Positions 1 through 64,000 of a DNA stretch of 64,000 bases are shown here, piece by piece. Made by a program: the position numbers and the translations under genes. Location: contig LBYD01000001.1 of the NCBI GenBank assembly GCA_000995965.1, positions 76,923 to 140,922 of the forward strand, written 5' to 3'. Position 1 is the stretch's first letter. Each line of letters starts with the position of its first letter. The notes beneath the pieces were generated by a model. It was not told the origin of the DNA, ran no database searches, and was given only the letters and a program-made list of their open reading frames with translations. The DNA comes from Candidatus Moranbacteria bacterium GW2011_GWC2_40_12 (GTDB lineage Bacteria > Patescibacteriota > Minisyncoccia > Moranbacterales > UBA11712).

Positions 1-1347
1 TTTCCAAAAGTGAATTTTGATGCTTTTGTTCCGGTTGTCACTTTTGCCTGCGTGGCAACGCGCCATGATGTTTTTGATCGGTTCAAATTAAGCGAGAATT
101 TCCTCGAGGAATGCCAGGATACGGATTTTTGCCTGCGGCTTCAAGAATCCGGATTTAAAGTCCTTTATAATCCGGAATGTGAAATATATCATCTGGAAAG
201 CTCTTCGCGCGACTTCCGAAAAGGGGAGGCGGACAGACAGCTTTTGAAAAAAAGATGGGGAAAAAGAATTAATGAAATAATCACCGCCGGTAATCAAAGA
301 GTGAAATTCGAACCGGAAGAATACAAAAATTCCGTCACAATTGTCCGCGACGACGGAATTGGCGATCTTTTGATGGGAGTGAGCGCTTTCAAGAATTTTC
401 GCGAAACCCGCCTTCGCCAAGGCCCGCCTGCAACGATGTTGCAACTTCGGGCAGGCTTCGGCGGGCAAGAATATCCGGAAAGAAAATTGATCCTCGCAAC
501 CTATGAGCGCAACATCGAAATGATGGCGGGCTTTGGCATTTTTGACGAATTTATTCCGATTCCAAATGGGAAAAAATATTCCCCGCTTCCGATCCCGACA
601 GGAGAAGGAGGGAAAATATATAATTTCATTGACCTTGAAATGAGCTTCGGGCCGATTTGGGGCAATGTGAAAAATGACAACAAGATAAACCGCCATTTCG
701 TTTATTCACGAAGAATGGGGCTGGATGAGAATTTCAAGTTAGTCTCGATGCCGGATTATCCGGAGGCGAGAAAAAGAGTGGAGAAACTAATTACTAAAAT
801 AGGTGTTGATATATCCGCCAAAGGCGGATCCGCCTCTGGCGGAAATCAAAAGTTTGTCGTGTTCAATCTTGGTGCCTCCAACCCCGCCCGGAGCTGGTGG
901 GGGCCGTATTATCCGAAATTGATCGAAGCGGTTGAAAAAATGGGATTCACGCCGCTTATCCTGGGAACGAAAGACAGCGAATATTATAAAGGCGAAAAAG
1001 TAGTAAATCTGGTCGGGAAAACAAAAACAATCACGGAATTTATCGAAGCCCTGAAACTTGGAAAATACGTGATTTCCGCTGACACTAGCGCAACCCACAT
1101 CGCGGCTCTCGCCGGAATTCCGTTTCTGGCCATTTTCACCGGCGGAATGACACCGGAATCTCGTCTCAATCTTTACGAAAAATACGAAGTGCTGGCTCCG
1201 CCCAAGAGCCTCAAATGCTATCCCTGCTGGGATGAAGGCTGCAAAGATTTGTCGGTCCGATGGAAAAAAGACCCCTGCCGGCTTCTGATCAAACCGGAAG
1301 AAGTGATTGATAAATTCAAGAAGCTTGTCGAAAAATATCCAAGATAA
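1..1347 (+). CDS. Glycosyltransferase fusion, 5'-truncated by the window edge: C-terminal part of a GT2 domain fused to a GT9 (ADP-heptose heptosyltransferase-like) domain
   Basis: The frame is open from base 1, so the GTG at 10 is probably internal. GT2 tail: DTDFCLRLQESGFKV..YHLESSSR. GT9 motifs: IVRDDGIGDLLMGVSAF, NLGASNPARSW and ADTSATHIAALAGIPFLAIFTGG. Stop TAA at 1345-1347. Confidence 0.75.
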   Translation, partial: FPKVNFDAFVPVVTFACVATRHDVFDRFKLSENFLEECQDTDFCLRLQESGFKVLYNPECEIYHLESSSRDFRKGEADRQLLKKRWGKRINEIITAGNQRVKFEPEEYKNSVTIVRDDGIGDLLMGVSAFKNFRETRLRQGPPATMLQLRAGFGGQEYPERKLILATYERNIEMMAGFGIFDEFIPIPNGKKYSPLPIPTGEGGKIYNFIDLEMSFGPIWGNVKNDNKINRHFVYSRRMGLDENFKLVSMPDYPEARKRVEKLITKIGVDISAKGGSASGGNQKFVVFNLGASNPARSWWGPYYPKLIEAVEKMGFTPLILGTKDSEYYKGEKVVNLVGKTKTITEFIEALKLGKYVISADTSATHIAALAGIPFLAIFTGGMTPESRLNLYEKYEVLAPPKSLKCYPCWDEGCKDLSVRWKKDPCRLLIKPEEVIDKFKKLVEKYPR

Positions 1348-1369
1348 TATAAAAATTAAAAAAATAAAA

Positions 1370-2275
1370 ATGTGTAACAAAAAAAAGTTGCTTATTCTTT
1401 TGGTAGCGGCTTTTTCTTTCGTGCTTTTCTCAAATAAATCATTTGCCGTCACATTTGCCGTTATGGGCGATACACAAAGTTTCGAAGCTGGAAATGCGAA
1501 TGGTGCTCTGCAAAAGGCGGCAAAAAAGATAAAAAGAAAGAAAATCCGGGCGGCAATTGTAATGGGGGATTTGAAAAGTGACTGCTATAATGACACTACT
1601 TGCCTTTCATATTTCAACAACTGGAAAAGCGCGATATCTCCGATTTATAGAAAAACATATCCGGTGATGGGGAATCATGACAGGACGTATTCCGGGGCTG
1701 ACGCCATTTGGCAATCCGTTTTCAAGCTCCCGACCAATGGTCCAGAAAACTACTCCGAATTGTCATATGCTTTCAACAAGGGCAATTCTCATTTCGTTGT
1801 TCTGAACAGCTCCAAACCGGATAGCTATATCATTGATTCAAATCAGCGCAATTGGCTGGAGCAAGATCTTTCAAGAAATAGAAAAAAGAATATATTTGTT
1901 TTTTATCACATGCCGGCATTCCCGGTAAGTTCGCATATTGGGAGCGCGCTCGATCTATATCCAGAAGAACGAGATGCGCTGTGGAAAATTTTAGACCGAC
2001 ATAAGGTAACAGCTGTTTTTTCCGGACACGAACATCTTTTTGTTAGAAAAAAAATTGATTCGTCCGTTTTTTTGAGCGCGTCAAATTCAATTTATCAGTT
2101 CACGGTTGGGAACACAGACACATCAGCCTATCCTCCGCCACAAGAGGGCTCAAGTGAATACTATTATCTCGACAAACATTTCTTGATCGTAAAAGCGAAA
2201 AACAAAAAAATAACTACCGAACTATATTCAGCGGTTACTGGAAAAAAAATCAACACTTTTTCGTTCAAGAGATGA
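1370..2275 (+). CDS. Secreted calcineurin-like metallophosphoesterase
   Basis: Motif series GDTQ / MGDL / GNHD / VLNS / HMPAFP / GHEH. N-terminal signal-like MCNKKKLLILLVAAFSFVLFSNKSFA. ATG 1370 was chosen because the track start at 1307 overlaps the upstream gene. Confidence 0.8.
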   Translation: MCNKKKLLILLVAAFSFVLFSNKSFAVTFAVMGDTQSFEAGNANGALQKAAKKIKRKKIRAAIVMGDLKSDCYNDTTCLSYFNNWKSAISPIYRKTYPVMGNHDRTYSGADAIWQSVFKLPTNGPENYSELSYAFNKGNSHFVVLNSSKPDSYIIDSNQRNWLEQDLSRNRKKNIFVFYHMPAFPVSSHIGSALDLYPEERDALWKILDRHKVTAVFSGHEHLFVRKKIDSSVFLSASNSIYQFTVGNTDTSAYPPPQEGSSEYYYLDKHFLIVKAKNKKITTELYSAVTGKKINTFSFKR

Positions 2276-2761
2276 TTATTTCTCTGCTTTTATTTTTTCT
2301 TCGATAAGCGAAGTCGAAAGGGGAATATCTTCTTTGGGAACGAGGAAAAGCTCTCCGCCATACTGGTCGAGGACTTCCGTTTCGACGCATTTTGTTCCGT
2401 ATTCGGCGCTGTTGGCGTGGACATCCGGGCGGATTTTTTCGAGCCACGAGTTGGGGATGAGGTCGTCGAAAAGAAAAACATAGTCCACATACATTATCGC
2501 CGCTAGAAGCTCTGCCCGGTATTTGTCGGGAATGATGGGCCGTCCCGGCTTTTTTTTGTATTCTTTCACGGACTTGTCGCTGTTCACGCCGACAATCAGA
2601 AGATCTCCTCTTTCTTTCGCTTTTTTGAGAAGGTCGATATGTCCGGCGTGAAAAAGGTCAAAAGAGCCGTTGGTTGTGACAATTTTTTTGCCTTCCTTTT
2701 TCGCTTCAGCGGCGATTTGCAGAATTTCGTCAAGCGATTTTATTTTTTCTTTGTGATTCAT
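2276..2761 (-). CDS. hldC: D-beta-D-heptose 1-phosphate adenylyltransferase (RfaE domain II type cytidylyltransferase fold)
   Basis: TTNGSFDLFHAGHIDLLKKAKERGDLLIVGVNSDKSV matches the HldE C-terminal domain (TNGxFDxxHxGH, VNSD). It sits in an operon with gmhB, hldA and gmhA. Confidence 0.8.
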   Translation of the reverse strand: MNHKEKIKSLDEILQIAAEAKKEGKKIVTTNGSFDLFHAGHIDLLKKAKERGDLLIVGVNSDKSVKEYKKKPGRPIIPDKYRAELLAAIMYVDYVFLFDDLIPNSWLEKIRPDVHANSAEYGTKCVETEVLDQYGGELFLVPKEDIPLSTSLIEEKIKAEK

Positions 2762-2767
2762 ATGCTT

Positions 2768-2804
2768 TTACGAATTACGAATCAATTACGAATATACGAA
2801 TTAT
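2768..2804. repeat. Four copies of TACGAAT (2769, 2776, 2787, 2795), read as ATTCGTA on the minus strand just upstream of the hldC start
   Basis: Direct reading: ttacgaattacgaatcaattacgaatatacgaatta fills the gmhB-hldC spacer. Confidence 0.9.
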
Positions 2805-3352
2805 TATTTTTGCACAATAAATTTGGCCGCGTCGAGCAGGTCTTCGGCGATATATTCTACGTCCGTCTTGTGCTTTTCATCCGAGCCGCCCTTACCCGTT
2901 TTGACGAGGATTGATCTGATCCCGAAATTTTTTCCGCACTTCACGTCGGCCCATTTGTCTCCGATCATCCAGGAATTCGCATTGTCAATTTCAAAATCTT
3001 TTTCGGCCTGTTCAAGCATTCCAGGAGCAGGCTTTCGGCAATTTGAAGTTTTCTTGTATTTTCCAATTCCTTCGGGATGGTAGGGGGAAAAGTATGTTTT
3101 CAGAATTTCTATTCCGTTTTTTTTGAGTTCTTTTTCAACGTGGTTGTTGAAATTCCAAAAATCTTTCTCCGCATAATAGCCCCGGCCGATGCCTGACTGG
3201 TTGGTGATGATAATGAAATGAAATCCGTTTTGTTCAAGAATTTTCAGGCCGGGAATCACGTTTTTTTCAAATTCAAAATCTTCTATTTTATAAACATAAT
3301 TATGGTCGACATTGATCACCCCGTCGCGGTCGAGGAAAATTATTTTTTTCAT
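2804..3352 (-). CDS. gmhB: D-glycero-D-manno-heptose 1,7-bisphosphate phosphatase (HAD superfamily)
   Basis: MKKIIFLDRDGVIN (DxD motif), ITNQSGIGRGY, CRKPAPGM and GDKWADV align along the full length with the GmhB pattern. Confidence 0.85.
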   Translation of the reverse strand: MKKIIFLDRDGVINVDHNYVYKIEDFEFEKNVIPGLKILEQNGFHFIIITNQSGIGRGYYAEKDFWNFNNHVEKELKKNGIEILKTYFSPYHPEGIGKYKKTSNCRKPAPGMLEQAEKDFEIDNANSWMIGDKWADVKCGKNFGIRSILVKTGKGGSDEKHKTDVEYIAEDLLDAAKFIVQK

Positions 3353-3397
3353 AAGTTATCTGAAATTCAATGCCGGGGGAACCCCAACATTGAAAGT

Positions 3398-4435
3398 TTA
3401 CTCTCCGATCCAATCCAGAAGTTCTTCTTTCGTCACCACTGAAGTCCCGAATTTGCGGATGGCGACCTGCGAAGCGGCAGTGGCAAGCTCCAATGCTTCG
3501 TGCATTTTCGCGCCGCCGGCATAGGAAGCGATGAGCAATGCGGCGACTGTGTCTCCGGCTCCGGCGATGTCGAATTGCTCTTCGACTTCCCGGGGCCGGA
3601 CGAAATAGGGTTCTTTTCGGGGTTCGAAATAAACCGTTCCTTTTTTTCCTCGGGTGATGAAAATATGGATCGGAATTTCTTTCTGAATTATGCTCGCGAT
3701 CTCGATGATTTCGCTGTCCGTGGTTCCGTCTTTGTCAAAACCACTCATTATTTTGGCCGTTTCAACTGATTCCACCCGGTTGGGTTTCAGGAAGAACAGT
3801 TCGGGATTTTTGATGAAGCTTTTGAATTTCACGAAGGTGTTTTGTTTGAGATCGGCGAAAATTGGAATATTTTTTTCGCTTGAAATGTCAATAATTTTCT
3901 TGAAAACTTTTTCCGTGAGAAATCCCTTTGCGTAATCATGGACGGAAATAACAGCCGGGTTCATTTCTTTGGCAAGGCTTTCGAGATATGCCGATATCTC
4001 ATTTTCTTTTTCCTTGTTCAAGGGGCGGGTATCCTCCATATCTACCCGGGCAACATGCTGGGTAGTGGTTTTTATCGCCTTCACCCTCAATTTGAGGGTT
4101 GTTTTGCGGTCCGCATCAAGGCTGAAATGGGTGATTATTCCGCATTTTTTGTATTCTTCTTCCATCACTTCTGTATATCTTATTCTTCCTTTTTCACCAA
4201 TGACACCAACGAGGTGCGGCGTGAGGCCAATCGCTGCCATGCAATTCGCCGCGTTTCCGGCGCCCCCCGGAAAAAATTGCTCATCCTCCACCGCGATCAC
4301 GGGAACAGGAGCTTCCTGGGAAAATCTTTCGACGGGGCCGGTGAGATAAGCGTCAAGCATCACGTCGCCGCAGGCCAATACTGGCGCGTCTTTAGCATTT
4401 TTCAGGATTTTTTTGGCTCTTTCTATTGTTAGCAT
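3398..4435 (-). CDS. hldA: D-beta-D-heptose 7-phosphate kinase (PfkB family, RfaE domain I type)
   Basis: PfkB signatures GGAGNAANC and DIAGAGDTVAALL. Length 345 aa. Located between gmhA and gmhB. Confidence 0.8.
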   Translation of the reverse strand: MLTIERAKKILKNAKDAPVLACGDVMLDAYLTGPVERFSQEAPVPVIAVEDEQFFPGGAGNAANCMAAIGLTPHLVGVIGEKGRIRYTEVMEEEYKKCGIITHFSLDADRKTTLKLRVKAIKTTTQHVARVDMEDTRPLNKEKENEISAYLESLAKEMNPAVISVHDYAKGFLTEKVFKKIIDISSEKNIPIFADLKQNTFVKFKSFIKNPELFFLKPNRVESVETAKIMSGFDKDGTTDSEIIEIASIIQKEIPIHIFITRGKKGTVYFEPRKEPYFVRPREVEEQFDIAGAGDTVAALLIASYAGGAKMHEALELATAASQVAIRKFGTSVVTKEELLDWIGE

Positions 4436-4447
4436 AAAAATGGAACG

Positions 4448-4480
4448 AAAATTCTAAACCCCAAGCTCAAAATTCTAAAC
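4448..4480. repeat. Direct repeat AAAATTCTAAAC x2 (4448-4459 and 4469-4480), 21 nt apart, in the gmhA-hldA spacer
   Basis: Exact 12-mers were read directly. A looser third copy, GAAATTCAAAA, lies near 4502. Confidence 0.85.
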
Positions 4481-4549
4481 AATTTCAAAATTAAAACGGA
4501 CGAAATTCAAAAGAGTATTGAAAACTTAGATTCTGGCATTTGGAGTTAT

Positions 4550-5125
4550 TTAGGATTTACTGAAGAAATATTTCTCAACTTCTTCGCAGATCCAGTGGAT
4601 TGCCATCAAGTGGATTTCCTGAATAAGGGGTATATCCCTTGACGGAATAATAATCGCGGCATCAGCCAAATTTTTCATTTTCCCCCCGTCATTTCCAAGG
4701 AGGGCTATGTTCTTGACCCCTTTCTTTTTAGCAGATTCCATGGCTTTTAGGCAATTGCCTGAATTTCCGCTGGTGCTGATAGAAAACAGGACATCATTTT
4801 CCCCTCCCAAACTTTCGACGAAGCGGAAAAATATGCCCTCGTAGCCGTAATCATTTCCGACGGCGGTCGTCGTTGCCAGATCGTACAAAGATATCGCGGG
4901 CAAAGCCGGCCGGTCAAAAGCAAAGCGTCCGACAAATTCTCCGACCATATGCGAGGCTTGTGTTGCGCTTCCTCCGTTCCCGCAGGTCATCAACTTTCCT
5001 CTGTTTTCTAGCGATTTGACAATAGTATTGCGCGCAGATTCGAGAGAATCCAGAAAAACTTTGTCTTTTGCCAGCAAATTTTGCAATTCGGCCGATTGCT
5101 TGAGCTTATTTTGCATTGATTTCAT
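4550..5125 (-). CDS. gmhA: Phosphoheptose (sedoheptulose-7-phosphate) isomerase, SIS domain
   Basis: CGNGGSATQASHMVGEFVGRF, VGNDYGYEGIF, ISTSGNSGN and QEIHLMAIH are colinear with the GmhA family. Confidence 0.88.
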   Translation of the reverse strand: MKSMQNKLKQSAELQNLLAKDKVFLDSLESARNTIVKSLENRGKLMTCGNGGSATQASHMVGEFVGRFAFDRPALPAISLYDLATTTAVGNDYGYEGIFFRFVESLGGENDVLFSISTSGNSGNCLKAMESAKKKGVKNIALLGNDGGKMKNLADAAIIIPSRDIPLIQEIHLMAIHWICEEVEKYFFSKS

Positions 5126-5139
5126 ATTTACTGTATAAT
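5111..5139 (+). promoter_or_regulatory. Sigma-70-like promoter TTGCAT-17-TATAAT upstream of the repeat-protein gene
   Basis: TTGCAT at 5111-5116, 17-nt spacer, TATAAT at 5134-5139. It lies about 37 nt before ATG 5176. Confidence 0.4.
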
Positions 5140-5175
5140 TATATCAGCCAAACATAGCTTTATTAAAACAAAAAA

Positions 5176-5925
5176 ATGGACAAAAGACAAATCAGCAGCG
5201 TGATTATTGTCGCGCTGGCGATCACTTTCATCGGAGCTTCAGTCGCGAGCTCGAAAATCAAGACGCTGAAGAAAATAAAGGCGGGAAGCATCACGAATCC
5301 CTATATTGCCGACGGTGCGGTGAATTCCGCCAAAATCCAGGATGGGACAGTTTCGAACGCCGATTATTCCGACAATTCCGTCACAACCGGGAAAATAGCG
5401 GATGGAGAGGTCAGCACGGACGATCTCGCGAATAATGCGGTAACAACAGGAAAAATTTCGGATGGGACGATCGCGGCAGGGGATTTGGCTGATAGCTCGG
5501 TGACTTCGGCAAAAATTTCGGACGGAGCTATTGTCAACACGGATATAAATTCCTCGGCGGCCATCGCCGGAACGAAAATTTCGCCAAATTTTGGAAGCCA
5601 GGATGTGACAACAACGGAAGATGTTAACGCGACAAACGGTGCCGGTAATTTCTTAAGAGTAACAGTCGGAGATACCCTTGCTGGAACAGGTGGCGGACTG
5701 TATGTCGATGACGAGCTTACCGCTAACGGACTTCAAATAAATCCTTCTGATGCGTCAACAGGTGACGCAGATTCAGCAACTACGCCAACCGATGAAACAT
5801 GCAATAGTAATAATTGGGGAACTTATGAATTTGTGGATGACACGGACAGTCCCGCTGGATGGCTGTGGATTTGCCAGCGATCCGGTCCCGATACCTATGC
5901 ATGGGTGAGAGTAAGCGGCCCTTGA
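5176..5925 (+). CDS. Membrane-anchored or secreted Ser/Thr/Asp-rich periodic repeat protein
   Basis: N-terminal hydrophobic segment ISSVIIVALAITFIGASVAS. About 5 alternating repeats follow the pattern xxAVxxxKIxDGxVxxxDLxxx (for example NSVTTGKIADGEVSTDDLANNAVTTGKISDGTIAAGDLADSSVTSAKISDGAIVNTDI). The C-terminal domain contains 2 Cys. Confidence 0.7.
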   Translation: MDKRQISSVIIVALAITFIGASVASSKIKTLKKIKAGSITNPYIADGAVNSAKIQDGTVSNADYSDNSVTTGKIADGEVSTDDLANNAVTTGKISDGTIAAGDLADSSVTSAKISDGAIVNTDINSSAAIAGTKISPNFGSQDVTTTEDVNATNGAGNFLRVTVGDTLAGTGGGLYVDDELTANGLQINPSDASTGDADSATTPTDETCNSNNWGTYEFVDDTDSPAGWLWICQRSGPDTYAWVRVSGP

Positions 5926-5965
5926 TTTGTTTGATTTAATTCGATTGGAATTGGCTTGGTTATTC

Positions 5966-6003
5966 AAAATAAAAAAGGCCCGATGCTTTATCGGGTCTTT
6001 TTT
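5966..6003. terminator. Bidirectional rho-independent terminator between converging genes
   Basis: Stem CCCGAT (5979-5984) / ATCGGG (5990-5995), loop GCTTT. An A-run lies upstream and a T-run downstream. Confidence 0.6.
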
Positions 6004-6005
6004 GA

Positions 6006-6938
6006 CTATTTGTTATTGTTTTTCTGAAACCACTCGTATGTTTTCCTAATTCCCGTTTTGAAGTCGGTTTTTGGCGTCCATCTAAAATTCTCTTTTATTT
6101 TCGCGTAGGAAAGGCAGCTGGTTTTTTGCTCGCCGATTTTGGCTGGTCCGTGAACTTCTTTGAATTTTTTTCCGAAATACTTGTTTATTTCTCGGAATAT
6201 GCCGTTTACACTCGTTTCTTTGCCGGTGCTGGCATTATATATTCCTACTTTGTCGAATTTTTCAAGCGCCTGCAGATTTGCCGAAGTTATATCGTCAATG
6301 AAAATGAAGTCCCTCGTTTGTTTTCCACTTCCGTTGATTACGGGTTGCTTTCCATTCATCATCATGTGGAGAAAAATCGCAATTACATTTACTTCTCCAT
6401 GGGGGTTTTGCCGCGGTCCATACACATTCGGATAGCGAAGAGCGGCAAATTTCAGCCCGTGGACCTTGTTGGCATAATGCAAGAATTTTTCAACGGAAAG
6501 CTTTCCAACTCCGTAGGGAGAGACGGGCCAAGGCTCGACGGTTTCCGGAGTGGGGAGGACGCGCGTGTCGCCGTAGAGGGCACCGCCGGTTGACGAAAAT
6601 ATGAATTTTTTGACTTTGTATCGGCAGGCGAGTTCAATAAGATTCATGCTTGCCAAAATATTATTATTCCCTTCGAAAAGGGGATCGGCGACGGATTTTC
6701 GAAGGTCTATTTGCGCCGCGAGATGGAAAATGACCTCCGGTTTTTCTTTTTTGACGGTAGCTTCAGTTTTTTTGTGATTGGTGAGGTCAGCTTTGAAAAA
6801 TTTTGCCTCGGGATTGATATTTTTCTCAAATCCGGTGGAAAGATTATCAATCACCAAAACCCGATGCTTCTTTTCAACAAGAGCATCGACCAGATGCGAA
6901 CCAATGAATCCCGCGCCTCCCGTGACCAAGATTTTCAT
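6006..6938 (-). CDS. NAD-dependent epimerase/dehydratase (extended SDR; GalE-like or HldD-like)
   Basis: MKILVTGGAGFIGSHLV Rossmann motif, DNLSTG, and the catalytic SPYGVGK (YxxxK). Length 310 aa. Substrate cannot be assigned by eye. Confidence 0.85.
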   Translation of the reverse strand: MKILVTGGAGFIGSHLVDALVEKKHRVLVIDNLSTGFEKNINPEAKFFKADLTNHKKTEATVKKEKPEVIFHLAAQIDLRKSVADPLFEGNNNILASMNLIELACRYKVKKFIFSSTGGALYGDTRVLPTPETVEPWPVSPYGVGKLSVEKFLHYANKVHGLKFAALRYPNVYGPRQNPHGEVNVIAIFLHMMMNGKQPVINGSGKQTRDFIFIDDITSANLQALEKFDKVGIYNASTGKETSVNGIFREINKYFGKKFKEVHGPAKIGEQKTSCLSYAKIKENFRWTPKTDFKTGIRKTYEWFQKNNNK

Positions 6939-6989
6939 AGTGTTTTTTCCAAAGCTAAGCTTTCGGATTTTCCTAAAGCTCAGCTTTTT

Positions 6990-8582
6990 TTATTTTATCT
7001 TCCAAATGATTGAAATGGTTTTCGACTCGATATTTTGCGCGAGACCCCATTTTTTTTCAGACGGTTCCAGAAAATTGTTATCTATTTCAATTACATCGAA
7101 AGTCCTGCTTTTGACCAGATCGGTATACCAAGTTTTTTCTTCAGCGACGGGTCCCAGGATAAAGATGTTCTCATAGCCATTCTGGTCGATGTATTTCAGG
7201 TCATCTGCGTTAAAAAAATAGACGGCTTTTTTGCCAAAAAGAGATGTCATGGGATCGCTAAGAAGCGAGAATCCGCTGCCAGTGGCCATTCGATCGACCA
7301 AAATCAGATCATTCGGGCCGAATTTTTCGGCTATTTTTTCAATTTGGGGCAAAAGATCTCTATTTTCCGAAAGAGTGAGAAAGCGCCAGCTCACGACGAC
7401 GTTTGCCGTGATAAGGGCCGCAAGGGTGATATAGAGAAATATTTTGTGATAGAAAAACCGGTTGAGAAAATATATCGAGTAAAAAATCAGGATTGGAAAA
7501 ACGGCAAAAACGAACCGGCGCAGCATCCACGGGTCATCAAGAGAAATCATCGGTGAAATAAGATAGAAAAAAGCCGGAAAAGTGAGGAGTATTGGAATAT
7601 ATTCCGGCTTTAGCCAGTTTTTTTTCACTTTTTTTGCGAGCCAGCCGATTCCAGCGAGACCAAGAATGAGATAAGCCAAAATGTTATAGCTCAAAAACAC
7701 AGTCGCGAGATGCGAATACAGGCCAGATGAGGGTGCGGAATCTTTGGTTGAGTCGGGCAGAAAAGCTTTTGTGAAATTTTTGGCGCTGTCAGTCAGATCA
7801 TGATAATTCAGAAAAATATAGAGGGCAGAGAGCAACAATGTGGAAATTAGCAGATATTTTATGAAATTTTTTGAAAGCGGGATTGTATTTTTTCTGTTAA
7901 GGAAATAAATATAGCCGGCGGCAAGGAGATAAAAAACTATTCCCTCGATTCTGGTGAGCGCCGAAAGAGCGAAAAAGAGCAAAGAAATTTGCAGAAAGCG
8001 GTTATCCATATTTTTAGACGTTGGACGTCTAAAAGAAAGCAGAAAATAAATTCCCGCCCAGACGAGAAAAAGCATGAAGATTTCCGTGAGCGCGTATTTG
8101 GCAAACCAAGGGAAAGGAAAAAAAGTCGCGGCGATGAGAAACCCGAGAAGGGAAACTTTCTCGGAAAAAAACTGGCGAAGTGCGAGCCAAAATAATACCA
8201 GAAACAAAGCCAGGTGGAGGAAGTTGGCATACTGGATTCCCTTCAATCCCAACGCGGCATAAAAAACGGCCAGATAGGCGATAAAAGCTTTTGGGAAGCG
8301 GGTTATCAGCTTTCCATCCTTGGTATAGTCAAAACCGGGGAAGTTGAGGGCTCTGCCTTGCCCGTATTTTTGAAATAAGTCGTTTGATGAGGGAGCGGAG
8401 AAAACAAATGATTTGTGTTTTACGAGATCGATCGCGGCGGTTGCGATGGCGCCCTGATCTCGCCCCCCGAAAACAGTTGGAGTCGCGAAATAGCAAGTCG
8501 TGAAAGAAATAGCAAGAGAAATTGCGATGACTACGAGAAAATAATTCCTGTTTCCCTTTTTTTTGGGAGATTGGTGTTCCAT
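6990..8582 (-). CDS. Polytopic membrane protein, GT-C-like (putative polyprenyl-phosphate-sugar dependent glycosyltransferase)
   Basis: More than 10 predicted hydrophobic helices, with a soluble C-terminal part. The start was moved to ATG 8582 (MEHQSPKKK), because the longer track ORF would run through a + strand promoter and has a non-protein-like N-terminus. Confidence 0.6.
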   Translation of the reverse strand: MEHQSPKKKGNRNYFLVVIAISLAISFTTCYFATPTVFGGRDQGAIATAAIDLVKHKSFVFSAPSSNDLFQKYGQGRALNFPGFDYTKDGKLITRFPKAFIAYLAVFYAALGLKGIQYANFLHLALFLVLFWLALRQFFSEKVSLLGFLIAATFFPFPWFAKYALTEIFMLFLVWAGIYFLLSFRRPTSKNMDNRFLQISLLFFALSALTRIEGIVFYLLAAGYIYFLNRKNTIPLSKNFIKYLLISTLLLSALYIFLNYHDLTDSAKNFTKAFLPDSTKDSAPSSGLYSHLATVFLSYNILAYLILGLAGIGWLAKKVKKNWLKPEYIPILLTFPAFFYLISPMISLDDPWMLRRFVFAVFPILIFYSIYFLNRFFYHKIFLYITLAALITANVVVSWRFLTLSENRDLLPQIEKIAEKFGPNDLILVDRMATGSGFSLLSDPMTSLFGKKAVYFFNADDLKYIDQNGYENIFILGPVAEEKTWYTDLVKSRTFDVIEIDNNFLEPSEKKWGLAQNIESKTISIIWKIK

Positions 8583-8593
8583 TGTATTTCTTA

Positions 8594-8622
8594 TTGACAA
8601 AAGTATAGTAATGTTATAGAAT
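8594..8622 (+). promoter_or_regulatory. Near-consensus sigma-70 promoter TTGACA-17-TAGAAT
   Basis: TTGACA at 8594-8599, 17-nt spacer, TAGAAT at 8617-8622. A GGGAGG Shine-Dalgarno sequence and ATG 8677 follow. Confidence 0.55.
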
Positions 8623-8676
8623 ATAGTTTCAAAATTAACAAAAAAACAATAAATGAAAAGGGAGGCAGGCCGGTCA

Positions 8677-9111
8677 ATGAAAATAAAATATTCAATGAAA
8701 AGTTTGAAAAAGTTTCTGGCCAACGCTTTTTCCGGGGGAAATCCGGAAAAAATCCTCGAGGATGTCCATTGCGAGCTCACCCGGAGAAATTTCGCGGTTG
8801 AGAGGTATGAGGACGTTTCCGGGATGGGGATTCGGGGCAGTTTGGACATCTACCCATCGGTTCAGGTCAATGTCTATATTCCCTTCACTTCCGCGTGGGA
8901 GCTGCAGGCGCTTCTCTTCTTCGAGGAGGATGACCAGCTCGAATTGGTGAGCCAGGTCCCCGATTTCAAGGAAAAAATCCTTTTGAGGCGCTATTCCCTG
9001 CCAATTAATCCCCGGGAAATCGCCAGAGCTTTGAGCACGGACGCCCTGCTTCTTGGCGCATTGCTGGCAACTATTCTCAAGCGCCAGGAAATTGAGGCAC
9101 GGCATGAATAG
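8677..9111 (+). CDS. Hypothetical cytoplasmic protein (144 aa), visibly G+C-richer than its neighbours
   Basis: Consensus promoter, a GGGAGG Shine-Dalgarno sequence 11 nt upstream of ATG 8677, and a globular-looking sequence (…IYPSVQVNVYIPFTSAWELQALLFFEEDDQLELV…). No family was recognised. Confidence 0.55.
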   Translation: MKIKYSMKSLKKFLANAFSGGNPEKILEDVHCELTRRNFAVERYEDVSGMGIRGSLDIYPSVQVNVYIPFTSAWELQALLFFEEDDQLELVSQVPDFKEKILLRRYSLPINPREIARALSTDALLLGALLATILKRQEIEARHE

Positions 9112-9202
9112 GGAGCGGGGCGGAGCGCCATTGGCGTCTTTGCCCCCCAATTTTCAATCAACATTTTTTGCTATAATCCTGACTTTACGTTAACATAAAT
9201 AC

Positions 9203-10150
9203 ATGAATGAATCCAGTCAGAAACCATATATATCCGTGATTGTTCCGCTTTATGACGAAGAGGGGAATGTGAGAGAATTGCACCAGAAAATAGTCGAAGC
9301 CTGCCGGGGACTTGGCAAGACTCTCGAAATTATTTTCATCGACGATGGAAGCACGGACAAGACGAATGAAATTTGCCGCGCATTGAGCCCCCTGAAGCTC
9401 ATCACCTTTCGAAAAAATTTCGGGCAGACAGCCGCCTTTGACGCGGGGATCAAAAATTCTTCGGGCGAAATCATTATCACAATGGACGGCGATCTTCAGA
9501 ATGATCCGGCGGACATCAAGCTGCTATTGGATAAATTAAGCGAAGGATACGACGTTGTTGCCGGCTGGCGGAAAAATAGGCAGGATTCCTTTATGAAGAA
9601 TCTTGCCTCGCGCGCGGCCAATATTGCCCGAAAATTTCTCATCAACGACGGAATTCATGACAGCGGGTGCAGTCTCAAGGCTTTCAAAAGGGAATGTTTT
9701 GACGATCTGGATTTGTATGGCGAGATGCACCGCTTTATCCCGGCACTCCTCAAGGTGCAGGGGTTCAAAGTGGCGGAAGTTCCAGTCAGCCATCATTCGC
9801 GCAAGAGCGGGGTGACGAAATACAACTGGAAGCGGGGAGTAAAGGGAATCGTTGATATGATCTCGGTCTGGTTCTGGAAAAAATACGCCAATCGGCCTTT
9901 GCATCTTTTTGGAGCGGGGGGTCTTGGGATATTTTTCCTGGGAATTTTGTCGGGAGCGGCGCTGGTCACGGCGCGCGTTTTCTATGCCGTCCCGATGTCG
10001 AACAAAATCTGGCCGCTCATCGCTGTTTTCCTGGTCCTGATGGGAATCCAACTCTTCATTTTCGGTCTTCTGGCTGATATCGCGGTCAAGAATTATTATA
10101 AAACGCAGGGGAAGATGAATTATAAAATAAGAGAGATTATCGAGAATTAA
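9203..10150 (+). CDS. GT2 polyprenyl-phosphate glycosyltransferase (GtrB/ArnC/CsbB-like) with two C-terminal TM helices
   Basis: ISVIVPLYDEEGNV, IFIDDGSTDKT, MDGDLQNDP (DxD) and GEMHRFIP, followed by two hydrophobic helices at the C-terminus. Confidence 0.8.
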   Translation: MNESSQKPYISVIVPLYDEEGNVRELHQKIVEACRGLGKTLEIIFIDDGSTDKTNEICRALSPLKLITFRKNFGQTAAFDAGIKNSSGEIIITMDGDLQNDPADIKLLLDKLSEGYDVVAGWRKNRQDSFMKNLASRAANIARKFLINDGIHDSGCSLKAFKRECFDDLDLYGEMHRFIPALLKVQGFKVAEVPVSHHSRKSGVTKYNWKRGVKGIVDMISVWFWKKYANRPLHLFGAGGLGIFFLGILSGAALVTARVFYAVPMSNKIWPLIAVFLVLMGIQLFIFGLLADIAVKNYYKTQGKMNYKIREIIEN

Positions 10151-11334
10151 TGAAAATTCTCACCATCGCCGCGACGCCTTTTTTTTCTGACCGGGGCGCT
10201 CATATGCGGATACTTAACGAAGCGAAATATCTCAAAAAATTGGGCGCCGAGGTGCGCCTTTGCGCTTATCATATTGGGGAAAATGTGCCGGGACTTGATA
10301 TCGAGCGTATCAAGGGCCCGAATAGCTACAAAAAAACATCTCCCGGTTTTTCCTGGGGAAAAATATGGCTGGACTGGAAACTCCTTTTTTTGGTTCGGCG
10401 GGAAATTAAAACATTTCAACCCGACGCGATCCACGCGCATCTTTGGGAGGGACTGGCTATCGGATATTTGGCGAAAAAATTGGCTTTTTGCGGAAAAATT
10501 CCGATAGTATTTGATTTGCAGGGGAATATCGATGAGGAATTTCAAAGTTACAGCCGAAAAAAATCAATCGCGCGGAAATTCTTTGTTTGGTTTTCAAAGA
10601 GAGTTATCAATTGGGCCGATAAAATTGTTGTCAGCAGTGAGAATGTCAAACTTCATCGTAGCGGTTTAATCGCTACGATCGTGCGGGATGGGATTGATTT
10701 GGATTTATTTCAAAATCTGCAAGACTTATCTAAAGTAGAATCGGATAAAATCGATAAAATTAAAAAGTGGGCTGGAGATAGTAAATTGCTGGTCTATATC
10801 GGAGGTTTGAGCGATAATAAGGGAGTCGGGGAGCTTTTGGAAGTTTTTGGAAAACTTGGCTTTGAGAAATTCCCCGACGAAAAGTCGGGGAAGGAAAAAG
10901 CCGAGCTTTGGGAAAAGAATAATTGGAAACTTCTATTGGGCGGATTTGGAAGTGACGAGGAAAAATACAAAAAATATATTACTGAAAAAAAACTGGAAAA
11001 ATCCGTGTATTTTGCCGGAAAAATTCCGTATTTTTCTTTGGCGCGCTATCTGGCATTGGCGGACGCTGGAATCGATCCCAAGAGCGGTTCGACCGAATCG
11101 AGCGGAAAGATAGCCAATCTTATGGCGGCGGGACTGCCAATAATTTGCTTCGGCACCAAATTTAATCGGGCGAGATTGGGCGAAAAGGGAATTTATTTGA
11201 AAAATATGAATGAATTGGCCGAAAAAATGAATACTTTTCAGGATACGGGAAAAATAGAATATGACATTGAAAATTTTAGCGAGGAAAAAGAAGCTCGGAA
11301 ATTGCTTGAAATTTTCCTATTACTTGTCAAATGA
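10150..11334 (+). CDS. GT4-type (GT-B) glycosyltransferase
   Basis: The N-terminus MKILTIAATPFFSDRGAHMR and the C-terminal nucleotide-sugar-binding half resemble group-1 GTs. The ATG overlaps the upstream TAA (TAATG). Confidence 0.72.
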   Translation: MKILTIAATPFFSDRGAHMRILNEAKYLKKLGAEVRLCAYHIGENVPGLDIERIKGPNSYKKTSPGFSWGKIWLDWKLLFLVRREIKTFQPDAIHAHLWEGLAIGYLAKKLAFCGKIPIVFDLQGNIDEEFQSYSRKKSIARKFFVWFSKRVINWADKIVVSSENVKLHRSGLIATIVRDGIDLDLFQNLQDLSKVESDKIDKIKKWAGDSKLLVYIGGLSDNKGVGELLEVFGKLGFEKFPDEKSGKEKAELWEKNNWKLLLGGFGSDEEKYKKYITEKKLEKSVYFAGKIPYFSLARYLALADAGIDPKSGSTESSGKIANLMAAGLPIICFGTKFNRARLGEKGIYLKNMNELAEKMNTFQDTGKIEYDIENFSEEKEARKLLEIFLLLVK

Positions 11335-12518
11335 AAACACTTCTCATAAAAACCGGAAAAGCGCTGAACGCCTTGAAGCAAGAAGGGCTGGTCCGCGGCG
11401 GAAAAAGGGTGGCAAAATCTTTTATAGCGCAATTTGGCCGGGTGCGGCCGGGGGATATTTTGTTTGTGACGCCGGGAGTGGGAGACAGCGCGATGTTTCG
11501 AGCGCATAACCAGGCTGAAGAGATGCGCCTTCATGAGTTCAAATGCAGTGTGACGATTCAGGATAATCCTTTTTTGCCGCGCTACGCGGATAAATTCAAA
11601 ATTTTCATTTTCCATCGGCCGGTTTGGACGAAAAATGTCGCAAAACTTTTTGAAAACGCCAAAAAACTTGGAAAGGAAATTATTTTCGAAACAGACGACC
11701 TGGTTTTCGACCCGAAACATGTTCAGGCGACGGAGCATTACAAAAAAATGAATATTTTTGAGCGTAAGCAATATGAAAAGGGAGCAGGAGAGGAGATCCT
11801 GAGGGATACGTATGTCAAGGCCTGCGCGACAACAACAAGCTTTCTCGCGAAAATTTTGGAAAAATACGGCAAAAAAGTCTTCATCTCGAAAAATAAGCTG
11901 TCGCTCAAAGATCTTGAAATCGCAGAAAATCTCTTGACGAAGGCTAAGCCTTCGTCAGATAATATTGGCTTGAGAATAGGATATTTTTCCGGAACCAAAG
12001 GGCATGATAAGAATTTTGCGACGATAGAAAATGCCCTGGTCAGGATTCTCGAAAAATACCCCGATATAAAATTATTTTTAGCCGGTCCGCTCAACATCAG
12101 TGAAAAATTCGGGAAGTTTCAAAGCCGGATCGAAAAATTTCCATTTGCGTTGCGCGAGGAGCACTTCAAAAATATCTCTGGAGTTGATATCAACATTATT
12201 CCTCTGGAAAAAAACAATGATTTTTGTGAGGCGAAATCGGAACTCAAATTTTTTGAAGCTGGGATTTTGGGAGTGCCCTCGGTGGCGGTAGACAATCAGA
12301 CTTATCGAGACGCGATTGATGATGGCGTTGACAGCTTTTTGGCCGGGAGTGAAAATGAGTGGGAAGAAAAAATTGAAAGGCTGATAGTTGACGGAGATCT
12401 TCGAAAAAATATGGGAAAAGAAGCGAGAGAAAAAACTATCCGCGAATATACGACAAAAAATAGCCACAGCAGCGAATATTATGATTATCTGCGGCTGAAA
12501 TTGAAAATGCAAAAGTAA
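11331..12518 (+). CDS. GT-B fold glycosyltransferase (group 1-like)
   Basis: IGYFSGTKGHDKNF…LFLAGPL…EAKSELKFFEAGILGVPSVAV. ATGA overlap with the upstream gene. Confidence 0.62.
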   Translation: MKTLLIKTGKALNALKQEGLVRGGKRVAKSFIAQFGRVRPGDILFVTPGVGDSAMFRAHNQAEEMRLHEFKCSVTIQDNPFLPRYADKFKIFIFHRPVWTKNVAKLFENAKKLGKEIIFETDDLVFDPKHVQATEHYKKMNIFERKQYEKGAGEEILRDTYVKACATTTSFLAKILEKYGKKVFISKNKLSLKDLEIAENLLTKAKPSSDNIGLRIGYFSGTKGHDKNFATIENALVRILEKYPDIKLFLAGPLNISEKFGKFQSRIEKFPFALREEHFKNISGVDINIIPLEKNNDFCEAKSELKFFEAGILGVPSVAVDNQTYRDAIDDGVDSFLAGSENEWEEKIERLIVDGDLRKNMGKEAREKTIREYTTKNSHSSEYYDYLRLKLKMQK

Positions 12519-12610
12519 AAATTGTTATTTTTCGAATAGTCTGTCTTCGCACGAATGTGCGGACAAACGCGATACCTGCTTAATCGCCTTACACTTTTCA
12601 GATCAGATTT

Positions 12611-13606
12611 ATGGAAAATACCGCCATTGTCATTGTCAACTGGAACGGAAAGAAGTATCTCAAGGACTGCTTCGATTCGCTCCAAAAACAAACCTATGAA
12701 AATTTCAGGGTTATTTTTGTGGACAACGGGTCAACAGACGATTCAGTCAATTTTGTAAAAAATAACTACTTGGAAACTAAGTTTCCAAGTGTAAAAATAG
12801 TTCGATTAGAAAGGAATACCGGTTTCTGTTTTGGATATAACGTGGGCATCAAGTCGGCGCTTGAAGATCCTAAGATAAAATACGTAATTGTTCTCAATAA
12901 TGACACCAGACTGGATGAAAAATACGTCGAAGAATTGGCAAGATGCGCGAAAAAATATCCGGGTACAGGTTCCGTCCAGCCGAAAGTTTTGAATTTTTTT
13001 GAAAGGGAAAAAATTGATTGCGCCGGAATTTATATCACTCGCGACGGGACGGCCCATAACAGGGGATACGGAAGAGATGCAAGAAGATATAGTGAAGAAA
13101 AAGAAATTTTCGGCGCGAACGGGACAGCCTCGCTTTTTACCCGGGAGGCGCTTGAGAAAACAGCCCTTCTGGAGCATAATTATTTCGACAATGACCATTT
13201 TGTTTTCTATGAAGACGTGGATCTGGCCTGGCGGATGAAAAACGCGGGATTTAAGTCGTATTTTTGCCCGCAGGCGGTCGTATATCACGTCCACAGCGGA
13301 ACTGCCGGAAAAGGTTCGCTGATGAAAGCATATTATCTCCACCGAAACTATTTCTTCACTGTCATAAAAAATTATCCTTTTGGAAAAATGGCAAAAACGT
13401 TTTTTTGGCGATTTTTCAGCTATCTGAAGCTGGTCGCGAATATATTCAATAAAAAGAAACGGGAGACGGAATTCGTAAAAGGGCGGAGCAAAGCTGAAGT
13501 CGCCCTTGTGATTCTCAAGGCATGGGGGAGCGTCTTATGCAATTTATCGAGAATGATGAGAAAAAGAATGTTTATCAGAAAAAAGATTCATGAAAATCAA
13601 ATTTGA
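12611..13606 (+). CDS. GT2 glycosyltransferase (rhamnosyltransferase-like)
   Basis: IVIVNWNGKKYLKDCFDSLQKQTY, VIFVDNGSTDDS, LNNDT and YEDVDLAWR. Confidence 0.8.
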   Translation: MENTAIVIVNWNGKKYLKDCFDSLQKQTYENFRVIFVDNGSTDDSVNFVKNNYLETKFPSVKIVRLERNTGFCFGYNVGIKSALEDPKIKYVIVLNNDTRLDEKYVEELARCAKKYPGTGSVQPKVLNFFEREKIDCAGIYITRDGTAHNRGYGRDARRYSEEKEIFGANGTASLFTREALEKTALLEHNYFDNDHFVFYEDVDLAWRMKNAGFKSYFCPQAVVYHVHSGTAGKGSLMKAYYLHRNYFFTVIKNYPFGKMAKTFFWRFFSYLKLVANIFNKKKRETEFVKGRSKAEVALVILKAWGSVLCNLSRMMRKRMFIRKKIHENQI

Positions 13607-15248
13607 CTGGAAAATAGTTTTGTTTTCGCTTGTCATCGCCCTCGCAATTTTTCTTCGCGTTTGGCATTTTTCGGACTGGCTTTTTTTCAAAATGGACCAG
13701 GCGCGGGATGCGTCAATTATAAAACAGGCCTTTGAGCTGGGCCCTGGCTGGCTTCCGCTTCTCGGTCCCAAAGCCGGCGGAACGGACCTGAACCTCGGGC
13801 CGGCCTTTTACTATTTCCAATATTTGGCGGCATCGCTTTTCCAAAGCGTCCATCCGGCAGTGCTGGCTTTTCCTGACCTCTTATTCGGAATACTTTCCAT
13901 ACCGCTTTTCTTCATATTTGCCAAAAAATATTTTTCCCGAAACTGGTCAATGATTCTGGCAAGCCTTTTTGCCGTTTCCTTTCTGGGAATCCAATATTCG
14001 CGTTTTTCCTGGAATCCAAACGGGCTCGTATTTTTCAATCTTCTGTTTTTTCTGTCGCTTCTAAATGTATTTGATAAAAATATAAAATACCATCTTCGCT
14101 GGGTGATTCTCGCCGGGATTTCCTTTGCAGTTTCGACCCAGCTTCACTTCCTTTCTTTTCTTACTTTGCCGGTGATTGCGGCGATATTTATAATATTCAA
14201 TTGGAAAGAGTCGAGAAAGGCGCTAAATTGGAGATACGTACTCTTTTTTTTGGCTATCATTCTTCTTATATATCTGCCGGTGATTCTGAATGAAATTGTT
14301 TCCAAGGGGGAAAATACCCATCAATTCATGTTGGCGCTCAAAGAAAAGCCGTCGGAGCACAGTTTTTGGAAAAACATAAAACGAGATATCCGCTATTGGG
14401 GTCAGAATTGGTTTTTGATTCTCACCAGTTGGATCAGCCGCAAGGGCGGAATAAACGGCGCGATTTTGTCATGGCTCGGCGCGATTTTTCCGGCCATTTA
14501 TCTCGGATACAAATCTTTTCGACGGGAGGAAAACGCCGTAAAGAAGAATTTTGTGCTGATTTCGCTTCTCTGGTTTTCTATATATTTTCTCGCTTATATC
14601 CCGATTGCCTATCAAATCCGGCCAAGATTTTTCCTGCCGCTTCTGGTGCTGCCTTTTATTTTCATCGGATATTTGGCGGTGTTTTTTTGGGAAAAAAAGC
14701 ATAAATTTTGGAAAATTTGCGTCTCTGCGGCCATTCTTTTGATTTTTTTGGGGAATTTGACCGGGACCTATTTTTGGTTTGAGGAAATAAGATCAGCCCA
14801 AAAAAAGGGGACTTACCCTTGGCGGACAATCATTCTAAAGGCCAAGGACGGAGTTGTGCTTTGGCACTTGGAGAAGGCGGCAAATTATATGAAAGAAAAT
14901 TGCCAGGCGAAGATAATATATTTTGACGCCCCTTCCGAATATAAAAGGCCGGTAAAATATTTGTTGAATCTGCGGGGAACAGAAGCCGCTTCGATTGAGA
15001 ATCTCAAAACAGGAGAACAAAAACAGTGTGTTTTCTCTTTGGGATTAACTCGGGCGAAAAAATTGTCCACGAGAGAGAAACTGGAAGCCGAATTCGATGT
15101 TGGCGAACAGCAAAAAATCGGCGCGCTGAGTGTCTATAAGCTTTCCCTCAAAGAAAATATTTCAGGCCAAACCTTGCCGTCTTACAAAGCAGGTGCGGAA
15201 GAGAATGAGAAATCGAATCGTATTTTTTGGAAAGATTTGTGGAAATAA
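13590..15248 (+). CDS. GT-C-like polytopic membrane glycosyltransferase (GT39/ArnT-like)
   Basis: The N-terminal helix is followed by a loop FFKMDQARDASII. There are about 11 or more hydrophobic helices and a soluble C-terminal domain. Confidence 0.62.
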   Translation: MKIKFDWKIVLFSLVIALAIFLRVWHFSDWLFFKMDQARDASIIKQAFELGPGWLPLLGPKAGGTDLNLGPAFYYFQYLAASLFQSVHPAVLAFPDLLFGILSIPLFFIFAKKYFSRNWSMILASLFAVSFLGIQYSRFSWNPNGLVFFNLLFFLSLLNVFDKNIKYHLRWVILAGISFAVSTQLHFLSFLTLPVIAAIFIIFNWKESRKALNWRYVLFFLAIILLIYLPVILNEIVSKGENTHQFMLALKEKPSEHSFWKNIKRDIRYWGQNWFLILTSWISRKGGINGAILSWLGAIFPAIYLGYKSFRREENAVKKNFVLISLLWFSIYFLAYIPIAYQIRPRFFLPLLVLPFIFIGYLAVFFWEKKHKFWKICVSAAILLIFLGNLTGTYFWFEEIRSAQKKGTYPWRTIILKAKDGVVLWHLEKAANYMKENCQAKIIYFDAPSEYKRPVKYLLNLRGTEAASIENLKTGEQKQCVFSLGLTRAKKLSTREKLEAEFDVGEQQKIGALSVYKLSLKENISGQTLPSYKAGAEENEKSNRIFWKDLWK

Positions 15249-15314
15249 AACGGATTTTGATGTAAAATTAATCAGCCTGGATTCAAGTCTGGAAATTTTG
15301 AATTCTTGTTTTTT

Positions 15315-16043
15315 ATGAAAAATAAAGCAATTTCAGTTGTCATTCCCTGTTACAACGAGGAAAAGACAATCCAAAAAAATTTGTTGAAGGTTCACAATTA
15401 TCTCAAGGACCGTTTTGGGGTTTTCGAGATAATTGTCGTAAACGATGGCAGCAATGACGGGACGCTCAAGGAAATAAAAAAAATGGAGGACGATCTGCAT
15501 CTTCGCATAATTGATAATCAGGAAAATAAAGGAAAAGGCAAAGTTGTCAAGCAGGGGATTTTGGAGAGTTCCTGTGATCTTGTTATGTTTTTGGATGCTG
15601 ATCTGGGAATTCCCATAGAAGAGCTTCAAAAGTTTGTGCCTGAATTTGATCGCGGATATGATATCATTATTGCCTCAAGATTTGTTCCCGGTCTTCGCGT
15701 CATAAGGCCGGTTCTTTGGCACCGGCAGACCATGGAAAAAATTTTTCGTTTGCTCCGGTTGGCGATAATATGTGACCGGAACGTCAAGGATACGCAGTGC
15801 GGATTCAAGGTTTTTCAGAGGAAGGCAGCTATGGATATTTTTTCCCGAGTGACGGTCGGAAGGTTTGCTTTTGACGCAGAGGTAATCTTCATTGCCAATA
15901 AATTGAAATATAAAATCAAAGAGCTTCCTATTTCGCTTCAAAATCCGCCTAACAGCCATATCAGACTTTTTCGCGATCCCCTGAATATGGCGCTGGACCT
16001 GCTCAAAATCCGCTTGAATGCCTGGAGGGGAAAATACAAATAA
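15315..16043 (+). CDS. GT2 polyprenyl-phosphate beta-glycosyltransferase (Alg5/DPG-synthase-like, soluble type)
   Basis: ISVVIPCYNEEKTI, IIVVNDGSNDGT, LDADLGIP and TQCGFKVF. ATG 15315 is preferred over TTG 15306. Confidence 0.8.
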   Translation: MKNKAISVVIPCYNEEKTIQKNLLKVHNYLKDRFGVFEIIVVNDGSNDGTLKEIKKMEDDLHLRIIDNQENKGKGKVVKQGILESSCDLVMFLDADLGIPIEELQKFVPEFDRGYDIIIASRFVPGLRVIRPVLWHRQTMEKIFRLLRLAIICDRNVKDTQCGFKVFQRKAAMDIFSRVTVGRFAFDAEVIFIANKLKYKIKELPISLQNPPNSHIRLFRDPLNMALDLLKIRLNAWRGKYK

Positions 16044-18281
16044 ATGACGAAGGGAAAAAATCAAATGAAAAAACTCTGGAGCAACGAAAAAATCAGAATT
16101 ATTTTCTTCTACGCGCTTTTGACGGTAATTTTAACCTGGCCCTTTGCCTGGAATTTTTTCTCTTCTGTTCCGAGTCTTGGATCTGATACGATGCAGGTGA
16201 TCGGTGTAGCCGGGGAAAGAATGAATGTTCTCAAAGATCTGGGTGTTTTCAAAGGATCTGTTGAGCTTATGAAGCGATCGGAATTCAATATAGTCACTCT
16301 TTATGCCTTTTTTCAGCTCATTTTCGGCCGGATTGCCGGATATAATCTACTATTTTTCGCATCGTTTGTCCTTTCTGGTTTTGGAATGTATCTTCTTGCC
16401 TATTATTTCACCAAAAGCAAGCCGGCCTCGCTCATTGCCGGAATTATTTTCGCTTTTTTGCCGTTCCATGTCCACAATTCTTTGAGCACCAATGTTGGAA
16501 CAATGCATCAGGAGTGGCTGCCGTTTTTTGCGTTGTATCTTTTCCGGTTTTTCGATAATCTCAAGGCGAAAAACTTTCTATTGGCCGGTCTTTTTCTGGG
16601 ACTGATTGCCTTTACCGAACACCAACTTTTTGCTTTCACACTTATTTTTGTGTCTTTTTTTGTCGTATTCAAAATTTTCACCCAGCCGAGGATATTTCTC
16701 AAAAGAAAATTCTGGCTGTATGCAGTTGTCAGTTTCGTGGTCCTTTCGGCTGTTTCTCTTTTTATGTTCCGTTCACTTTTTGAGATCGCTTTTTCGGGCA
16801 ATAACTATCTTGATCCCGGATTCAAAGCGGCCGTGAAATATTCAAATGACGCCCTGAGTGTTTTCGTTCCGCCGAATTTCCATTCCTTTTGGCCCGGAGC
16901 CTTTTCGGGCTTGCGGGAAACATTCGAGCGGCGGACAGACAGCTCATTTTCGGCTTATGTCGGATTTCTGGTTCTTCTCTTGTCTGCCGCCGCATTTTTC
17001 AGGGACAGAGTATCCAAGAAATGGTTTTGGCTGGCGGTGGCAATCGGTTTTTATGTCCTTTCGCTCGGTCCGCATCTGCATTTCAAAGGAGAACTAGACC
17101 CGCCAGTCAAAATGCCATATCTTCTCGCCTATGAATATCTGCCGTTTTTCAACAACATTCGGACAGTTGGCAGATTGTTTGTGTTTTCGGCAGTGGCATT
17201 TTCGGTTTTGGCGGCGTGGGGAAGCGCGTATGTGATATTAAAAATAAGAAATAAAAGGGAAGAAATAAAAAATGAATTATTAAACGGCGATATCTCAAAA
17301 AGCGAACAAGTCGATATTTTTGGATCTAATCGCGGGCAAAAAATTTTATTTTTTGCGGTCAGCGCAGTTATCATTCTTGAATTTCTCGCAATTCCTGTCA
17401 AAACAAACTCACTCTTGCACTCCTCATTTTATGAAAAACTCGGCCAGGAAAAAGAAGATTATAACATTCTGGAGGTTCCCGGGAGCACGGATTATGACTT
17501 TGCCTCGCGCGATTTGGTTTGGAAGAGCATCCATCGAAAAAACACTATCAATGGTTATGATTTTGCCCGGGTGATTGACGATCACTACACATTTCAACGC
17601 GGAACCCCTGTCATTCGGACGCTGCTTTATGATATTCCGGAAGGGAACGAGAAACAAAATGACCGTGACATCATGAAGGATTCATATTACAAAATTTCAA
17701 ATGAAATCTTGAATTATTATAATATCCGATACGTTGTCTTGGACAAAGAGGGCCTCAAGGGAAATCCGGAAAAGGGAGACGCGGACCAGTTTTATTCCGC
17801 AAGGGCATACGCGCAAAATGTCTTGAAATGCAAAAGTGAATTCGAGGATGACTTTTTATTCGCTTGCGAGGTGAGCCGGGACGCCGCACCAAGGCATATG
17901 TTTGTGGCAATGGACTATTCCAACAAGCATTGGGTTGGAAAAGACAAAGGAAAAGACGGAATCCGGCGCTGGGCCGAGTCCGGTGCGGGAGTGAAAATTG
18001 TGAACATGTCGCCGGAGCCCCAAGAGGGAAAATTTAATTTTAAAGTAAAACTATATAAGCCGATACGGGTGATTGCGCTTCTGAACGGCGCGCCTGTTTT
18101 CGACAAATATATCACTCAATTTTCTGAAAAAACATACGTATCGGTTGATATTTCCGGCATAAAGTCCGGAGAAAATGAAATTATTTTTGAAGTCCGCGCC
18201 GCAAACGGTTTGGAAATTCGCTCTGAAAAAAAGTCAGACGTAGCGACGATATATGACGTGGAAGTGGAAGCGAAGAAATAG
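16044..18281 (+). CDS. Large polytopic membrane protein with a C-terminal extracytoplasmic domain (GT-C/YfhO-like candidate)
   Basis: 745 aa. About 12 hydrophobic helices fall in the first ~400 aa, followed by a soluble ~330-aa domain. The ATG directly abuts the stop of the GT2 gene (TAAATG). Confidence 0.55.
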   Translation: MTKGKNQMKKLWSNEKIRIIFFYALLTVILTWPFAWNFFSSVPSLGSDTMQVIGVAGERMNVLKDLGVFKGSVELMKRSEFNIVTLYAFFQLIFGRIAGYNLLFFASFVLSGFGMYLLAYYFTKSKPASLIAGIIFAFLPFHVHNSLSTNVGTMHQEWLPFFALYLFRFFDNLKAKNFLLAGLFLGLIAFTEHQLFAFTLIFVSFFVVFKIFTQPRIFLKRKFWLYAVVSFVVLSAVSLFMFRSLFEIAFSGNNYLDPGFKAAVKYSNDALSVFVPPNFHSFWPGAFSGLRETFERRTDSSFSAYVGFLVLLLSAAAFFRDRVSKKWFWLAVAIGFYVLSLGPHLHFKGELDPPVKMPYLLAYEYLPFFNNIRTVGRLFVFSAVAFSVLAAWGSAYVILKIRNKREEIKNELLNGDISKSEQVDIFGSNRGQKILFFAVSAVIILEFLAIPVKTNSLLHSSFYEKLGQEKEDYNILEVPGSTDYDFASRDLVWKSIHRKNTINGYDFARVIDDHYTFQRGTPVIRTLLYDIPEGNEKQNDRDIMKDSYYKISNEILNYYNIRYVVLDKEGLKGNPEKGDADQFYSARAYAQNVLKCKSEFEDDFLFACEVSRDAAPRHMFVAMDYSNKHWVGKDKGKDGIRRWAESGAGVKIVNMSPEPQEGKFNFKVKLYKPIRVIALLNGAPVFDKYITQFSEKTYVSVDISGIKSGENEIIFEVRAANGLEIRSEKKSDVATIYDVEVEAKK

Positions 18282-18317
18282 CTTGAAAATTGGGTGAGAA
18301 AATGCTATACTTTATTC

Positions 18318-18863
18318 ATGCAAAAGCGCTTGTTTGTTGCAATAAGCCTTCCCGAGGATATAAGAAAGCGCCTGTTTCGGTTTGCCGAAAAAGAATACAA
18401 AAACTTGCCCGTAAAGTGGATCCGGCAGGAAAATATTCATCTGACGCTGAACTTTTTGGGATACATCCTGGATGAAAATGTCTTGGATATCTGCCAGTCC
18501 GTTCAAAATGCCGCTGAAAATATCAACTCTTTTGAGATGCGATTTACTGGCGCAGAATTGGGGCCAAACAGCAAGTCAAAAAAAATGATCTGGGTAACGG
18601 GAGAGAAAAGCAGAGAACTTTCGAAGCTCAAAAATGAATTGGACAAGTCATTGGGATTTTTCGAGAGAGAAATGAAAGATTTCAAGCCTCATATTACGAT
18701 TGGAAGAGTCCGGAAAAAGGAGTGGAAAAAAATCCATCCCGAGCCTTCGGTGGACAGGAACTTCAGGTTTTCAATTCCGGTTTCATCGGTTGAAATTTTT
18801 GAAAGCAGATTTGAAAAGGGAAAAAGAGTTTATTATAAATTGGAATCGTTTTCGCTAAGGTGA
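18318..18863 (+). CDS. thpR: RNA 2',3'-cyclic phosphodiesterase (2H phosphoesterase, ThpR/LigT)
   Basis: Two HxTx motifs are present: HLTLNFLG and HITIGRV. Start chosen at MQKRLFVAI. Confidence 0.8.
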   Translation: MQKRLFVAISLPEDIRKRLFRFAEKEYKNLPVKWIRQENIHLTLNFLGYILDENVLDICQSVQNAAENINSFEMRFTGAELGPNSKSKKMIWVTGEKSRELSKLKNELDKSLGFFEREMKDFKPHITIGRVRKKEWKKIHPEPSVDRNFRFSIPVSSVEIFESRFEKGKRVYYKLESFSLR

Positions 18864-18881
18864 AAATGCGAATTATCCCGA

Positions 18882-19619
18882 ATGCAAAAAAGAATGAGCG
18901 CGACAGCAAAATTATTAGGCATGAAGATTAGCAATCTTTCAGCGGCTGAAATAAACGATTGGATAAAAATTATCCTGAGTAATCCGCCTGAACAGCGATT
19001 CGTGGTTTCGCTCAATCCGGAAATCATTCTGAAGGGGCATTGCGACGAAGGTTATAAAAAAATACTAAGCAGCGCCGATTTGGCGCTTTGCGACGGATTC
19101 GGAGTGAAGTGCGCGGCTTGGCTCAAGGGCGAAAAAATTAAAACAAGGTACACCGGAGTTGATCTGGTCGAACGCTCTCTGAAATTGGCAAAAGAAAACA
19201 ATATCAGCGCGCTGGTTGTTGTTTCGAAAAACAGTCTGAGCAGTCCCGAAGAGATAGAGAAGGGGATAAGAGACAAATATGATTTCGGGGCGCGGGCAAA
19301 ATATTGGGATGACGAAAGGTTTTTTGAATGCGAAGACGCGAAGAAAGCAGAAATAGTTTTTGTGAATTTTGGCGCTCCCCATCAGGAAAAATTCATTTTT
19401 GAAAATAAAAGGAATTTTCCGAAAGCAAAATTTTTGGCGGGAGTGGGAGGGACGTTTGATTTTCTCACAGGAAAAATCAGGCGGGCTCCACAGTGGATGA
19501 GAAAGGCGGGTCTGGAATGGTTTTGGCGAATGCTCCAGGAGCCCAAGAGACTAAAGCGCATTATAAATGCAGTCGTTGTGTTTCCTTGGGTTGTTCTAAT
19601 AAATAAAAAAAATAAATGA
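18882..19619 (+). CDS. WecB/TagA/CpsF family (GT26) glycosyltransferase
   Basis: FVNFGAPHQEKFI and GVGGTFDFLTGKIRRAPQWMRKAGLEWFWRMLQEPKRLKR are characteristic of GT26. Confidence 0.8.
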   Translation: MQKRMSATAKLLGMKISNLSAAEINDWIKIILSNPPEQRFVVSLNPEIILKGHCDEGYKKILSSADLALCDGFGVKCAAWLKGEKIKTRYTGVDLVERSLKLAKENNISALVVVSKNSLSSPEEIEKGIRDKYDFGARAKYWDDERFFECEDAKKAEIVFVNFGAPHQEKFIFENKRNFPKAKFLAGVGGTFDFLTGKIRRAPQWMRKAGLEWFWRMLQEPKRLKRIINAVVVFPWVVLINKKNK

Positions 19620-20137
19620 CGAGACAGAGAATATTTTCATTATCCATTTCCACGTTCCTTTGCATAATTTTGGGTTTTTTTGTGATGAGAGGAGGCGTCG
19701 ATTGGGATGAAAAACTGGCTTATTTTTTGCATACCGCCTTATTTGTATATTTTTTGGCGGTTCTCATCTCTAATCAGCAGTATGAGGAAGATACAATGGC
19801 CAAAATCGAAAGGATTTTCAGCTCGGCGCTCGTTTCTTTCACTTTTTTTTTCCAGATGATATATGCTCCGATGGCCCGATATTTTTTTGGAAATATGATC
19901 CATAAGGCGGCTTTTTTTTCCGACACCCTGGCGCTTTTCCTGTTTCTTTTTTTCGCTTTCATATTTGTTATAGCGGCGGCGGCGGCGAGCAGTTTTTCGA
20001 GCACCGGATTCCTCTCCGGCTGGAAATTTTTCAACAATCCAACAGCCTATTTCGTCCTTCGCAATCTCTGGCTGGCAGCTGTTTTGATGGCGGTTTTCCT
20101 GTATTGGAAAAATCCTTTCCTAATTATAACAGTCTGA
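19616..20137 (+). CDS. Hypothetical integral membrane protein (about 5 helices)
   Basis: Hydrophobic segments run throughout. ATGA overlap with the GT26 gene. Confidence 0.5.
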   Translation: MTRQRIFSLSISTFLCIILGFFVMRGGVDWDEKLAYFLHTALFVYFLAVLISNQQYEEDTMAKIERIFSSALVSFTFFFQMIYAPMARYFFGNMIHKAAFFSDTLALFLFLFFAFIFVIAAAAASSFSSTGFLSGWKFFNNPTAYFVLRNLWLAAVLMAVFLYWKNPFLIITV

Positions 20138-20144
20138 ATTATAT

Positions 20145-21650
20145 ATGAGTAAAAAACCCCGGGTGCGGTTTGCGCCCAGTCCAACCGGATATTTGCATAT
20201 CGGAGGCCTGCGGACGGCTCTCTATAATTTTCTTTATGCCAAAAAATACAAGGGTGATTATTTTTTGCGGATTGAGGATACGGACCAAAAAAGAATTGTA
20301 TCAGACGCTATCGGAAAATTAATAGAATCGCTTGAATGGGCAAATATAATGCACAGCGAAGGTGTATATTTGGGCGAAGAGGGCGAAATCATCGAGAGAG
20401 GGAAATACGGGCCGTATGTCCAGTCAAGGAGACTCGATATATACCAAAAATACGCCCACGAACTTGTCGAGAAGGGGAAAGCCTATTATTGCTTCTGCAC
20501 TCCCGAGCGGCTTGACACATTGCGGGCCGTCCAAGAAAAAGCGAAACTGGCTCCCGCGTATGATAAATTGTGTCTCAAGGAGCTTTCGATGGAAGACGCA
20601 AAAAAAAGAATCGCGTCCGGGGAGAAATATGTCATCCGCTTCGATGTTCCCGAAACAGGGGAGACCGAATTTCACGACGCGGTGCGCGGGAAAATAAAAT
20701 TCGTGAACAAAAATCTTGACGACTTTGTTATTTTGAAATCGGACGGATATCCGACATACCATCTGGCACACGTCGTGGACGACCATCTTATGAAAACAAC
20801 ACTTGTTTTCAGGGGAGAGGAGTGGCTGCCGAGCACCCCAAAACATATTTTGATGTTCCGGGCTTTTGGATGGGAGGCGCCGGAATACGCACATCTGTGC
20901 GTCATTCTCAACAAAAATACGAAAAAGAAACTGTCAAAGAGGGACGGAGACGCAAGTGTCGAAGACTTTATGAAAAAAGGGTATCTTCCCGAAGCAGTCG
21001 TGAATTTCATCGCGCTTTTGGGATGGAATCCGAAAACGGAGCAGGAAATATTTTCGCTTTCCGATCTCGCAAAAGAATTTGATGTGGCAAAACTGAACCG
21101 GGCTGGAGCGATTTTAGACACGGAAAAACTCGACTGGATGAACGGGATGTATATTCGCCAGAAAAATATCAAGGACTTGGCCCAACTGTGCCGGCCTTAT
21201 CTCGAAATCGTCTCATCGGCGATCCGCCGAAAAGGCGGAAACCAAATATTATCAGATGAATATCTTGAAAAAATCGTTACAGTTGAGAGGGAGAGAATGT
21301 GTAAACTCTCGGACATCGCGGACGGGTCGGAAATATATTTTGAGAGGCCCGAATACAAAAAACAACTGCTGGCCTGGAAAAAAATGCTCGAAAAAGAAAT
21401 TCTGGATTCGCTTCAAAAATCTCTTGAGATAGTGGGGGAGATAGAAGAAAAAAAATGGGAACTGGGGAATTTGAAAAATAAATTGCTGGGAGAAGCGGAT
21501 CCGAAGAACAGGGGAATACTTTTCTGGCCGCTCCGGGTGGCGCTGACCGGAAAAGAAAAAAGCCCGTCACCTTGGGAAGTGGCGTGGGTGATAGGACGCG
21601 GTGAGAGCATGGAGAGGATTCACGCAGCCATAAAGCTGATAAAAAATTAG
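20145..21650 (+). CDS. gltX: Glutamate--tRNA ligase
   Basis: RVRFAPSPTGYLHIGGLRTALYN (HIGH motif), KLSKRDG (KMSKS) and a full-length class I GluRS pattern. Confidence 0.92.
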   Translation: MSKKPRVRFAPSPTGYLHIGGLRTALYNFLYAKKYKGDYFLRIEDTDQKRIVSDAIGKLIESLEWANIMHSEGVYLGEEGEIIERGKYGPYVQSRRLDIYQKYAHELVEKGKAYYCFCTPERLDTLRAVQEKAKLAPAYDKLCLKELSMEDAKKRIASGEKYVIRFDVPETGETEFHDAVRGKIKFVNKNLDDFVILKSDGYPTYHLAHVVDDHLMKTTLVFRGEEWLPSTPKHILMFRAFGWEAPEYAHLCVILNKNTKKKLSKRDGDASVEDFMKKGYLPEAVVNFIALLGWNPKTEQEIFSLSDLAKEFDVAKLNRAGAILDTEKLDWMNGMYIRQKNIKDLAQLCRPYLEIVSSAIRRKGGNQILSDEYLEKIVTVERERMCKLSDIADGSEIYFERPEYKKQLLAWKKMLEKEILDSLQKSLEIVGEIEEKKWELGNLKNKLLGEADPKNRGILFWPLRVALTGKEKSPSPWEVAWVIGRGESMERIHAAIKLIKN

Positions 21651-21674
21651 ATCCTTACGTTCATATAATTCAAA

Positions 21675-23003
21675 ATGCAAAAATCAAAATTAAAAATAAC
21701 AATTCAAAATGCAAAAATATTTCTTTTTTCTCTGGGATTATTTTTTGCTGTTGGAATGGCCAATAAGATAATTGCCCAAAACACGATAAACAGCACGAAC
21801 AGCGAAAACCAGGAACTTATTGAGGATAAACAGCAACAAATCGAGGATCTCCAAAAAAAGGCTGAGAGCTACCGCCAGATGATTGAAATGAAGCAGAGCA
21901 AGGCTCAGACACTCCAAAATCAGATTACCCTTATGGAGAGCCAAATCGCTAGCCTTTCGGGTGATATAGCTCTGCTTCAGCGGGATATTGACAAAACAGG
22001 CGGTGAAATTGGCAGCCTTTCGCTTCAAATCGAAGGAAAAGAAAAAGATATTGAAAACAAAAAGAAAATACTGGCTGGCGTTATCCAGTCTTATTATGAA
22101 ACAAACCATGATTCCTTGGTGGAATTTTTCCTTCGAAACACCAACCTTTCCGATTTCCTAAGCCAGTCGGACTACGCGGCACAAACAAGCGCGAAAGTTG
22201 ATGAAGTTCTCACCACAGTGATCATAGCGAGGGATGAACTCAGCAGTGACAGGAAGGATCTTCAAAAAAAGAATGACGAGCAAAGGGAAAGGCAAGGCAA
22301 GATAATGGAAAAGAAGCGCAGCCTTGACAATGAGCAAGTTTCAAAGGAAGATCTCTTGAGCCAAACGCAGGGAGAGGAACAGAAATACCAGGATCTTCTG
22401 GTGAGGGTAGAGGAGCAAAAGCAGGAACTTTTGGGAGACATTTCGGAGCTGTCGCAGGAGAGAAGCTCGGAGCTGGCTGCTGTTGAAGCGACTCTTGAAA
22501 AACCGAAATCGGGGCTCGCCTCGACAAGCTGGTATTTTTCGCAGAGAGACTCGCGCTGGGGTGACCAGCACATTGGTTTTTCAAATACGCTTATGAAGAG
22601 CTACGGATGCGCGGTTACGGCAGTGTCGATGGTTTTCCGTTTTCATGGAATAGACATCAATCCAGGCTCTCTTGCCCAGCAGCCAATTTTTTATCATGAC
22701 CTAATTGTTTGGCCGCAATCTTGGAAAGGCGTGAATCTGGTTTCTTCGACCGGGCACGGCAACATAGATTGGGATGTTATCGATAAAGAATTGAAAGATG
22801 AAAACCCGGTCATCGTTTTCGTGAAATCAGCCAAGAGGGGAGCGGGGCATTATGTGGTTATACATGGAAAGGATAAAAAGGGAGAGTACGTTGTGCATGA
22901 TCCTTATTGGGGAAGCAATATTTTCTTGAGTTCGACGAAAGCCTATGTAGGCGCGCTGTACGGAAGCGGGACGGTTGTCGACCAGATGATAATTTATCAT
23001 TAA
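21675..23003 (+). CDS. Secreted coiled-coil protein with a C-terminal C39-like (papain-fold) cysteine peptidase domain; putative cell-wall hydrolase
   Basis: A signal/TM segment is followed by ~250 aa of heptad-rich Q/E/K/L sequence. The C-terminus then has SYGCAVTAVSMVF…GAGHYVVIHG (Cys/His pair). Confidence 0.7.
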   Translation: MQKSKLKITIQNAKIFLFSLGLFFAVGMANKIIAQNTINSTNSENQELIEDKQQQIEDLQKKAESYRQMIEMKQSKAQTLQNQITLMESQIASLSGDIALLQRDIDKTGGEIGSLSLQIEGKEKDIENKKKILAGVIQSYYETNHDSLVEFFLRNTNLSDFLSQSDYAAQTSAKVDEVLTTVIIARDELSSDRKDLQKKNDEQRERQGKIMEKKRSLDNEQVSKEDLLSQTQGEEQKYQDLLVRVEEQKQELLGDISELSQERSSELAAVEATLEKPKSGLASTSWYFSQRDSRWGDQHIGFSNTLMKSYGCAVTAVSMVFRFHGIDINPGSLAQQPIFYHDLIVWPQSWKGVNLVSSTGHGNIDWDVIDKELKDENPVIVFVKSAKRGAGHYVVIHGKDKKGEYVVHDPYWGSNIFLSSTKAYVGALYGSGTVVDQMIIYH

Positions 23004-23036
23004 TTTTATTTATATTAAACATTAACCCCAAATATT

Positions 23037-23312
23037 ATGGCGAATTTTATAGAAAAAATTTTCGGAGGAAAAATGATAGCTGAAGAAGCATCGACAATAA
23101 AGGATTCAACCTTTGATGAATTGTGCAATTCTTTGCCGGAAGATCTAAGAAAGGAGCTGTGCGAGCTGGCAAAGGAAGTAAGCGGAGAAGCAGGACCGCC
23201 GACAAAGTATTTTGAGGGTAACAATGACGATCTATCACCGAAGCAGCGGAGGTTTAATGAGTTACTGTCACAAGCAAAACACGCGCACTCAGAATCAGGC
23301 GAAAGAATGTAA
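23037..23312 (+). CDS. Small acidic hypothetical protein (91 aa)
   Basis: The sequence looks more protein-like than the overlapping 141-aa antisense ORF. A hairpin lies at 23314-23341 and a terminator at 23424-23461. No clear Shine-Dalgarno sequence. Confidence 0.4.
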   Translation: MANFIEKIFGGKMIAEEASTIKDSTFDELCNSLPEDLRKELCELAKEVSGEAGPPTKYFEGNNDDLSPKQRRFNELLSQAKHAHSESGERM

Positions 23313-23423
23313 GATGTCGCATAAGCTACATTGTGCGACATAGTATACCAATCCCGGCTGCCACTTCCCCGCTGTTTTATTGAAAAAAATACATTTAAGA
23401 ATATAACATTTTTTCTTATAGCA

Positions 23424-23461
23424 AAGCCCCCGATCTTCAAATGCGGGGGCTTATCTTTTTT
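23424..23461 (+). terminator. Rho-independent terminator
   Basis: Stem AAGCCCCCG (23424-23432) / CGGGGGCTT (23444-23452), followed by TATCTTTTTT. Confidence 0.6.
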
Positions 23462-23483
23462 AAGTCACTATATAAGGAAAAAA

Positions 23484-23927
23484 TCATTTCTTTCTTCTGG
23501 TCCGCCGAAGCTTTCGCGGCGGCAGATTCTTCTTTTCTGTCTGCTTCCCTGATTTGGATATATAATCTTCAATAGCCCGCCTCAAGGCGTCGGCGGCCAG
23601 ATTAGAGCAATGCATTTTTGCCGGCGGCAGGCCAGAAAGGTTGTCGGCGATATCGCCGCGCGTGATTTTGAACGCGTCATTCAAAATCTTTCCCTTGGCT
23701 AATTGTGTCACCATGGACGATGTCGCGATCGCGGCGGCGCATCCCAAGGTCTCGAATTTGATGTCGGAAATGACATCTTTATTTCTTGAACGCTTCACTT
23801 TTATATAAACCGTCATAATATCACCGCAAGCCGGATTTCCGACCATGCCGACACCGTCCGGATTTTTGAGCCGTCCTTGGTTTTTCGGGTTCGTGAAATG
23901 TTTCAAAACCAGTTTTGAATATTGCAT
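23484..23927 (-). CDS. nifU: Fe-S cluster scaffold protein (IscU/NifU N-terminal type)
   Basis: Three conserved Cys occur in context: NPACGD, LGCAAAIATS and MHCSNLA. A basic C-terminal tail is present. Confidence 0.85.
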   Translation of the reverse strand: MQYSKLVLKHFTNPKNQGRLKNPDGVGMVGNPACGDIMTVYIKVKRSRNKDVISDIKFETLGCAAAIATSSMVTQLAKGKILNDAFKITRGDIADNLSGLPPAKMHCSNLAADALRRAIEDYISKSGKQTEKKNLPPRKLRRTRRKK

Positions 23928-23992
23928 ATGAAAAAAATTTAATTATTAATAGATTTTCCTGGTGCAATTGAAAAGATTCCGACAAGAAAGAA

Positions 23993-25192
23993 TTATTTCC
24001 CCGCTATTTTTCGAAGCCTGGCTATCGCTTCTTTGAAAGAGTTGAAAAAATAATCAATTTCCTGTTTCGTAGTAAATTTGCCGAGTGTAACTCGAAGGCT
24101 GCCGTGGCTTTCTTCCTCGCTGATGCCAATCGCCGTGAGGACATGCGACGGGCGAAGATCACCGGCGGAACATGCGCTTCCAGTGGAAACAGCTATCCCT
24201 TTCATGTCAAGCTCCAGAAGCATTCCCTCTCCCTCAACGTCCTTGACAGTGAGATTTGTGTTGTTTGGAACTCTTTTAATTTTCGATCCGTTGAGTTTCA
24301 CTCCTTGAATCTCTTTTAGTATCCTTGCGATCAGATAATCACGCATCTTTTCGACTATTTTATAATTTCTCTTCCTCTCTTTTTCGGCGATCTCGAGGGC
24401 GGTTCCGAATCCCACAATGCCAGGAACGTTCAATGTTCCCGCCCGAAAGCCAAATTCATGGCTGCCCCCGTCCTGAATGCTAAGAATAGGCGTATTTTTG
24501 CGAATGTAGAGGCATCCAATGCCCTTGGGGCCGTATATCTTGTGGCCCGAGGCCGTGAGGAGGTCAATTCCGAGATTTTGCACATTGCAGTCAAGATAAT
24601 TCACAGCCTGCACGGCGTCAGTATGGAATAAAATTTTTGGAAGATTTTTCCTTTCCCTGGCAGCATTGACTGTCCCAACAAGCTTCCCGATTTCTTTTAT
24701 GGGCTGGATTGTTCCGATTTCATTATTCACATACATCACCGAAACAAGAATTGTGTTGTTCCTTATTTCTTTCAAAACATCCGCTGCCGAAACAATCCCT
24801 TCTTTGGAAACAGGGACATAGGAAACATCGGCCATCCCCCGCTCTTCCAATTTTTTTGAAGCCTCAAGAACGCAGGAATGCTCAAATTGCGTAGTAATGA
24901 TGTGGGGCTTGGTTTTTCTTCCCGAACGCGAGGCGAGGGCAACTCCTTTGATGGCGAAATTATTGCTTTCTGTTGCTCCGGACGTAAAAATTATTTCGCC
25001 GGAATCACACCCAAAAAAATCACCCGCGATTTTCCGCGACTTTTCAACCGCCTCTTTGGCTTCTTTTCCAAAAGAGTGAAGAGACATCGGATTTCCAAAT
25101 TTTTGCGAAAAATACGGTTTCATCGCAGAAAAAACCCGCGGATCAAGCGGAGTGGTCGAAGCGTAGTCAAGATAAACTTTTTTCTTTGTCAT
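23993..25192 (-). CDS. nifS: Cysteine desulfurase (class V aminotransferase, NifS/IscS)
   Basis: SGHKIYGPKGIG (PLP lysine), SSGSACS-like STGSACSAG (active Cys loop) and YLDYASTTPL. Confidence 0.9.
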   Translation of the reverse strand: MTKKKVYLDYASTTPLDPRVFSAMKPYFSQKFGNPMSLHSFGKEAKEAVEKSRKIAGDFFGCDSGEIIFTSGATESNNFAIKGVALASRSGRKTKPHIITTQFEHSCVLEASKKLEERGMADVSYVPVSKEGIVSAADVLKEIRNNTILVSVMYVNNEIGTIQPIKEIGKLVGTVNAARERKNLPKILFHTDAVQAVNYLDCNVQNLGIDLLTASGHKIYGPKGIGCLYIRKNTPILSIQDGGSHEFGFRAGTLNVPGIVGFGTALEIAEKERKRNYKIVEKMRDYLIARILKEIQGVKLNGSKIKRVPNNTNLTVKDVEGEGMLLELDMKGIAVSTGSACSAGDLRPSHVLTAIGISEEESHGSLRVTLGKFTTKQEIDYFFNSFKEAIARLRKIAGK

Positions 25193-25295
25193 GCAATATT
25201 ATACTATATCTTGTGGCATTTTCTTGCAAGAAAGGCAGCTTTGTTTACGATTTGCGAATTTTGAACTATGATTCAATTGTTCAAACCCGTGAATC

Positions 25296-25311
25296 ATGAA
25301 TAATTATTCAT
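25296..25311. promoter_or_regulatory. Perfect 16-bp palindrome ATGAATAATTATTCAT inside a Fur-box-like AT-rich tract
   Basis: Read directly. Context: gaatcATGAATAATTATTCATaatcatttc, ending 11 nt before ATG 25323, in the divergent nifS/nuclease spacer. Confidence 0.35.
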
Positions 25312-25322
25312 AATCATTTCTG

Positions 25323-26444
25323 ATGAACACATCTTATTCCGCTCTCGATACGTTTCTTACGTGTCCGCGGAAATACAAATATTCCCAGATTGATCGAATC
25401 AAAACTCCCAAATCAAAAGAGCAGTTTTTCGGAACTTTGCTTCACAGCACTTTGAAGATTGTTCATACCCCGGGAATACTTTCCCCTACTCTTGAGCAGG
25501 CGCTGGATTTTTATTCAAAAAACTGGAACGCGGAAGTTTTTGCGGACGAAACGGAGGAGCGGGCGGCTTTTGCCCAGGGAGTGGCAATGCTTCAAGACTA
25601 TTACAAAAAAAACGACCCGGCGAAAACAAACATCATTGATCTCGAATCCCGCTTTCAGGTTGAAATTGGGGAAAATGCGGAGAAACATATAGTAAGCGGA
25701 ATTATCGATCGAATTGACAAAACCGAAGACGGATATGAAATTATTGACTACAAAACCACCCGAAAGCTTCCGAGCCAGGAAAAAGTGGACAATGACCTTC
25801 AGCTTTCGATATACCTCGCCGGATTCTTGAAGCGTTATCCCAAGGAAAAGGAAAATCTAGACAAGATAAAAGTGAGTCTTTATTACCTCAAGCACGGAGT
25901 GAAACTTTCTTCTCGCAGGACGCTTGATCAAGTGAAACAAAGCGAAGAATTGATGCTCGACCTCATCGATCAGATAAGTCGGTCAAAATTCGAGCCGACA
26001 ATCTCTGGGCTGTGCGACTGGTGCGGATACCAGAACATCTGTCCGATGTGGAAGCATAAGTTCAAAGAAAAAGGACAAAAGGATATTGATACGGCAAAGA
26101 TTATTGAAGAATATATCTCTCTCAAAGACGAAGTGAAATCAAAAACGGACCGAATCGGCGAGCTGCAGGAAATATTATCCGGTTATATGGACCAGGAAAA
26201 CATCGACCAAGTTTTTTCGGACGCCGGGCGAATTTTGCGGACGCTTCGGAAGACGTATAAATACGACAAAGAGAAATTGCGCGCGATATTGGAACCGCTT
26301 GATAAATGGGAAGAAGTTCTCAAAGTTGACGGTGTCTCACTGAGAAATATTCTCGGCGTCCTGCCCTTCGAGACAAAAAATGAAGTTGAAAAAGCCAAAG
26401 TTTTGGATAAAGAATCAAAAAGCTATATTGTCAAAAAAGGGTAG
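25323..26444 (+). CDS. PD-(D/E)XK nuclease (RecB/AddB/Cas4-like) with a Cys cluster
   Basis: GIIDRIDKTEDGYEIIDYKT (D…ExK core). An N-terminal Cys (LTCPRKY) and the C-terminal CDWCGYQNIC are typical of a 4Fe-4S nuclease domain. Confidence 0.75.
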   Translation: MNTSYSALDTFLTCPRKYKYSQIDRIKTPKSKEQFFGTLLHSTLKIVHTPGILSPTLEQALDFYSKNWNAEVFADETEERAAFAQGVAMLQDYYKKNDPAKTNIIDLESRFQVEIGENAEKHIVSGIIDRIDKTEDGYEIIDYKTTRKLPSQEKVDNDLQLSIYLAGFLKRYPKEKENLDKIKVSLYYLKHGVKLSSRRTLDQVKQSEELMLDLIDQISRSKFEPTISGLCDWCGYQNICPMWKHKFKEKGQKDIDTAKIIEEYISLKDEVKSKTDRIGELQEILSGYMDQENIDQVFSDAGRILRTLRKTYKYDKEKLRAILEPLDKWEEVLKVDGVSLRNILGVLPFETKNEVEKAKVLDKESKSYIVKKG

Positions 26445-26466
26445 CCTATGCGGATTGCGAATCTCA

Positions 26467-26985
26467 ATGAATACAGGAATTGATTCCATCTATTTTTTTA
26501 TGAGACGTAAAATAAAAAACTATATAAAACGATTCTTTTTGATTGACGATACGCCGCACAAAGTCGCGGCAGGGGCGGCGATGGGAATTTTTCTTGGAAT
26601 TGTTCCGGGAGAAGGAGTTCTCGCGACGCTTTTTCTTTCTTCTCTTTTTCGCTTCAATCGCTTGGCGGCATTGGCGGGTGTTCTGGCCGTCAATATGTGG
26701 ACTACTTTTTTGGTTTTGCCGCTCGCGGCTGCCGCCGGCGCTCTTATTTTCGAAAAGAATTATGCCGATTTGGTCACTCAATTTCATGGAGCTGGCGCTG
26801 GCTATTCAAAAATGTTTTTCAGCAAAATATTTTTCTTCGATGTTACGCTGCCTATTTTTGCTGGTTTTTTTATTACAGCCGGAATAATCTCATCCGCCAT
26901 TTATTTCATTTTGCTGTTGCTCCTCAATTTCAAAAAGGGAAAAAAGAAGATTCATTTGCTGCACAAGGAAGATTTGGGTGATTGA
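26467..26985 (+). CDS. DUF2062-like membrane protein
   Basis: DTPHKVAAGAAMGIFLGIVPGEG followed by 3 further hydrophobic helices. Start uncertain (26467 or 26500). Confidence 0.6.
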   Translation: MNTGIDSIYFFMRRKIKNYIKRFFLIDDTPHKVAAGAAMGIFLGIVPGEGVLATLFLSSLFRFNRLAALAGVLAVNMWTTFLVLPLAAAAGALIFEKNYADLVTQFHGAGAGYSKMFFSKIFFFDVTLPIFAGFFITAGIISSAIYFILLLLLNFKKGKKKIHLLHKEDLGD

Positions 26986-27005
26986 TGTTTCAATTTGTCA
27001 GAGAA

Positions 27006-27473
27006 CTACTTTACACAGCATTTGGCGGCTTGGTATCCCCTGCCAAGCGCCTCTTCGGCGGAAGAAAAGCAAATTTTGTTTTCCGGTTTTATTTTCGCTG
27101 CCAACTGGCAAGTTGAGAGGTGGTATTTGTTTGAGTTTTTGCTCGCGACGAACGCGCATTTTTGATTTTCCAAATTTGGCTGGTCGGTAGCGGTTTTATA
27201 CTGATTATTTTGCTCGAGATTCTGATTTGCGCCGGTAGTGCTGCTTTCGCCTCTTGGGCATGGCGCGCAGGCAAGCTGGTTCACCTCAACCGGTGTTTTT
27301 TGATTTTTCTGCCCTTTCAGGAATCCTGCTTCGAAAGAAAACAGCGCGATCAAGACAATGGCGACGGCAAGAATGACTTTTTCCCCATACTTTAGCCAAA
27401 AATGCCTCATTTTCTGGAGAAAAGACGGTTTCCCCGGGTTTTGGCTTTGGCTTAGGTGTTCAAATGTTGACAT
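27006..27473 (-). CDS. Membrane-anchored protein with a C-terminal Cys-containing Ada-Zn-like motif
   Basis: One TM helix ([15 protein letters not shown]). The C-terminus [38 protein letters not shown] resembles the YHxxxC…PEN…F…EEA…GY…C pattern. Start ambiguous (27509, 27473 or 27410). Confidence 0.5.
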
Positions 27474-27495
27474 TTGCCATATTATAATATAAAAT
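27467..27495 (+). promoter_or_regulatory. Promoter TTGACA-17-TAAAAT for rpmA
   Basis: TTGACA at 27467-27472 and TAAAAT at 27490-27495, about 55 nt upstream of ATG 27549. Confidence 0.5.
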
Positions 27496-27548
27496 CCAAT
27501 AGTCTTCAAAATATCTCGTATCTTATATTTTATTCGTTATCTAACTTT

Positions 27549-27821
27549 ATGGCACATCGTAAAGCCGGAGGAAGCACTCAATTGGGCCGAGACTCAATTT
27601 CAAAGCGCCTGGGCGTCAAAAAATTCGGCGGAGAAAAAGTCCGGACCGGAAATATCATCATCCGCCAGCGCGGAACAAAATTCCGGGCCGGAAAAAACGT
27701 GAAGCGCGGCTCGGACGATACTCTTTTCGCAATGGCTGACGGCGCCGTCAAATTCACCGCCAAAAAAATCCGAAAATTCACAGGAAAGCTTGAAAGAGTT
27801 CAGTTTGTGAACGTGGAATAA
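27549..27821 (+). CDS. rpmA: 50S ribosomal protein L27
   Basis: [29 protein letters not shown]…[13 protein letters not shown] is the canonical L27 sequence. Confidence 0.93.
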
Positions 27822-27838
27822 TATATTTTCAGAAATAT

Positions 27839-27871
27839 AAAAAAATGGAGGCGCTAGCGCTTCCATTTTTT
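27839..27871. terminator. Bidirectional terminator hairpin overlapping the pyrG stop codon
   Basis: ATGGAGGCGC TA GCGCTTCCAT (one G-T pair), flanked by an A-run and a T-run. The pyrG TAG sits at the palindrome centre. Confidence 0.55.
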
Positions 27872-29494
27872 GTTTATCGCGCTTTTGATAAATTCTTTGA
27901 AAAGCGGATGCGGGTGAAGCGGAGAAGATTTGAATTCGGGGTGGAATTGGGTTCCGAGGTGGAAAGGATGCGATTTTTTGGGAAGTTCGGCGATTTCCAT
28001 GAGGCGGCCGTTGGGCGAAGTGCCGGAAAATGCGAGGCCGGATTTTTCGAGCCGCGCGATGTATTCCGGATTCACCTCCCAGCGGTGGCGGTGGCGTTCG
28101 GAAATAGTTTGGCTTTTGTAAGCTCCAAAAGCGATGGTATTTTTCTTGAGCGTTGCCGGATAAGCTCCGAGCCGCATGGTCGCGCCAAAATTTTTGTCGG
28201 CGAGATTCTTTTTTTGCTCGGGCATAATATCAATCACAGGATATTTTGTATCGCGGTTTATTTCTGTGGTATTCGCGCCCTTGAGGCCAAGGACATTTCT
28301 CGCGAATTCAATCACAAGAAGCTGCATGCCATAGCAAAGGCCAAAATAAGGTATCCGGTTTTTGCGGCAAAATTCGATCGCTTTTATTTTTCCTTCCACT
28401 CCCCGCTCTCCGAATCCACCGGGGACGATTATTCCCGCGTATTTTTTTAGTTCACGGACTTTGGCTGGATTTCTTTGATATTCTTCCGAGTTGAGCCAGT
28501 CGATTACCGGTTTTCTTTTAAATGAATAGCAAGCGTGTTTTATTGCTTCGATGACAGAAATATATGCATCAGAAAGCACAAAATCACCTGTCCCGAAATA
28601 TTTTCCGACAATGCCGATCCTAAGCGGCTTTTTTGAAATGCGGATGTTTCTCGCCATGGCCCGCCACTTAACCAAATCCTTTTTCTTGGGCCGGAGCCCC
28701 ATTTTTTTGAGAATTGTCCGGCTCAGGCCGTCATTTTCAAAATTGACCGGAACCTCATATACAGAATCAATGTCCGGCGCGCTAATAACATCCTCTTCCC
28801 GAAGATTGCAATGATCGGCTAATTTTTCTTTTCTTTTCTTGTCGAGAGATATTTCGGAGCGGGCAATGATAATGTCGGGCTGGATGCCGGCGGCATTCAA
28901 GGACCGGACGGCATATTGGGTCGGTTTCGTTTTCATCTCTCCGATTTTGTTCGGTACGGGAAGATAGCTGACAAGGACAAAAAGCACATCGCCGCGGCTG
29001 GCAAGCCGGAGCATTCTGCCTGCCTCGAGAAACAAAAGCCCCTGATATTCGCCAAGCGTTCCGCCGATTTCAATGAGCATAATATCGGCTTTCGATTTTT
29101 TTTGCGCCTTTTGGATGCGGCGGATGATTTCTTTCGGAACATCCGGCACGACGTCGACGCAGCGGCCGCCATAGCCCATCGAGCGCTCACGGTCGATGAT
29201 CGTTTTATATACCATGCCGTTGGTCATATAGTTTTCTCTCGAGAGCTTCAGATTCAAAAATCTCTCATAATGGCCCATGTCCTGGTCTGTCTCGAGTCCA
29301 TCGTCCAAAACAAACACTTCTCCATGCTCGGTCGGGTTCATAGTTCCCGCGTCAACATTGAGATACGGGTCAATTTTCATGACGGTCACGCGAAAGCCTT
29401 TTGATTGCAAAATGTTCCCGATTGAAGCAGTAGCAATCCCCTTTCCGACTCCGCTCATCACTCCTCCAACGACAAAGATGTATTTTGGTTTCAT
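27854..29494 (-). CDS. pyrG: CTP synthase
   Basis: MKPKYIFVVGGVMSGVGKGI, and a GATase domain GLCYGMQ…HRHRWEVN. 546 aa. Confidence 0.95.
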   Translation of the reverse strand: MKPKYIFVVGGVMSGVGKGIATASIGNILQSKGFRVTVMKIDPYLNVDAGTMNPTEHGEVFVLDDGLETDQDMGHYERFLNLKLSRENYMTNGMVYKTIIDRERSMGYGGRCVDVVPDVPKEIIRRIQKAQKKSKADIMLIEIGGTLGEYQGLLFLEAGRMLRLASRGDVLFVLVSYLPVPNKIGEMKTKPTQYAVRSLNAAGIQPDIIIARSEISLDKKRKEKLADHCNLREEDVISAPDIDSVYEVPVNFENDGLSRTILKKMGLRPKKKDLVKWRAMARNIRISKKPLRIGIVGKYFGTGDFVLSDAYISVIEAIKHACYSFKRKPVIDWLNSEEYQRNPAKVRELKKYAGIIVPGGFGERGVEGKIKAIEFCRKNRIPYFGLCYGMQLLVIEFARNVLGLKGANTTEINRDTKYPVIDIMPEQKKNLADKNFGATMRLGAYPATLKKNTIAFGAYKSQTISERHRHRWEVNPEYIARLEKSGLAFSGTSPNGRLMEIAELPKKSHPFHLGTQFHPEFKSSPLHPHPLFKEFIKSAINKKWKR

Positions 29495-29502
29495 GTTTTC
29501 TT

Positions 29503-29527
29503 TACGAACTACGAATTAATTACGAAT
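29503..29527. repeat. TACGAAC/TACGAAT x3 (29503, 29510, 29521), read as ATTCGTA on the minus strand 9 nt upstream of the pyrG ATG
   Basis: Direct reading: tacgaactacgaattaattacgaat. Confidence 0.9.
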
Positions 29528-29554
29528 GCGACAATGTCTATAAAAAAGAAATTA

Positions 29555-29586
29555 TTTCAAGAAAATAAGGGTGATAAATTCACCCC
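29555..29586 (-). terminator. Candidate terminator downstream of rplI
   Basis: On the minus strand: GGGTGA aattta TCACCC followed by TTATTTTCTT. Confidence 0.45.
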
Positions 29587-29619
29587 TGCCAAAAATTATT
29601 AAAAAAGCGAAACGAAACA

Positions 29620-30072
29620 TTATTTCGTCTTCTCTTCTCCGACCAAAATTATCCTTATATTTGCCTCGAGACCGTGGTTCAGGCTGATCTGCGCGTCATA
29701 TTCTCCCATTTCCTTTATCGGTTCAAGCAGTTTAATATTTTCTGAATTAATCTCAATCCCCTCGTCTTTGAAGGTCTTTGCGATAGTTTTTTCGTTGACG
29801 GATCCGAAAAGTTTTCCTTCCGTTTCTTTCACTTTGACATAGAGTTCGCGTCCTTCGAGTTGTTCAGCCAGTTTCTGGGCTTCTTCAAGCTCGAGTTTCG
29901 CACTTTCAGCTTTTTTCTTCGTTTTATCCTCGGCATTTTTTATCGCTGCGTCTGTTGCCGGTTCGGCCATCTTTTTGGGAAACAAAAAATTTCTCGCAAA
30001 TCCGTCTGCCACTTCTTTTACTTCTCCCTCCTTGCCGAGATTATCGACATTTCTTGTTAGTATGACTTTCAT
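29620..30072 (-). CDS. rplI: 50S ribosomal protein L9
   Basis: MKVILTRNVDNLGKEGEVKEVADGFARNFLFPKKMA is the canonical L9 N-domain. An AAGGGGG Shine-Dalgarno sequence lies upstream. Confidence 0.92.
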   Translation of the reverse strand: MKVILTRNVDNLGKEGEVKEVADGFARNFLFPKKMAEPATDAAIKNAEDKTKKKAESAKLELEEAQKLAEQLEGRELYVKVKETEGKLFGSVNEKTIAKTFKDEGIEINSENIKLLEPIKEMGEYDAQISLNHGLEANIRIILVGEEKTK

Positions 30073-30095
30073 ATTATTTCTGCCCCCTTGCGATG

Positions 30096-30124
30096 ATTAT
30101 ATAGAAAATTTTGACAACTGCCAA
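30096..30124 (-). promoter_or_regulatory. Promoter TTGGCA-17-TATAAT for rplI (minus strand)
   Basis: The reverse complement of 30119-30124 is TTGGCA and that of 30096-30101 is TATAAT, with a 17-nt spacer. Confidence 0.45.
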
Positions 30125-30137
30125 TAGCCGAAATCGA

Positions 30138-31409
30138 TTAAATTTCTCCTTTCAAAATTTCGAGCGCCTTGTCCATCTGCGGATCGCGGCTGTTGTTGTA
30201 GTCATCATCGCTGATATCGATTATAACATCCGGTTCAATGCCTTTTTCCATTATATAATCTCCCTTTGGAGTAAGCCAGCGGGCAATGGTGATTCGCAGA
30301 TTTGATCCGCCTGTCATTTTTTCGAGTTGCTGGACAGAACCTTTTCCAAACGTCTTATTGCCGACCAGCTTGGCTCCGAGATCATCTCTCAAAGCTCCGG
30401 CCAATATTTCTGAAGCGCTGGCGCTGCCGCTGTTTACGAGGACGGTCACGGGGATTCCTCTGAGAATATCGCCTCCCTCGGCTTTATACTCATTCCGTTT
30501 CCCGCCCCGATCCTCTTCAGAAACCACCAAAACGTCCTTTGGAATGAATTTGGAAGCAGTCTTGACAGCTGTCTCCAGGTATCCCCCGGGATTATTTCGC
30601 AAGTCGAGTATAATGCCCGAAGACCCTCGGCCGATGACTTCATTCGCGGCTTTGCTGAATTCAAAACTTGTGTCGTCCCCGAATTTTGAAATTTTGATGA
30701 CCGCGATATTGTTTTCTTTGAATTCTACCTTAACGCTCTTGACGTTTATGGTGTCGCGGGTGATGGTTATTTCTATCGGACTTCCGTTTTTATCCCGAAG
30801 GACCGTCAGTTTCACCTCCGTGCCTTTCGGGCCGCGAATTTTTGATACTGCCTCGTCAACGGACATTTCAGTTGTCACCGTGTCGCCAATTTTCAAGATC
30901 ATATCTCCGGCTTTGAGTCCCGCCTGATCGGCCGGAGTCCCATCAATTGGGGCAATAACGGTCAGTATATCATTTTTTAGGCCGATTTCCGTTCCAATTC
31001 CTTCAAATGTTCCCTGCATATCGTTTGAAAATTGCTGGCTTTCATCCGGATTCATGAAGCTTGAAAACGGGTCGCCAAGCGATTTGACCATTCCGGAAAT
31101 AGCGCCATAAAGCATCTTATTTTTGTCAATCTTTGAGGGATCAACATATTTCTCATTGATAAGGTTCCAGGCCTCCCAAAAGAGATCAGAATCCACATCC
31201 TGCGGCTGGCTTTTGTCGTGGTTTTCAAGAAGAAGATTTTGAATCAAGTCAGTCTTGTTGGCTTTTGCGGATTTGTATTGGGAATAAAAAACTCCGCCAT
31301 AAAAACTGGCGCATACAAGCACGATGATCAGGAAAAAACGGAAATGTTTTCGGAAAGAATTCCTGGGCGGCTGGATATTTGCTTCTTCAGACGAGTTTGT
31401 TTCGTTCAT
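30138..31409 (-). CDS. ctp: S41 carboxyl-terminal processing peptidase with PDZ domain
   Basis: PDZ domain GLKAGDMILKIGD. Catalytic region VLVNSGSASASEILAGAL…KTFGKGSVQ. N-terminal TM anchor. Confidence 0.87.
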   Translation of the reverse strand: MNETNSSEEANIQPPRNSFRKHFRFFLIIVLVCASFYGGVFYSQYKSAKANKTDLIQNLLLENHDKSQPQDVDSDLFWEAWNLINEKYVDPSKIDKNKMLYGAISGMVKSLGDPFSSFMNPDESQQFSNDMQGTFEGIGTEIGLKNDILTVIAPIDGTPADQAGLKAGDMILKIGDTVTTEMSVDEAVSKIRGPKGTEVKLTVLRDKNGSPIEITITRDTINVKSVKVEFKENNIAVIKISKFGDDTSFEFSKAANEVIGRGSSGIILDLRNNPGGYLETAVKTASKFIPKDVLVVSEEDRGGKRNEYKAEGGDILRGIPVTVLVNSGSASASEILAGALRDDLGAKLVGNKTFGKGSVQQLEKMTGGSNLRITIARWLTPKGDYIMEKGIEPDVIIDISDDDYNNSRDPQMDKALEILKGEI

Positions 31410-31416
31410 TGGTTTT

Positions 31417-32238
31417 TTATTTATCTATGTGCGGGTTTGGCATTCCGATGTACTTCCAAAAATATTTGAGAGCGCTTCTGATGTGTTCCCGAGTCAGTTT
31501 GTTCAAGAAAACGGCCCTGAGCGCGCTTTGGCTTGCTGATCCTTTTCCGTGATAATGGAACATTTTCGCGTGAGGATAGTAAACGACTCTGAGTCTTTTC
31601 TCCCAAAACCGGCGGCACCAATCTACGTCTTCAAAATACATAAAGCCAAAATTTTCTTCCATCAAACCGACTTTTTCGAAAGCTCTTCGGGTGGTCATCA
31701 TGGCGGATCCCATTACCCAGTCAACATCTTGCGGTTTTCCGAGGTCCTTGTCTTTATACAAGAATTTGTCAATTTTTCTTTTGGCGAAACGGAATTTCCC
31801 AAGAAAAGTCCGTCGATAGACGATAATAGGCGGCGTATAAAACCGGAAACAGGAAGGTTGCACCTTTCCGTCAAAATTCATGAGTTTTGGCCCGATAATT
31901 CCTATTTGAGGATCTTTTTTCAGTTCCTGAAGCAGTATGTCAGCGGATTTTTTTTCGATTATTATATCCGCGTTTAGTATGAGAATAAAATTACCTTTTG
32001 ATTTTCTTAGCCCGTTGTTCACTAGCCTGGCAAAACCCAAATTGTCCTTATGCGGAAAGAAACGGATATCCGGGAAATCTTCCCGCATCATCATTTCTGT
32101 CTCTTCTTCTGTGGCGCTGTCAAAAACAAGGATTTCGCGGTTTTCATTGAGTATATTCTTTCTAAGTGATTCCAGGCAAAGCCGAAGAACCGAGGGGTTT
32201 TTGTAGCTTGAAACGATAATGGATAACTCTTTTTTCAT
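31417..32238 (-). CDS. GT2 glycosyltransferase
   Basis: LSIIVSSYKNPSVLRLCLESL, ILVFDSATEEE, LNADIII and YFEDVDWC. Confidence 0.8.
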   Translation of the reverse strand: MKKELSIIVSSYKNPSVLRLCLESLRKNILNENREILVFDSATEEETEMMMREDFPDIRFFPHKDNLGFARLVNNGLRKSKGNFILILNADIIIEKKSADILLQELKKDPQIGIIGPKLMNFDGKVQPSCFRFYTPPIIVYRRTFLGKFRFAKRKIDKFLYKDKDLGKPQDVDWVMGSAMMTTRRAFEKVGLMEENFGFMYFEDVDWCRRFWEKRLRVVYYPHAKMFHYHGKGSASQSALRAVFLNKLTREHIRSALKYFWKYIGMPNPHIDK

Positions 32239-32301
32239 CTCTCACATATTAATTTCCCATTTTCAGCTTCCAGCGCGTTTAGCCAGATTAACCGATTTCT
32301 T

Positions 32302-33360
32302 CTACTGGAAAATATTTCGGCATACTTCTCGAATCTTCTCATAATTTCCTCCGGTTGGCAAAAGCACGTAGGTTTTTCCTTCTGGCGTATCGGCGCGGGT
32401 CGAATAAAGCAATCCTTCATCTGATGTGTCGAATACTTTTTGGCTTATTTGCGGGTTCTGCGTCGTATTTGCCAGATTGAAAAACTTTTTCATTTCCGAA
32501 ATATCCATATCAGTGCGGACGTCTTCTCCGAGAACATTGAGGATATTGTTCACTTTTCCGAAATCGGCAAGTGTTCCGAGGCTCATCAGCTTATCCTTGA
32601 GGGCAAGCAAAACCTGCTGCTGCCGCCGAGCCCGTTCAAAGTCCGAAGAAGCGTATCGGGCACGGACAAAAAACAGGGCCTTTGAACCGTCGATGTGGTT
32701 TTTTCCGGATGGTAATGTGAAATTGAGTGCGTTTTCTCCTTCAAATTGAGTCGGCTCGGAAAAAGGGCTGTCAAGGTAGATATCAACTCCTCCGACCGTG
32801 TCAACCAACTCCTTAAAGCCGTTAAAATCTATCCGGACAGCGTAATGGATAGGAATGCCCGTTATGTCGCCGACAATTTGCTTCATGGCCTCCATGCCTT
32901 TTCCCTCTCCTTTTTCCTCATAAAGGGCATGGACAGAGTTGATTTTTCCTTGATTTGAGGTTCCGGGATAGTTTACCCAAATATCGCGGGGAATGGACAC
33001 AATCGCAACTTTGTTTTCTTTCGGCCTTGCCATCACTACCATGATGGAATCAGCCAAAAGTCCTCCGCCGAGCATGTTGTTTCCTCGCATGCCAAGCAGA
33101 AGGATATTGATTTGGCCCTCTTCTTCTCCCTGAAGCTGGTCAGAACCAATGCCCGGAATTGATTTCCAAAGCGATTTTATAAACCCGTCCCTGGTTGAAA
33201 TTTTGCTTAGGGTCGTTCCGGTCCGATACATCGCATATCCGCCAGTCGCGATCAAAAGAAGAAGAATGACCGCCAAAATCCTAAACCATCTTTTTTTCCA
33301 GAATCTTTTTTTTCTTGGCTTCGTGATTCCGTCTTCGTGTCTTGATCCGAAAATTCCCAT
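32302..33360 (-). CDS. LytR-CpsA-Psr (LCP) family cell-wall polymer ligase
   Basis: TM anchor, then INILLLGMRG…ADSIMVVMARP…SIPRDIWV…KINSVH… the LCP core pattern. Confidence 0.85.
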   Translation of the reverse strand: MGIFGSRHEDGITKPRKKRFWKKRWFRILAVILLLLIATGGYAMYRTGTTLSKISTRDGFIKSLWKSIPGIGSDQLQGEEEGQINILLLGMRGNNMLGGGLLADSIMVVMARPKENKVAIVSIPRDIWVNYPGTSNQGKINSVHALYEEKGEGKGMEAMKQIVGDITGIPIHYAVRIDFNGFKELVDTVGGVDIYLDSPFSEPTQFEGENALNFTLPSGKNHIDGSKALFFVRARYASSDFERARRQQQVLLALKDKLMSLGTLADFGKVNNILNVLGEDVRTDMDISEMKKFFNLANTTQNPQISQKVFDTSDEGLLYSTRADTPEGKTYVLLPTGGNYEKIREVCRNIFQ

Positions 33361-33467
33361 ATGTTTTTAATGCTGGTTAATTTGCGCACAAAATAAAAAT
33401 AATTAGCCTTGGAGGCATCATTCACGAGTATACTATAAAAAAATATTTATGGCAAAACAAATCGAGA

Positions 33468-33507
33468 CATAAAATAATACGCGCCCAGGGAGATGTCCTT
33501 GGGCGCG
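33468..33507 (-). terminator. Terminator downstream of rpoD
   Basis: On the minus strand: CGCGCCCA aggacatctccc TGGGCGCG followed by TATTATTTTAT. The stem is at 33480-33487 / 33500-33507. Confidence 0.55.
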
Positions 33508-33508
33508 G

Positions 33509-36091
33509 TTACGGCCTGGCTTGCAGGCTGTTGATTTTTTGGATTAAGTCCTGAATTTCGCTAAGAAGCACGGCAGGCGTTGTGTTCAATCTTTTGGCCG
33601 CTGCTATGCCAATTTTTAATTTTTCAAATCCGAGTATTGCAAGCAGTCTTATCTCAGATGGCTTTAGACGCTTGATCACTCCAGCGATTTCCGGTCTGAC
33701 GCCGTTCTTTTTCGGGTCTTTTTTTTCAAGCCTAAATTGAACAGCTCCAGAAAACTCGGGATCAAGGATTAAAGTATTGTCGTCTGCGAGCAACATAGGT
33801 TGCCACTTCTTGTTAATGCTCGGCGACCTTTCCGGTGGGACGCGAGGAATCGGCATTTCGGCTGCCGGAATAACCGGAGGCTCAATCGGGAAAATCGGCG
33901 TGCCGATCTCCGAAAAAAGCATCACAATCACTTGAGGCGGTTGGCCAAAAATAAACCTCCTTTCGCCGTCATTCCTTGTGTATGAGGTGCGAAGCGGCGG
34001 AACGCGCGGAACACGTATTTTGTCTTTCAGGATAACCGGAGGCTCAATCGGAAAAATCGGCGTGCCGATCTCCGAAAAAAGCATCTCGGTTATTCTTGGA
34101 GGATCACCGAAGACAAACCTTTTTTCTCCGATAATTTCCGTATCAGGAGATTTAGGCTTTTTGGATATGGCATTCTCCGAAACGACTTCCTTATCCTCAA
34201 AGGGTGGGTAATACCTTGGATAGCAAGCCGGCGGGCGCCGCGGCCTCGGACGATGATCCTGCGGATGCTCGCAGAGCGGAATTACAACATCCTCCACTTT
34301 TCCCGAACGCCAGTGTTTGGCGTTAAAAATTATTTCGAAATGTTGACGGTCAGGAAACGCGGGATAGTACGGATTTGAGCCCTTTTTCCTGCGATTTCCG
34401 TTAGCCGAACCCTCATCATAAAAGGATTTCAATCTTGTGACACGGGACGGATGCCGAAGTTTGCGCAGGGCTTTGGCTTCAATCTGCCGGATGCGTTCGC
34501 GCGTGACTTCGAAATCTTTATCATGCCCGACCTCCTCCAAAGTCATATCTTTTGCTTCCCCGATGCCGAAGCGCTTGCGAAGGACTTTTTCCTCGCGCGG
34601 CGTCAATGTGGTCAGCATCTTGCGGGTTTGGTCTGCCAGATTGAGACTGGCGACTGCCTCAAATGGAGTGGAAACTTTCTCATCTTTTATGAAATCGCCC
34701 AGAAAATCATTCTCATCTTCACCGACAGGAGTTTCGAAGGATATTGGTTCCTTCGCGATTTTGAGGACTTTCAGCACTTTCTCCAAAGGAAATTCCATCT
34801 TGTCGGCGATTTCTTCGGCAGTTGGCTCTCGCCCCATTTCCTGGACCAGATACCGCGAGGTCCGGATAAGCTTATTGATGGTTTCGATCATATGGACCGG
34901 TATGCGGATGGTGCGAGCTTGATCGGCGATGGCGCGGGTAATGGCCTGCCTGATCCACCAGGTGGCATATGTGCTGAATTTGTAGCCGCGCTCGTATTCG
35001 AACTTTTCCACGGCTTTCATGAGACCGACATTGCCTTCCTGGATGAGATCCAGGAATTGAAGCCCGCGGTTGGCGTATTTCTTGGCGATGCTCACCACCA
35101 GCCGCAGATTGGCTTCTACCATTTCCCGTTTGGCCTTGTGAGCTTTATACTCGCATTTTTCCAGTTTTTCCACAGTGGCCAGCAACTGGCCAGAAGGGAG
35201 ACCGATAATCTGTTCGTATCTTCGCAGTTCGTTGCGGGTTTTATTTTGCAGGTATTTCAGCTCTTCGAATCTCTCCGGTGCTAAGCCGGCCGGCAGCAGA
35301 ATTTCTGCTTCCTGTTTGGACTTCCGGACAATGTCCCTGAGCTTTGTTTCAGATATTTTGGCACAGGCGAACGCCGCATTTTTCTTGCGGATGAGATCGC
35401 GCGCCGCGGAGGCGATCACGCGCAAATCCTCGGCGATTGCCTGAAAATAAATCGGCTCGAGACGCAGTGCTTCGAAGCGATCAGCCAGACGCCGACGGGC
35501 CGCGACAATGGACCGCTGAATTTGATCAACTTCATCGCTGTCCGGCGGAAGGACTGCCAATCTTTCGCCCAGCAGGTTAATTTTTTGATATTCCGCCAAA
35601 AATCCGGAAATAATCCAAGAATTCCTGGATTTTCGATCTGCCGGATCCGTGTTCAGGTCTTCTTCGCCGAAGTCGTCGATTTTTTCTTCAGCCTTCGACA
35701 TTTTATAATTCGTTCCGTGTTTCAAGCCTTTGACGAAGTCGGCGACATTTCTCAATGAGTAAGGAATCTCAAAGAGGGTCGAAAAAAATTCTCTCTCGCC
35801 AGCTTCAATCCGTTTGGCAATCGCGACTTCCTGCTCGCGGGTAAGAAGAAGAGGAATTTCACACATATCTTTGAGATACAGGCGAACAGGATCGTCGAAT
35901 TTCATCGAAGCTTCTGTTTCAGCGTCTTTTTCTTGAAGTAGCGGACGTTCGTTAATCTCCCCTTCCTCGTTTGTTTCGTCGGCAAGATCCGATTCATAAG
36001 ATGATGAAAGCGTCCCGAAGTCTTCTACGGGTTCTCCGTTTGACAGTTGGTCAATCATAATATCCGTGACAGAATCGTCGTCGTAAGACAT
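33509..36091 (-). CDS. rpoD: Primary-type RNA polymerase sigma factor (sigma-70/RpoD) with a ~301-aa C-terminal extension
   Basis: Region 1.2 is [14 protein letters not shown]. Region 2 is [59 protein letters not shown]. Region 4.2 is TLEEVG…[20 protein letters not shown]. The canonical end …RLKSFYD is at codon ~559, and the ORF continues to 860 aa. GGAGG lies 9 nt upstream of the ATG. Confidence 0.9.
33870..34085 (-). repeat. Intragenic tandem duplication: two 54-bp cores (33870-33923 and 34032-34085), 53/54 identical and offset by 162 bp
   Basis: ATAACCGGAGGCTCAATCGG(G/A)AAAATCGGCGTGCCGATCTCCGAAAAAAGCATC was read twice. It encodes [18 protein letters not shown] in both copies. Confidence 0.92.
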
Positions 36092-36221
36092 TCGGGATCA
36101 CCTCCTTTCCCTTTCGGGATATTTTTTTGTCAAAGGGCAGTTGCCTGTTTAAAAAACAGAGCCCTCCTGCTCCTTTGTATAAACTAAAATATTATGCGTT
36201 TTTTGGCAAATTTACGGCTGA

Positions 36222-36250
36222 AAATAAAAAAGGCGGCCAGTAGGCCGCCC
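36222..36250 (-). terminator. Rho-independent terminator of the small upstream gene
   Basis: Minus strand: GGCGGCC tact GGCCGCC followed by TTTTTTATTTT. Confidence 0.6.
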
Positions 36251-36269
36251 GAGTCCGGGATAAAATTGA

Positions 36270-36455
36270 TTAACACGGGGATTGTTTCCCGGTCGAGGAA
36301 CAATCGGCGGTAGCGGTCGGTCTTATTCCGTTCAAAAAGTCCTTGGCTTCCTTAAGCGCCTGTTCGCTAATCACAGGCGGGCCGACTTTTTTGACTTGAG
36401 GACGACCGAACGGATGGTGTTTTTCGTGGACGTAATTTTTTCCGCTCCTTGACAT
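36270..36455 (-). CDS. Small hypothetical protein (61 aa) ending …TATADCSSTGKQSPC
   Basis: A strong GGGAGGAGGG Shine-Dalgarno sequence lies 5 nt upstream of ATG 36455. The gene has its own terminator and is G+C-richer than its surroundings. Confidence 0.55.
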   Translation of the reverse strand: MSRSGKNYVHEKHHPFGRPQVKKVGPPVISEQALKEAKDFLNGIRPTATADCSSTGKQSPC

Positions 36456-36527
36456 GGTTTCCCTCCTCCCAAAAAATATTGAAATCATGAAACTTTAGCA
36501 CACTCCAATTGATAAGTCAATGACCGT

Positions 36528-37679
36528 TCAACCCAGTAAAGATGAGTATATGTGAAGCGTTTTTTGCGCGGTTTTTTGCCAGGTGAATTTTTGGGCGGTA
36601 TTTCGTCCTTTTTCGATCAAATTGTTCCTTAGGTTTGCATTATCCAATATTTTTTGAATATTTTCAGCGAATGCGGCGCTGTTTTTCGGGTCGCAAAAAA
36701 GTGCTGAATCTTCACCTATTTCACGAAAAACTGGAATGTCCGAGCAGACAACCGGCGTGCCGGCGGCCATGGATTCGATAGCTGGAATTCCAAAGCCTTC
36801 ATAAAGTGAAGGAAAAACGAGGCACTCGGCCGTTTGAATCAAGGCGGGCTTGTCTTCTTCTTCAATCCAGCCCGGGAAAATCACTTTATCTTTAAGGTTA
36901 TTTTTGTCAATTGACTCATCAATTTTTTTGTCGAAATTATGGGCTTCCCTGTTTCCGGCCAGGATCAATTTTATGTCAAGATTTTTTATCGATTCAATAA
37001 GAACCGGAATATTTTTTCTTGGCTGCAAAGTGCCGATATGGAGGATGAATTTAGCGCCAGGTATCTGATATTTGGCCTTTACGCCATCAATTTCTCCAAG
37101 AGAAAATTTTTGGCTGAATTTTTCAAAATCAACGCCGTTATGCGTAAATTCCATTTTTTCCAGAGGGATTTTATAAAAATCAATGATATTTTTTTTCTCA
37201 CTTTCGGAAACAGTGATTATTTTGTCCGCCCGTTGAATGCTTCGCGGGAGGAGCGTTTTTAGGAAAAACAAATCGGATTTTTTGATATGCTGCGGGAAAA
37301 AATTGAATGAAATATCGTGAATCGTAAGGACTAATTTTATATTTTTCGGCAGCCAAAAGGGCGCGATATATTGGGTATGAAAAATATCCACCGGATTTTT
37401 TTTGAGATAATTCGGCAGATCCCAAAAATTCCACCAAAAGCGATTTAGCGAGTTTATGAAGATAACTCTGAAACTATCATCCAATTTTAGTTTATCAATC
37501 TCTATTTTCAGAGTACTGTCTTTTTCCGGATCGCGATCAGTGAAAAGAACATACTTGTTATCCGCAGCGGTCGAACCGCTACGATTGATTTTCGCGAGAT
37601 TTTTCACCAAATTTAAAAAATATACTTCATCACCAGTGCGTTTTTTGCCTATTGTCCGTATATCTATGCCAATTTTCAT
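36528..37679 (-). CDS. GT4 glycosyltransferase
   Basis: PSLYEGFGIPAIESMAAGTPVV (EX7E motif) and group-1 GT architecture. Confidence 0.82.
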   Translation of the reverse strand: MKIGIDIRTIGKKRTGDEVYFLNLVKNLAKINRSGSTAADNKYVLFTDRDPEKDSTLKIEIDKLKLDDSFRVIFINSLNRFWWNFWDLPNYLKKNPVDIFHTQYIAPFWLPKNIKLVLTIHDISFNFFPQHIKKSDLFFLKTLLPRSIQRADKIITVSESEKKNIIDFYKIPLEKMEFTHNGVDFEKFSQKFSLGEIDGVKAKYQIPGAKFILHIGTLQPRKNIPVLIESIKNLDIKLILAGNREAHNFDKKIDESIDKNNLKDKVIFPGWIEEEDKPALIQTAECLVFPSLYEGFGIPAIESMAAGTPVVCSDIPVFREIGEDSALFCDPKNSAAFAENIQKILDNANLRNNLIEKGRNTAQKFTWQKTAQKTLHIYSSLLG

Positions 37680-37701
37680 AAACTCGCGAATTTAGAACGA
37701 A

Positions 37702-39360
37702 TTAAAACGAATCAGAACGGATGTTTCTTGTGCTTACAATTATTGCCAGTCCAAACCAAAATATTCCCATAAAAAGTCCCGCGTTAAATAAATTCGGGAC
37801 GATCAAAGAAGTGATTCCTAAAACCGTGAAGACACTCATCGCTTTTTCGAAATCATCTTTCACTACTGGACAGCCGAAAAACCGGTTCATCGGACAAATC
37901 GGCGAGATGCGCCGGAAAGCATAAATAAAAAGGTAGCCAAAAACAGCTATAAACGCCATCAATCCCAAAATCCCGCTTCCCGCCCAAATCTGAAGAAAAA
38001 CGTTGCTTTCGTTGAGGCCGGCTCCCCGCTGGTCAACGCCTATTTTTTCGGTAATCGTTCCGTATCCTATGCCCAAGAGCGGCGATTTTTTGAGGATATT
38101 CCATGACTCTCGATAAATTTCGCTTCGAGTTCTCACGTTCGGGTCTTTTCGGAAAGTTTCGGCGACAATTTTTCCCCGCAATTTATAGAAATTTATTTCT
38201 TCCAGATTGATATGCCGGCAATTATATTTTGGAAGTTCGCCAATATCTTCAATTGAATCGGGAATATCCGCGCTGTTTTCGCAAGCAATCGTGATTTTCT
38301 GCTCGCTGGTGGCGGTTGAGCGCGCCCGGTCAAAAATATCGAATTTTGAAAGTTTGCCGAAATGAACCGCCAATAAGGATGCAATTATAATCGAAAATAT
38401 TATCGCCGATTCCCTCAAGAATCCTTTCCAGCCGCCGACATATTTGCTGACGGCGCCTGTCTTGCGCGACGGCGCTAGCGCGAGAAAATAAAAAGTTATG
38501 ACAACGGCCGCTCCGATCCAAGCTGAACGCGAAAGGGTCAATATGAGCAGCGTTATATCGAAAAAAATAAAAACATCCAAAAACAAAACAATGTATTGTC
38601 TCGAAATAAGCAGCATCCTCTTTGACCGGAGGAAATAAAATATCAACGCGAGAAAAACCGCCAGCGCGAAAACAAGATATATTCCCAGCCAGTCTGGTTC
38701 GGCAAATGTGGAATTTGGCCGTCCGAACATTATCTCGAAAGATTTCGCGCCCAATTTGTCGGAAAAAACCTGATAAAATCCGAATAATATTGTCGTCAGG
38801 AATGAGATCATCAAAAAAGCGGATGTTTTCGCGAGGTCTTCGCAGTTTCTCAAGAAATTGCGGACCAAAAAATATAAAGCGATAAAAGAAATCAAAATAA
38901 GATTATTTTTGAGGGAAATAGATTTGTTCGAAGCGCCTATCAGCGCCAAAAAACTGAGAGGAACCAATGTCAAAATCAGCCAATCGATCCAGTTTGGCTT
39001 CAAGAATTTGAAACCTATCCGTTTGGAGATAAAAAGGATTATCATTGCCAAAATCAATATTCCTGCCAAAAATTGATATGGCCGCAGTTGAAACGGAATA
39101 TAGTTTCCGGTCAGGATCACATTTTCAAGAGAAATGCTGCCCACGAAAAGAAAAAATATCCAGCGGGGGCGGTAGAGCGCGATTAGGAGAGCCACCAGAG
39201 ACAAAAAAACAAAGTCCCCTTTTCCGAGCGGCAATTTGTTTCCTGCCGAAAGGGCTGCGGCAACCAGGCTCAAGACAAAACCAAAAACCCAAACCCAGGC
39301 GAGTTCTCTTTTGAATATATTTTTTAAAATTTTTACTGTATTTTTCGTGTTAACCATCAT
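37702..39360 (-). CDS. O-antigen ligase/polymerase-like (Wzy_C family) polytopic membrane protein
   Basis: More than 10 helices. LTLSRSAWIGAAVV is the characteristic Wzy_C/WaaL loop motif. A large extracytoplasmic insert is present. Confidence 0.7.
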   Translation of the reverse strand: MMVNTKNTVKILKNIFKRELAWVWVFGFVLSLVAAALSAGNKLPLGKGDFVFLSLVALLIALYRPRWIFFLFVGSISLENVILTGNYIPFQLRPYQFLAGILILAMIILFISKRIGFKFLKPNWIDWLILTLVPLSFLALIGASNKSISLKNNLILISFIALYFLVRNFLRNCEDLAKTSAFLMISFLTTILFGFYQVFSDKLGAKSFEIMFGRPNSTFAEPDWLGIYLVFALAVFLALIFYFLRSKRMLLISRQYIVLFLDVFIFFDITLLILTLSRSAWIGAAVVITFYFLALAPSRKTGAVSKYVGGWKGFLRESAIIFSIIIASLLAVHFGKLSKFDIFDRARSTATSEQKITIACENSADIPDSIEDIGELPKYNCRHINLEEINFYKLRGKIVAETFRKDPNVRTRSEIYRESWNILKKSPLLGIGYGTITEKIGVDQRGAGLNESNVFLQIWAGSGILGLMAFIAVFGYLFIYAFRRISPICPMNRFFGCPVVKDDFEKAMSVFTVLGITSLIVPNLFNAGLFMGIFWFGLAIIVSTRNIRSDSF

Positions 39361-39673
39361 TTTTTGAAATTCTCATTTCTAATCCTTCCATATTCTTCAG
39401 AAATGATTTCTCCAAGTCAATACCATAATTATTAGCTAGAACAAGAATACTCCACAAACAATCAGCTAACTCGTGTTCTAATTTTTCGTTTATATTTTTA
39501 ATATCTCGAATCCCCTCTTTAGCCATAACTAATTTCATGAGATCGCCAATGTCGCCCACGAATCCTTGGGCTATCTGGGCATTTGTCCATTTCTTGCCGT
39601 ATTTTTTCATTTCTAATTCTCCGTATTTTTCTCGAACTTCGACAGCTTTTTGAATAAGATCATTAAGTTCCAT
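39350..39673 (-). CDS. MazG-like nucleotide pyrophosphohydrolase (single domain)
   Basis: …GDIGDLMKLVMAKEG… and EHELADCLWSILVLANNYGIDLEKSF match the MazG/YpjD pattern. Confidence 0.75.
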   Translation of the reverse strand: MELNDLIQKAVEVREKYGELEMKKYGKKWTNAQIAQGFVGDIGDLMKLVMAKEGIRDIKNINEKLEHELADCLWSILVLANNYGIDLEKSFLKNMEGLEMRISKNDG

Positions 39674-39684
39674 AAATTTCTAAA

Positions 39685-40845
39685 TCATTTCAAAATTATA
39701 TTCATAAATTTTTTCCAGCTGAATTTTTTGGACCGCTTTTTTCCTTTTTCCGAAAGATGGTGCTTGAGTTTGGGATTTTGGAGGATTTTTCCCATCACCC
39801 GGGCCATCTCTTCTTCGTCATACGGATTGAAATAGAGAACGGCGTCGCCTCCCACTTCCGGAAGTGATGACGTTTTGGAAACGGCTGCCGGTGTGCCCGA
39901 AGCCATCGCTTCAAGCGCCATAAGGCCGAAGCCTTCATAAAGGGACGGCAGGACGAACAATTCGCTTTGGCGATACAGCGCCGGCAGATCTTTTTGCTCG
40001 CAAAAACCGGTCAATACCGCGTCATTTTCAAGCCCCAGATCCTCGATTTCTTTTTTGACGTTTGTGAAAAGGGGGCTGTATTTTGATTTATCTTCTCCTC
40101 CCAGCACCATTTTCACGTCGTTTATTTCATATCTTTCTGTCAGCCTTTTATATGCTTTCAAAAGTCCGGAAACATTTTTCCGAAAATCAAATCCGCCGAC
40201 ATAGAAAATATAGCGGCCGAAAATTCCGTATTTTTCAAGAATTTTGTTGTCTTCGTCATGGTTTCCAGTCTGGAAAAATTCTTCATTGACGCTTGGGTGT
40301 GCTACTTTTATCTTTTTCTCCGGAACTTCAAGATATTTGTGAATATCTTTCTTCGACCACTCAGAAACAGTAAGTACTTCATCGGCGTGCCGAATAGATT
40401 GGTTTGAAAGATAAAAATATAATTTCTTGCGCCAGTTGTTGAGATATTCCGGGAAGACTTTCAAAATGAGATCGTGAACCAGCATTTTGTGGCGGATATT
40501 TTTCGAGAAATTCGTTGGGCATTGATAAAGCGAAATGAAGACATCACATCCGTCTTTTTTGGCCTTCCGAGGCAGAAGAAATTTTTCCCACCATATTTTT
40601 CGGAACAGATCGTCACGCCGCCAAAGCATCGGCAGAAAAACCCGCTTATGGAAATTTTTTGGAAGCTTCAAATCAATATCCTTTTCGAGATACAAAAAAT
40701 ACTCGTTTTTTTTCGAGCGGGATTTCAAAAGTTCTTGGATAAATCCATCGGTCACTTGACCAATACCGGTATCAATTTTTCTCAAAAATGAGGCGTTTAT
40801 CCCAATTTTCATACCATAATTATCATACGACAAATATGGCATCAA
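39685..40845 (-). CDS. GT4 glycosyltransferase
   Basis: PSLYEGFGLMALEAMASGTPAA and group-1 GT architecture. Confidence 0.82.
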   Translation of the reverse strand: MMPYLSYDNYGMKIGINASFLRKIDTGIGQVTDGFIQELLKSRSKKNEYFLYLEKDIDLKLPKNFHKRVFLPMLWRRDDLFRKIWWEKFLLPRKAKKDGCDVFISLYQCPTNFSKNIRHKMLVHDLILKVFPEYLNNWRKKLYFYLSNQSIRHADEVLTVSEWSKKDIHKYLEVPEKKIKVAHPSVNEEFFQTGNHDEDNKILEKYGIFGRYIFYVGGFDFRKNVSGLLKAYKRLTERYEINDVKMVLGGEDKSKYSPLFTNVKKEIEDLGLENDAVLTGFCEQKDLPALYRQSELFVLPSLYEGFGLMALEAMASGTPAAVSKTSSLPEVGGDAVLYFNPYDEEEMARVMGKILQNPKLKHHLSEKGKKRSKKFSWKKFMNIILK

Positions 40846-40905
40846 GGCAAACTAAAAGCTCGATTTTTTCGGCCGGCTGTGGTATAGTGATTTTGTGGTT
40901 TTTTT

Positions 40906-42018
40906 ATGAAAATACTCTTTATTTCCCGGGCCTATCCCCCAATTCTAGGCGGGATAGAAAACCAGAATTTTGGAATCGGCAAAGCGCTTTCCGAAATTGC
41001 GACAACCAGGACAATTGCCAATAAATCAGGCAAAAAGAACCTGCCGTTTTTTTTGCCTTGGGTGGCTTTGAAAGTCCTTTTCATTCTTCCGGGGCACGAG
41101 GTTGTTCTTCTCGGAGACGGAGTTCTTTCGCCGCTGGCAGTTTTTTGGAAAATGTTTCACCGAAAAAAAAAATATATTTCGATTGTGCACGGGCTTGATA
41201 TCACTTTTGCGCACAAAAAATCGATTCTCGGAAGAATATACAGGGCGGTCAATATCCCCGCGCTCAAGAAACTCGATAGGCTAATCATGGTCGGCCAGGA
41301 AACGATTGCTGAAGCGCAGAAATTGGGAATCCCAGAGGAAAAATGCAAGTTTATTCCGAATGGATTCGATGCGGATGAAATAATCGCAAAAAAAACCAAA
41401 GAAGATTTGGAGAGATTGCTTGGGATGAATCTCAGCGGGAAAAAAGTAATATTTCGCGGCGGAAGATTCACGAAACATAAAGGCGTGGAATGGTTTATCC
41501 GGAATGTAATGCCGAAATTGCCGGAAAATTGTCTTTTTGTCGCAGCGGGCGGCGGAATCGCGAAAAAAACCGCGGGCGATGAAAATTATTTTCCAAAATG
41601 CGAAAAAGCCGTTCAGGATCTGGGACTGGAAAATCGGGTGAAACTGATGCTTAATCTGCCAAGGCCGCAAATAAAAATTCTTTTTAACGCGTGCGATTTG
41701 TATATTTCCCCGAATATAAAAGTCCCGGGATCTCTCGAAGGCTTTGGCATTACCGCCATTGAAGCGGCTGCTTGCGGAAGAGTCGTATTGGCGGCTGATC
41801 TTGAGGGACTCAAAGACGCCATAAAAAATGAGCAAAACGGATTTCTTCTCGAATCCGGGAAGGCCGATATGTGGGCGGATAAAATAAAAGATATTCTAGC
41901 AGATGATGATTTTCGCAATGATTTTGGGAAAAAAGCCAGCCAATTCACGATTGAAAATTATAGCTGGAACAAAATTGCTAAAAAATATCTGGAGGTTATT
42001 GAAAATACTTTTTCCTAA
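40906..42018 (+). CDS. GT4 glycosyltransferase
   Basis: MKILFISRAYPPILGGIENQ and GSLEGFGITAIEAAACGRVVL. Confidence 0.8.
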   Translation: MKILFISRAYPPILGGIENQNFGIGKALSEIATTRTIANKSGKKNLPFFLPWVALKVLFILPGHEVVLLGDGVLSPLAVFWKMFHRKKKYISIVHGLDITFAHKKSILGRIYRAVNIPALKKLDRLIMVGQETIAEAQKLGIPEEKCKFIPNGFDADEIIAKKTKEDLERLLGMNLSGKKVIFRGGRFTKHKGVEWFIRNVMPKLPENCLFVAAGGGIAKKTAGDENYFPKCEKAVQDLGLENRVKLMLNLPRPQIKILFNACDLYISPNIKVPGSLEGFGITAIEAAACGRVVLAADLEGLKDAIKNEQNGFLLESGKADMWADKIKDILADDDFRNDFGKKASQFTIENYSWNKIAKKYLEVIENTFS

Positions 42019-42044
42019 TCTTCGAGATTAGGAATCGCCAACGT

Positions 42045-43928
42045 ATGATTTTAGACTTGACAAAACTTGTTCTGACTTTGCCGTTTGTCTTCGTTCTGCC
42101 CGGCTTTTTCCTTTTGCTGGCGATTTTTGGCTGGAAGTCAGCCTCTGGCGGATCAAAAATTTCCTTCTTCGAAAAAGCCGCTTTGGCAGTCCCAATGAGC
42201 GTGATCGCGGTTGATTTTCTGGTTCTGGCGCTCAACAGGCTGCGTATTTTTTTGAACGGGCCGGTGCTGATTGGGGCTATCATTGCTTTTTCGCTTCTTT
42301 GTTATATTGTTTTCCAATGGCGATTCGGGAAAAAAGCAAAAGCAAAGGATAAAAAGGAAGAAGATGCGGCCCAGAATTTTTTTGATTTTTCTTATTGGCA
42401 AGCCATATTCATCCTTCTTTCTCTTTTTTTGGCAATATTCATGCGGACGACTTATCTCTCCGACACGATTGTTCCGTCGTCGACTGACCTTGGCCATCAT
42501 ATGTTTTGGGTCCAGAAAATTGTTGACGCGGGAAGCCTTCCCGACTACGGGATGCCCGACTTTATTATTGGTGAGCATATTATTTTCGCGGTGATAAATC
42601 TCTTGAGCGGCGCGAGCCCGATGGGAGCCATGCCCGCCATTGTTCTTCTGCTTTTGAACATCATTGGAATTTTCACTTTGTCAATATTGGCCGGAAGAGT
42701 TTTTCGAAACCCGAAAACGGCGGCGATGATTTTCTTTGTCACGGGCGTTCTCTACGCAATCAATGCTCCCCAAGGGAAATACGTGAGCGGCGGCGTGGTT
42801 GGGAACATTATCGGCAATATGCTGATTCCGGTTGCTTTGTATTTTTTATATCGGGCGCTTTCCGAGAAAGATTCCGTCTTTGCCGGACTATTTCTTTTTT
42901 CGGCGGCCGGGCTTCTTTTCACCCATCATTTGTCCGCTTTTATCCTGATTTATTCGGTTGCCGCGATTGTTTTGGCATATCTCGCGCTCAATTTCACCAA
43001 ATCTTTCAAAATTGTTGGCGGCTGGTTCAGGATATTCCTGAAACCTTTTCCCATAGCGGTTTTTCTGCTGGTTATTTTTTATTTCCTGTTTGTTTTTACC
43101 CCTTCTTATTTCAACCCGGAGGCAGTTGCTCAAGCAACCGGCGAGCCGACAAAAATCACGAGATTCGGTCTCGGACTCGACCAATTGGAAACCAACGCTG
43201 GAAGCGCAAGGCTGATTCTCGGGACATTTGGCTTCGCACTTTTTTTTCTGGCGGCCAGGAGAAAAGAATACAAATTTAGCTTCGCTCTGTCTTGGGCCAT
43301 TGTGTTGCTTCTTATGAGCTGGAAGCCGGGGTGGCTTTATGTAAATATTCCGAGCGACCGGATCGGAAACTATCTTTTCCTTCCTTTCTCCCTGCTTGCG
43401 GCTTTTGGCATAGTCGAGCTGATGAAGCTCTTCAGAAAATCATCGACAAATTTTTTCTCAACCGCCTTGCTCTTTATTTTGCTGTTTTTCGCAATTACTG
43501 ACGGGCTCTCAGACAGCGCTGAGGCTTTCAAGTCGCGGCCTCAATTTCAGGAAGCGATGCAGACTTTTCATTCGGCCGACTATCTCGCCGAAAAATTAGA
43601 TTCTTCGCAGGATATATTGCTCAAGGATCATGTGAACATATACGGCGATTCGTGGTATAAATTATTCTTTATGAAAGATTATAAATACCCCTTGAGCCGC
43701 GGGAATTTGTCACGCTATGCTGATCCAACGAAGCCTAGGGAAACCTGTACGCGGGATATGATTTCCGAACCAGACTCCCTGGAAGGCCAGGCTTGTTTTT
43801 CCGAAACCGGAGTGAACTATGTCGCCCTCAACGCCCAGCTTGAAGGAAACAGTTTTGAAAAATATCCGGATTTTTCGAAAATATACAGTTCAAATTATTT
43901 ATCTATATTCAAAAGAAATATTCAATGA
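42045..43928 (+). CDS. Large polytopic membrane protein (GT-C-like candidate)
   Basis: 627 aa with about 13 hydrophobic helices. It has a loop STDLGHHMFWVQKIVDAGSLPDYG and a soluble C-terminal ~130 aa. Confidence 0.5.
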   Translation: MILDLTKLVLTLPFVFVLPGFFLLLAIFGWKSASGGSKISFFEKAALAVPMSVIAVDFLVLALNRLRIFLNGPVLIGAIIAFSLLCYIVFQWRFGKKAKAKDKKEEDAAQNFFDFSYWQAIFILLSLFLAIFMRTTYLSDTIVPSSTDLGHHMFWVQKIVDAGSLPDYGMPDFIIGEHIIFAVINLLSGASPMGAMPAIVLLLLNIIGIFTLSILAGRVFRNPKTAAMIFFVTGVLYAINAPQGKYVSGGVVGNIIGNMLIPVALYFLYRALSEKDSVFAGLFLFSAAGLLFTHHLSAFILIYSVAAIVLAYLALNFTKSFKIVGGWFRIFLKPFPIAVFLLVIFYFLFVFTPSYFNPEAVAQATGEPTKITRFGLGLDQLETNAGSARLILGTFGFALFFLAARRKEYKFSFALSWAIVLLLMSWKPGWLYVNIPSDRIGNYLFLPFSLLAAFGIVELMKLFRKSSTNFFSTALLFILLFFAITDGLSDSAEAFKSRPQFQEAMQTFHSADYLAEKLDSSQDILLKDHVNIYGDSWYKLFFMKDYKYPLSRGNLSRYADPTKPRETCTRDMISEPDSLEGQACFSETGVNYVALNAQLEGNSFEKYPDFSKIYSSNYLSIFKRNIQ

Positions 43929-43944
43929 GCGAAGCGAATACCAA

Positions 43945-43978
43945 ATTTTTGATTTTTGATTTTTGATTTTTGATTTTT
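43945..43978 (+). repeat. Heptanucleotide tandem repeat (GATTTTT) x4 plus a partial copy
   Basis: aTTTTT GATTTTT GATTTTT GATTTTT GATTTTT gc was read directly, between stop 43928 and ATG 43991. Confidence 0.92.
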
Positions 43979-43990
43979 GCATTTATTATA

Positions 43991-44353
43991 ATGTCCAGCA
44001 AAATAATCATCATCGCCACAATTATATTTCTCATCGTCAGTTTCTCGGTGCTTTTTGTCATCGAAACGAAAAATCACGACTATGATTACAAAAAATCGTG
44101 GAGCGTGGTTTATTTCGAAAATCCGCGGGATAATTCGCTTGATTTCACGATTGAAAACCACGAAGGCGAAAAATCAGAATATAACTATGAAATATCGATT
44201 GACGAAAAAAAAATATCCGACAACAAAATTGAAATTGAAAAGGGCGCCGTGCAGAAAATCTATCCGATTATAGATTTAGAAAAATCCGCTAGAGTCACAA
44301 TCGAAGTAACCGCGGATGATTTGAAGTATAGGATATATAAGAATATTCAATGA
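43991..44353 (+). CDS. Small single-pass membrane protein with an extracytoplasmic beta-rich domain
   Basis: MSSKIIIIATIIFLIVSFSVLFVI anchor. ATGA overlap with the downstream GT4 gene. ATG 43991 is preferred over TTG 43970, which lies inside the repeat. Confidence 0.55.
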   Translation: MSSKIIIIATIIFLIVSFSVLFVIETKNHDYDYKKSWSVVYFENPRDNSLDFTIENHEGEKSEYNYEISIDEKKISDNKIEIEKGAVQKIYPIIDLEKSARVTIEVTADDLKYRIYKNIQ

Positions 44354-45486
44354 AACGAATTCTACTCCTCACCCGCCCGATTTGCCCGCCGTGGGACGAG
44401 GGCTCCAAAGATTTTGCCTACACTCTGGCGAAGCACGCCCGTGATTTTGAAGTGCACCTTTTGACTTTTGGGAAAGTAGCGGATCTTCCAGAAAGTGTGG
44501 TCCAACATTCGATTTATACGTCACCGAAGTGGGATTTTGGGCAAAAAGTGCGGGCGTACCTGTTTCTTGTCAGGGAATTTCTGATCAAGGGCGGAAAGGA
44601 CTATGATATTCTCCATTCTTTTTTCACGCCGACAAAACTGAATGTTTTCGCGCTGAAACTATGCCTTCGGAATAAAAAATTGAAAACCATCCAGACTCTG
44701 GCCACGCTTCGAGACGATATTTATAGCGACGAGCAAATAAAGAAAATTATCCACGCCGATCTTATCATCGCCTACTCCGACTACGCCAAAGAAAAGCTGG
44801 AAAAAATGGGATTCGGAAATGTGAAGCGAATCTATCCGGGAATTGACATCAATTTATTTTCCCCCGCTCCGAAAAATCCGGAACTGATGAAAAAATATGA
44901 GACAAGTGAAAGCGATTTTGTGATAAACTACACGGGAGAATACTTGCGGCTCGGGGATATGGACGACATCGCTCCCGTTTTTTCAGAGTTGTCGAAAGAA
45001 AACAAAAATTTCAAACTGCATCTGGCTGTCCGGGTGAAGAATCAGGCTGACGCGGAAAAAAAGGAAGAGGTGAAAAAAGAATTCAAAAAAGAAGGCGTGC
45101 TGGACAGGGTGGCTTTTCTGGATGACGGCGGATACACGATGGAGCAAATATATAATCTCTGCGACATTTCAATTTTTCCCGCCCGGACGATGGCCGGAAA
45201 ATTTGACATTCCTCTGGTTGTTCCGGAGGCGATGGCATGCGGGAAACCGGTGATCACCAGCAATATCCCAAGGCTCCGATATTTTTTGAATGATGAAAAC
45301 AGCCTTTTGATTGAACCGGGCGACCGAAGAGCGCTCAAAGACAATATCTTGTACCTTCATTCAAGTCCTGAAGCGCGCCGCGAGCTGGGCGACAAGGGAA
45401 TGGAATTTGCAAGGGAAAATTTTGACATAAAAAAAATAGTGAAAGAATACGAAGAAGTTTATGAAAATGTAATTAGTAATTCGTAA
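44350..45486 (+). CDS. GT4-type glycosyltransferase
   Basis: C-terminal half …FDIPLVVPEAMACGKPVITSN…. The last five codons (VISNS*) are supplied by the dispersed motif. Confidence 0.75.
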   Translation: MKRILLLTRPICPPWDEGSKDFAYTLAKHARDFEVHLLTFGKVADLPESVVQHSIYTSPKWDFGQKVRAYLFLVREFLIKGGKDYDILHSFFTPTKLNVFALKLCLRNKKLKTIQTLATLRDDIYSDEQIKKIIHADLIIAYSDYAKEKLEKMGFGNVKRIYPGIDINLFSPAPKNPELMKKYETSESDFVINYTGEYLRLGDMDDIAPVFSELSKENKNFKLHLAVRVKNQADAEKKEEVKKEFKKEGVLDRVAFLDDGGYTMEQIYNLCDISIFPARTMAGKFDIPLVVPEAMACGKPVITSNIPRLRYFLNDENSLLIEPGDRRALKDNILYLHSSPEARRELGDKGMEFARENFDIKKIVKEYEEVYENVISNS

Positions 45487-45490
45487 TTTG
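45469..45490 (+). repeat. Dispersed motif copy GTAATTAGTAATTCGTAATTTG
   Basis: The 17-mer AATTAGTAATTCGTAAT at 45471-45487 is identical to 53357-53373. Confidence 0.9.
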
Positions 45491-45544
45491 AAATGCGGAT
45501 ATTTGCGTTGTCTTGGTCACAGACTTATAATTGTTAATTGCTTT

Positions 45545-46996
45545 ATGCAGGGTATCGAATCGCTATCAAAACACAAGAAAAAATTCCAGACGGACAAAAT
45601 GAAGGTCCCGGCGATTTTGCATTGTTCAGACGACCTTTTGCCAAATGAAAAAACTTTGCGGCAGCTTGAGAATACAGCTTCTCAAGAATATGTTTTTCAC
45701 CATGTCGCGGCCCTTTCCGACGTGCACGATAAAAAAGGACGCAAAAATCCGACCGGGACAGTCGTAGCCAGCGAAAAATACCTTTTACCGCAAATCAACG
45801 ATACGGCGCCCAATTGCGGTATGAGGCTTCTGAAAACCAATCTTACAGACTCGGATCTTTCGCCCGAAAATATTGATAAGTTGTTTAATGGCTTAATAAA
45901 AACAATCCCGACAAAGGCGTATGTCGGTACTCCAGTTCCCTATTCCCTTGTGGTCGACATTTGCCGAAACGGGCTTAGGTCAGTCACAAAATATTTCAAA
46001 ACACGAACAAAAAATGAAATTGAAAATACGTTCAAAAACGGAAATTTTTTCGACCAGGAAATAAGCAAAAAAGAAATAACCGACGCGATTCCGGAGCTAT
46101 TTTTGTGGATTGGGAAATTTCGTCTTGGAATTTTGGGAGCGGCGGGAAACCATTTTTTGGATCTCATGAAAATAACAGACATTATCGATAGTGACGTGGC
46201 GAGAAGATTCGGGCTTCAAAATGGACAATATATTTTCATGATGCACACGGGTTCGGGTCTTCTCGGGCAATATGCCTCATATCTCTATACTCCCAAAAAA
46301 AAGGAACATCTGAGCCAGCGAATTATTCTTGAACTTGGAAAATTATTTTGGCGTTCGGAGAAGAAAAAAATATATCGCGAGATTGCGAAAAAAATCTCTG
46401 CTTACAAAAATAAGGATGAATTTTTCGCCTATGATGCGGAAACTCCCGAAGGAAAAATGTTTTTGACGGCGCATCAAGCGGCGGGAAATCAGGGATTTGC
46501 AAATCGCAGCATTCTTACCCACAATCTTGACCAAACCATTGAAAAAGTTTTGGGGAAAAATCCAGAATTCGAACTCCTTTATGATTCCCCTCATATTTTT
46601 ATAAACCGGGAAAATCATTTTGGAAAAGATGTCAGGGTCCATCGCAACGGTGCTGTTCGGGCAATCGCCGGTGAGCCCGTTTTCATCCCTTCCTCAATGA
46701 GTACGCCGATGTATCTTGGCGTCGGCACAAACGAGAACGAATCAACTTTTTTTTCCGCGGGTCACGGCACCGGACGGCGCAAGAATCCCGAAAACGACAA
46801 GGCTGGCACAAAAGAAGAATTGTTTGCGAAAATGCAGAAGAGAAAAGTGAAATTGTATAACGCAAAATCAAAAGGTGTGGTTTTCCAGGACGCAAGTTAT
46901 TATAAGGATGTTGAGGAAGTGATCGCCGGCATGGAAGAAAACAAAATCGTGAAAAAAGTGGCGAAGATGGAGCCGGTGGCGGTGTTGATGTATTGA
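45545..46996 (+). CDS. rtcB: RtcB-family RNA ligase (divergent)
   Basis: Metal/GMP-site motifs occur in order: SDVHDKKG, PNCGMRLL, AAGNHFLDL, MHTGSGLLG and SAGHGTGRR. The N-terminus KFQTDKMKVPAIL resembles archaeal RtcB. Start uncertain (45488 TTG or 45545 ATG). Confidence 0.78.
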   Translation: MQGIESLSKHKKKFQTDKMKVPAILHCSDDLLPNEKTLRQLENTASQEYVFHHVAALSDVHDKKGRKNPTGTVVASEKYLLPQINDTAPNCGMRLLKTNLTDSDLSPENIDKLFNGLIKTIPTKAYVGTPVPYSLVVDICRNGLRSVTKYFKTRTKNEIENTFKNGNFFDQEISKKEITDAIPELFLWIGKFRLGILGAAGNHFLDLMKITDIIDSDVARRFGLQNGQYIFMMHTGSGLLGQYASYLYTPKKKEHLSQRIILELGKLFWRSEKKKIYREIAKKISAYKNKDEFFAYDAETPEGKMFLTAHQAAGNQGFANRSILTHNLDQTIEKVLGKNPEFELLYDSPHIFINRENHFGKDVRVHRNGAVRAIAGEPVFIPSSMSTPMYLGVGTNENESTFFSAGHGTGRRKNPENDKAGTKEELFAKMQKRKVKLYNAKSKGVVFQDASYYKDVEEVIAGMEENKIVKKVAKMEPVAVLMY

Positions 46997-47023
46997 AAAA
47001 TGTCTTGTATCCGGTTTTAGTAT

Positions 47024-47070
47024 TTTTAAAAAAAGAGCCATGCAGACGGATTTATGCGCGTGGCATGGCT
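47024..47070 (-). terminator. Terminator of the small minus-strand gene
   Basis: Stem AGCCATGC (47036-47043) / GCATGGCT (47063-47070). A T-run follows on the minus strand. Confidence 0.55.
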
Positions 47071-47088
47071 TCTAGGCGAAAGATGACA

Positions 47089-47322
47089 TTAAAATAATTG
47101 TGTCTGTTTGTGGGCTGCACGCGTCAGACTCTTGTGCAGATCCGGATGATATTCAAGCCTTCGGGCTAATTTAGCCGCTGCTTTCAGCTTGCAGATGCTT
47201 GGATGGTCGACGGCTTCCTTGATTTGCCTGAGAATGGCAAGTCTTGCCATATTATCCTCATGTTGTATGGCACCCTCGATAAACCGATTGATATTCTCAC
47301 TCAGACATTCAACAATTTTCAC
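47089..47322 (-). CDS. Small hypothetical helical protein (77 aa), GTG start
   Basis: An AGGAGGG Shine-Dalgarno sequence lies 7 nt upstream of GTG 47322. A terminator hairpin lies downstream. Confidence 0.55.
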   Translation of the reverse strand: MKIVECLSENINRFIEGAIQHEDNMARLAILRQIKEAVDHPSICKLKAAAKLARRLEYHPDLHKSLTRAAHKQTQLF

Positions 47323-47393
47323 TTGATGTCCCTCCTGAATTATTTGATGTTATCTTTGATTAACAAGAATAAAATAATTTATTTTATTTGTCA

Positions 47394-47972
47394 ATGCCAA
47401 AATTCATCACCTTCTCCGGACTTGACGGCTCCGGGAAATCGACCCAAATTGAACTTTTGAAGAAATATCTTGAAGAACAAGGCAAGACTTTTTTCTATTT
47501 CCACGCGGTGGAGTTTTCAATCGGCAAAGTAACCTGTCGAGGTTTCACCTCGACAAAAAATAAAAGTGTGATAAAGGCCAATTGGCTGCAAATTCAGTTG
47601 CGCAAAATCGCGCTTTTGATTGATATGTTTAGGTTTTTTAGGTTGCTTAAGATACTCAGGGTTGATTATATCATTTCCGACCGGTATTTTTTTGACAGCG
47701 TAGTGAATATTCTGTTTTTAGAAAAGCGTAGACATCCGACGTCTAAGAATTTATGCGCGGAAAAATATATTCCCAAACCCGATTTCGCTTTCTATATCGA
47801 GGTTAAACCGGAAGCGATCATGCAGCGCGAGCGAAAACCGGATCAGGGAATTGAATATTTGGTAGCGAAAGAGAAAATATTTGCTGATAAAATCAAAGAC
47901 TGGAATTTGATTGTAATCAACGGGGAGAAAGATAAAGAAGAAATCCATCAGCAAGTAATTAGTAATTTGTAA
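47394..47972 (+). CDS. P-loop nucleoside monophosphate kinase, thymidylate-kinase-like
   Basis: FITFSGLDGSGKSTQIELLKKYL (Tmk-type P-loop) and DRYFFDS. The region between them is divergent, and the canonical REPGG motif was not seen. Confidence 0.6.
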   Translation: MPKFITFSGLDGSGKSTQIELLKKYLEEQGKTFFYFHAVEFSIGKVTCRGFTSTKNKSVIKANWLQIQLRKIALLIDMFRFFRLLKILRVDYIISDRYFFDSVVNILFLEKRRHPTSKNLCAEKYIPKPDFAFYIEVKPEAIMQRERKPDQGIEYLVAKEKIFADKIKDWNLIVINGEKDKEEIHQQVISNL

Positions 47973-48029
47973 TTGGTAATTAGGATTTTATTTTTTTATC
48001 CCAATTACTAATTGCTAGTTACAAATTAC
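47955..48029 (+). repeat. Long imperfect inverted repeat (about 32 pairing positions, 11-nt U-rich loop) filling the tmk-like/wzx spacer
   Basis: Hand pairing of 47955-47986 with 47998-48029 gives 26 Watson-Crick pairs, 3 G-U pairs and 3 mismatches. The left arm is a copy of the dispersed motif (1 mismatch). Confidence 0.7.
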
Positions 48030-48033
48030 AAAA

Positions 48034-49530
48034 ATGTCAAAATTTCTCGTAAAATCTTTTTTTTGGGTCGCTCTTAGCGAGGTGATTTACAATCTCTCCG
48101 CATACGTCATTCATTCCGGGATGGGGCGGATTTTGGGACCGGCGGAATACGGGCGTTTTGGAATTGTTGTCACTCTCACGACAATGATTGTGGTCCTCAT
48201 CGGACAGGGAGTGCCGACGGCCATGGCAAAATATTTGGGGGAAATATACGACACGAATCTGGGTCTGATTCCGACCATCAAGCGGCAAACGGCGAAAATT
48301 CAATTTGCGCTCATCGGCAGCGTCACGGTTATATTTTTTTTGTTATCCCCGGTCATTTCCAACATTTTAGGCGATCCGTCGCTAACGAACTTATTCAGGC
48401 TATCTTCGCTCGTGATCCCCGCCTTTGCGCTCGCGTCTTTTTATTTCTACTATTACACCGGTCTTCACGAGTTCAGCACTCAAGCCTGGCTCAAGACTAT
48501 CCGGTCGGTGGCACGGCTTGGTTTTATATTGGGGCTGGCCTATTATTTGAAATCCAAAGGCCTGGCTCTTGAAGGAGCGATTGTCGGCTATGTCTTTGCT
48601 CCTTTTTTCGTGTTTCTCGCGGCGACACTTTTTGATCCGTATAGAAAACTCAAGCCCGAAGGATCTTTCGACTGGCGAAAACTCTTGCATTACGCCTGGC
48701 CGATGACGCTTTTTCTCATCGCCTATGAATTTTTGATTACGATCGATCTCTATCTCGTGAAAGGGATCTTGCGCGACGACGCTTTGACGGGGCTATACAA
48801 CGGCGCGATCACTGTCGGACGGATCCCCTATTTCTTGTTTTATGCCCTGACAATTATTATCCTCCCCGCAGTTTCGAAATCCACGTCAAGCGAAAATCAC
48901 AGTGAAACAAAGAAGTTGATCAGCCAGTCTTTGCGCTTGATGACGATGTTTCTTCTCCCTATCGCGATTTTGATGTCCGTCTATTCCGAGCCGATTCTCG
49001 AGATTTTCTACGGCCAAAAATTTCTGGGAGCGGCCGGACCGATGTCGATTCTCATGAGCGGTGTCACTTTTCTGACTATTTTCTATGTCATGGCCTTTGC
49101 CTTGAACGGCGCGGGGAAAGTGAAAGCGCCGATGATGATTGCTTTTGCGGGACTTGCGACAAATATAGCCCTTAGCTATTTTTTTATCCATCAGTACGGC
49201 ATCACGGGCGCGGCCGTAGCCACATCAATCACCTCTTTTGTTTCAATGGCGTTGGTTCTTGCATATTCTTACCGATTTTTCGGCTATCTGTTCAAGTTTT
49301 CGAGTTTTTTGAAAATCTTGCTTGCTTCGGCGATCATGTATTTTGCCTCAATATTTTTCCCGGAAGGGAAATACGTTTTCATTCTCTGGTCGGCGATTTT
49401 GTTCGCCGTCTATATCTTTATTTTATATATCTTTCGCGAATTCGGCGCGTCAGATCTCGAGATTCTGAAGCAGCTTATCGCCAAAAAGAAGCTGAAAACC
49501 GCATCCGACGTGGAAGAAGAGGTTTTATAG
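48034..49530 (+). CDS. wzx: Polysaccharide/oligosaccharide flippase (MOP superfamily, Wzx-like)
   Basis: 498 aa with about 14 helices and a typical Wzx N-terminus (…GRILGPAEYGRFGIV…). Confidence 0.78.
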   Translation: MSKFLVKSFFWVALSEVIYNLSAYVIHSGMGRILGPAEYGRFGIVVTLTTMIVVLIGQGVPTAMAKYLGEIYDTNLGLIPTIKRQTAKIQFALIGSVTVIFFLLSPVISNILGDPSLTNLFRLSSLVIPAFALASFYFYYYTGLHEFSTQAWLKTIRSVARLGFILGLAYYLKSKGLALEGAIVGYVFAPFFVFLAATLFDPYRKLKPEGSFDWRKLLHYAWPMTLFLIAYEFLITIDLYLVKGILRDDALTGLYNGAITVGRIPYFLFYALTIIILPAVSKSTSSENHSETKKLISQSLRLMTMFLLPIAILMSVYSEPILEIFYGQKFLGAAGPMSILMSGVTFLTIFYVMAFALNGAGKVKAPMMIAFAGLATNIALSYFFIHQYGITGAAVATSITSFVSMALVLAYSYRFFGYLFKFSSFLKILLASAIMYFASIFFPEGKYVFILWSAILFAVYIFILYIFREFGASDLEILKQLIAKKKLKTASDVEEEVL

Positions 49531-49581
49531 AAAACACAAAAAACTATCCGAAGAGGAGTTGCTATATCAAAACATTTTTGA

Positions 49582-50415
49582 TTATTTCTGCGCCAATCTC
49601 ACTGTGTTCCAAAGCAACATCGCAATCGTGATCGGGCCGACGCCGCCGGGGACGGGGGTGATGAAGGAGGCTTTTTTGGAAACTGACGCGAAATCCACAT
49701 CACCAAATATTCTTTTACCTTTGCGGTTCACTCCGACGTCAATCACGACAACCCCCTTTTGCACCATATCAGCCTTGATCAAATTCATTTTTCCAACAGC
49801 CACGACCAGAATGTCGGCCTTCTGGGTATAGCTTTTGAGGTTTTTAGTATGCCGATGGCAGACTGTGACCGTCGCACCTCGATTCAAAAGAAACTGGGCC
49901 ATCGGTTTTCCCACGATATTCGAGCGGCCGACAACAACCGCGTTTTTGCCTTCGATTTTTATTTTATTTTCCTTCAGCAATTTGATTATTCCCAGAGGTG
50001 TAGCGGGCGCGACAATGGAATATTCTTCGCCGTTCTGGACGAACCTTCCAAAATTTAGCGGGTGAAGGCAATCAGCGTCTTTTTGGGGATCAATCGCTTC
50101 AATAATCTTATTCTTATCCATATGCTTCGGCAGAGGCAGTTGGACCATTATCGCCGAAATATTCCCGTTTGCATTTAGACTAGAAATGATTTCAAGAATT
50201 TCTCTCTCCGAAGTTTTTTCAGGAAAAGTGAATACTCGTGACCCGATTCCCGCTTTCGCGCAAAATATTTTTTTTCGGTCCACGTATATCTTTGAAGCCG
50301 GATCATTGCCGACCAGGATCATCGCCAAAACAGGCTTCTTTTTCCGGCGAGAAACCTGTTTCTTCAGGTCAAGAATAATTTTTCCGGACAATTTTTTTCC
50401 GTCGAGGAGCTGCAT
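49582..50415 (-). CDS. folD: Bifunctional methylenetetrahydrofolate dehydrogenase/cyclohydrolase
   Basis: LAMILVGNDPASKIYV, VQLPLP, VVGRSNIVGKP and TPVPGGVGPITIAML. Confidence 0.92.
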   Translation of the reverse strand: MQLLDGKKLSGKIILDLKKQVSRRKKKPVLAMILVGNDPASKIYVDRKKIFCAKAGIGSRVFTFPEKTSEREILEIISSLNANGNISAIMVQLPLPKHMDKNKIIEAIDPQKDADCLHPLNFGRFVQNGEEYSIVAPATPLGIIKLLKENKIKIEGKNAVVVGRSNIVGKPMAQFLLNRGATVTVCHRHTKNLKSYTQKADILVVAVGKMNLIKADMVQKGVVVIDVGVNRKGKRIFGDVDFASVSKKASFITPVPGGVGPITIAMLLWNTVRLAQK

Positions 50416-50473
50416 TTCTTCGGAATGATTTCTTATGCTAGAATTGTAATAGAGAATTGAGCGAAAGGCAACT

Positions 50474-51271
50474 ATGATACGCTTTGCCGCGATTACTCCT
50501 CATCCGCCAATTATTATTCCGACTATCGGTCGGAGTAATTTGAATTTGAGCAGAAAAACCGTGAATGCGATGAAGGCGGCTGGAGAAAAATTCCGTTCCG
50601 TAAAAGCGAATACGATTGTTCTGATTTCACCCCATGGTCCGGTGCAATACGATAAATTCATTATCAACTATTCTCCCACTCTTCGCGGAGATTTGTCCTC
50701 TTTCGGCGATCATCGCCGGTTTATTTTCGAAAATGACCGCGAACTCATTGACGAGATTATGGAAAGTAGCCGGATGGCCCGATTGCCGATTGGCCTAGCG
50801 AGGGAACTCGAACTTGATCATGGAGCCCTGGTGCCTCTTTATTATTTGATGAATGAAAAGGATTTGGGCTATAATCCGCGGCTGATCCATATGTCATATT
50901 CAATGCTGCCTTTGGATTATCATTTCCGATTTGGAGAAATTTTGGGGAGTGTCTTGCAAGGCAGCCCAAAACTGATCTCTTTCATTGCGAGTGGAGATTT
51001 GTCGCACCGGGTTTCGCTTGATGCTCCGGCCGGATACTCCCCCCAAGGAAGAGTGTTTGACAGGATGCTCATTGATTTAATCCAGCAAAAAAACACCAAA
51101 GGCGTTCTGAATATCGACCCATATCTCATTGAAGAATCCGGAGAATGCGGTTTGCGTTCGATTATCATGCTCTTGGGTGCTCTCAAGAACACGAGATGGG
51201 AAGTGAAGAATTTGAGTTATGAAGCTCCTTTCGGAGTGGGATACATGGTGGCGAGCCTTAATATCAAATAA
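50474..51271 (+). CDS. LigB-family (class III extradiol dioxygenase subunit B-like) protein
   Basis: AAITPHPPIIIP, LISPHGP, ELDHGALVPL and SGDLSHR. Confidence 0.6.
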   Translation: MIRFAAITPHPPIIIPTIGRSNLNLSRKTVNAMKAAGEKFRSVKANTIVLISPHGPVQYDKFIINYSPTLRGDLSSFGDHRRFIFENDRELIDEIMESSRMARLPIGLARELELDHGALVPLYYLMNEKDLGYNPRLIHMSYSMLPLDYHFRFGEILGSVLQGSPKLISFIASGDLSHRVSLDAPAGYSPQGRVFDRMLIDLIQQKNTKGVLNIDPYLIEESGECGLRSIIMLLGALKNTRWEVKNLSYEAPFGVGYMVASLNIK

Positions 51272-51355
51272 TTAGATAATCAAAAAACGCAAAGCGAGGA
51301 ACGAAAATCATTAGTATCGCTTCGCAATTAATCACTATTCTTTCCCCGAAAAAAA

Positions 51356-53290
51356 ATGAAAGGCAATTATATAATAAAAATCGCTCCGCTCATTCGCTTG
51401 CCAATCGCGAGAACGCAGGTTTTCTCGTATTTATTCCGGAAGCCGATAAAAAGCGGGAGCCTGGTGGAAATACCTTTCTATAATCGCGTCATTTCAGGGA
51501 TCGCATTGGACAGCCGAGAGGATTTTCCCCGAAAAGGAAATTTTGAACTGAAGAATGTGAAAAACATCGTGGAAGAAGAAATGCTTACCGAAAAACAAAT
51601 CAAATTTGCAAAAAAAATGGCGGATTTCTATCTTTCTCCGCTTGGGATAATTTTGAAGATGATGGTTCCGAAAATCTCGGAAATGAAGAAAAAAAAACGA
51701 ATGAATGCGGCGAAGATTGAGATAATAAAAAAAAGCGGTCGGACGAAGGAAATAACAGGCGCAAAAAGCAAAGAAGTCGTCTTGGTCGGTCCCGAAGATG
51801 AAAGAGATAAGGATATATTTTCAGCCATGAAGCAGGCAATTGCAGAAAATAAGCAATTATTGTATCTTATTTCTGAGATATTTCCTGCAGCTGCTTTTTT
51901 TGAAAATCTCAAAAAACATTTTCAAACAGAAGAAATTGCCCTGATTCACGGATCGGTCTCAAAAGGAAATTTCTTTGACGTTTGGGAAAAAATCAAAAAT
52001 GGAGAAATCAAGATAGTCGTCGCTACGAAAACGGGCCTATTTCTCCCCTTTTGCGGGCTTGGGACGATCGCGGTCGAGGAATCCGGTGAAATTTCACACA
52101 AGCAATGGGACATGAACCCGAGATACAACGCGGCTCGAGCCGCCAAGTTGCTGGCCGATATCCATGGTGCGAAAATAATATATTCAAATTCCGTTCCAAC
52201 TGTTGAAATGTGGAAAAGAAAAAAAGAGAAGTTTGTTCAAGCATCGGATTTGGGTGAAGATAATTCAAACCGGAGCGAAATCAGAATATCGAACATCTTC
52301 AGAGAAAAAAAGAGCGCTGACTTTCCGATTGCAAAGGAGCTTTACAAGTCGCTCTCAAGCATAATAGACAGAAAAGAAAAGGCGCTGCTGGTCGTGAACC
52401 GAAAAGGATTTTCAAGTTATTCGATTTGCCGAAGCTGCAAAACAGTTTTGCGCTGTCCAGAATGCAACCGGGCGCTGGTCTATTTTGAAGAAAAAGAAAA
52501 ATACAGATGCCTTCATTGCAGCCATAAAATGGATCTTTTTTGCGCCTGTCCTTCTTGCGGGGCATGCCAATTTTCACATCAGGGAATAGGTATCCAGCTG
52601 GTCGAGAAAAAAATCAGAAGGCTTTTCCCGTCAGCGCGAATACTGCGTCTTGAAGCTGACGCTTCGAAATCGAAAAAGAAAAGCGAAAAAATGTTGAAAG
52701 ATTTGTCGGATGAAAATTTCGACATTCTCATCGGCACGCAAGTCGCCTTGAAAATTGGCAGACTTTGCAAATTCAACCTAGTTGCTTTTCCCAGCTTTGA
52801 CGATTTGGGAAGCATTCCCGATTTCAACTCGAGAGAAATGGTCTTTGCGATTCTTGGCCAAGCTGAGGGCCTTCTGAAAAAAAGCGGCATTTTGATCGTT
52901 CAAACGGTTTATCCCGACAGTTTTTTGCTGGGCTCGTTCAAAAACCGAAATTGGGCTGAGTTTTTCGAAAAAGAGCTGAAGGAAAGAAAAAAAACCATGA
53001 ATCCCCCGTTTTCAAGGATAATCAAAATTATTTTTAGAGATAAAAACAAAATAAAAGCGAAAAATGAGGCTAACAAGGTATATGGCTTGCTCGAAGCGCT
53101 TGCGGATAGTAATATTGATATAGGCGAACCATACGATCCCTTTGCGGCCAAAAGAAGAGGATACTATCATAAAAATATACTGATCAAAGCCGTGCCAGGA
53201 ACCGAAATGCGCAAATTACCTTTTTTTTCCGTGATTAGCGGCCTGCGAAAGGGCTGGGTGGTTGATGTTGATCCGATAAGCACGCTTTAG
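51356..53290 (+). CDS. priA: Primosomal protein N' (PriA) homolog with degenerate helicase motifs
   Basis: Colinear with PriA. The 4x Cys-pair zinc region is intact: CRSC…CPEC…CLHC…CPSC. Walker A GxGKT is GPEDERDK, DEEH is VEESGE, and motif VI GRAGR is GLLKK. Synteny is priA-def-fmt. Confidence 0.8.
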   Translation: MKGNYIIKIAPLIRLPIARTQVFSYLFRKPIKSGSLVEIPFYNRVISGIALDSREDFPRKGNFELKNVKNIVEEEMLTEKQIKFAKKMADFYLSPLGIILKMMVPKISEMKKKKRMNAAKIEIIKKSGRTKEITGAKSKEVVLVGPEDERDKDIFSAMKQAIAENKQLLYLISEIFPAAAFFENLKKHFQTEEIALIHGSVSKGNFFDVWEKIKNGEIKIVVATKTGLFLPFCGLGTIAVEESGEISHKQWDMNPRYNAARAAKLLADIHGAKIIYSNSVPTVEMWKRKKEKFVQASDLGEDNSNRSEIRISNIFREKKSADFPIAKELYKSLSSIIDRKEKALLVVNRKGFSSYSICRSCKTVLRCPECNRALVYFEEKEKYRCLHCSHKMDLFCACPSCGACQFSHQGIGIQLVEKKIRRLFPSARILRLEADASKSKKKSEKMLKDLSDENFDILIGTQVALKIGRLCKFNLVAFPSFDDLGSIPDFNSREMVFAILGQAEGLLKKSGILIVQTVYPDSFLLGSFKNRNWAEFFEKELKERKKTMNPPFSRIIKIIFRDKNKIKAKNEANKVYGLLEALADSNIDIGEPYDPFAAKRRGYYHKNILIKAVPGTEMRKLPFFSVISGLRKGWVVDVDPISTL

Positions 53291-53356
53291 CTGTACGAAT
53301 CTCTCTCGAATCCGAAAAAATGAAGTTCGAAATTCGTATAAGCATGCAACGTCGCG

Positions 53357-53373
53357 AATTAGTAATTCGTAAT
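53357..53373 (+). repeat. Dispersed motif copy AATTAGTAATTCGTAAT, 3 nt upstream of the def ATG
   Basis: Identical 17-mer to 45471-45487. Confidence 0.9.
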
Positions 53374-53376
53374 GTT

Positions 53377-53817
53377 ATGCTGAAGATTATAAAATATCCT
53401 GATGATTTTCTCCGCAAAAAGTCGGAAGAAGTGAAAGATTTCAAAGACCCGCAGATCGCGAAGCTGGTTTCAGATATGTTGAAAACAATGGAAGCGGAAA
53501 AAGGAATTGGACTTGCCGCGCCGCAGGTCAATTCCAGCCTTCGAATTTGCGTCGTCCGGGTTGACAACACAGCGCATATATTAATCAATCCAAAAATAAA
53601 ATCTTTTTCCCGAAAAAAAGAAGTTTTCGAAGAGGGGTGCCTGAGCTTTCCGGGAAAGTTTTTTCCGGTTGAACGGCCGGTAAAGGTGAAAATAAAAGCA
53701 AAAGATCTTGATGGCAGGAAAATAAAGATCAAAGCTGAAGGGCTTTTGGCGCGCGTGCTTCAGCATGAAATAGATCATCTTGACGGAGTTTTGATAATTG
53801 ACAGAATTGTAAAATGA
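53377..53817 (+). CDS. def: Peptide deformylase
   Basis: GIGLAAPQV, EGCLSFPG and QHEIDHLDG. Start chosen at MLKIIKYPD. Confidence 0.92.
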   Translation: MLKIIKYPDDFLRKKSEEVKDFKDPQIAKLVSDMLKTMEAEKGIGLAAPQVNSSLRICVVRVDNTAHILINPKIKSFSRKKEVFEEGCLSFPGKFFPVERPVKVKIKAKDLDGRKIKIKAEGLLARVLQHEIDHLDGVLIIDRIVK

Positions 53818-54812
53818 TGATTGGGATTTCTCCCAAGATCCGATCTTGGGAAAGTTTGAGGAAAGAGAATATCAAGATTATTTTTTTTGGAACTCCGCAT
53901 TTTGCGGAAAAAATTCTCAAGGAAATAATCACGGCTGGCTATAGTGTCGTGGCCGTCTTCACCCAGCCGGATAAAAAATTTGGGAGGTCGCGGATGATGA
54001 AAAAATCAGCTGTCAAAGAACTGGCCGAAAAAAAAACCATTCCCGTTTTTGAGTCGCAGAATCTCAGGCAAGAAAAGGCAGTCAAGGAAATTATGAAACT
54101 GCGCCCGGATCTTATCGTCGTCGCCGCGTATGGAAAGATTCTTCCCAAATCAATTCTTGAAATTCCGAAATACGGGGCAATAAATATTCATGCTTCGCTT
54201 CTTCCAAAATTCCGCGGCGCCTCCCCCGTTCAAGAGGCCATACTTTCAGGGGAAAATAAAACGGGGATCACTTTGATGCTGATGAACGAAAAATTAGATG
54301 CCGGAGAGATCATAAACCAGGAATCGATTTCAATCAAAAAAAAAGACACCACTCACAGTTTGAGCGAAAAATTGGCTGACGTCGGAGGAAGAGCTTTGCT
54401 CGAAACCATTCCCCTTTGGATTAGCGGATCAATCAAGCCAACTTTGCAAAATGAAAAAGAAGCCACTTTTTGCCGAACAGTAAAAAAAGAAGATGGAAAA
54501 ATCGATTGGAATGATCCGGCGGAAACAATTTTTAGGAAATGGAGAGCATATAAAGTTTGGCCGGGAATATTTGCTTATTTTACCTTAAGAATGGGGAAAA
54601 AAAGGCTGAAGCTGGCGGAGATAGAGATGGAAGAAAAGGAGGATATTGGAGAATTGCCCGGAAAAGTGATAAAATATAAAGACAAGATAGCCGTTCAAGC
54701 AAAAAAAGGATTAATAGTGCTGGAGAGAGTCCAACTCGAGGGGAAAAAAGAAATGACAGTCGAGGAGTTTTTGAAAGGACACAAAGATTTTTTAGGCAAT
54801 GTCTTGGTTTAA
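53814..54812 (+). CDS. fmt: Methionyl-tRNA formyltransferase
   Basis: IIFFGTPHFA, HASLLPKFRGASPVQEAIL, and an ATGA overlap with def. Confidence 0.9.
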   Translation: MMIGISPKIRSWESLRKENIKIIFFGTPHFAEKILKEIITAGYSVVAVFTQPDKKFGRSRMMKKSAVKELAEKKTIPVFESQNLRQEKAVKEIMKLRPDLIVVAAYGKILPKSILEIPKYGAINIHASLLPKFRGASPVQEAILSGENKTGITLMLMNEKLDAGEIINQESISIKKKDTTHSLSEKLADVGGRALLETIPLWISGSIKPTLQNEKEATFCRTVKKEDGKIDWNDPAETIFRKWRAYKVWPGIFAYFTLRMGKKRLKLAEIEMEEKEDIGELPGKVIKYKDKIAVQAKKGLIVLERVQLEGKKEMTVEEFLKGHKDFLGNVLV

Positions 54813-54824
54813 TAAAACAAAAAA

Positions 54825-55664
54825 ATGCAAAAAGAAAATCCGGAATTTTATCGGAAAAATCAAAACAAAATTTTTATTCTGGGGTTTGTCCTGATTTTAG
54901 CCGTGATCAGCTGGTCTTTAGTCCGGCCGATTATCTTCAAAAATACCCAAAAAGAAGAAAAAGATTCAAAAATAAATGAAGAGATTCTCAAAGCTCCATT
55001 GATTACTTTGAAAGAATTTTCCGAAAAAATTAGGGACAACGAAAAACTGTTCATCGTCGATCTCCGAAACGCCGGTGATTTTTCCGCGGGGCATATAGCC
55101 GGTGCAATAAATTTTCTGCCCGGAACAGGCCTGGCAGATCAAATCAAAAAGGCCGGTGCTGAAAATACGACCAACATTGTTATCGTGAATAAAGGCGAAA
55201 ATGTTTTTGAGGCTGCCGAAGCGGCTAATGATATCATTGCCGCGGGTTTCGTGAATGCGAAATATCTTCGCGGGGGAATAACGGACTGGCGCAATGAAGG
55301 TTATACTTTGGTTTCAGGAGGAAATTCTCCAGGCGATCAAAGCAAAATAAAAAAAATAACAGTTGAAAAATTAGCCAGTGAACTTTCAGGCGGAGACGAA
55401 CTTGTCCAATTTATTGATATAAGAGACAAAGAAAAATTCAATCAAGGCCACATACCAAGGTCAATCAATCTTCCGCTTCCCCATCTTGAATCAAACCAGA
55501 AAGCCATTTCTCCCGTAAAAAAAGCAGTTGTTTATGGTGAAAACGAGGAAGAAGCGAGCAAGGCGGCAGTGATTCTATTCGACCTGAATTTTTTCAATGT
55601 CTATGTTCTTGACGGCGGATTGGCATCCTGGAAAAACAATAACGGAAAAATAGTGAGCGACTGA
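54825..55664 (+). CDS. Membrane-anchored protein with two rhodanese-homology domains (no catalytic Cys visible)
   Basis: A TM helix is followed by two domains: FIVDLRNAGDFSAGHIAGAINF and FIDIRDKEKFNQGHIPRSINLP. The active-site loop positions read VNKGENV and VYGENEE. Confidence 0.72.
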   Translation: MQKENPEFYRKNQNKIFILGFVLILAVISWSLVRPIIFKNTQKEEKDSKINEEILKAPLITLKEFSEKIRDNEKLFIVDLRNAGDFSAGHIAGAINFLPGTGLADQIKKAGAENTTNIVIVNKGENVFEAAEAANDIIAAGFVNAKYLRGGITDWRNEGYTLVSGGNSPGDQSKIKKITVEKLASELSGGDELVQFIDIRDKEKFNQGHIPRSINLPLPHLESNQKAISPVKKAVVYGENEEEASKAAVILFDLNFFNVYVLDGGLASWKNNNGKIVSD

Positions 55665-55683
55665 CAGTTTAAAGCCGAGCCTT

Positions 55684-55712
55684 AAAAAAAATCCCGCGGA
55701 AAGCGGGATTTC
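55684..55712. terminator. Bidirectional terminator (strong for groES on the minus strand)
   Basis: ATCCCGC ggaaa GCGGGAT, with A7 upstream (T-run on the minus strand) and TTTCAAAAT downstream. Confidence 0.7.
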
Positions 55713-55735
55713 AAAATGCTTGGCTTTTGTTGTCT

Positions 55736-56011
55736 CTATTTTACTATTGCCAAAATGTCCTCGTTCTTGACCAAAAGATATTCAGCTTCCCCGATCTTGA
55801 TTTCATTTCCGGAATATTTCGAATAGATCACCTTTTGTCCGGCCTTCACTTTGATTTTTTTATCCATTCCGACGGCGATAACAACACCTTCCTGCGGCTT
55901 TTCTTCACTTGTGTCGGGAAGGACGATGCCGGAAGCGGTTTTCGAGTTTGATTTCGCGGGTTCAATCAGGACGTTCTCGCCTAGAGGTTCAATATTGGGT
56001 TTTTTTGCCAT
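55736..56011 (-). CDS. groES: Co-chaperonin GroES
   Basis: LGENVLIEP…KTASGIVLPDTSEEKPQEGVVIAVG…KVIYSKYSGNEI. Confidence 0.92.
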   Translation of the reverse strand: MAKKPNIEPLGENVLIEPAKSNSKTASGIVLPDTSEEKPQEGVVIAVGMDKKIKVKAGQKVIYSKYSGNEIKIGEAEYLLVKNEDILAIVK

Positions 56012-56051
56012 GGCTTTGAAAAATTATGATTAGCTGTTTTGGAAAAATTAT

Positions 56052-56303
56052 TTAAACCATTCTTTTTTTCGTGAATTCTTCAATTTTCGCGTCGGGCTGG
56101 ATACCAACTGTTTTTTTTCTCTCAATAATGAATATATATATTATTTCAAGGATTCCGAGGGTGTTTAGGAGCAAAAGTGCTATAAACCAAATCATTTCGC
56201 CTTGTCTGGCCGATTTCCACAGTGCAATTCCTTTCCAGACAAGGGTCCAGATGATGAGCGGAATCAGAATCAAATAATTGTTGAGCAGCGATGTTAGATC
56301 CAC
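56052..56303 (-). CDS. Small two-helix membrane protein (DUF5652-like), GTG start
   Basis: LVWKGIALWKSARQGEMIWFIALLLLNTLGILEIIYI is a pattern I recall from small CPR membrane proteins. No Shine-Dalgarno sequence was seen. Confidence 0.6.
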   Translation of the reverse strand: MDLTSLLNNYLILIPLIIWTLVWKGIALWKSARQGEMIWFIALLLLNTLGILEIIYIFIIERKKTVGIQPDAKIEEFTKKRMV

Positions 56304-56367
56304 AGAAAAAAATTAAACACGAGGGTTATATCTATTGCACCCCATTAGAGTACTTTTTGGATTCACT

Positions 56368-56625
56368 TTAGGCTTCTTTGACTTTAAAAACAGTGGCTCC
56401 TTCTTTTGTCGGACTTGGCACCTTGATCGCAATCTCTTCGCCCTTTTTTCCTTTGCTGACGGGCTCATGGTTGAGCTGGATCGAATCAGCTTTGAGCTCA
56501 AATTCATTGTCTCCTTTCACGAATTTGAGCGGATCCCCCGCCTTGACGACTTTCGACAGTTTCACGACAGCTACCATCGCCTTGTCAAAATAATGAACCA
56601 CTTTTCCGATTTCTTGATCGGCCAT
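56368..56625 (-). CDS. Small beta-rich hypothetical protein (85 aa)
   Basis: MADQEIGKVVHYFDKAMVAVVKLSKVVKAGDPLKFVKGD… looks like a beta-barrel. Family not confidently recognised. Confidence 0.5.
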   Translation of the reverse strand: MADQEIGKVVHYFDKAMVAVVKLSKVVKAGDPLKFVKGDNEFELKADSIQLNHEPVSKGKKGEEIAIKVPSPTKEGATVFKVKEA

Positions 56626-56681
56626 ATTTTTGTGGTTAACGTATTCCTAATACTAGCAAACTTTCATTTTTTTTTCAACCC

Positions 56682-56710
56682 TTGAAAAATTGGGCGAATT
56701 TCAGTAGAAT
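56682..56710 (+). promoter_or_regulatory. Promoter TTGAAA-17-TAGAAT, 16 nt upstream of the truncated tRNA-Gln copy
   Basis: TTGAAA at 56682-56687, 17-nt spacer, TAGAAT at 56705-56710. Confidence 0.6.
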
Positions 56711-56726
56711 ATGAAGGTTGATATAT

Positions 56727-56781
56727 TCCGGGATCGTCTAATGGTAGGACGCCTGACTCTGGATCAGGTAATTGGGGTTCG
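56727..56781 (+). pseudogene. Truncated tRNA-Gln(CUG) copy: acceptor 5' strand, D arm, anticodon arm and the start of the T arm only
   Basis: Identical to the intact gene for 46 nt. It diverges in the T stem (TGGGG vs CTTGG), and GGTTCG is retained. No complementary 3' acceptor strand follows. Confidence 0.75.
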
Positions 56782-56820
56782 CCCGATCATCCGATCGGGC
56801 GGCCGGTCGTATGACCGGCC
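56781..56820 (+). other. Two abutting perfect 8-bp GC-rich hairpins with tetraloops
   Basis: GCCCGATC atcc GATCGGGC (56781-56800) and GGCCGGTC gtat GACCGGCC (56801-56820). They are inserted between TTC and GAATCC of a T-loop-like sequence. Confidence 0.85.
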
Positions 56821-56837
56821 GAATCCCTCAAACATGA

Positions 56838-57098
56838 ATGCATTACATTTATATTCTTTCACTAGGAAATAATAGCTTGTATAAAGGCAGGACTGATAAT
56901 ATTAAAAGGAGAGTATCAGAGCATCAGGCCGGGAAAGTGGAAGCAACCAAATATAAACTTCCAGCCAGATTAATTCACTTTGAATGCTACGTTGTAAAGA
57001 GTGATTGTATACGGCGGGAGAAATATTTAAAAACTACTGAAGGCAGAAGATTTTTAAAACAACAGTTGAGAGATTTATTTAAAAAAATTGTTGGTTAA
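56838..57098 (+). CDS. Small GIY-YIG nuclease-domain protein (86 aa)
   Basis: MHYIYIL…NSLYKGRTDNIKRRVSEH…IRREKYLK matches the GIY / YxG / R / E catalytic pattern. Its stop lies 5 nt before the intact tRNA-Gln. Confidence 0.8.
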   Translation: MHYIYILSLGNNSLYKGRTDNIKRRVSEHQAGKVEATKYKLPARLIHFECYVVKSDCIRREKYLKTTEGRRFLKQQLRDLFKKIVG

Positions 57099-57103
57099 CA
57101 TAT

Positions 57104-57177
57104 TCCGGGATCGTCTAATGGTAGGACGCCTGACTCTGGATCAGGTAATCTTGGTTCGAATCCAAGTCCCGGAGCCA
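57104..57177 (+). tRNA. tRNA-Gln (anticodon CUG), CCA encoded
   Basis: Hand fold: acceptor TCCGGGA/TCCCGGA, D arm GTCT/GGAC, anticodon arm CCTGA-CTCTGGA-TCAGG, T arm CTTGG-TTCGAAT-CCAAG, discriminator G, CCA. Confidence 0.9.
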
Positions 57178-57269
57178 CATTGTATGTTCAGCGTTTTCCA
57201 CTATGCCATTAAAGAGTGTTTAACCTCAAATAAAAGGTTATTGACTTGTAAAGAAAAATTCTGAAGTAA

Positions 57270-57294
57270 GAAACCCATCAGTTGGGTTTTTTTG
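57270..57294 (+). terminator. Rho-independent terminator after tRNA-Gln
   Basis: AACCCA tcagt TGGGTT followed by TTTTT. Confidence 0.65.
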
Positions 57295-57354
57295 GTTCGA
57301 AAATTTGGAATAAGTCCCAAGACTGTAGAACAATATTCTGGTATACTCATATAT

Positions 57355-58170
57355 ATGAAAAAAAACATTCTCATTGTCCTTGTTTTGGTTATTTTCATTG
57401 CTTTTGCATGGTGGCACTTCACTGCCACTGAAGACGAAAGAACTGGCTCGCAAAAAAACAATCAGCCAACGCTTTCCGACTATTCAACCGCGCCTGCCGA
57501 CAATGTCACTGCACCTGCAAAAAAAGTCAGGTGGAACTTTGATGGCGAAGAGTATGCTCCTTCCGGGACGCCCCGGGCATGCCCTGATCCGCTTGAGATC
57601 GAATCGCCCGTTGATGTTTCAAAAGCGTCTTCGATCCTGTATCCGGGCCAATACCGCGGTGATGATTTTAAGGCGCACGGCGGATTTAGGTTTGATGGGT
57701 ATCGGAGCGACGCCATAACCGTCACAGTGCCTCTGGATGCCCGGCTGCAAGACGCGAGCCGGTATATTGAGGATGGGCAGGTTCAATATTTATTTGATTT
57801 TATCCATGACTGCGGCATCATGTACCGATTTGATCATCTGGCAACCCTAACTCCGCGATTTGAGGCGTATGCCCGGCAATTGCCTGAAGCGAAAGTGAAT
57901 GATTCACGAACGACCCTGTTTCCCGATGATGTGTACGTCACGACGGGCGATGTCATCGCAACCAGCGTCAATCGGGAGGGTAATGTATTTGTCGATTTCG
58001 GCGTGTATGATCTGCGCCAAAAAAATGGCATAACCATTGATGAAAAAAATTCGTTGGCGAGACATGGCATCTGTTGGTTTGACCTGCTGCCCGCTTCAGA
58101 CGCGCAGAGAGTAAAATCATTACCTGCCAGCGATGAACGGTCAGGCGCGAAGAGTGAGTATTGCAGGTAA
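57355..58170 (+). CDS. Secreted/membrane-anchored hypothetical protein, G+C-richer than the genome background
   Basis: MKKNILIVLVLVIFIAFAWW anchor. The segment TTGDVIATSVNREGNVFVDFGVYD weakly recalls the LytM/M23 fold, but no HxH motif is present. Confidence 0.62.
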   Translation: MKKNILIVLVLVIFIAFAWWHFTATEDERTGSQKNNQPTLSDYSTAPADNVTAPAKKVRWNFDGEEYAPSGTPRACPDPLEIESPVDVSKASSILYPGQYRGDDFKAHGGFRFDGYRSDAITVTVPLDARLQDASRYIEDGQVQYLFDFIHDCGIMYRFDHLATLTPRFEAYARQLPEAKVNDSRTTLFPDDVYVTTGDVIATSVNREGNVFVDFGVYDLRQKNGITIDEKNSLARHGICWFDLLPASDAQRVKSLPASDERSGAKSEYCR

Positions 58171-58190
58171 ACCACCGTAACATTCGATTT

Positions 58191-59027
58191 ATGAAAAAAA
58201 CAAAACAACCAAAAATCGGTCTGGCTTTGGGTAGCGGAGCGGCGAGGGGTCTCGCCCACATTGGCGTGATAAAAGTCTTGGAAGAGAATAACATTCCAAT
58301 CGACTGCGTTGCCGGCTCCAGTATCGGCGCCGTGATTGGCGGCCTTTGGGCGTCAGGGCTGGGCATAGCAGAAATTGAAAAAATTGTTTTGGATATGACC
58401 AATCGGGATGTGTTCTCTTTGGTCGATCCTCGCATGGGGAAAGGATTTATAAAGGGAGAAAGGATAAAATCTTTCATTGAAAGCAACTTGGTGGCCAAAA
58501 ACTTCGAGGATTGCCGGGTGCCGTTTGCGGCCACCGCGACTGACATAAAAACAGGCGAAATCGTGGTTCTTCGCAGCGGGAATATAGCCGATGCCATTCG
58601 AGCCAGCATTTCCATGCCATTGGTTTTTCAACCGGTGGAAAAGGACGGAAAAACATTGGTTGATGGAGGAGTGGGAGCGCCGGTTCCGGTTGAAATTGTG
58701 CGAAAAATGGGCGCGGATATTGTTATTGCCGTCAATTTAGACAAACACTATGTGGATGATAATTGGCGATCCGGCCTGTTGGACATCGCCCATGATTCGA
58801 TGAATATCATGCGCCATTATTTATCCTTTTATCAATCAAAAGAAGCGGATATCGTCATAAATTTAGATTTGGGATCCAACAAATGGTATGATTTTGTGAA
58901 CGGACAAAATAAAATTCTGGCCGGTGAAAAAATGATGAAAAAAGAAATACCTTCTCTCAAAGAACTTATTCGCTCGAAAAGGAAAAGCAATCTCGGAAAA
59001 TTGTTTGATTTTTTTAAGAATGTTTAA
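58191..59027 (+). CDS. Patatin-like phospholipase (RssA-like)
   Basis: GLALGSGAARGLAHIGV (oxyanion Gly-rich loop), AGSSIGA (GxSxG) and LVDGGV (catalytic Asp). Confidence 0.85.
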   Translation: MKKTKQPKIGLALGSGAARGLAHIGVIKVLEENNIPIDCVAGSSIGAVIGGLWASGLGIAEIEKIVLDMTNRDVFSLVDPRMGKGFIKGERIKSFIESNLVAKNFEDCRVPFAATATDIKTGEIVVLRSGNIADAIRASISMPLVFQPVEKDGKTLVDGGVGAPVPVEIVRKMGADIVIAVNLDKHYVDDNWRSGLLDIAHDSMNIMRHYLSFYQSKEADIVINLDLGSNKWYDFVNGQNKILAGEKMMKKEIPSLKELIRSKRKSNLGKLFDFFKNV

Positions 59028-59198
59028 ATTTAAACAATTTTCCGTAAGGATACTTTTTGGAAATTGATTAAAAATTCAGACGGCGCGCCAGCTCCGCTGG
59101 CACGAAATTCGGCGACGGCGGAAAAGCGAAAGCAGGCAAAAATTCCTTCCCCCAACCCCTTTTCTTTTTGCCCGCCCGAGCGTAAAAGTTTTTCAAAA

Positions 59199-59251
59199 TT
59201 CAGCGTTCGGATTTTCGCTAAAAAAAGTTCGGATTTCGTTCAGCGTTCGGA
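59199..59251 (+). repeat. Direct repeats TTCAGCGTTCGG (59199 and 59239), interleaved with GTTCGGATTT(T)CG copies
   Basis: Read directly in the spacer upstream of the Nudix gene. The 10-mer GTTCAGCGTT also occurs at 57186-57195. Confidence 0.8.
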
Positions 59252-59260
59252 GCCAAATTT

Positions 59261-59818
59261 ATGAAATATAAATTCTGCCCAAAATGTGGAGGAAGATTGA
59301 AAATAAAGAAAGCTGCTTTTCCAAGGTTTTGGTGTTTGGATTGCGAATTTGTTTTCTACCAAAATTCGAAACCAACAGCAAGCGCCTTAATAATCGATGG
59401 AGATAAAGTGTTGCTTGGAAAAAGAAGGATCAATCCTTCAAAGGGAAAATGGGATATTATCGGCGGATTTTTGGAAGATGGAGAACATCCCGAAGCTGGA
59501 ATGAAAAGAGAAGTCCTGGAGGAAAGCGGTCTCAGAGTCCGTGTTATCGACAGACTTGATTTTATAATGGATACCTACGGAGCAGAAAAAGAATCAACTC
59601 TTAATATTACATACATTGTGAAAATTAGGAGCGGCAAAATGAAACCGGGCGACGATATTTCAGAACTGCGATGGTTCAGTATTGGAAAATATCCTAAAAA
59701 TATTGCATTCAAAAATGGGAAGCAAATGCTTCGGGATTTGAAAAGGTGGTATTCGAAAAGAAATATATATGTTCGAAGTTTTCCTCACAGCCCCAGAATA
59801 AAAAAATTACGTAACTAG
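59261..59818 (+). CDS. Nudix hydrolase with an N-terminal C4 zinc ribbon
   Basis: CPKCGG…CLDCEF, and the Nudix box GGFLEDGEHPEAGMKREVLEESGL. Confidence 0.85.
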   Translation: MKYKFCPKCGGRLKIKKAAFPRFWCLDCEFVFYQNSKPTASALIIDGDKVLLGKRRINPSKGKWDIIGGFLEDGEHPEAGMKREVLEESGLRVRVIDRLDFIMDTYGAEKESTLNITYIVKIRSGKMKPGDDISELRWFSIGKYPKNIAFKNGKQMLRDLKRWYSKRNIYVRSFPHSPRIKKLRN

Positions 59819-59828
59819 TTACGTAATT
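59805..59828. repeat. Perfect 24-bp palindrome AATTACGTAACTAGTTACGTAATT between converging genes
   Basis: Read directly. The Nudix TAG stop (59816-59818) lies at the dyad centre. Confidence 0.9.
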
Positions 59829-59853
59829 GGTGCTGCACGGCAAGATAATTTAT

Positions 59854-60765
59854 TTACACCTTCAAATATCTCCTGATCGCGAGGATACTGCTGATGATAC
59901 CCAAAAAAACACCCACAAAAAGCTGGGCAATGAAGATCAAAACGAAATATCTGATGAAATCAGCCTGAATGATCTGAACATACGCCGAACCGACGACGTA
60001 GGGAGTGACAACTTTCATGATCGGATAAAGAAGAATAATCGAAATAACAGCCGCGAAAATTCCATAAATTACGCCCTCGAAAACAAAGGGCAGGCGAATG
60101 AAATTGTTTGAAGCCCCGACGAGCCGCATTATTTCAATTTCCGTTCCGTGGTTGAAAATTGTCATCCGGATGACGTTGAAAGTGATGAGAATCGCGATAA
60201 GGGAAAATAAAACGAAAAGAAACGCCCCGGTCTTTCGGATCGTTTTGATGGTCGTATTGAAGCGGTCAATAACAAGCTTATATTGCTGGTAGTTGATGCT
60301 GGCTATATTGTCCCGATAGCTTGAATTCTCAACCGATTTGGCAATAATATCATATTGCTCCGGGTTTGCGGCTTTGATGTTCACGGAGGCAAGAAGCGGA
60401 TTTTCTTCGACGGCCTCGACAGCTTTCAGGATGTCGGGTTTTCCGGCATTGGCAGCCTTGAAATCATCGAGGGCTTTGTTCTTCGAAATATATTCGGCGG
60501 CCTTGACTTCCTTGTATTTTTGAATTTCGGAACGAAAAGCCATTATGTCCTGCTCCTCAACATTGCCTTTGAAATAAACTCGAATATCAATCTTATCCTG
60601 GACATACTTGAGTCCCATATTAGCACTGATAGAAATAACCAGGATAACGCTGATGATGAGAAGCGCCAGCGTCAGAATACTGACCGCCGCCACAGTCAAA
60701 GACCCATTTCGAAAGAAATTTTGAAAACCGGACTTGAAAGTTCTGGTGAGAGTCAAAATTATCAT
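59854..60765 (-). CDS. ftsX: Cell division permease FtsX
   Basis: Four TM helices with a large first extracytoplasmic loop. It overlaps ftsE by 4 nt, and the family pattern …RLVGASNNFIRLPF… is present. Confidence 0.85.
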   Translation of the reverse strand: MIILTLTRTFKSGFQNFFRNGSLTVAAVSILTLALLIISVILVISISANMGLKYVQDKIDIRVYFKGNVEEQDIMAFRSEIQKYKEVKAAEYISKNKALDDFKAANAGKPDILKAVEAVEENPLLASVNIKAANPEQYDIIAKSVENSSYRDNIASINYQQYKLVIDRFNTTIKTIRKTGAFLFVLFSLIAILITFNVIRMTIFNHGTEIEIMRLVGASNNFIRLPFVFEGVIYGIFAAVISIILLYPIMKVVTPYVVGSAYVQIIQADFIRYFVLIFIAQLFVGVFLGIISSILAIRRYLKV

Positions 60766-61457
60766 ATGGCGTAGCGTCCTTTGCTATGATCCCTGATTAT
60801 TCTTCCTTGATCAAGGGTAATGACGCGTCTTTTGATATTATTGACGACTTCCTTGTCATGAGTGGCTAGAACCACTGTTGTTCCCAGTTTATTAATTTTC
60901 ATAAGCAGCTGGATAATTCCCCAAGCGCTGATCGGGTCAAGATTTCCAGTCGGCTCATCGGCGATAATGAGGGCCGGACGGTGAACAAGCGCCCGGGCGA
61001 TCGCCACCCGTTGCTTCTCACCGCCGGAAATTTCATGGGGATAGTTTTCCGCCTTGTTTGATAATCCCACAATTTCAAGAATTTGGGGAACGCTTTTCCG
61101 GATTTCGCTGTTTGGATAACCCGAAACTTCGAGTGCAAAAGCAACATTTTCAAAGACTGTCTTTTTTTGGAGGAGCTTATAATCCTGAAATACCGTTCCG
61201 ATACGGCGGCGATGGAGAGGCATCCCTTTCGGTTTTATGTGTGTTATGTCCTCCCCGTTGAACAATACTTCTCCCGACGAAGGTTTTTCTTCGGCATATA
61301 TCATTTTCAATATTGTTGACTTTCCCGCTCCGCTGTGGCCGACAAAAGAAACAAACTCTTTCTCATCAATGGAAAAACTGACATCATCAAGAGCGCAAGT
61401 GTTCATTATGCCGCCTGTGTATATTTTTTTTACGCTTTTAAATTCAATCATTGACAT
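60762..61457 (-). CDS. ftsE: Cell division ATP-binding protein FtsE
   Basis: GHSGAGKST, LSGGEKQRVAIARAL and IIADEPTGNLD. Confidence 0.9.
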   Translation of the reverse strand: MSMIEFKSVKKIYTGGIMNTCALDDVSFSIDEKEFVSFVGHSGAGKSTILKMIYAEEKPSSGEVLFNGEDITHIKPKGMPLHRRRIGTVFQDYKLLQKKTVFENVAFALEVSGYPNSEIRKSVPQILEIVGLSNKAENYPHEISGGEKQRVAIARALVHRPALIIADEPTGNLDPISAWGIIQLLMKINKLGTTVVLATHDKEVVNNIKRRVITLDQGRIIRDHSKGRYAI

Positions 61458-62533
61458 TTTTCAGGTATGCTTCAATGAAATCTTCAATTTTCCCCTCAAG
61501 CACCTCGTTTGGATTTTTTGATTCGAATTTTGTGCGGTGGTCTTTGACGAGCTTGTAGGGATGCAGAATATAGGAACGAATCTGACTTCCCCACTGGACT
61601 TCGGCGTGTTTTCCTTTCAGTTTTTTTTCTTTGTCTTCTTGCTCTTTGAGATTTTTTTGATTCAGCTTGGCCTTGAGTATTTTCATCGCCTGCTCTCTGT
61701 TTTGCAGCTGGCTGCGTTCGCTTTGAGAACTGGAAGAGAGGCCAGTTGGAATATGGGTAATGCGAACCGCGCTTGAAGTTTTGTTCACATGCTGGCCACC
61801 GGCTCCTCCCGCTCTGAATGTGTCGATTCTCAAATCAGCGGGATTGATTTCGACATTTTCTATTTTATCAATTTCGGGCAAAATTTCAACTAGCGCAAAC
61901 GAAGTTTGCCGGAGATTATTGGAATTAAATGGCGACAAACGCACCAATCGGTGCACGCCCGCTTCTGCCTTGAGGTGTCCGTAGGCCGATATGCCGTCAA
62001 TCTCTATTGTCGCGCTTTTTATTCCCGCTTCCTGGCCTCGCGTTGAGGAAACAATCTTTGCTTTCCATTTTTTTCTTTCGGCGTAACGGAGATACATCCG
62101 AAGAAGCATCTCTGCCCAGTCCTGAGCGTCTGTCCCTCCTGTTCCGCTGTGGATAAATAGTATGGCATTGCGGCGATCATATTTGCCTTGAAACAGCTTT
62201 CTAATTTCGATTTTTTCAACTTTATTTTTGATTTCCGGCAGTTTTTTCAATATTTCTTCCTTAAGCTCGTCATCATCGCCGGCGATTTGGGCCATTTCCC
62301 AAAGATTGGTTATTTCCGCTTCCAGTTCATTTGCCTCGCGGGATTCATTTCGCAGAGTTTCGAGTTCCTGCATTATTTTTTTGGCTGTTTCGGCATCCTG
62401 CCAGAAATTTTTCCGCTTTGTTTGTTTTTCAAGCTCTTGAATTCTTTTGTTCTTTTCCAGCAAGTCAAAGACGGTCACCCGCGAGGATGATTTTATTTTT
62501 CAAATCTTCGATTATCGCAATAATTTCTTTCAT
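61444..62533 (-). CDS. prfB: Peptide chain release factor 2, expressed via a programmed +1 frameshift
   Basis: ORF0 MKEIIAIIEDLKNKIILAGDRL (62533-62468) ends at an in-frame TGA inside CTT TGA C. The +1 frame continues DLLEKNKRIQ…. SPF and GGQ motifs are present (RLSPFNS, GGAGGQHVNKT). Confidence 0.9.
62464..62470 (-). promoter_or_regulatory. RF2 autoregulatory +1 frameshift site CTTTGAC
   Basis: The reverse complement of 62464-62470 reads CTT TGA C. A GGGTGA lies a few nt upstream as a weak internal Shine-Dalgarno-like element. Confidence 0.85.
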
Positions 62534-62563
62534 TGAAGTTATTTTAACACAATTGATATTATG

Positions 62564-62591
62564 TTGCCAGATTCACAATAGTTGGTATAAT
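62564..62591 (+). promoter_or_regulatory. Promoter TTGCCA-16-TATAAT for the tRNA-Gly/tRNA-Thr unit
   Basis: TTGCCA at 62564-62569 and TATAAT at 62586-62591, 12 nt before the tRNA-Gly 5' end. Confidence 0.55.
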
Positions 62592-62603
62592 TTGTTTGTG
62601 CGC

Positions 62604-62674
62604 GCGGGTGTAGTATAGTGGTAATACACGACCTTCCCAAGGTTGAGTTGTGGGTTCGATTCCCATCACCCGCT
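62604..62674 (+). tRNA. tRNA-Gly (anticodon CCC), no encoded CCA
   Basis: Hand fold: acceptor GCGGGTG/CACCCGC, D arm GTAT/ATAC, anticodon arm CGACC-TTCCCAA-GGTTG, T arm GTGGG-TTCGATT-CCCAT. Confidence 0.88.
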
Positions 62675-62709
62675 TAATATTTTATACAAGCCGATGTAGC
62701 TCCCGCCGA

Positions 62710-62884
62710 CGCTAAAGCTTTGGCGGGCAAGGCAGTTGGCGGAAAAATAAAATAAGCCGGAATAGCTCAGTGGTAGAGCAGCGCTTTCGTAAAGCGAAGG
62801 TCGCGAGTTCGACTCTCGCTTCCGGCTCAAATGATGTGGGGGGTAAACTCTGGTCCGCGTTTTTTGCCTGCCGAAGCTTTAGCG
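62710..62884 (+). repeat. 21-nt inverted repeat arms (62710-62730 and 62864-62884) bracketing tRNA-Thr
   Basis: CGCTAAAGCTTTGGCGGGCAA versus the reverse complement CGCTAAAGCTTCGGCAGGCAA. Both differences give G-U pairs on the + strand transcript. Confidence 0.8.
62756..62827 (+). tRNA. tRNA-Thr (anticodon CGU), no encoded CCA
   Basis: Hand fold: acceptor GCCGGAA/TTCCGGC, D arm GCTC/GAGC, anticodon loop TTCGTAA, T arm GCGAG-TTCGACT-CTCGC. Confidence 0.88.
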
Positions 62885-62911
62885 GAGGAGGGCGATCCCG
62901 CGCATCGGCTC

Positions 62912-62947
62912 TAAAAAACTCGGTCGCGCAAAAACCGAGTTTTTTTG
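62912..62947. terminator. Bidirectional rho-independent terminator
   Basis: ACTCGGT cgcgcaaaa ACCGAGT, flanked by an A-run and a T-run. It serves the tRNA unit (+) and the PPIase gene (-). Confidence 0.7.
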
Positions 62948-62966
62948 ACTTATTTTCACCAAGTGA

Positions 62967-64000
62967 TTAGAAGAAAACGGACGGATCCCCTTGCGAATTG
63001 ACATCCAAATTGCTTTCAAAATCAATCATATCTTTGTTTTTGAATTCAATTCTGGCCTTTTCCGCGTTCCATTGATAGTCCTTCAAAAAAACCGCCACGT
63101 CGTATTTTTTCATCTGATCCAGAAGCCAATCACCGAAAGTGACTGTTTTCACGAAAATTTGGCGTATGCGGACGAGATTTTCTCCTTCTTCAATTTTCTT
63201 TTCTTCCAGTTTTATAATGTGAAATCCGAGAGAACTTCTTATTACCGGACTAATCTCACCGACTTGCATAGAAAAAGCTTTCTCGGAAATTTCGGGAACA
63301 AGCTGGCTCTCAGTCGACCAACCAAGATCCCCGCCGTTTTTCGCGCTTTCTCCCTCTGAAGTTTCCGTTGCGACTTTGGCAAAATCTTCTTTTTTCGAGG
63401 CAACTCTTTCGCGGAGCGAATTTGCCTTCGCCTCTTGTTCGGCAATATCTATTTCATTTTTATAAATTTCGGACAGCTTGCCGGCATATAGTTCCGGCTT
63501 CACGACTTTTTTCTTGAAATCATCTAAGCTCCAGCCATAAAGACGGGCCAAATCACTCATCAGGTTCTGGCGGTTGCCGAATTCATCTATGCTTGAGTTT
63601 ACCTGCTGATCTACGATCGCATCTGTTATACTAATGTCCCTTTTTTCCGCCAAAGCAATAACAATCTTGTTTTCTACCAGCTTATTGATAATTCCCTTTT
63701 CCGTCACCTTAAGCCTTTTTTCGCCCTGTTCGGTGCTGAAATCAACGCGCATTCCGACTTTGTCAAAGTCTTGAGATTCATAGAATTTCCTTATCGCCTG
63801 ATTATCTTCCTTGATTTCATCAATATTTATAAAGCCAGCTCCCTTTATATATAAGGCTGGGAAAGGAATGGCGTTTTCCGCGGTTTTTAGGAGACGATTA
63901 TCCCAATCAGAGCGGTATACCCCAAAAATAAGAGCGGCTAAGGTCAAAAAAATAAGGAGTGCGGCGAGGAATATCCAAATCGCCAAATTTTTTGATTTTT
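62967..64000 (-). CDS. Membrane-anchored parvulin-type peptidyl-prolyl isomerase (PrsA/SurA-like), probably 5'-truncated by the window edge
   Basis: GGDLGWSTESQLVPEISEKAFSMQVGEISPVIRSSLGFHIIKL (PpiC domain). The frame stays open to base 64000, and the TTG at 63986 may not be the true start. Confidence 0.8.
   Translation of the reverse strand, partial: KSKNLAIWIFLAALLIFLTLAALIFGVYRSDWDNRLLKTAENAIPFPALYIKGAGFINIDEIKEDNQAIRKFYESQDFDKVGMRVDFSTEQGEKRLKVTEKGIINKLVENKIVIALAEKRDISITDAIVDQQVNSSIDEFGNRQNLMSDLARLYGWSLDDFKKKVVKPELYAGKLSEIYKNEIDIAEQEAKANSLRERVASKKEDFAKVATETSEGESAKNGGDLGWSTESQLVPEISEKAFSMQVGEISPVIRSSLGFHIIKLEEKKIEEGENLVRIRQIFVKTVTFGDWLLDQMKKYDVAVFLKDYQWNAEKARIEFKNKDMIDFESNLDVNSQGDPSVFF

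What the first reader, a model, noticed from the sequence alone, without database searches (positions are those of the whole stretch)
56723..57177. tRNA-Gln locus split by a miniature GIY-YIG cassette: promoter-proximal pseudo-tRNA, nuclease ORF, then the intact tRNA
A near-consensus promoter (TTGAAA-17-TAGAAT) is followed by a copy of tRNA-Gln(CUG) that is identical to the real gene for 46 nt. This copy then loses the T stem and has no 3' acceptor strand. Next come twin GC hairpins, an 86-aa GIY-YIG nuclease ORF and, 5 nt after its stop, the intact tRNA-Gln. The duplicated segment is 50 nt (56723-56772 = 57100-57149), giving a 377-bp unit.

This differs from classical integrase islands, which duplicate the tRNA 3' end. 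Here the 5' two-thirds is duplicated and the only cargo is a tiny homing-type nuclease. The intact tRNA appears to depend on read-through from the promoter in front of the pseudo-copy. The arrangement looks like a minimal selfish element that targets the T-loop region of a tRNA gene and restores the gene on insertion.
Basis: partly seen in the sequence, partly recalled or inferred. Interest (0 to 1): 0.72.

Follow-up and report, generated by a model that had tools for sequence, protein, structure and literature searches.

The report
Selfish nuclease cassette nested in tRNA
A tiny nuclease gene with a pair of DNA hairpins has lodged inside a glutamine tRNA gene yet leaves a working tRNA copy beside it, and the same self-repairing parasite, apparently undescribed, sits in many different tRNA genes of ultra-small (CPR) bacteria.

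Summary
A 50-nt exact repeat (56723-56772 = 57100-57149) frames a 377-bp unit. In order it holds: a tRNA promoter, a broken tRNA-Gln, two GC hairpins, an 86-aa GIY-YIG ORF, then an intact tRNA-Gln(CTG).

It is one member of a large family.
- In 85 related ORFs from other genomes, 61 abut an intact tRNA on the same strand. At least 20 tRNA species are involved.
- On the other side of the ORF lies a broken tRNA piece. It ends at a YC|GR step, usually the T loop TTC|GAA, and is capped by a conserved 40-bp twin hairpin.
- Each hairpin carries the target-like motif TC|GRAT.
- Mirror forms, tandem arrays, ORF-less units and nested remnants all occur.

Evidence for mobility:
- A relative with the same neighbours and promoter has a single tRNA-Gln, an empty site.
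- Another relative carries a non-sister cassette at the same locus.
- In some loci the broken and intact copies are different alleles, with compensatory stem changes.

The protein is closest to UPF0213 proteins and Slx1.

Most likely this is a homing-type selfish cassette that cuts tRNA genes and spreads by recombination while supplying a replacement tRNA. Phage SegB is the nearest known analogue. The hairpins' role and the capture of new tRNAs remain unexplained. I found no prior description.

The parts
56682..56710 (+). Resident tRNA promoter (TTGAAA-17-TAGAAT). It now presumably drives the broken tRNA, the nuclease ORF and the intact tRNA.
   Evidence: 10 of 12 matches, the only + strand promoter-like site in 56300-57500. 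A homologous promoter stands in front of the single tRNA-Gln in L096 and in front of the occupied locus L101.
56723..56772 (+). Left arm of the 50-nt exact direct repeat: 4 nt of leader plus tRNA-Gln positions 1-46.
56727..56780 (+). Broken (dead) tRNA-Gln 5' part, positions 1-54, ending at TTC of the T loop. Its T-stem 5' strand is TGGGG, against CTTGG in the intact copy.
   Evidence: The differences from the intact copy cluster in the 5 nt next to the hairpins. The closest relative L126 has CGGGG at the same place.
56781..56800 (.). Hairpin 1 of the twin module: GCCCGATC-ATCC-GATCGGGC.
   Evidence: It occupies family position 1, where the loop is always ATYC.
56801..56820 (.). Hairpin 2 of the twin module: GGCCGGTC-GTAT-GACCGGCC.
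   Evidence: It occupies family position 2, where the loop is G-N-A-T. The GGCC stem variant is shared with L126, and the GTAT loop with L001 and L125.
56821..56827 (+). Short continuation of the T loop and T stem (GAATCCC) kept between the hairpins and the ORF. It pairs with GGGGTTC before the hairpins to form a 3-way junction on either strand.
   Evidence: folds, z = -4.2 to -4.4. The length of this piece is sharply 6-7 nt across the family.
56838..57098 (+). 86-aa GIY-YIG nuclease gene of the UPF0213/Slx1-like type. It has only 10 nt of leader after the tRNA remnant, and its C-terminus runs to the junction with the tRNA.
57100..57149 (+). Right arm of the 50-nt direct repeat.
57104..57177 (+). 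Intact tRNA-Gln(CTG) with encoded CCA. The T loop TTC|GAA (57155-57160) is unaltered.

Best explanation
The 377-bp unit is one copy of a selfish nuclease cassette that lives inside tRNA genes.

**Core of the cassette**
- A 40-bp twin hairpin, flanked by a few tRNA-loop nucleotides.
- An 86-aa Slx1/UPF0213-like GIY-YIG nuclease gene with no promoter, no terminator and no fixed stop codon of its own.

**Arrangement in the window**
- The cassette sits at the TTC|GAA step of the T loop of the resident tRNA-Gln.
- The resident 5' part stays behind its promoter as a dead stump capped by the hairpins.
- A complete tRNA-Gln follows 5 nt after the ORF. The cell keeps the tRNA, and the nuclease is transcribed from the tRNA promoter.

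**Most likely way of working (inferred)**
- The nuclease cuts tRNA genes at a short loop motif, YC|GR, best TTC|GAAT.
- The break is repaired by recombination with a cassette-bearing copy, using tRNA sequence as the homology arms.
- This copies the hairpins, the ORF and a tRNA part, or a whole tRNA, into the broken gene.
- Repeated cutting of the regenerated tRNA gives tandem arrays and nested remnants.
- The hairpins each carry the same TC|GRAT motif. They are most likely the nuclease's own cis site in the stump.

**Shown:** the anatomy, the family-wide tRNA association, the insertion points, hairpin conservation and covariation, the empty and occupied alleles, and the allelic difference between dead and intact copies.

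**Inferred:** nuclease activity and its cut site, the recombination route, and the role of the hairpins.
For: - **Family-wide architecture.** 54 ORFs lie directly upstream of an intact tRNA and 7 directly downstream, out of 85. At least 20 tRNA species are involved, always on the same strand.
- **Broken copies.** Upstream of the ORF there is a broken copy, usually of the same tRNA, ending in a loop and followed by the twin hairpins. A mirror form also occurs.
- **Insertion point.** 25 of 40 distinct sites are GTTC|GA in the T loop. The rest are YC|GR in anticodon or D loops.
- **Hairpins.** Loops and stem ends are conserved, and 13 of 16 stem pairs show double changes. The module is symmetric and occurs in both orientations.
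- **Hairpins travel with the ORF.** Variants are shared across different tRNA targets.
- **Mobility.**
  - Empty site in L096, and a non-sister cassette at the same locus in L101.
  - Close relatives of the window ORF (69-75% identity) sit on Ser-GCT, on Gln-TTG/Gln-CTG and between Val and Ser.
  - Tandem arrays show an age gradient.
- **Recombination with foreign alleles.**
  - Dead and intact copies differ by compensatory stem changes in L047 and L042.
  - In L042 and L010 the flanking remnants pair with each other, not with the intact tRNA.
  - In the window the only differences cluster next to the hairpins and resemble the stump of L126.
- **Protein.** Conserved GIY-YIG core residues. AF2 pLDDT 92.9, nearest to UPF0213 and Slx1.
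- **Precedent.** Phage SegB is a GIY-YIG enzyme that recognises the T-psi-C motif of tRNA genes. It homes together with tRNA genes (PMC2330249). It also drives recombination-dependent tandem amplification of a unit holding tRNA-Tyr and a truncated segB (PMC13096335).
Against: - The intact tRNA beside the ORF keeps the presumed target TTC|GAA, so ordinary homing immunity is not explained.
- An 86-aa catalytic core has no DNA-binding domain, unlike every characterised homing GIY-YIG enzyme.
- Homology-based repair does not explain how a cassette lineage acquires a fresh copy of the 5' part of a new tRNA species.
- It also does not explain why exactly 6-7 nt are kept beside the hairpins.
- L126 (dead Gln-TTG, intact unrelated Gln-CTG) needs extra steps.
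- No cleavage, transcription or transfer has been observed. All evidence is comparative.
- The hairpin set used for covariation was picked with a hairpin filter, so the paired percentage is partly by construction.
Confidence: 0.62

Rival explanations
1. Transposon-like, structure-guided insertion. The hairpins are the element end that the nuclease recognises. The nuclease cuts a folded tRNA gene (extruded cloverleaf, or a displaced strand during transcription) in a loop and at the gene boundary. Filling in the long staggered gap duplicates the tRNA segment between the cuts. No homology with a donor is needed.
For: - The duplication runs from the tRNA 5' boundary (0 to about -11) to the loop.
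- It is often 100% identical to the neighbouring tRNA.
- The same cassette lineage sits on different tRNA species, each with a copy of that tRNA.
- The tRNA piece kept next to the hairpins is sharply 6-7 nt, on either side in the two mirror forms.
- The fold is nearest to the structure-selective nuclease Slx1.
- ORF-less 76-nt units occur in L009.
Against: - GIY-YIG enzymes are not known to carry out strand transfer.
- Allelic, compensatory differences between dead and intact copies, and remnants flanking an imported tRNA, need recombination with foreign DNA.
- The window's dead copy differs from the intact one only next to the hairpins, which fits a crossover better than a fresh duplication.
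- No dispersed hairpin copies occur elsewhere in the 64-kb window.
Confidence: 0.2
2. A host operon rather than a parasite. The small GIY-YIG protein is a housekeeping factor co-transcribed with tRNAs. The pseudo-tRNA plus hairpins form an RNA leader for processing or stability.
For: - The ORF always lies on the tRNA strand and within the tRNA transcription unit.
- The hairpins would lie at the 5' or 3' end of the mRNA.
- UPF0213 proteins are widespread, with 4,550 cluster representatives at E <= 1e-10.
Against: - Distribution is patchy and an empty site exists.
- Many different tRNAs are involved.
- Tandem arrays, decaying stumps and nested remnants occur.
- The ORF has variable C-termini that run into the tRNA or the hairpins.
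- The hairpin module is two-fold symmetric and occurs in both orientations. An RNA element would not need that.
- No Rfam family matches.
Confidence: 0.07
3. Chance local tandem duplication of part of tRNA-Gln next to an unrelated small ORF. Not mobile and not a system.
For: The window holds only one copy. Short direct repeats can arise by slippage.
Against: The same four-part architecture recurs in dozens of genomes of several phyla, at different tRNAs, with conserved hairpins.
Confidence: 0.02
4. Remnant of an integrase-type island or a group I intron in the tRNA gene.
For: tRNA genes are classic integration sites. [quoted passage not shown]
Against: - The unit holds no integrase, and nothing else lies between the repeats.
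- No group I or group II intron match appears in Rfam, even at E <= 10.
- In the window the 5' part is duplicated, not the 3' part.
- The unit is only 377 bp.
Confidence: 0.02

Closest known systems
SegB of phages T4/T6 (free-standing GIY-YIG homing endonuclease in the tRNA gene cluster; PMC2330249, PMC13096335)
   Same: - Both have a GIY-YIG catalytic domain.
- Both genes lie among or next to tRNA genes on the same strand.
- SegB's recognition site centres on the conserved T-psi-C stem-loop motif, which is where most cassettes here are inserted (TTC|GAA).
- SegB is inherited together with neighbouring tRNA genes.
- SegB-induced breaks give recombination-dependent tandem repeats of tRNA plus a C-terminally truncated nuclease gene, with microhomology between the tRNA 5' end and the gene's 3' end. 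This resembles the arrays and the ORF-to-tRNA fusions seen here.
   Different: - SegB is a larger enzyme whose recognition site spans 27 bp (PMC2330249); from my own knowledge it has about 221 aa and a C-terminal DNA-binding region. Here there are 86 aa of catalytic core only, nearest to UPF0213/Slx1 and not to I-TevI. There is no PHROGs hit.
- SegB is phage-borne. This family is chromosomal, with only 2 weak relatives among 2.9 million viral contigs.
- In the two SegB papers read, I found no report of a broken tRNA stump or a twin hairpin module.
UPF0213 / YhbQ-YazA family and Slx1 (structure-selective GIY-YIG nucleases)
   Same: - Best sequence matches in the PDB are BH0048 (1zg2) and EF2693 (1ywl).
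- Best fold matches are those two, then the Slx1 nuclease domain (7cq3, rmsd 1.9 A; 6seh).
- The small stand-alone catalytic core is shared.
   Different: - Slx1 has a C-terminal zinc finger and needs Slx4.
- UPF0213 proteins have no assigned function.
- In the sources I read, they are not reported as linked to tRNA genes or to a hairpin module.
- The more distant family members in my sample (L006, L081-L088) are not next to tRNAs.
Intronless or collaborative homing of free-standing endonuclease genes, and 'fractured genes' (PMC2677866)
   Same: A nuclease gene is inserted in or beside an essential conserved gene, and a device keeps the host gene functional.
   Different: In those cases function is kept by an adjacent intron, by split inteins or by target polymorphism. 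Here it is kept by placing a complete copy of the tRNA gene next to the insertion.
tRNA-targeting integrative elements (tyrosine-integrase islands, prophages)
   Same: Insertion in a tRNA gene, with a partial tRNA duplication so that one intact copy remains.
   Different: - There is no integrase.
- The unit is under 400 bp.
- The 5' part is duplicated in most members.
- The junction lies in a loop and is capped by hairpins.
IS200/IS605 elements and REP/BIME-RAYT systems (hairpin-recognising enzymes)
   Same: Short conserved hairpins in inverted pairs lie next to the gene of a small DNA-cleaving enzyme. The target-like motif lies beside or inside the hairpin.
   Different: - The enzyme is GIY-YIG, not an HUH/Y1 transposase.
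- Both hairpins sit at one end.
- There are no dispersed copies in the window.

Membership tests
GIY-YIG nuclease superfamily (Pfam PF01541) | Significant match to the GIY-YIG domain profile | tested here: met
   E = 6.9e-12, 45.9 bits against a cut-off of 22.6, covering residues 1-70.
GIY-YIG nuclease superfamily (Pfam PF01541) | Conserved catalytic core residues: Tyr of GIY, Tyr-x-Gly of YIG, Arg, and Glu after strand 3 | tested here: met
   Y3, Y5, Y15, G17, R25, H29 and E49 are invariant in 11 members; the secondary-structure order E2-8, E14-19, H22-30, E44-51, H54-64 fits the fold.
GIY-YIG nuclease superfamily (Pfam PF01541) | Metal-dependent DNA cleavage | not testable with these tools
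   Needs purified protein.
UPF0213 / YhbQ-like (bacterial Slx1 relatives) | Closest sequence and fold relatives are UPF0213 proteins or the Slx1 nuclease domain | tested here: met
   1zg2 at E = 1.2e-11 and 1ywl at E = 6.9e-11; 1zg2, 1ywl, then Slx1 7cq3 and 6seh.
Slx1 proper | C-terminal PHD/RING-type zinc finger and an Slx4 partner | tested here: not met
   The protein ends at residue 86 after the catalytic core.
Free-standing homing endonuclease (SegB-type) | Nuclease gene located beside the conserved gene it targets | tested here: met
   61 of 85 ORFs abut an intact tRNA.
Free-standing homing endonuclease (SegB-type) | Occupied and empty alleles at the same locus in related genomes | tested here: met
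   the window and L101 are occupied, L096 is empty. Only one empty allele was found, at 79% neighbour identity.
Free-standing homing endonuclease (SegB-type) | Separate DNA-binding domain that gives a long recognition site | tested here: not met
   86 aa, catalytic domain only.
Free-standing homing endonuclease (SegB-type) | Cleaves the empty allele and is copied into it by break repair | not testable with these tools
   Support is only indirect: allelic mosaics and nested remnants.
Group I / group II intron with intron-encoded endonuclease | Ribozyme core around the ORF | tested here: not met
   no intron family matches, even at E <= 10.
Integrase-type tRNA island | Tyrosine or serine recombinase gene between the tRNA repeats | tested here: not met
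   the only substantial ORF between the repeats is the 86-aa GIY-YIG gene; the other two listed there (53 and 32 aa) run across the dead tRNA and the hairpins.
IS200/IS605 or REP-RAYT | HUH/Y1 transposase | tested here: not met
   the protein is GIY-YIG.
MITE / dispersed palindromic repeat | Many dispersed copies in the genome | tested here: not met
   no second hairpin unit in 64 kb (2 pattern matches, 2.3 expected by chance; the other is the 3' end of tRNA-Thr). In about 430 kb of loci, all 47 twin modules lie in tRNA-derived sequence.
tRNA (Rfam RF00005), left copy | Complete cloverleaf with a paired acceptor stem | tested here: not met
   30.9 bits with 4 non-standard acceptor pairs and a 3-nt T-loop deletion. 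ARAGORN does not call it.

The most novel reading that the evidence does not exclude
The twin hairpin plus the 86-aa Slx1-like nuclease form a new class of mobile element. It recognises DNA shape together with a 6-nt motif: tRNA-arm-like hairpins carrying TC|GRAT. It inserts into folded tRNA genes and builds its own replacement of the target, either by a long structure-defined duplication or by importing a tRNA. It does this without an integrase, a transposase, a ribozyme or a DNA-binding domain. The hairpins would then be programmable T-arm mimics that define both the element end and its target.
Probability: 0.25. Interest if true: 0.9.

Novelty: new variant of a known kind. Interest (0 to 1): 0.78.

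Why it matters
- **A new solution for a gene parasite.** The cassette sits in an essential single-copy gene, rides its strong promoter, and avoids killing the host by leaving or bringing a complete copy of the gene. This is a different solution from splicing introns, inteins or attachment-site duplication.
- **Effects on tRNA gene evolution.** It would be a hidden driver of tRNA gene turnover, horizontal replacement of tRNA alleles and tRNA pseudogene clutter in CPR/Patescibacteria genomes. It is also a source of gene-calling artefacts, such as ORFs called through hairpins and stumps.
- **A possible function for an orphan family.** It gives the first candidate biological context for a branch of the UPF0213/YhbQ family, whose function is unknown.
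- **A testable substrate.** It offers a concrete model for how an 86-aa GIY-YIG core finds a target: tRNA-arm-like hairpins with TC|GRAT.
- **Possible tool.** If the recognition rule holds, it may be useful for tRNA-gene-directed insertion.

Tried and rejected
- **Other copies in the window.** None of the ORF (tblastn) or of the hairpin unit.
- **RNA families for the hairpins and stump.** Rfam gave only sub-threshold noise: mir-341, CRISPR-DR9 and SpF41. I rejected an RNA-family or intron reading.
- **Protein naming libraries.** NCBIfam and PHROGs gave no hit.
- **Phage carriage.** Only 2 weak relatives at 37-38% identity in viral contigs, so a phage vector is not supported.
- **Hairpins as intrinsic terminators.** They have no T run, and none was called.
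- **Hairpins as repair scars made from flanking sequence.** Rejected, because the stems are unrelated to the flanks and the same variants recur at different tRNAs.
- **The 6-7 nt after the hairpins as simple decay.** The length distribution is too sharp.
- **A universal 3-way junction.** It forms at T-loop sites but not at the anticodon-loop site of L003.
- **Cassette lineages tied to one tRNA each.** The neighbour-joining tree shows only partial clustering by tRNA, with the two mirror forms interleaved. The tree rests on about 84 aa and is weak.
- **57285-57301 (GGTTTTTTTGGTTCGAA) as a resident 3' remnant.** It is probably chance, lying beside a terminator-like hairpin.
- **Literature.** Six searches and five papers read found no description of this cassette. 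Subscription-only papers are not covered.
Full report
**1. The observation**

The window comes from a Candidatus Moranbacteria (CPR) genome. The ORF product is 100% identical to a protein of Moranbacteria bacterium RIFOXYB1_FULL_44_23.

- **Promoter:** TTGAAA-17-TAGAAT at 56682-56710. It is the only + strand promoter-like site between 56300 and 57500.
- **Repeat:** an exact 50-nt direct repeat, 56723-56772 = 57100-57149, with 377-bp spacing (E = 4e-23).
- **Intact tRNA:** tRNA-Gln(CTG) at 57104-57177 (Rfam 64.6 bits).
- **Hairpins:** two GC hairpins at 56781-56800 and 56801-56820.
- **ORF:** an 86-aa ORF at 56838-57098 that matches Pfam GIY-YIG at E = 6.9e-12. It ends 5 nt before the tRNA.

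The left copy is not a working tRNA. ARAGORN ignores it. Rfam scores it 30.9 bits against a threshold of 29, and only with a deleted T loop and a mismatched acceptor stem.

One detail needs correcting. The T arm is split, not lost. The 40 nt of hairpins lie exactly between TTC and GAA of the T loop, and GAATCCC follows them (56821-56827).

**2. It is a family, not a one-off**

Homologues at 51-75% identity were found in other metagenomes. Their contigs showed the same layout on other tRNAs:
- Ser-GCT in L001.
- Ser-CGA in Lentisphaerae loci L003-L005, where the break lies in the anticodon loop.
- Ser-TGA in L002.

A scan of one genome per species found 404 relatives, of which 80 loci were kept.

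Of 85 ORFs analysed:
- 54 have an intact tRNA starting between 37 nt before and 16 nt after their stop, on the same strand.
- 7 have an intact tRNA ending 0-16 nt before their start.
- Of the 24 others, 4 are inner units of tandem arrays and 4 lie at contig ends. One overlaps a tRNA by 48 nt, four have one 43-137 nt downstream, and L026 has a hairpin directly after the ORF. Nine are clearly not tied to a tRNA.

The tRNAs involved are:
- Ser (four anticodons) and Arg (four)
- Leu (three)
- Gln (two)
- Lys, Ala, Tyr, Asn, Thr and Glu (one each)

About a third of the ORFs run into the tRNA before reaching a stop. In the three mirror-form loci where a twin hairpin was found (L010, L020, L068) the ORF runs into the hairpins. 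The ORF therefore has no fixed stop codon of its own.

A profile of the family finds 4,550 cluster representatives at E <= 1e-10. Only 2 weak relatives occur in 2.9 million viral contigs.

**3. The other side of the ORF**

With no hairpin filter applied, the sequence between the broken tRNA copy and the ORF is almost always a twin hairpin.

Forty distinct 40-nt modules align without gaps. The pattern is [G CCnnGTC ATYC GACnnGG C][G CCnnGTC GRAT GACnnGG C].
- The loops are reverse complements of each other, so the module reads the same on both strands.
- Thirteen of 16 stem pairs show changes on both sides. This set was selected for hairpins, so the 98.9% pairing is partly by construction. The variety of pair types is not.
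- Each hairpin carries TC|GRAT at its stem-loop border. This is the core of the T loop, TTC|GAAT.

The module is inserted between C and G of a YC|GR step.
- 25 of 40 distinct sites are GTTC|GA of the T loop.
- The others are TCTC|GAAA, CTTC|GGAA, CTCC|GAAG, TAAC|GGAT and similar steps in anticodon or D loops.

Between the module and the ORF, a short piece continuing the tRNA is kept.
- Its length is sharply 6-7 nt (range 4-8, with outliers of 11 and 18).
- In the mirror form, 5-6 nt are kept on the other side.
- At T-loop sites these nucleotides pair with those before the module. Either DNA strand can then fold into a 3-way junction (window z = -4.4 and -4.0; RNA parameters).
- This does not hold at the anticodon-loop site of L003.

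Hairpin variants are lineage marks that travel with the ORF.
- The window's unusual GGCC stem recurs in L126.
- Its GTAT loop recurs in L001 and L125.
- The common variant CCCTGTCGAATGACAGGG occurs at Gln, Ser, Thr and Arg sites and in both forms.

In L128 the block GGTTC-hairpins-GAATCC-ORF follows an intact tRNA-Val whose own T loop is TTCAAAT. The block is therefore carried by the element.

Other arrangements seen:
- Modules occur in both orientations and as mosaics of 20-bp units (L009, L015, L018, L046).
- Single hairpins accumulate in older stumps (L001, L027, L053, L067).
- ORF-less units exist: L013 and L037, and a 76-nt tandem unit in L009.

**4. Evidence for mobility and for recombination**

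*Empty and occupied alleles*
- L096 has the same neighbours: the 85-aa protein at 79% identity, DUF5652 and GroES. It has a homologous promoter, one tRNA-Gln(CTG), no GIY-YIG gene and no hairpins.
- L101 is a more distant relative (61% neighbour identity) with the full architecture at the same locus.
- Its ORF is only 60% identical to the window's and is not its sister in the tree. The window ORF groups with L001 (Ser-GCT) and L010 (Asn, mirror form).
- The pattern occupied, empty, occupied requires at least two events.

*Target switching*
- The closest relatives of the window ORF (69-75% identity) sit on Ser-GCT (L125, L001), on a Gln-TTG stump followed by an unrelated-type Gln-CTG (L126), and between tRNA-Val and a hairpin-riddled Ser-GCT (L128).

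*Tandem arrays*
- L012 has 3 units, and L066, L053 and L039 have 2 each.
- The unit farthest from the intact tRNA is the most diverged or decayed. L053's units are 87% identical at the nucleotide level. In L012 the distal unit is 98.9% identical to the other two, which are 100% identical to each other.
- This fits repeated insertion into, or amplification at, the regenerated tRNA.

*Dead and intact copies can be different alleles*
- In L047, three base pairs of the variable arm differ by compensatory double changes.
- In L042, two D-stem pairs do. Its downstream 3' remnant (…CCCTCTCCG) pairs with the dead 5' acceptor GGAGAGG, not with the intact tRNA (GGAGGCG/CGCCTCC).
- L010 shows the same logic in the mirror form.
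- In those loci, then, a complete foreign tRNA came in with the ORF and the resident gene was split around it.

*The window itself*
- The dead and intact copies are identical for 46 nt. They differ only in the T-stem strand next to the hairpins (TGGGG against CTTGG).
- The GAATCCC after the hairpins fits TGGGG rather than the intact copy's CCAAG.
- L126's stump has CGGGG.
- This looks like a crossover between the resident tRNA-Gln and a tRNA-Gln-derived block carried by the cassette.

**5. The protein**

- Eleven members share invariant Y3, Y5, Y15, G17, R25, H29 and E49.
- The AlphaFold model is confident, with pLDDT 92.9.
- By sequence, the only solved relatives are the UPF0213 proteins BH0048 and EF2693.
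- By fold, the nearest matches are those two and then the nuclease domain of Slx1 (7cq3, rmsd 1.9 A; 6seh). The I-TevI catalytic domain scores far weaker.
[quoted passage not shown] Slx1 is a structure-selective nuclease.
- There is no DNA-binding domain.

**6. How it most likely works**

*Shown*
- The cassette (hairpins plus ORF) sits in a tRNA gene at a loop motif.
- It is always oriented to use the tRNA promoter.
- It always has a complete tRNA at its other end.
- It is gained, lost, amplified and exchanged between alleles.

*Inferred, in order of support*
- (a) The ORF product is an active nuclease that recognises TC|GRAT in tRNA arms. The reasons are that the insertion sites and both hairpin loops share this motif, and that phage SegB, another GIY-YIG enzyme, recognises the T-psi-C motif of tRNA genes and leaves 2-nt 3' overhangs (PMC2330249). 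The CG step flanking and separating the hairpins would fit such a cut.
- (b) Breaks are repaired by recombination with a cassette-bearing copy, using tRNA sequence as homology. This explains the seamless intact tRNA, the mosaic stump in the window, the imported tRNAs with flanking remnants, and the arrays. SegB-induced breaks likewise give recombination-dependent tandem repeats of tRNA-Tyr plus a truncated segB, with microhomology between the tRNA 5' end and the segB 3' end (PMC13096335).
- (c) The hairpins are the nuclease's cis site in the non-essential stump. Whether they act as decoy, cut site or barrier is open.

*Not explained*
- How the intact neighbour, which still has TTC|GAA, is spared.
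- Why 6-7 nt are kept beside the hairpins.
- How a new tRNA species is captured together with a fresh copy of its own 5' part. A structure-guided, transposon-like route is the main rival (confidence 0.2).

**7. Comparison with known systems, and novelty**

- It works most like a free-standing homing endonuclease of the SegB type.
- It is not a member of that group in the strict sense. It has no DNA-binding domain, is not phage-borne, and belongs to a different GIY-YIG branch.
- It is not an intron (no ribozyme).
- It is not an integrase island (no recombinase).
- It is not an IS200/IS605 or REP system (no HUH enzyme).
- It is not a dispersed MITE (no other copies).

Six literature searches and five papers found no description of this cassette. 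Among the papers were the 2006 GIY-YIG phylogenomics study and the 2026 survey of tRNA introns in Patescibacteria. Papers behind subscription walls were not searched, so prior description cannot be excluded.

I rate it a new variant of a known kind: a homing-type nuclease element with a new architecture and a new way of keeping its target gene alive. There is a fair chance (0.25) that it is a new class of structure-guided element.

**8. Verdict**

- The finding is real.
- The mechanism is only partly resolved.
- Interest is 0.78.

Noticed in passing
window 62690-62892: tRNA-Thr(CGT) (62756-62828) is flanked by a 29-nt inverted repeat (62702-62730 and 62864-62892, 83% complementary, core CGCTAAAGCTT). 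Just before the left arm, GCCGATGTAGCTC (62690-62702) looks like the first 13 nt of a tRNA broken after GTAGCTC, the same break point as in locus L075. It may be a relic of another tRNA-disrupting insertion.
   Followed up: partly
window 56633-56647 versus 57092-57106: TGGTTAACGTATTCC, upstream of the promoter, matches TGGTTAACATATTCC (ORF end, spacer and first 3 nt of the tRNA) at 14 of 15 positions. The upstream copy is conserved in the empty-site relative L096 (TGGTTAATGTATTTT), so it is resident DNA. It is either chance or the source of the junction filler.
   Followed up: partly
L006 2500-3288: In a more distant paralogue that is not next to a tRNA (P0014), the GIY-YIG ORF lies between inverted 16-nt arms (GGTAGTGAAAGTTTGA … TCAAACTTCTACTACC). 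An empty copy of the same long hairpin, with a TTCGAA centre, lies before the neighbouring TspO gene. This suggests another lifestyle for the family: an ORF inside a hairpin loop.
   Followed up: no
L009 1857-2040: After the intact tRNA-Ser(GCT) there is an ORF-less tandem array of 76-nt units: 13-nt spacer, GGTTC, twin hairpin and tRNA 3' part. Its hairpin module is the exact reverse complement of the module upstream of the ORF in the same locus.
   Followed up: partly
L126 1380-1830: The stump is a tRNA-Gln(TTG) of the window's sequence type, but the intact tRNA after the ORF is a tRNA-Gln(CTG) of an unrelated type. Either a Gln-TTG gene was destroyed or the stump with its promoter travels with the cassette. 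I could not check whether that genome keeps another tRNA-Gln(TTG).
   Followed up: no
L042 1857-2010: Downstream of the intact tRNA-Ser(CGA) lies a stretch of several tRNA-Ser 3' fragments. Some carry single hairpins, and one T loop looks scarred (CAGGGGAGTAACTGAATCCCTG). This suggests several successive invasions.
   Followed up: partly
protein library: Many family representatives are annotated with 20-45 extra N-terminal residues, or as fused double domains (for example 655 aa and 214 aa proteins with two matched stretches). These are probably gene calls running through hairpins, stumps or tandem units.
   Followed up: no
L090-L092 (upstream of the 85-aa gene): In the closest relatives of the window's neighbour gene (79-87% identity), no tRNA-Gln was detected in the stretch held on that side of the gene (about 2.5 kb in L090, only 95-300 nt in L091 and L092). 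At least in L090 the tRNA-Gln gene appears to lie elsewhere, so it may itself be positionally unstable in this lineage.
   Followed up: no

What the first reader, a model, noticed from the sequence alone, without database searches (positions are those of the whole stretch)
57186..59251. G+C-richer two-gene islet (secreted protein plus patatin-like lipase) next to tRNA-Gln, bracketed by a 10-nt direct repeat
Starting 9 nt after tRNA-Gln, the sequence becomes visibly more G+C-rich than the rest of the window. Long spurious antisense ORFs appear there, which is typical of a composition shift. The segment holds two co-oriented genes: a signal-anchored unknown protein (57355-58170) and a patatin-like phospholipase (58191-59027).

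The 10-mer GTTCAGCGTT occurs at 57186-57195 and again at 59238-59247. The right-hand spacer is full of degenerate GTTCGGA/TTCAGCGTTCGG repeats, one ending …GTTCGGAGCCA, which resembles the T-loop start fused to the tRNA 3' end CGGAGCCA. The pattern fits a decayed tRNA-targeted insertion that delivered a secreted lipase module. That would be attractive as a host-interaction or membrane-attacking function in an episymbiont.
Basis: partly seen in the sequence, partly recalled or inferred. Interest (0 to 1): 0.55.

Follow-up and report, generated by a model that had tools for sequence, protein, structure and literature searches.

The report
Mosaic gene filling beside tRNA-Gln
The two genes belong to a patchwork of separately acquired genes filling a variable gap between a glutamine tRNA gene and the cell-division gene ftsX in a Moranbacteria genome; that is ordinary, but the tRNA gene itself carries an apparently undescribed nuclease-plus-hairpin element.

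Summary
The coordinates, genes and 10-mer are real, but the "G+C-richer islet bracketed by a repeat" does not hold.

- **Composition.** Only orfA is G+C-rich (0.496), through codon positions 1 and 2. Its GC3 is native, and the patatin gene is native throughout.
- **Repeat.** The 10-mer pair is near chance (P 0.04-0.10). Its right copy lies in a conserved 145-nt non-coding element.
- **Synteny supports an insertion, with other borders.** In two relatives tRNA-Gln abuts the ftsX terminator directly. The closest relative holds unrelated genes there. The extra block is 57178-59797 and includes the Nudix gene.
- **Unexpected neighbour.** Upstream of tRNA-Gln sits an 86-aa Slx1-like GIY-YIG gene. 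It is preceded by a 47-nt exact copy of the tRNA 5' part and a covarying 40-nt double hairpin in the T loop. In 58 of 78 related loci such a gene sits 45 nt or less upstream of a tRNA.

The parts
56682..56710 (+). Native tRNA-Gln promoter-like site (TTGAAA, 17 nt, TAGAAT). It is conserved upstream of tRNA-Gln in relatives.
   Evidence: 10 of 12 matches. Homologous flank in L014, L015 and L017.
56726..56829 (+). Truncated pseudo-tRNA-Gln at the native position. The first 47 nt are identical to the functional tRNA. It has its own T arm (GGGG...CCCTC), its T loop is interrupted, and the 3' acceptor strand is missing.
   Evidence: exact 47-mer, two copies. (Rfam tRNA, 30.9 bits). (repeat D1: 66 nt, 92% identical). 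Sequence.
56781..56820 (+). 40-nt double hairpin inserted between TTC and GAAT of the pseudo-tRNA T loop. It consists of two hairpins, each with an 8-bp stem and a 4-nt loop (loops ATCC and GTAT).
   Evidence: Covariation across 30 copies: 98% of cells paired and 14 of 16 pairs with compensatory changes; 0 of 500 shuffles reach the observed values.
56838..57098 (+). 86-aa minimal GIY-YIG nuclease gene of the Slx1-like / UPF0213 type. Its stop codon lies 5 nt before tRNA-Gln.
   Evidence: Pfam PF01541, 6.9e-12. PDB 1zg2 and 1ywl. GC3 0.276, z -3.5. 58 of 78 related loci have a co-oriented tRNA 45 nt or less downstream.
57104..57177 (+). Functional tRNA-Gln(CUG), displaced 377 nt from the native position. 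Its T arm is CTTGG/CCAAG.
   Evidence: ARAGORN. Rfam 64.6 bits.
57186..57195 (+). Left copy of the 10-mer GTTCAGCGTT.
   Evidence: The chance of such a shared 10-mer is 0.04-0.10.
57271..57293 (+). Terminator-like hairpin AAACCCA-TCAG(T)-TGGGTTT followed by a T run, downstream of tRNA-Gln.
   Evidence: Read from the sequence. The consensus scan did not list it.
57292..57318 (+). Possible relic of a tRNA-Gln 3' part: TTGGTTCGAA (10 of 10 matches to the T arm), a 10-nt gap, then AAGTCCC.
   Evidence: (repeat D14). Exact 15-21-nt fragments of this kind occur downstream of the tRNA in L032, L035, L036, L051 and L091, and one is visible in L039.
57355..58170 (+). orfA: N-terminal signal or anchor helix, a disordered linker, then a LytM/M23-fold domain. 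H108, H161, D214, D219 and two of the four conserved Cys are invariant; the other two Cys are nearly so. There is no HxH motif.
58191..59027 (+). RssA-like patatin phospholipase, cytoplasmic. Motifs GSGAARG, GSSIG and DGG are present, and composition is native.
   Evidence: DNA similarity to four other contexts is confined to 58182-59074.
59102..59246 (-). Conserved 145-nt non-coding element with iterated CGAAA(A)TCCGAAC motifs and a long imperfect hairpin. It contains the GTTCGGA repeats and nine bases of the right 10-mer.
   Evidence: 88% identical to L090:1891-2032 and 82% to L099. No Rfam match. A pattern taken from its core has no match in viral contigs.
59238..59247 (+). Right copy of the 10-mer GTTCAGCGTT.
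   Evidence: The equivalent stretch in L090 reads GTTCAGGGTG.
59261..59818 (+). Zn-ribbon Nudix hydrolase gene. It is also absent from this site in relatives, and its last codons run into the ftsX terminator palindrome.
   Evidence: GC3 0.339, z -2.4. Homologues lie in other contexts..
59805..59828 (.). Conserved palindromic terminator between the slot and ftsX (AATTACGTAACT/AGTTACGTAATT). It marks the right border of the variable slot; homology with relatives resumes at about 59798.
   Evidence: inverted repeat I22. Comparison with L014 and L017.

Best explanation
The segment is not a self-contained island. It is most of a 2.6-kb lineage-specific filling (57178-59797) of a variable slot. The slot lies between the 3' end of tRNA-Gln(CUG) and the conserved ftsX terminator in a Candidatus Moranbacteria genome.

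**The filling is a mosaic of pieces with separate origins**
- A tRNA trailer with a terminator-like hairpin and a possible relic of a tRNA 3' part.
- orfA, an exported or membrane-anchored LytM/M23-fold protein. It belongs to a large family whose source-named members are from candidate-phyla-radiation (CPR) lineages. It most likely binds or cuts peptidoglycan outside the cell (inferred).
- A single-gene unit encoding a cytoplasmic RssA-like patatin phospholipase.
- A conserved 145-nt non-coding element.
- A Zn-ribbon Nudix hydrolase gene.

**How it probably arose (inferred)**
- The pieces accumulated by repeated break-and-repair or recombination at the tRNA gene, and by exchange through the conserved flanks. 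Integrase-mediated insertion is unlikely.
- The tRNA gene is visibly such a break site. A Slx1-like GIY-YIG nuclease gene with a T-loop double hairpin has duplicated the tRNA 5' part. It has also pushed the working tRNA 377 nt downstream of its native promoter.

**How it probably works now (inferred)**
- orfA and the patatin gene are 20 nt apart and are probably co-transcribed by juxtaposition. They were not delivered as one module.
For: **Synteny**
- The slot is empty in L017 and L015.
- It holds MFS, DUF3850-Nudix and two unknown genes in L014 (the closest relative, FtsX 93%).
- It holds an AEP-like primase plus MFS in L020.
- Sources.

**The arrangement is real**
- The same gene order appears in the 10 places shown, from JGI, NCBI, ENA and Logan; a further 14 similar places were not shown.

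**Separate histories**
- The best orfA homologue outside its own cluster is 51-58% identical, and homologues sit in unrelated contexts.
- Patatin homologues at 82-85% identity sit in four different contexts, with DNA similarity only over 58182-59074.
- Nudix homologues lie next to obg or polA elsewhere.
- GC3 differs between the pieces: 0.50, 0.47 and 0.34.

**orfA fold**
-. Some homologues are fused to peptidoglycan-binding domains.

**No recombinase**
-.

**A break site at the tRNA**
-.
Against: - Only four relatives have readable sequence across the slot, and all are metagenome-assembled genomes.
- The direction of change (gain here or loss elsewhere) is inferred by parsimony, not from a rooted tree.
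- The patatin gene has fully native composition. It could therefore be old in this lineage and merely relocated.
- No tested link ties the GIY-YIG gene to cargo turnover. L014 has a different cargo but no GIY-YIG gene next to its tRNA.
- The function of orfA is inferred from fold only, and the canonical M23 HxH zinc motif is missing.
Confidence: 0.6

Rival explanations
1. One integrase-type element targeted the 3' end of tRNA-Gln and delivered orfA plus patatin. It later lost its integrase. The GTTCAGCGTT pair and the GTTCGGA / CGGAGCCA motifs are its decayed att sites.
For: - The 10-mer is exact and occurs only twice in the window.
- CGGAGCCA repeats the tRNA 3' end.
- The site is a tRNA 3' end, and relatives lack the genes.
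- A relative (L020) has a primase gene at the equivalent place.
Against: - The 10-mer is near chance level and is not tRNA sequence.
- The right copy and the GTTCGGA repeats belong to a 145-nt element conserved elsewhere, in the opposite orientation.
- The two genes have different histories.
- The Nudix gene beyond the supposed right end is also absent from relatives.
- No integrase lies within 10 kb.
- GGAG within CGGAGCCA sits where the Nudix ribosome-binding site would be.
Confidence: 0.08
2. The genes are ancestral at this site. The empty slots in L015 and L017 are deletions, in keeping with genome reduction in CPR bacteria, and the L014 content is a later replacement.
For: - Patatin composition is native.
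- Patatin homologues show a smooth identity gradient like that of FtsX.
Against: - Two relatives have tRNA-Gln abutting the terminator within 1-5 nt, with no scar.
- orfA has no homologue above 58%, although FtsX of relatives is 70-93% identical.
- None of the four close patatin homologues examined lies at this locus.
- The slot contents of L014, L019 and L020 are all different.
Confidence: 0.15
3. Assembly or binning artefact: the contig is chimeric at the tRNA.
For: Repeats, such as the duplicated tRNA part, can mislead assemblers.
Against: All 10 places shown, from four sources and including contigs of 100-212 kb, have the same gene order; 14 further similar places were not shown.
Confidence: 0.02

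Closest known systems
tRNA-associated genomic islands (integrase-mediated islands at tRNA 3' ends)
   Same: - Strain-specific genes directly 3' of a tRNA gene.
- The slot differs between close relatives.
- One relative carries a primase gene there.
   Different: - No integrase.
- No direct repeat made of tRNA sequence.
- Mosaic of single genes rather than one element.
- Mostly native composition.
Phage T4/T6 SegB, a free-standing GIY-YIG homing endonuclease in tRNA gene clusters (PMC2330249, PMC13096335)
   Same: - A GIY-YIG gene embedded among tRNA genes.
- Partial or tandem duplications of tRNA-containing segments next to it. SegB breaks followed by recombination give segmental amplification of tRNA plus segB.
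   Different: - The protein here has 86 aa: the minimal Slx1-like/UPF0213 domain with no DNA-binding domain.
- It is bacterial-chromosomal, and no relatives were found in viral contigs.
- It is accompanied by a conserved 40-nt double hairpin inserted in tRNA loops.
- Cleavage has not been tested.
Hairpin-bounded bacterial elements (REP/RAYT, IS200/IS605)
   Same: - Short covarying hairpins.
- Insertion next to a short specific target (here mostly TTC^G).
- A small nuclease gene beside them.
   Different: - The enzyme is a GIY-YIG nuclease, not an HUH/Y1 transposase.
- The targets are tRNA gene loops.
- Membership is excluded. This is a resemblance recalled from knowledge of these families, not a test.
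LytM/M23 peptidoglycan factors (Csd3, EnvC, DipM, SpoIIQ, lysostaphin)
   Same: - It has an export signal and conserved cysteines.
- Some homologues are fused to peptidoglycan-binding domains.
   Different: - No Pfam M23 match.
- 10-17% sequence identity.
- The HxH motif is absent. Other residues are invariant instead (H108, H161, D214, D219).
RssA-type patatin-like phospholipases
   Same: - Patatin domain with oxyanion, GxSxG and DGG motifs.
- About 280 aa, with no signal peptide.
   Different: - Below the NCBIfam RssA equivalog cut-off (165 against 272 bits).
- Found as a single gene in many different neighbourhoods.

Membership tests
Integrase-mediated tRNA-integrated genomic island | Located at the 3' end of a tRNA gene and absent from related genomes | tested here: met
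   The slot starts at 57178, directly after tRNA-Gln. It is empty in L015 and L017 and has different content in L014.
Integrase-mediated tRNA-integrated genomic island | Tyrosine or serine recombinase gene in or beside the island | tested here: not met
   The Pfam families recorded for all genes within 10 kb include no recombinase. The four local proteins were also scanned.
Integrase-mediated tRNA-integrated genomic island | Direct repeat of the tRNA 3' segment at the far end (att) | tested here: not met
   - Only an 8-mer (CGGAGCCA) matches the tRNA end, and it overlaps the Nudix ribosome-binding position.
- The 10-mer is not tRNA sequence and has P 0.04-0.10.
- The right-hand repeats lie in a conserved 145-nt element.
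Integrase-mediated tRNA-integrated genomic island | Composition unlike the host genome | tested here: not met
   - The slot as a whole has tetranucleotide z -0.03.
- orfA alone deviates (z 3.0), but with native GC3.
- Sources.
Patatin-like phospholipase (PF01734) | Profile match above the curated cut-off, with Gly-rich oxyanion motif, GxSxG serine and DG(G/A) aspartate | tested here: met
   110.7 bits against a cut-off of 27.7. GSGAARG, GSSIG and DGG were read in the translation.
   The patatin domain begins at residue 11 and the oxyanion motif at residue 13. No dedicated signal-peptide predictor was available.
Peptidase M23 / LytM domain | Characteristic fold | tested here: met
   - AlphaFold model pLDDT 89.
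- Foldseek: 32 best hits, all M23/LytM.
Peptidase M23 / LytM domain | Sequence-profile membership and the HxxxD plus HxH zinc-binding motifs of active enzymes | tested here: not met
   - No Pfam or NCBIfam hit.
- A PDB profile search found nothing relevant.
- The alignment shows VDFGVYD where HxH would be (my own motif reading).
GIY-YIG nuclease, Slx1-like/UPF0213 branch | GIY-YIG domain match; closest to the stand-alone bacterial Slx1-like proteins | tested here: met
   - PF01541, 45.9 bits against a cut-off of 22.6.
- PDB 1zg2 and 1ywl at 2e-6 and 3e-5. PMC1564403 assigns both to the Slx1 family.
Free-standing GIY-YIG homing endonuclease (SegB/I-TevI type) | Nuclease domain joined to a C-terminal DNA-binding domain | tested here: not met
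   The protein has 86 aa and the domain covers residues 1-70.
Free-standing GIY-YIG homing endonuclease (SegB/I-TevI type) | Site-specific cleavage of the allele that lacks the gene, followed by homing | not testable with these tools
   Needs an enzyme assay or a genetic cross.

The most novel reading that the evidence does not exclude
The Slx1-like GIY-YIG gene and the covarying 40-nt double hairpin together form a selfish element of an undescribed kind that targets tRNA genes.

- The hairpin pair inserts at TTC^G in T loops or anticodon loops.
- The gene settles between the tRNA promoter and a restored tRNA copy. It leaves a truncated 5' copy behind and uses the tRNA promoter for its own expression.
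- The breaks it causes make tRNA loci recombination hot spots in CPR genomes.
Probability: 0.35. Interest if true: 0.8.

Novelty: new member of a known kind. Interest (0 to 1): 0.45.

Why it matters
- **The islet is ordinary.** It is a strain-variable slot next to a tRNA gene, filled with accessory genes: a cell-wall-acting LytM-fold protein, a cytoplasmic phospholipase and a Nudix hydrolase.
- **A caution for composition arguments.** A G+C rise can come from amino-acid content alone, so it is weak evidence for foreign origin here.
- **The neighbouring element is more valuable.** If the GIY-YIG plus double-hairpin unit is mobile, it gives the stand-alone bacterial Slx1-like nucleases a testable role. 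A 2006 survey treated them as mostly vertically inherited and predicted to act in DNA repair (PMC1564403).
- **It may also explain genome variability.** It offers a mechanism for duplication and turnover around tRNA genes in reduced CPR genomes.

Tried and rejected
- **Rfam on 55500-60500 at E <= 1.** Only the tRNA and the pseudo-tRNA matched. Nothing matched either spacer.
- **Sequence searches for orfA in Pfam, NCBIfam, PADLOC and PDB.** No useful hit; only fold comparison worked.
- **PADLOC for a defence system.** The patatin gave weak hits to phospholipase effectors (27 bits) and the Nudix to PDC-S07. No recognised system architecture emerged, so a defence-island reading was not pursued.
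- **A conserved orfA-patatin or tRNA-Gln-Nudix pairing in other genomes.** None was found.
- **Viral contigs.** A core pattern of the 145-nt element had no match, and no GIY-YIG relatives were found.
- **Consensus fold of the 145-nt element.** Three copies are too few to judge.
- **First hairpin pattern.** The spacing was wrong by one base; one search corrected it.
- **Group I intron reading of the interrupted tRNA.** Rejected: the downstream tRNA is complete, and the known Patescibacteria tRNA introns sit at position 35/36 (PMC13011429).
- **Literature.** No paper in the searched library describes tRNA-linked GIY-YIG genes in CPR bacteria.
Full report
**Source and layout**

The window matches Candidatus Moranbacteria bacterium GW2011_GWC1_45_18. 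The same gene order appears in all 10 places shown from JGI, NCBI, ENA and Logan, with 14 further similar places not shown, so the arrangement is not an assembly artefact.

The local order is p85, a pseudo-tRNA, the GIY-YIG gene, tRNA-Gln(CTG) at 57104-57177, orfA at 57355-58170, patatin at 58191-59027, a 233-nt spacer, Nudix at 59261-59818, a palindromic terminator, then ftsX-ftsE-prfB on the minus strand.

**Checking the observation**

- The finding has G+C 0.453 against 0.433 for the window (z 1.0). About 12% of equal-sized windows are as high.
- Gene by gene, only orfA is G+C-rich (0.496). Its GC3 is 0.504 (z +0.5), while GC1 (0.559) and GC2 (0.426) are high. The protein is rich in Asp, Ala, Val and Arg. 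The rise therefore reflects amino-acid content and says little about foreign origin.
- The patatin gene is native by G+C, GC3, codon usage and tetranucleotides.
- The Nudix gene (GC3 0.339, z -2.4) and the GIY-YIG gene (GC3 0.276, z -3.5) deviate in the opposite direction.
- By tetranucleotide distance, the finding has z 0.7, the whole slot z -0.03 and orfA alone z 3.0.
- The 10-mer is exact and occurs only twice in the window. A shared 10-mer between these two spacers arises in 4% of shuffles and in 10% of random segment pairs of the same sizes.

**Synteny**

FtsX was used as a neutral anchor and gave nine Moranbacteria loci. Their genes and tRNAs were mapped and the sequences read.

| Locus | FtsX identity | Content between tRNA-Gln and ftsX |
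|---|---|---|
| L017 | 83% | Empty: the tRNA CCA end is followed at once by the conserved terminator, then ftsX |
| L015 | 87% | Empty: 5 nt separate the tRNA from a terminator |
| L014 | 93% (closest) | 3.1 kb: MFS transporter, DUF3850-Nudix (29% identical to the window's Nudix, over the Nudix box only), two unknown ORFs |
| L020 | 74% | tRNA and cargo inverted; the cargo is an AEP-like primase plus the MFS gene |
| L019 | 75% | More than 9 kb of other genes 3' of the tRNA |

Homology with relatives resumes at about 59798, inside the last codons of the Nudix gene. The block missing from relatives is therefore 57178-59797, which is larger than the finding. No recombinase gene lies within 10 kb.

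**The pieces have separate histories**

- *orfA.* It has 509 homologues with E <= 0.001; several carry CPR lineage names from their sources. None outside its own cluster exceeds 58% identity, although FtsX of relatives is 70-93% identical. The homologues examined sit in unrelated neighbourhoods.
- *Patatin.* Homologues form a smooth series of 88, 85, 84, 82 ... 70% identity. The four examined, at 82-85%, lie in four different neighbourhoods. DNA similarity of 81-84% is confined to 58182-59074. The gene therefore behaves as a single-gene unit.
- *Nudix.* Homologues reach at most 79% identity. Two of the three looked up lie next to obg or polA, and none is beside tRNA-Gln or ftsX.

**What the proteins are**

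  - It has an N-terminal hydrophobic helix, four conserved cysteines and invariant H108, H161, D214 and D219.
  - Two homologues are fused to peptidoglycan-binding domains.
  - The canonical HxH motif is missing.
  - I file it as a LytM-fold, probably extracytoplasmic, cell-wall-acting protein. I do not file it as an M23 peptidase.
- *Patatin.* It is RssA-like (1.9e-48, below the equivalog cut-off) with all catalytic motifs. Its domain starts at residue 11, so it is not secreted.

**The right spacer**

Positions 59102-59246 are 88% identical to L090:1891-2032 and 82% identical to L099, in the opposite orientation. In both loci the element follows a tRNA and a terminator hairpin.

This element contains the GTTCGGA repeats and nine bases of the right 10-mer. 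It is non-coding, because L090 has an in-frame stop. It has no Rfam match. These repeats are therefore features of a conserved element of unknown role. They are not decayed att sites.

**The tRNA gene itself**

- At the native position, just after the conserved promoter, lies a truncated tRNA-Gln. Its 47 nt are identical to the working gene and it has its own T arm.
- A 40-nt double hairpin is inserted between TTC and GAAT of the T loop, and the 3' acceptor strand is missing.
- The 86-aa GIY-YIG ORF follows. Its nearest solved relatives are 1zg2 and 1ywl, which PMC1564403 places in the Slx1 family. The complete tRNA comes 5 nt after the stop codon.

A metagenome scan gave 80 related loci.

- In 58 of the 78 loci with enough downstream sequence, a co-oriented tRNA starts 45 nt or less after the ORF. 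The tRNAs include Gln, Ser, Ala, Met, Tyr, Gly, Lys, Thr and Arg.
- In 35 of 55 testable loci, the upstream region shares an exact stretch of 11 nt or more with that tRNA. In the clearest cases the copy runs 46-58 nt from position 1 to ...GGTTCG.
- 46 of the 80 loci carry the double hairpin, mostly at TTC^G in the T loop. In some it sits in the anticodon loop of tRNA-Ser(CGA), Arg(TCG), Ala(CGC) or Gln(CUG).
- The hairpin stems covary strongly: 98% of cells are paired, 14 of 16 pairs show compensatory changes, and 0 of 500 shuffles reach the observed values.
- Some loci also carry tRNA 3' fragments, or tandem repeats that run from the T loop into the downstream flank. The window has a weak relic of this kind at 57292-57318.

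No relatives were found in viral contigs, and I found no paper describing this arrangement. The closest known case is phage SegB. It is a GIY-YIG homing endonuclease in tRNA clusters whose breaks cause segmental amplification of tRNA plus segB (PMC2330249, PMC13096335).

**Interpretation**

- *Shown:* the slot is variable; its contents are a mosaic; there is no integrase and no tRNA-derived repeat; and the tRNA gene has been rearranged around a GIY-YIG gene that belongs to a tRNA-linked family.
- *Inferred:* breaks at the tRNA gene and recombination through the conserved flanks assembled the cargo. The GIY-YIG gene is expressed from the tRNA promoter. orfA acts on peptidoglycan.
- *Against the causal link:* L014 has different cargo but no GIY-YIG gene.

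**Verdict**

The neighbouring GIY-YIG and double-hairpin element deserves its own study.

Noticed in passing
window 56726-57098; loci L026-L105: An Slx1-like 86-aa GIY-YIG gene lies between a truncated copy of tRNA-Gln and the complete tRNA. The truncated copy is interrupted by a 40-nt covarying double hairpin. The same layout recurs at many tRNA species in about 80 metagenome loci. I found no published description.
   Followed up: yes
window 59102-59246 (minus-strand orientation); L090:1891-2032; L099:1819-1975: A 145-nt non-coding element is conserved at 82-88% identity. It has iterated CGAAA(A)TCCGAAC motifs and a long imperfect hairpin. In the other two genomes it lies just after a tRNA and a terminator. 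It has no Rfam match and its role is unknown.
   Followed up: partly
window 57292-57318: TTGGTTCGAA ... AAGTCCC looks like a decayed copy of the T arm and 3' part of tRNA-Gln, 115 nt after the real gene. Clean equivalents occur in L035, L036, L039 and L051.
   Followed up: partly
L014-L022 compared with window 57104-57177: Two very different tRNA-Gln(CUG) genes alternate at the same ftsX-proximal site among close relatives. One is a Glu-like type (UCCGGGAUCGUCUAAUGG...) and the other the canonical type (UGGGGAGUAGCCAAGCGG...). The pattern does not follow FtsX identity. The orientation of the tRNA also flips.
   Followed up: partly
L020:7701-8315: An AEP-like primase gene (PF24387, 4.5e-34) lies directly 3' of tRNA-Gln in a relative. 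Primase genes are a hallmark of mobile elements, and this one occupies the equivalent slot.
   Followed up: no
L035:1843-2150; L039:1825-1910; L051:1338-1560: Tandem repeats of the unit 'T loop to tRNA 3' end plus downstream flank' occur here. Some carry nested hairpin insertions, which suggests repeated break and repair at the T loop.
   Followed up: partly
window 59798-59828: The Nudix ORF ends inside the conserved palindromic ftsX terminator (AATTACGTAACT/AGTTACGTAATT). Its C-terminal residues are therefore encoded by terminator DNA.
   Followed up: no
window 57355-58170 and 59854-61457: A LytM-fold protein is encoded 1.7 kb from ftsEX, and one of its structural matches is EnvC in the FtsEX-EnvC complex. 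orfA has no coiled coil and is not linked to ftsEX in relatives, so this is probably coincidence.
   Followed up: no
window 58994-59044: A 19-nt inverted repeat (89% complementary) spans the patatin stop codon. DNA similarity to patatin genes in other contexts extends to 59074, so this hairpin travels with the gene.
   Followed up: no
proteins P0361-P0510: Many database members of the GIY-YIG family carry 25-60 extra N-terminal residues. These are probably gene calls that read through the pseudo-tRNA and hairpin region.
   Followed up: no
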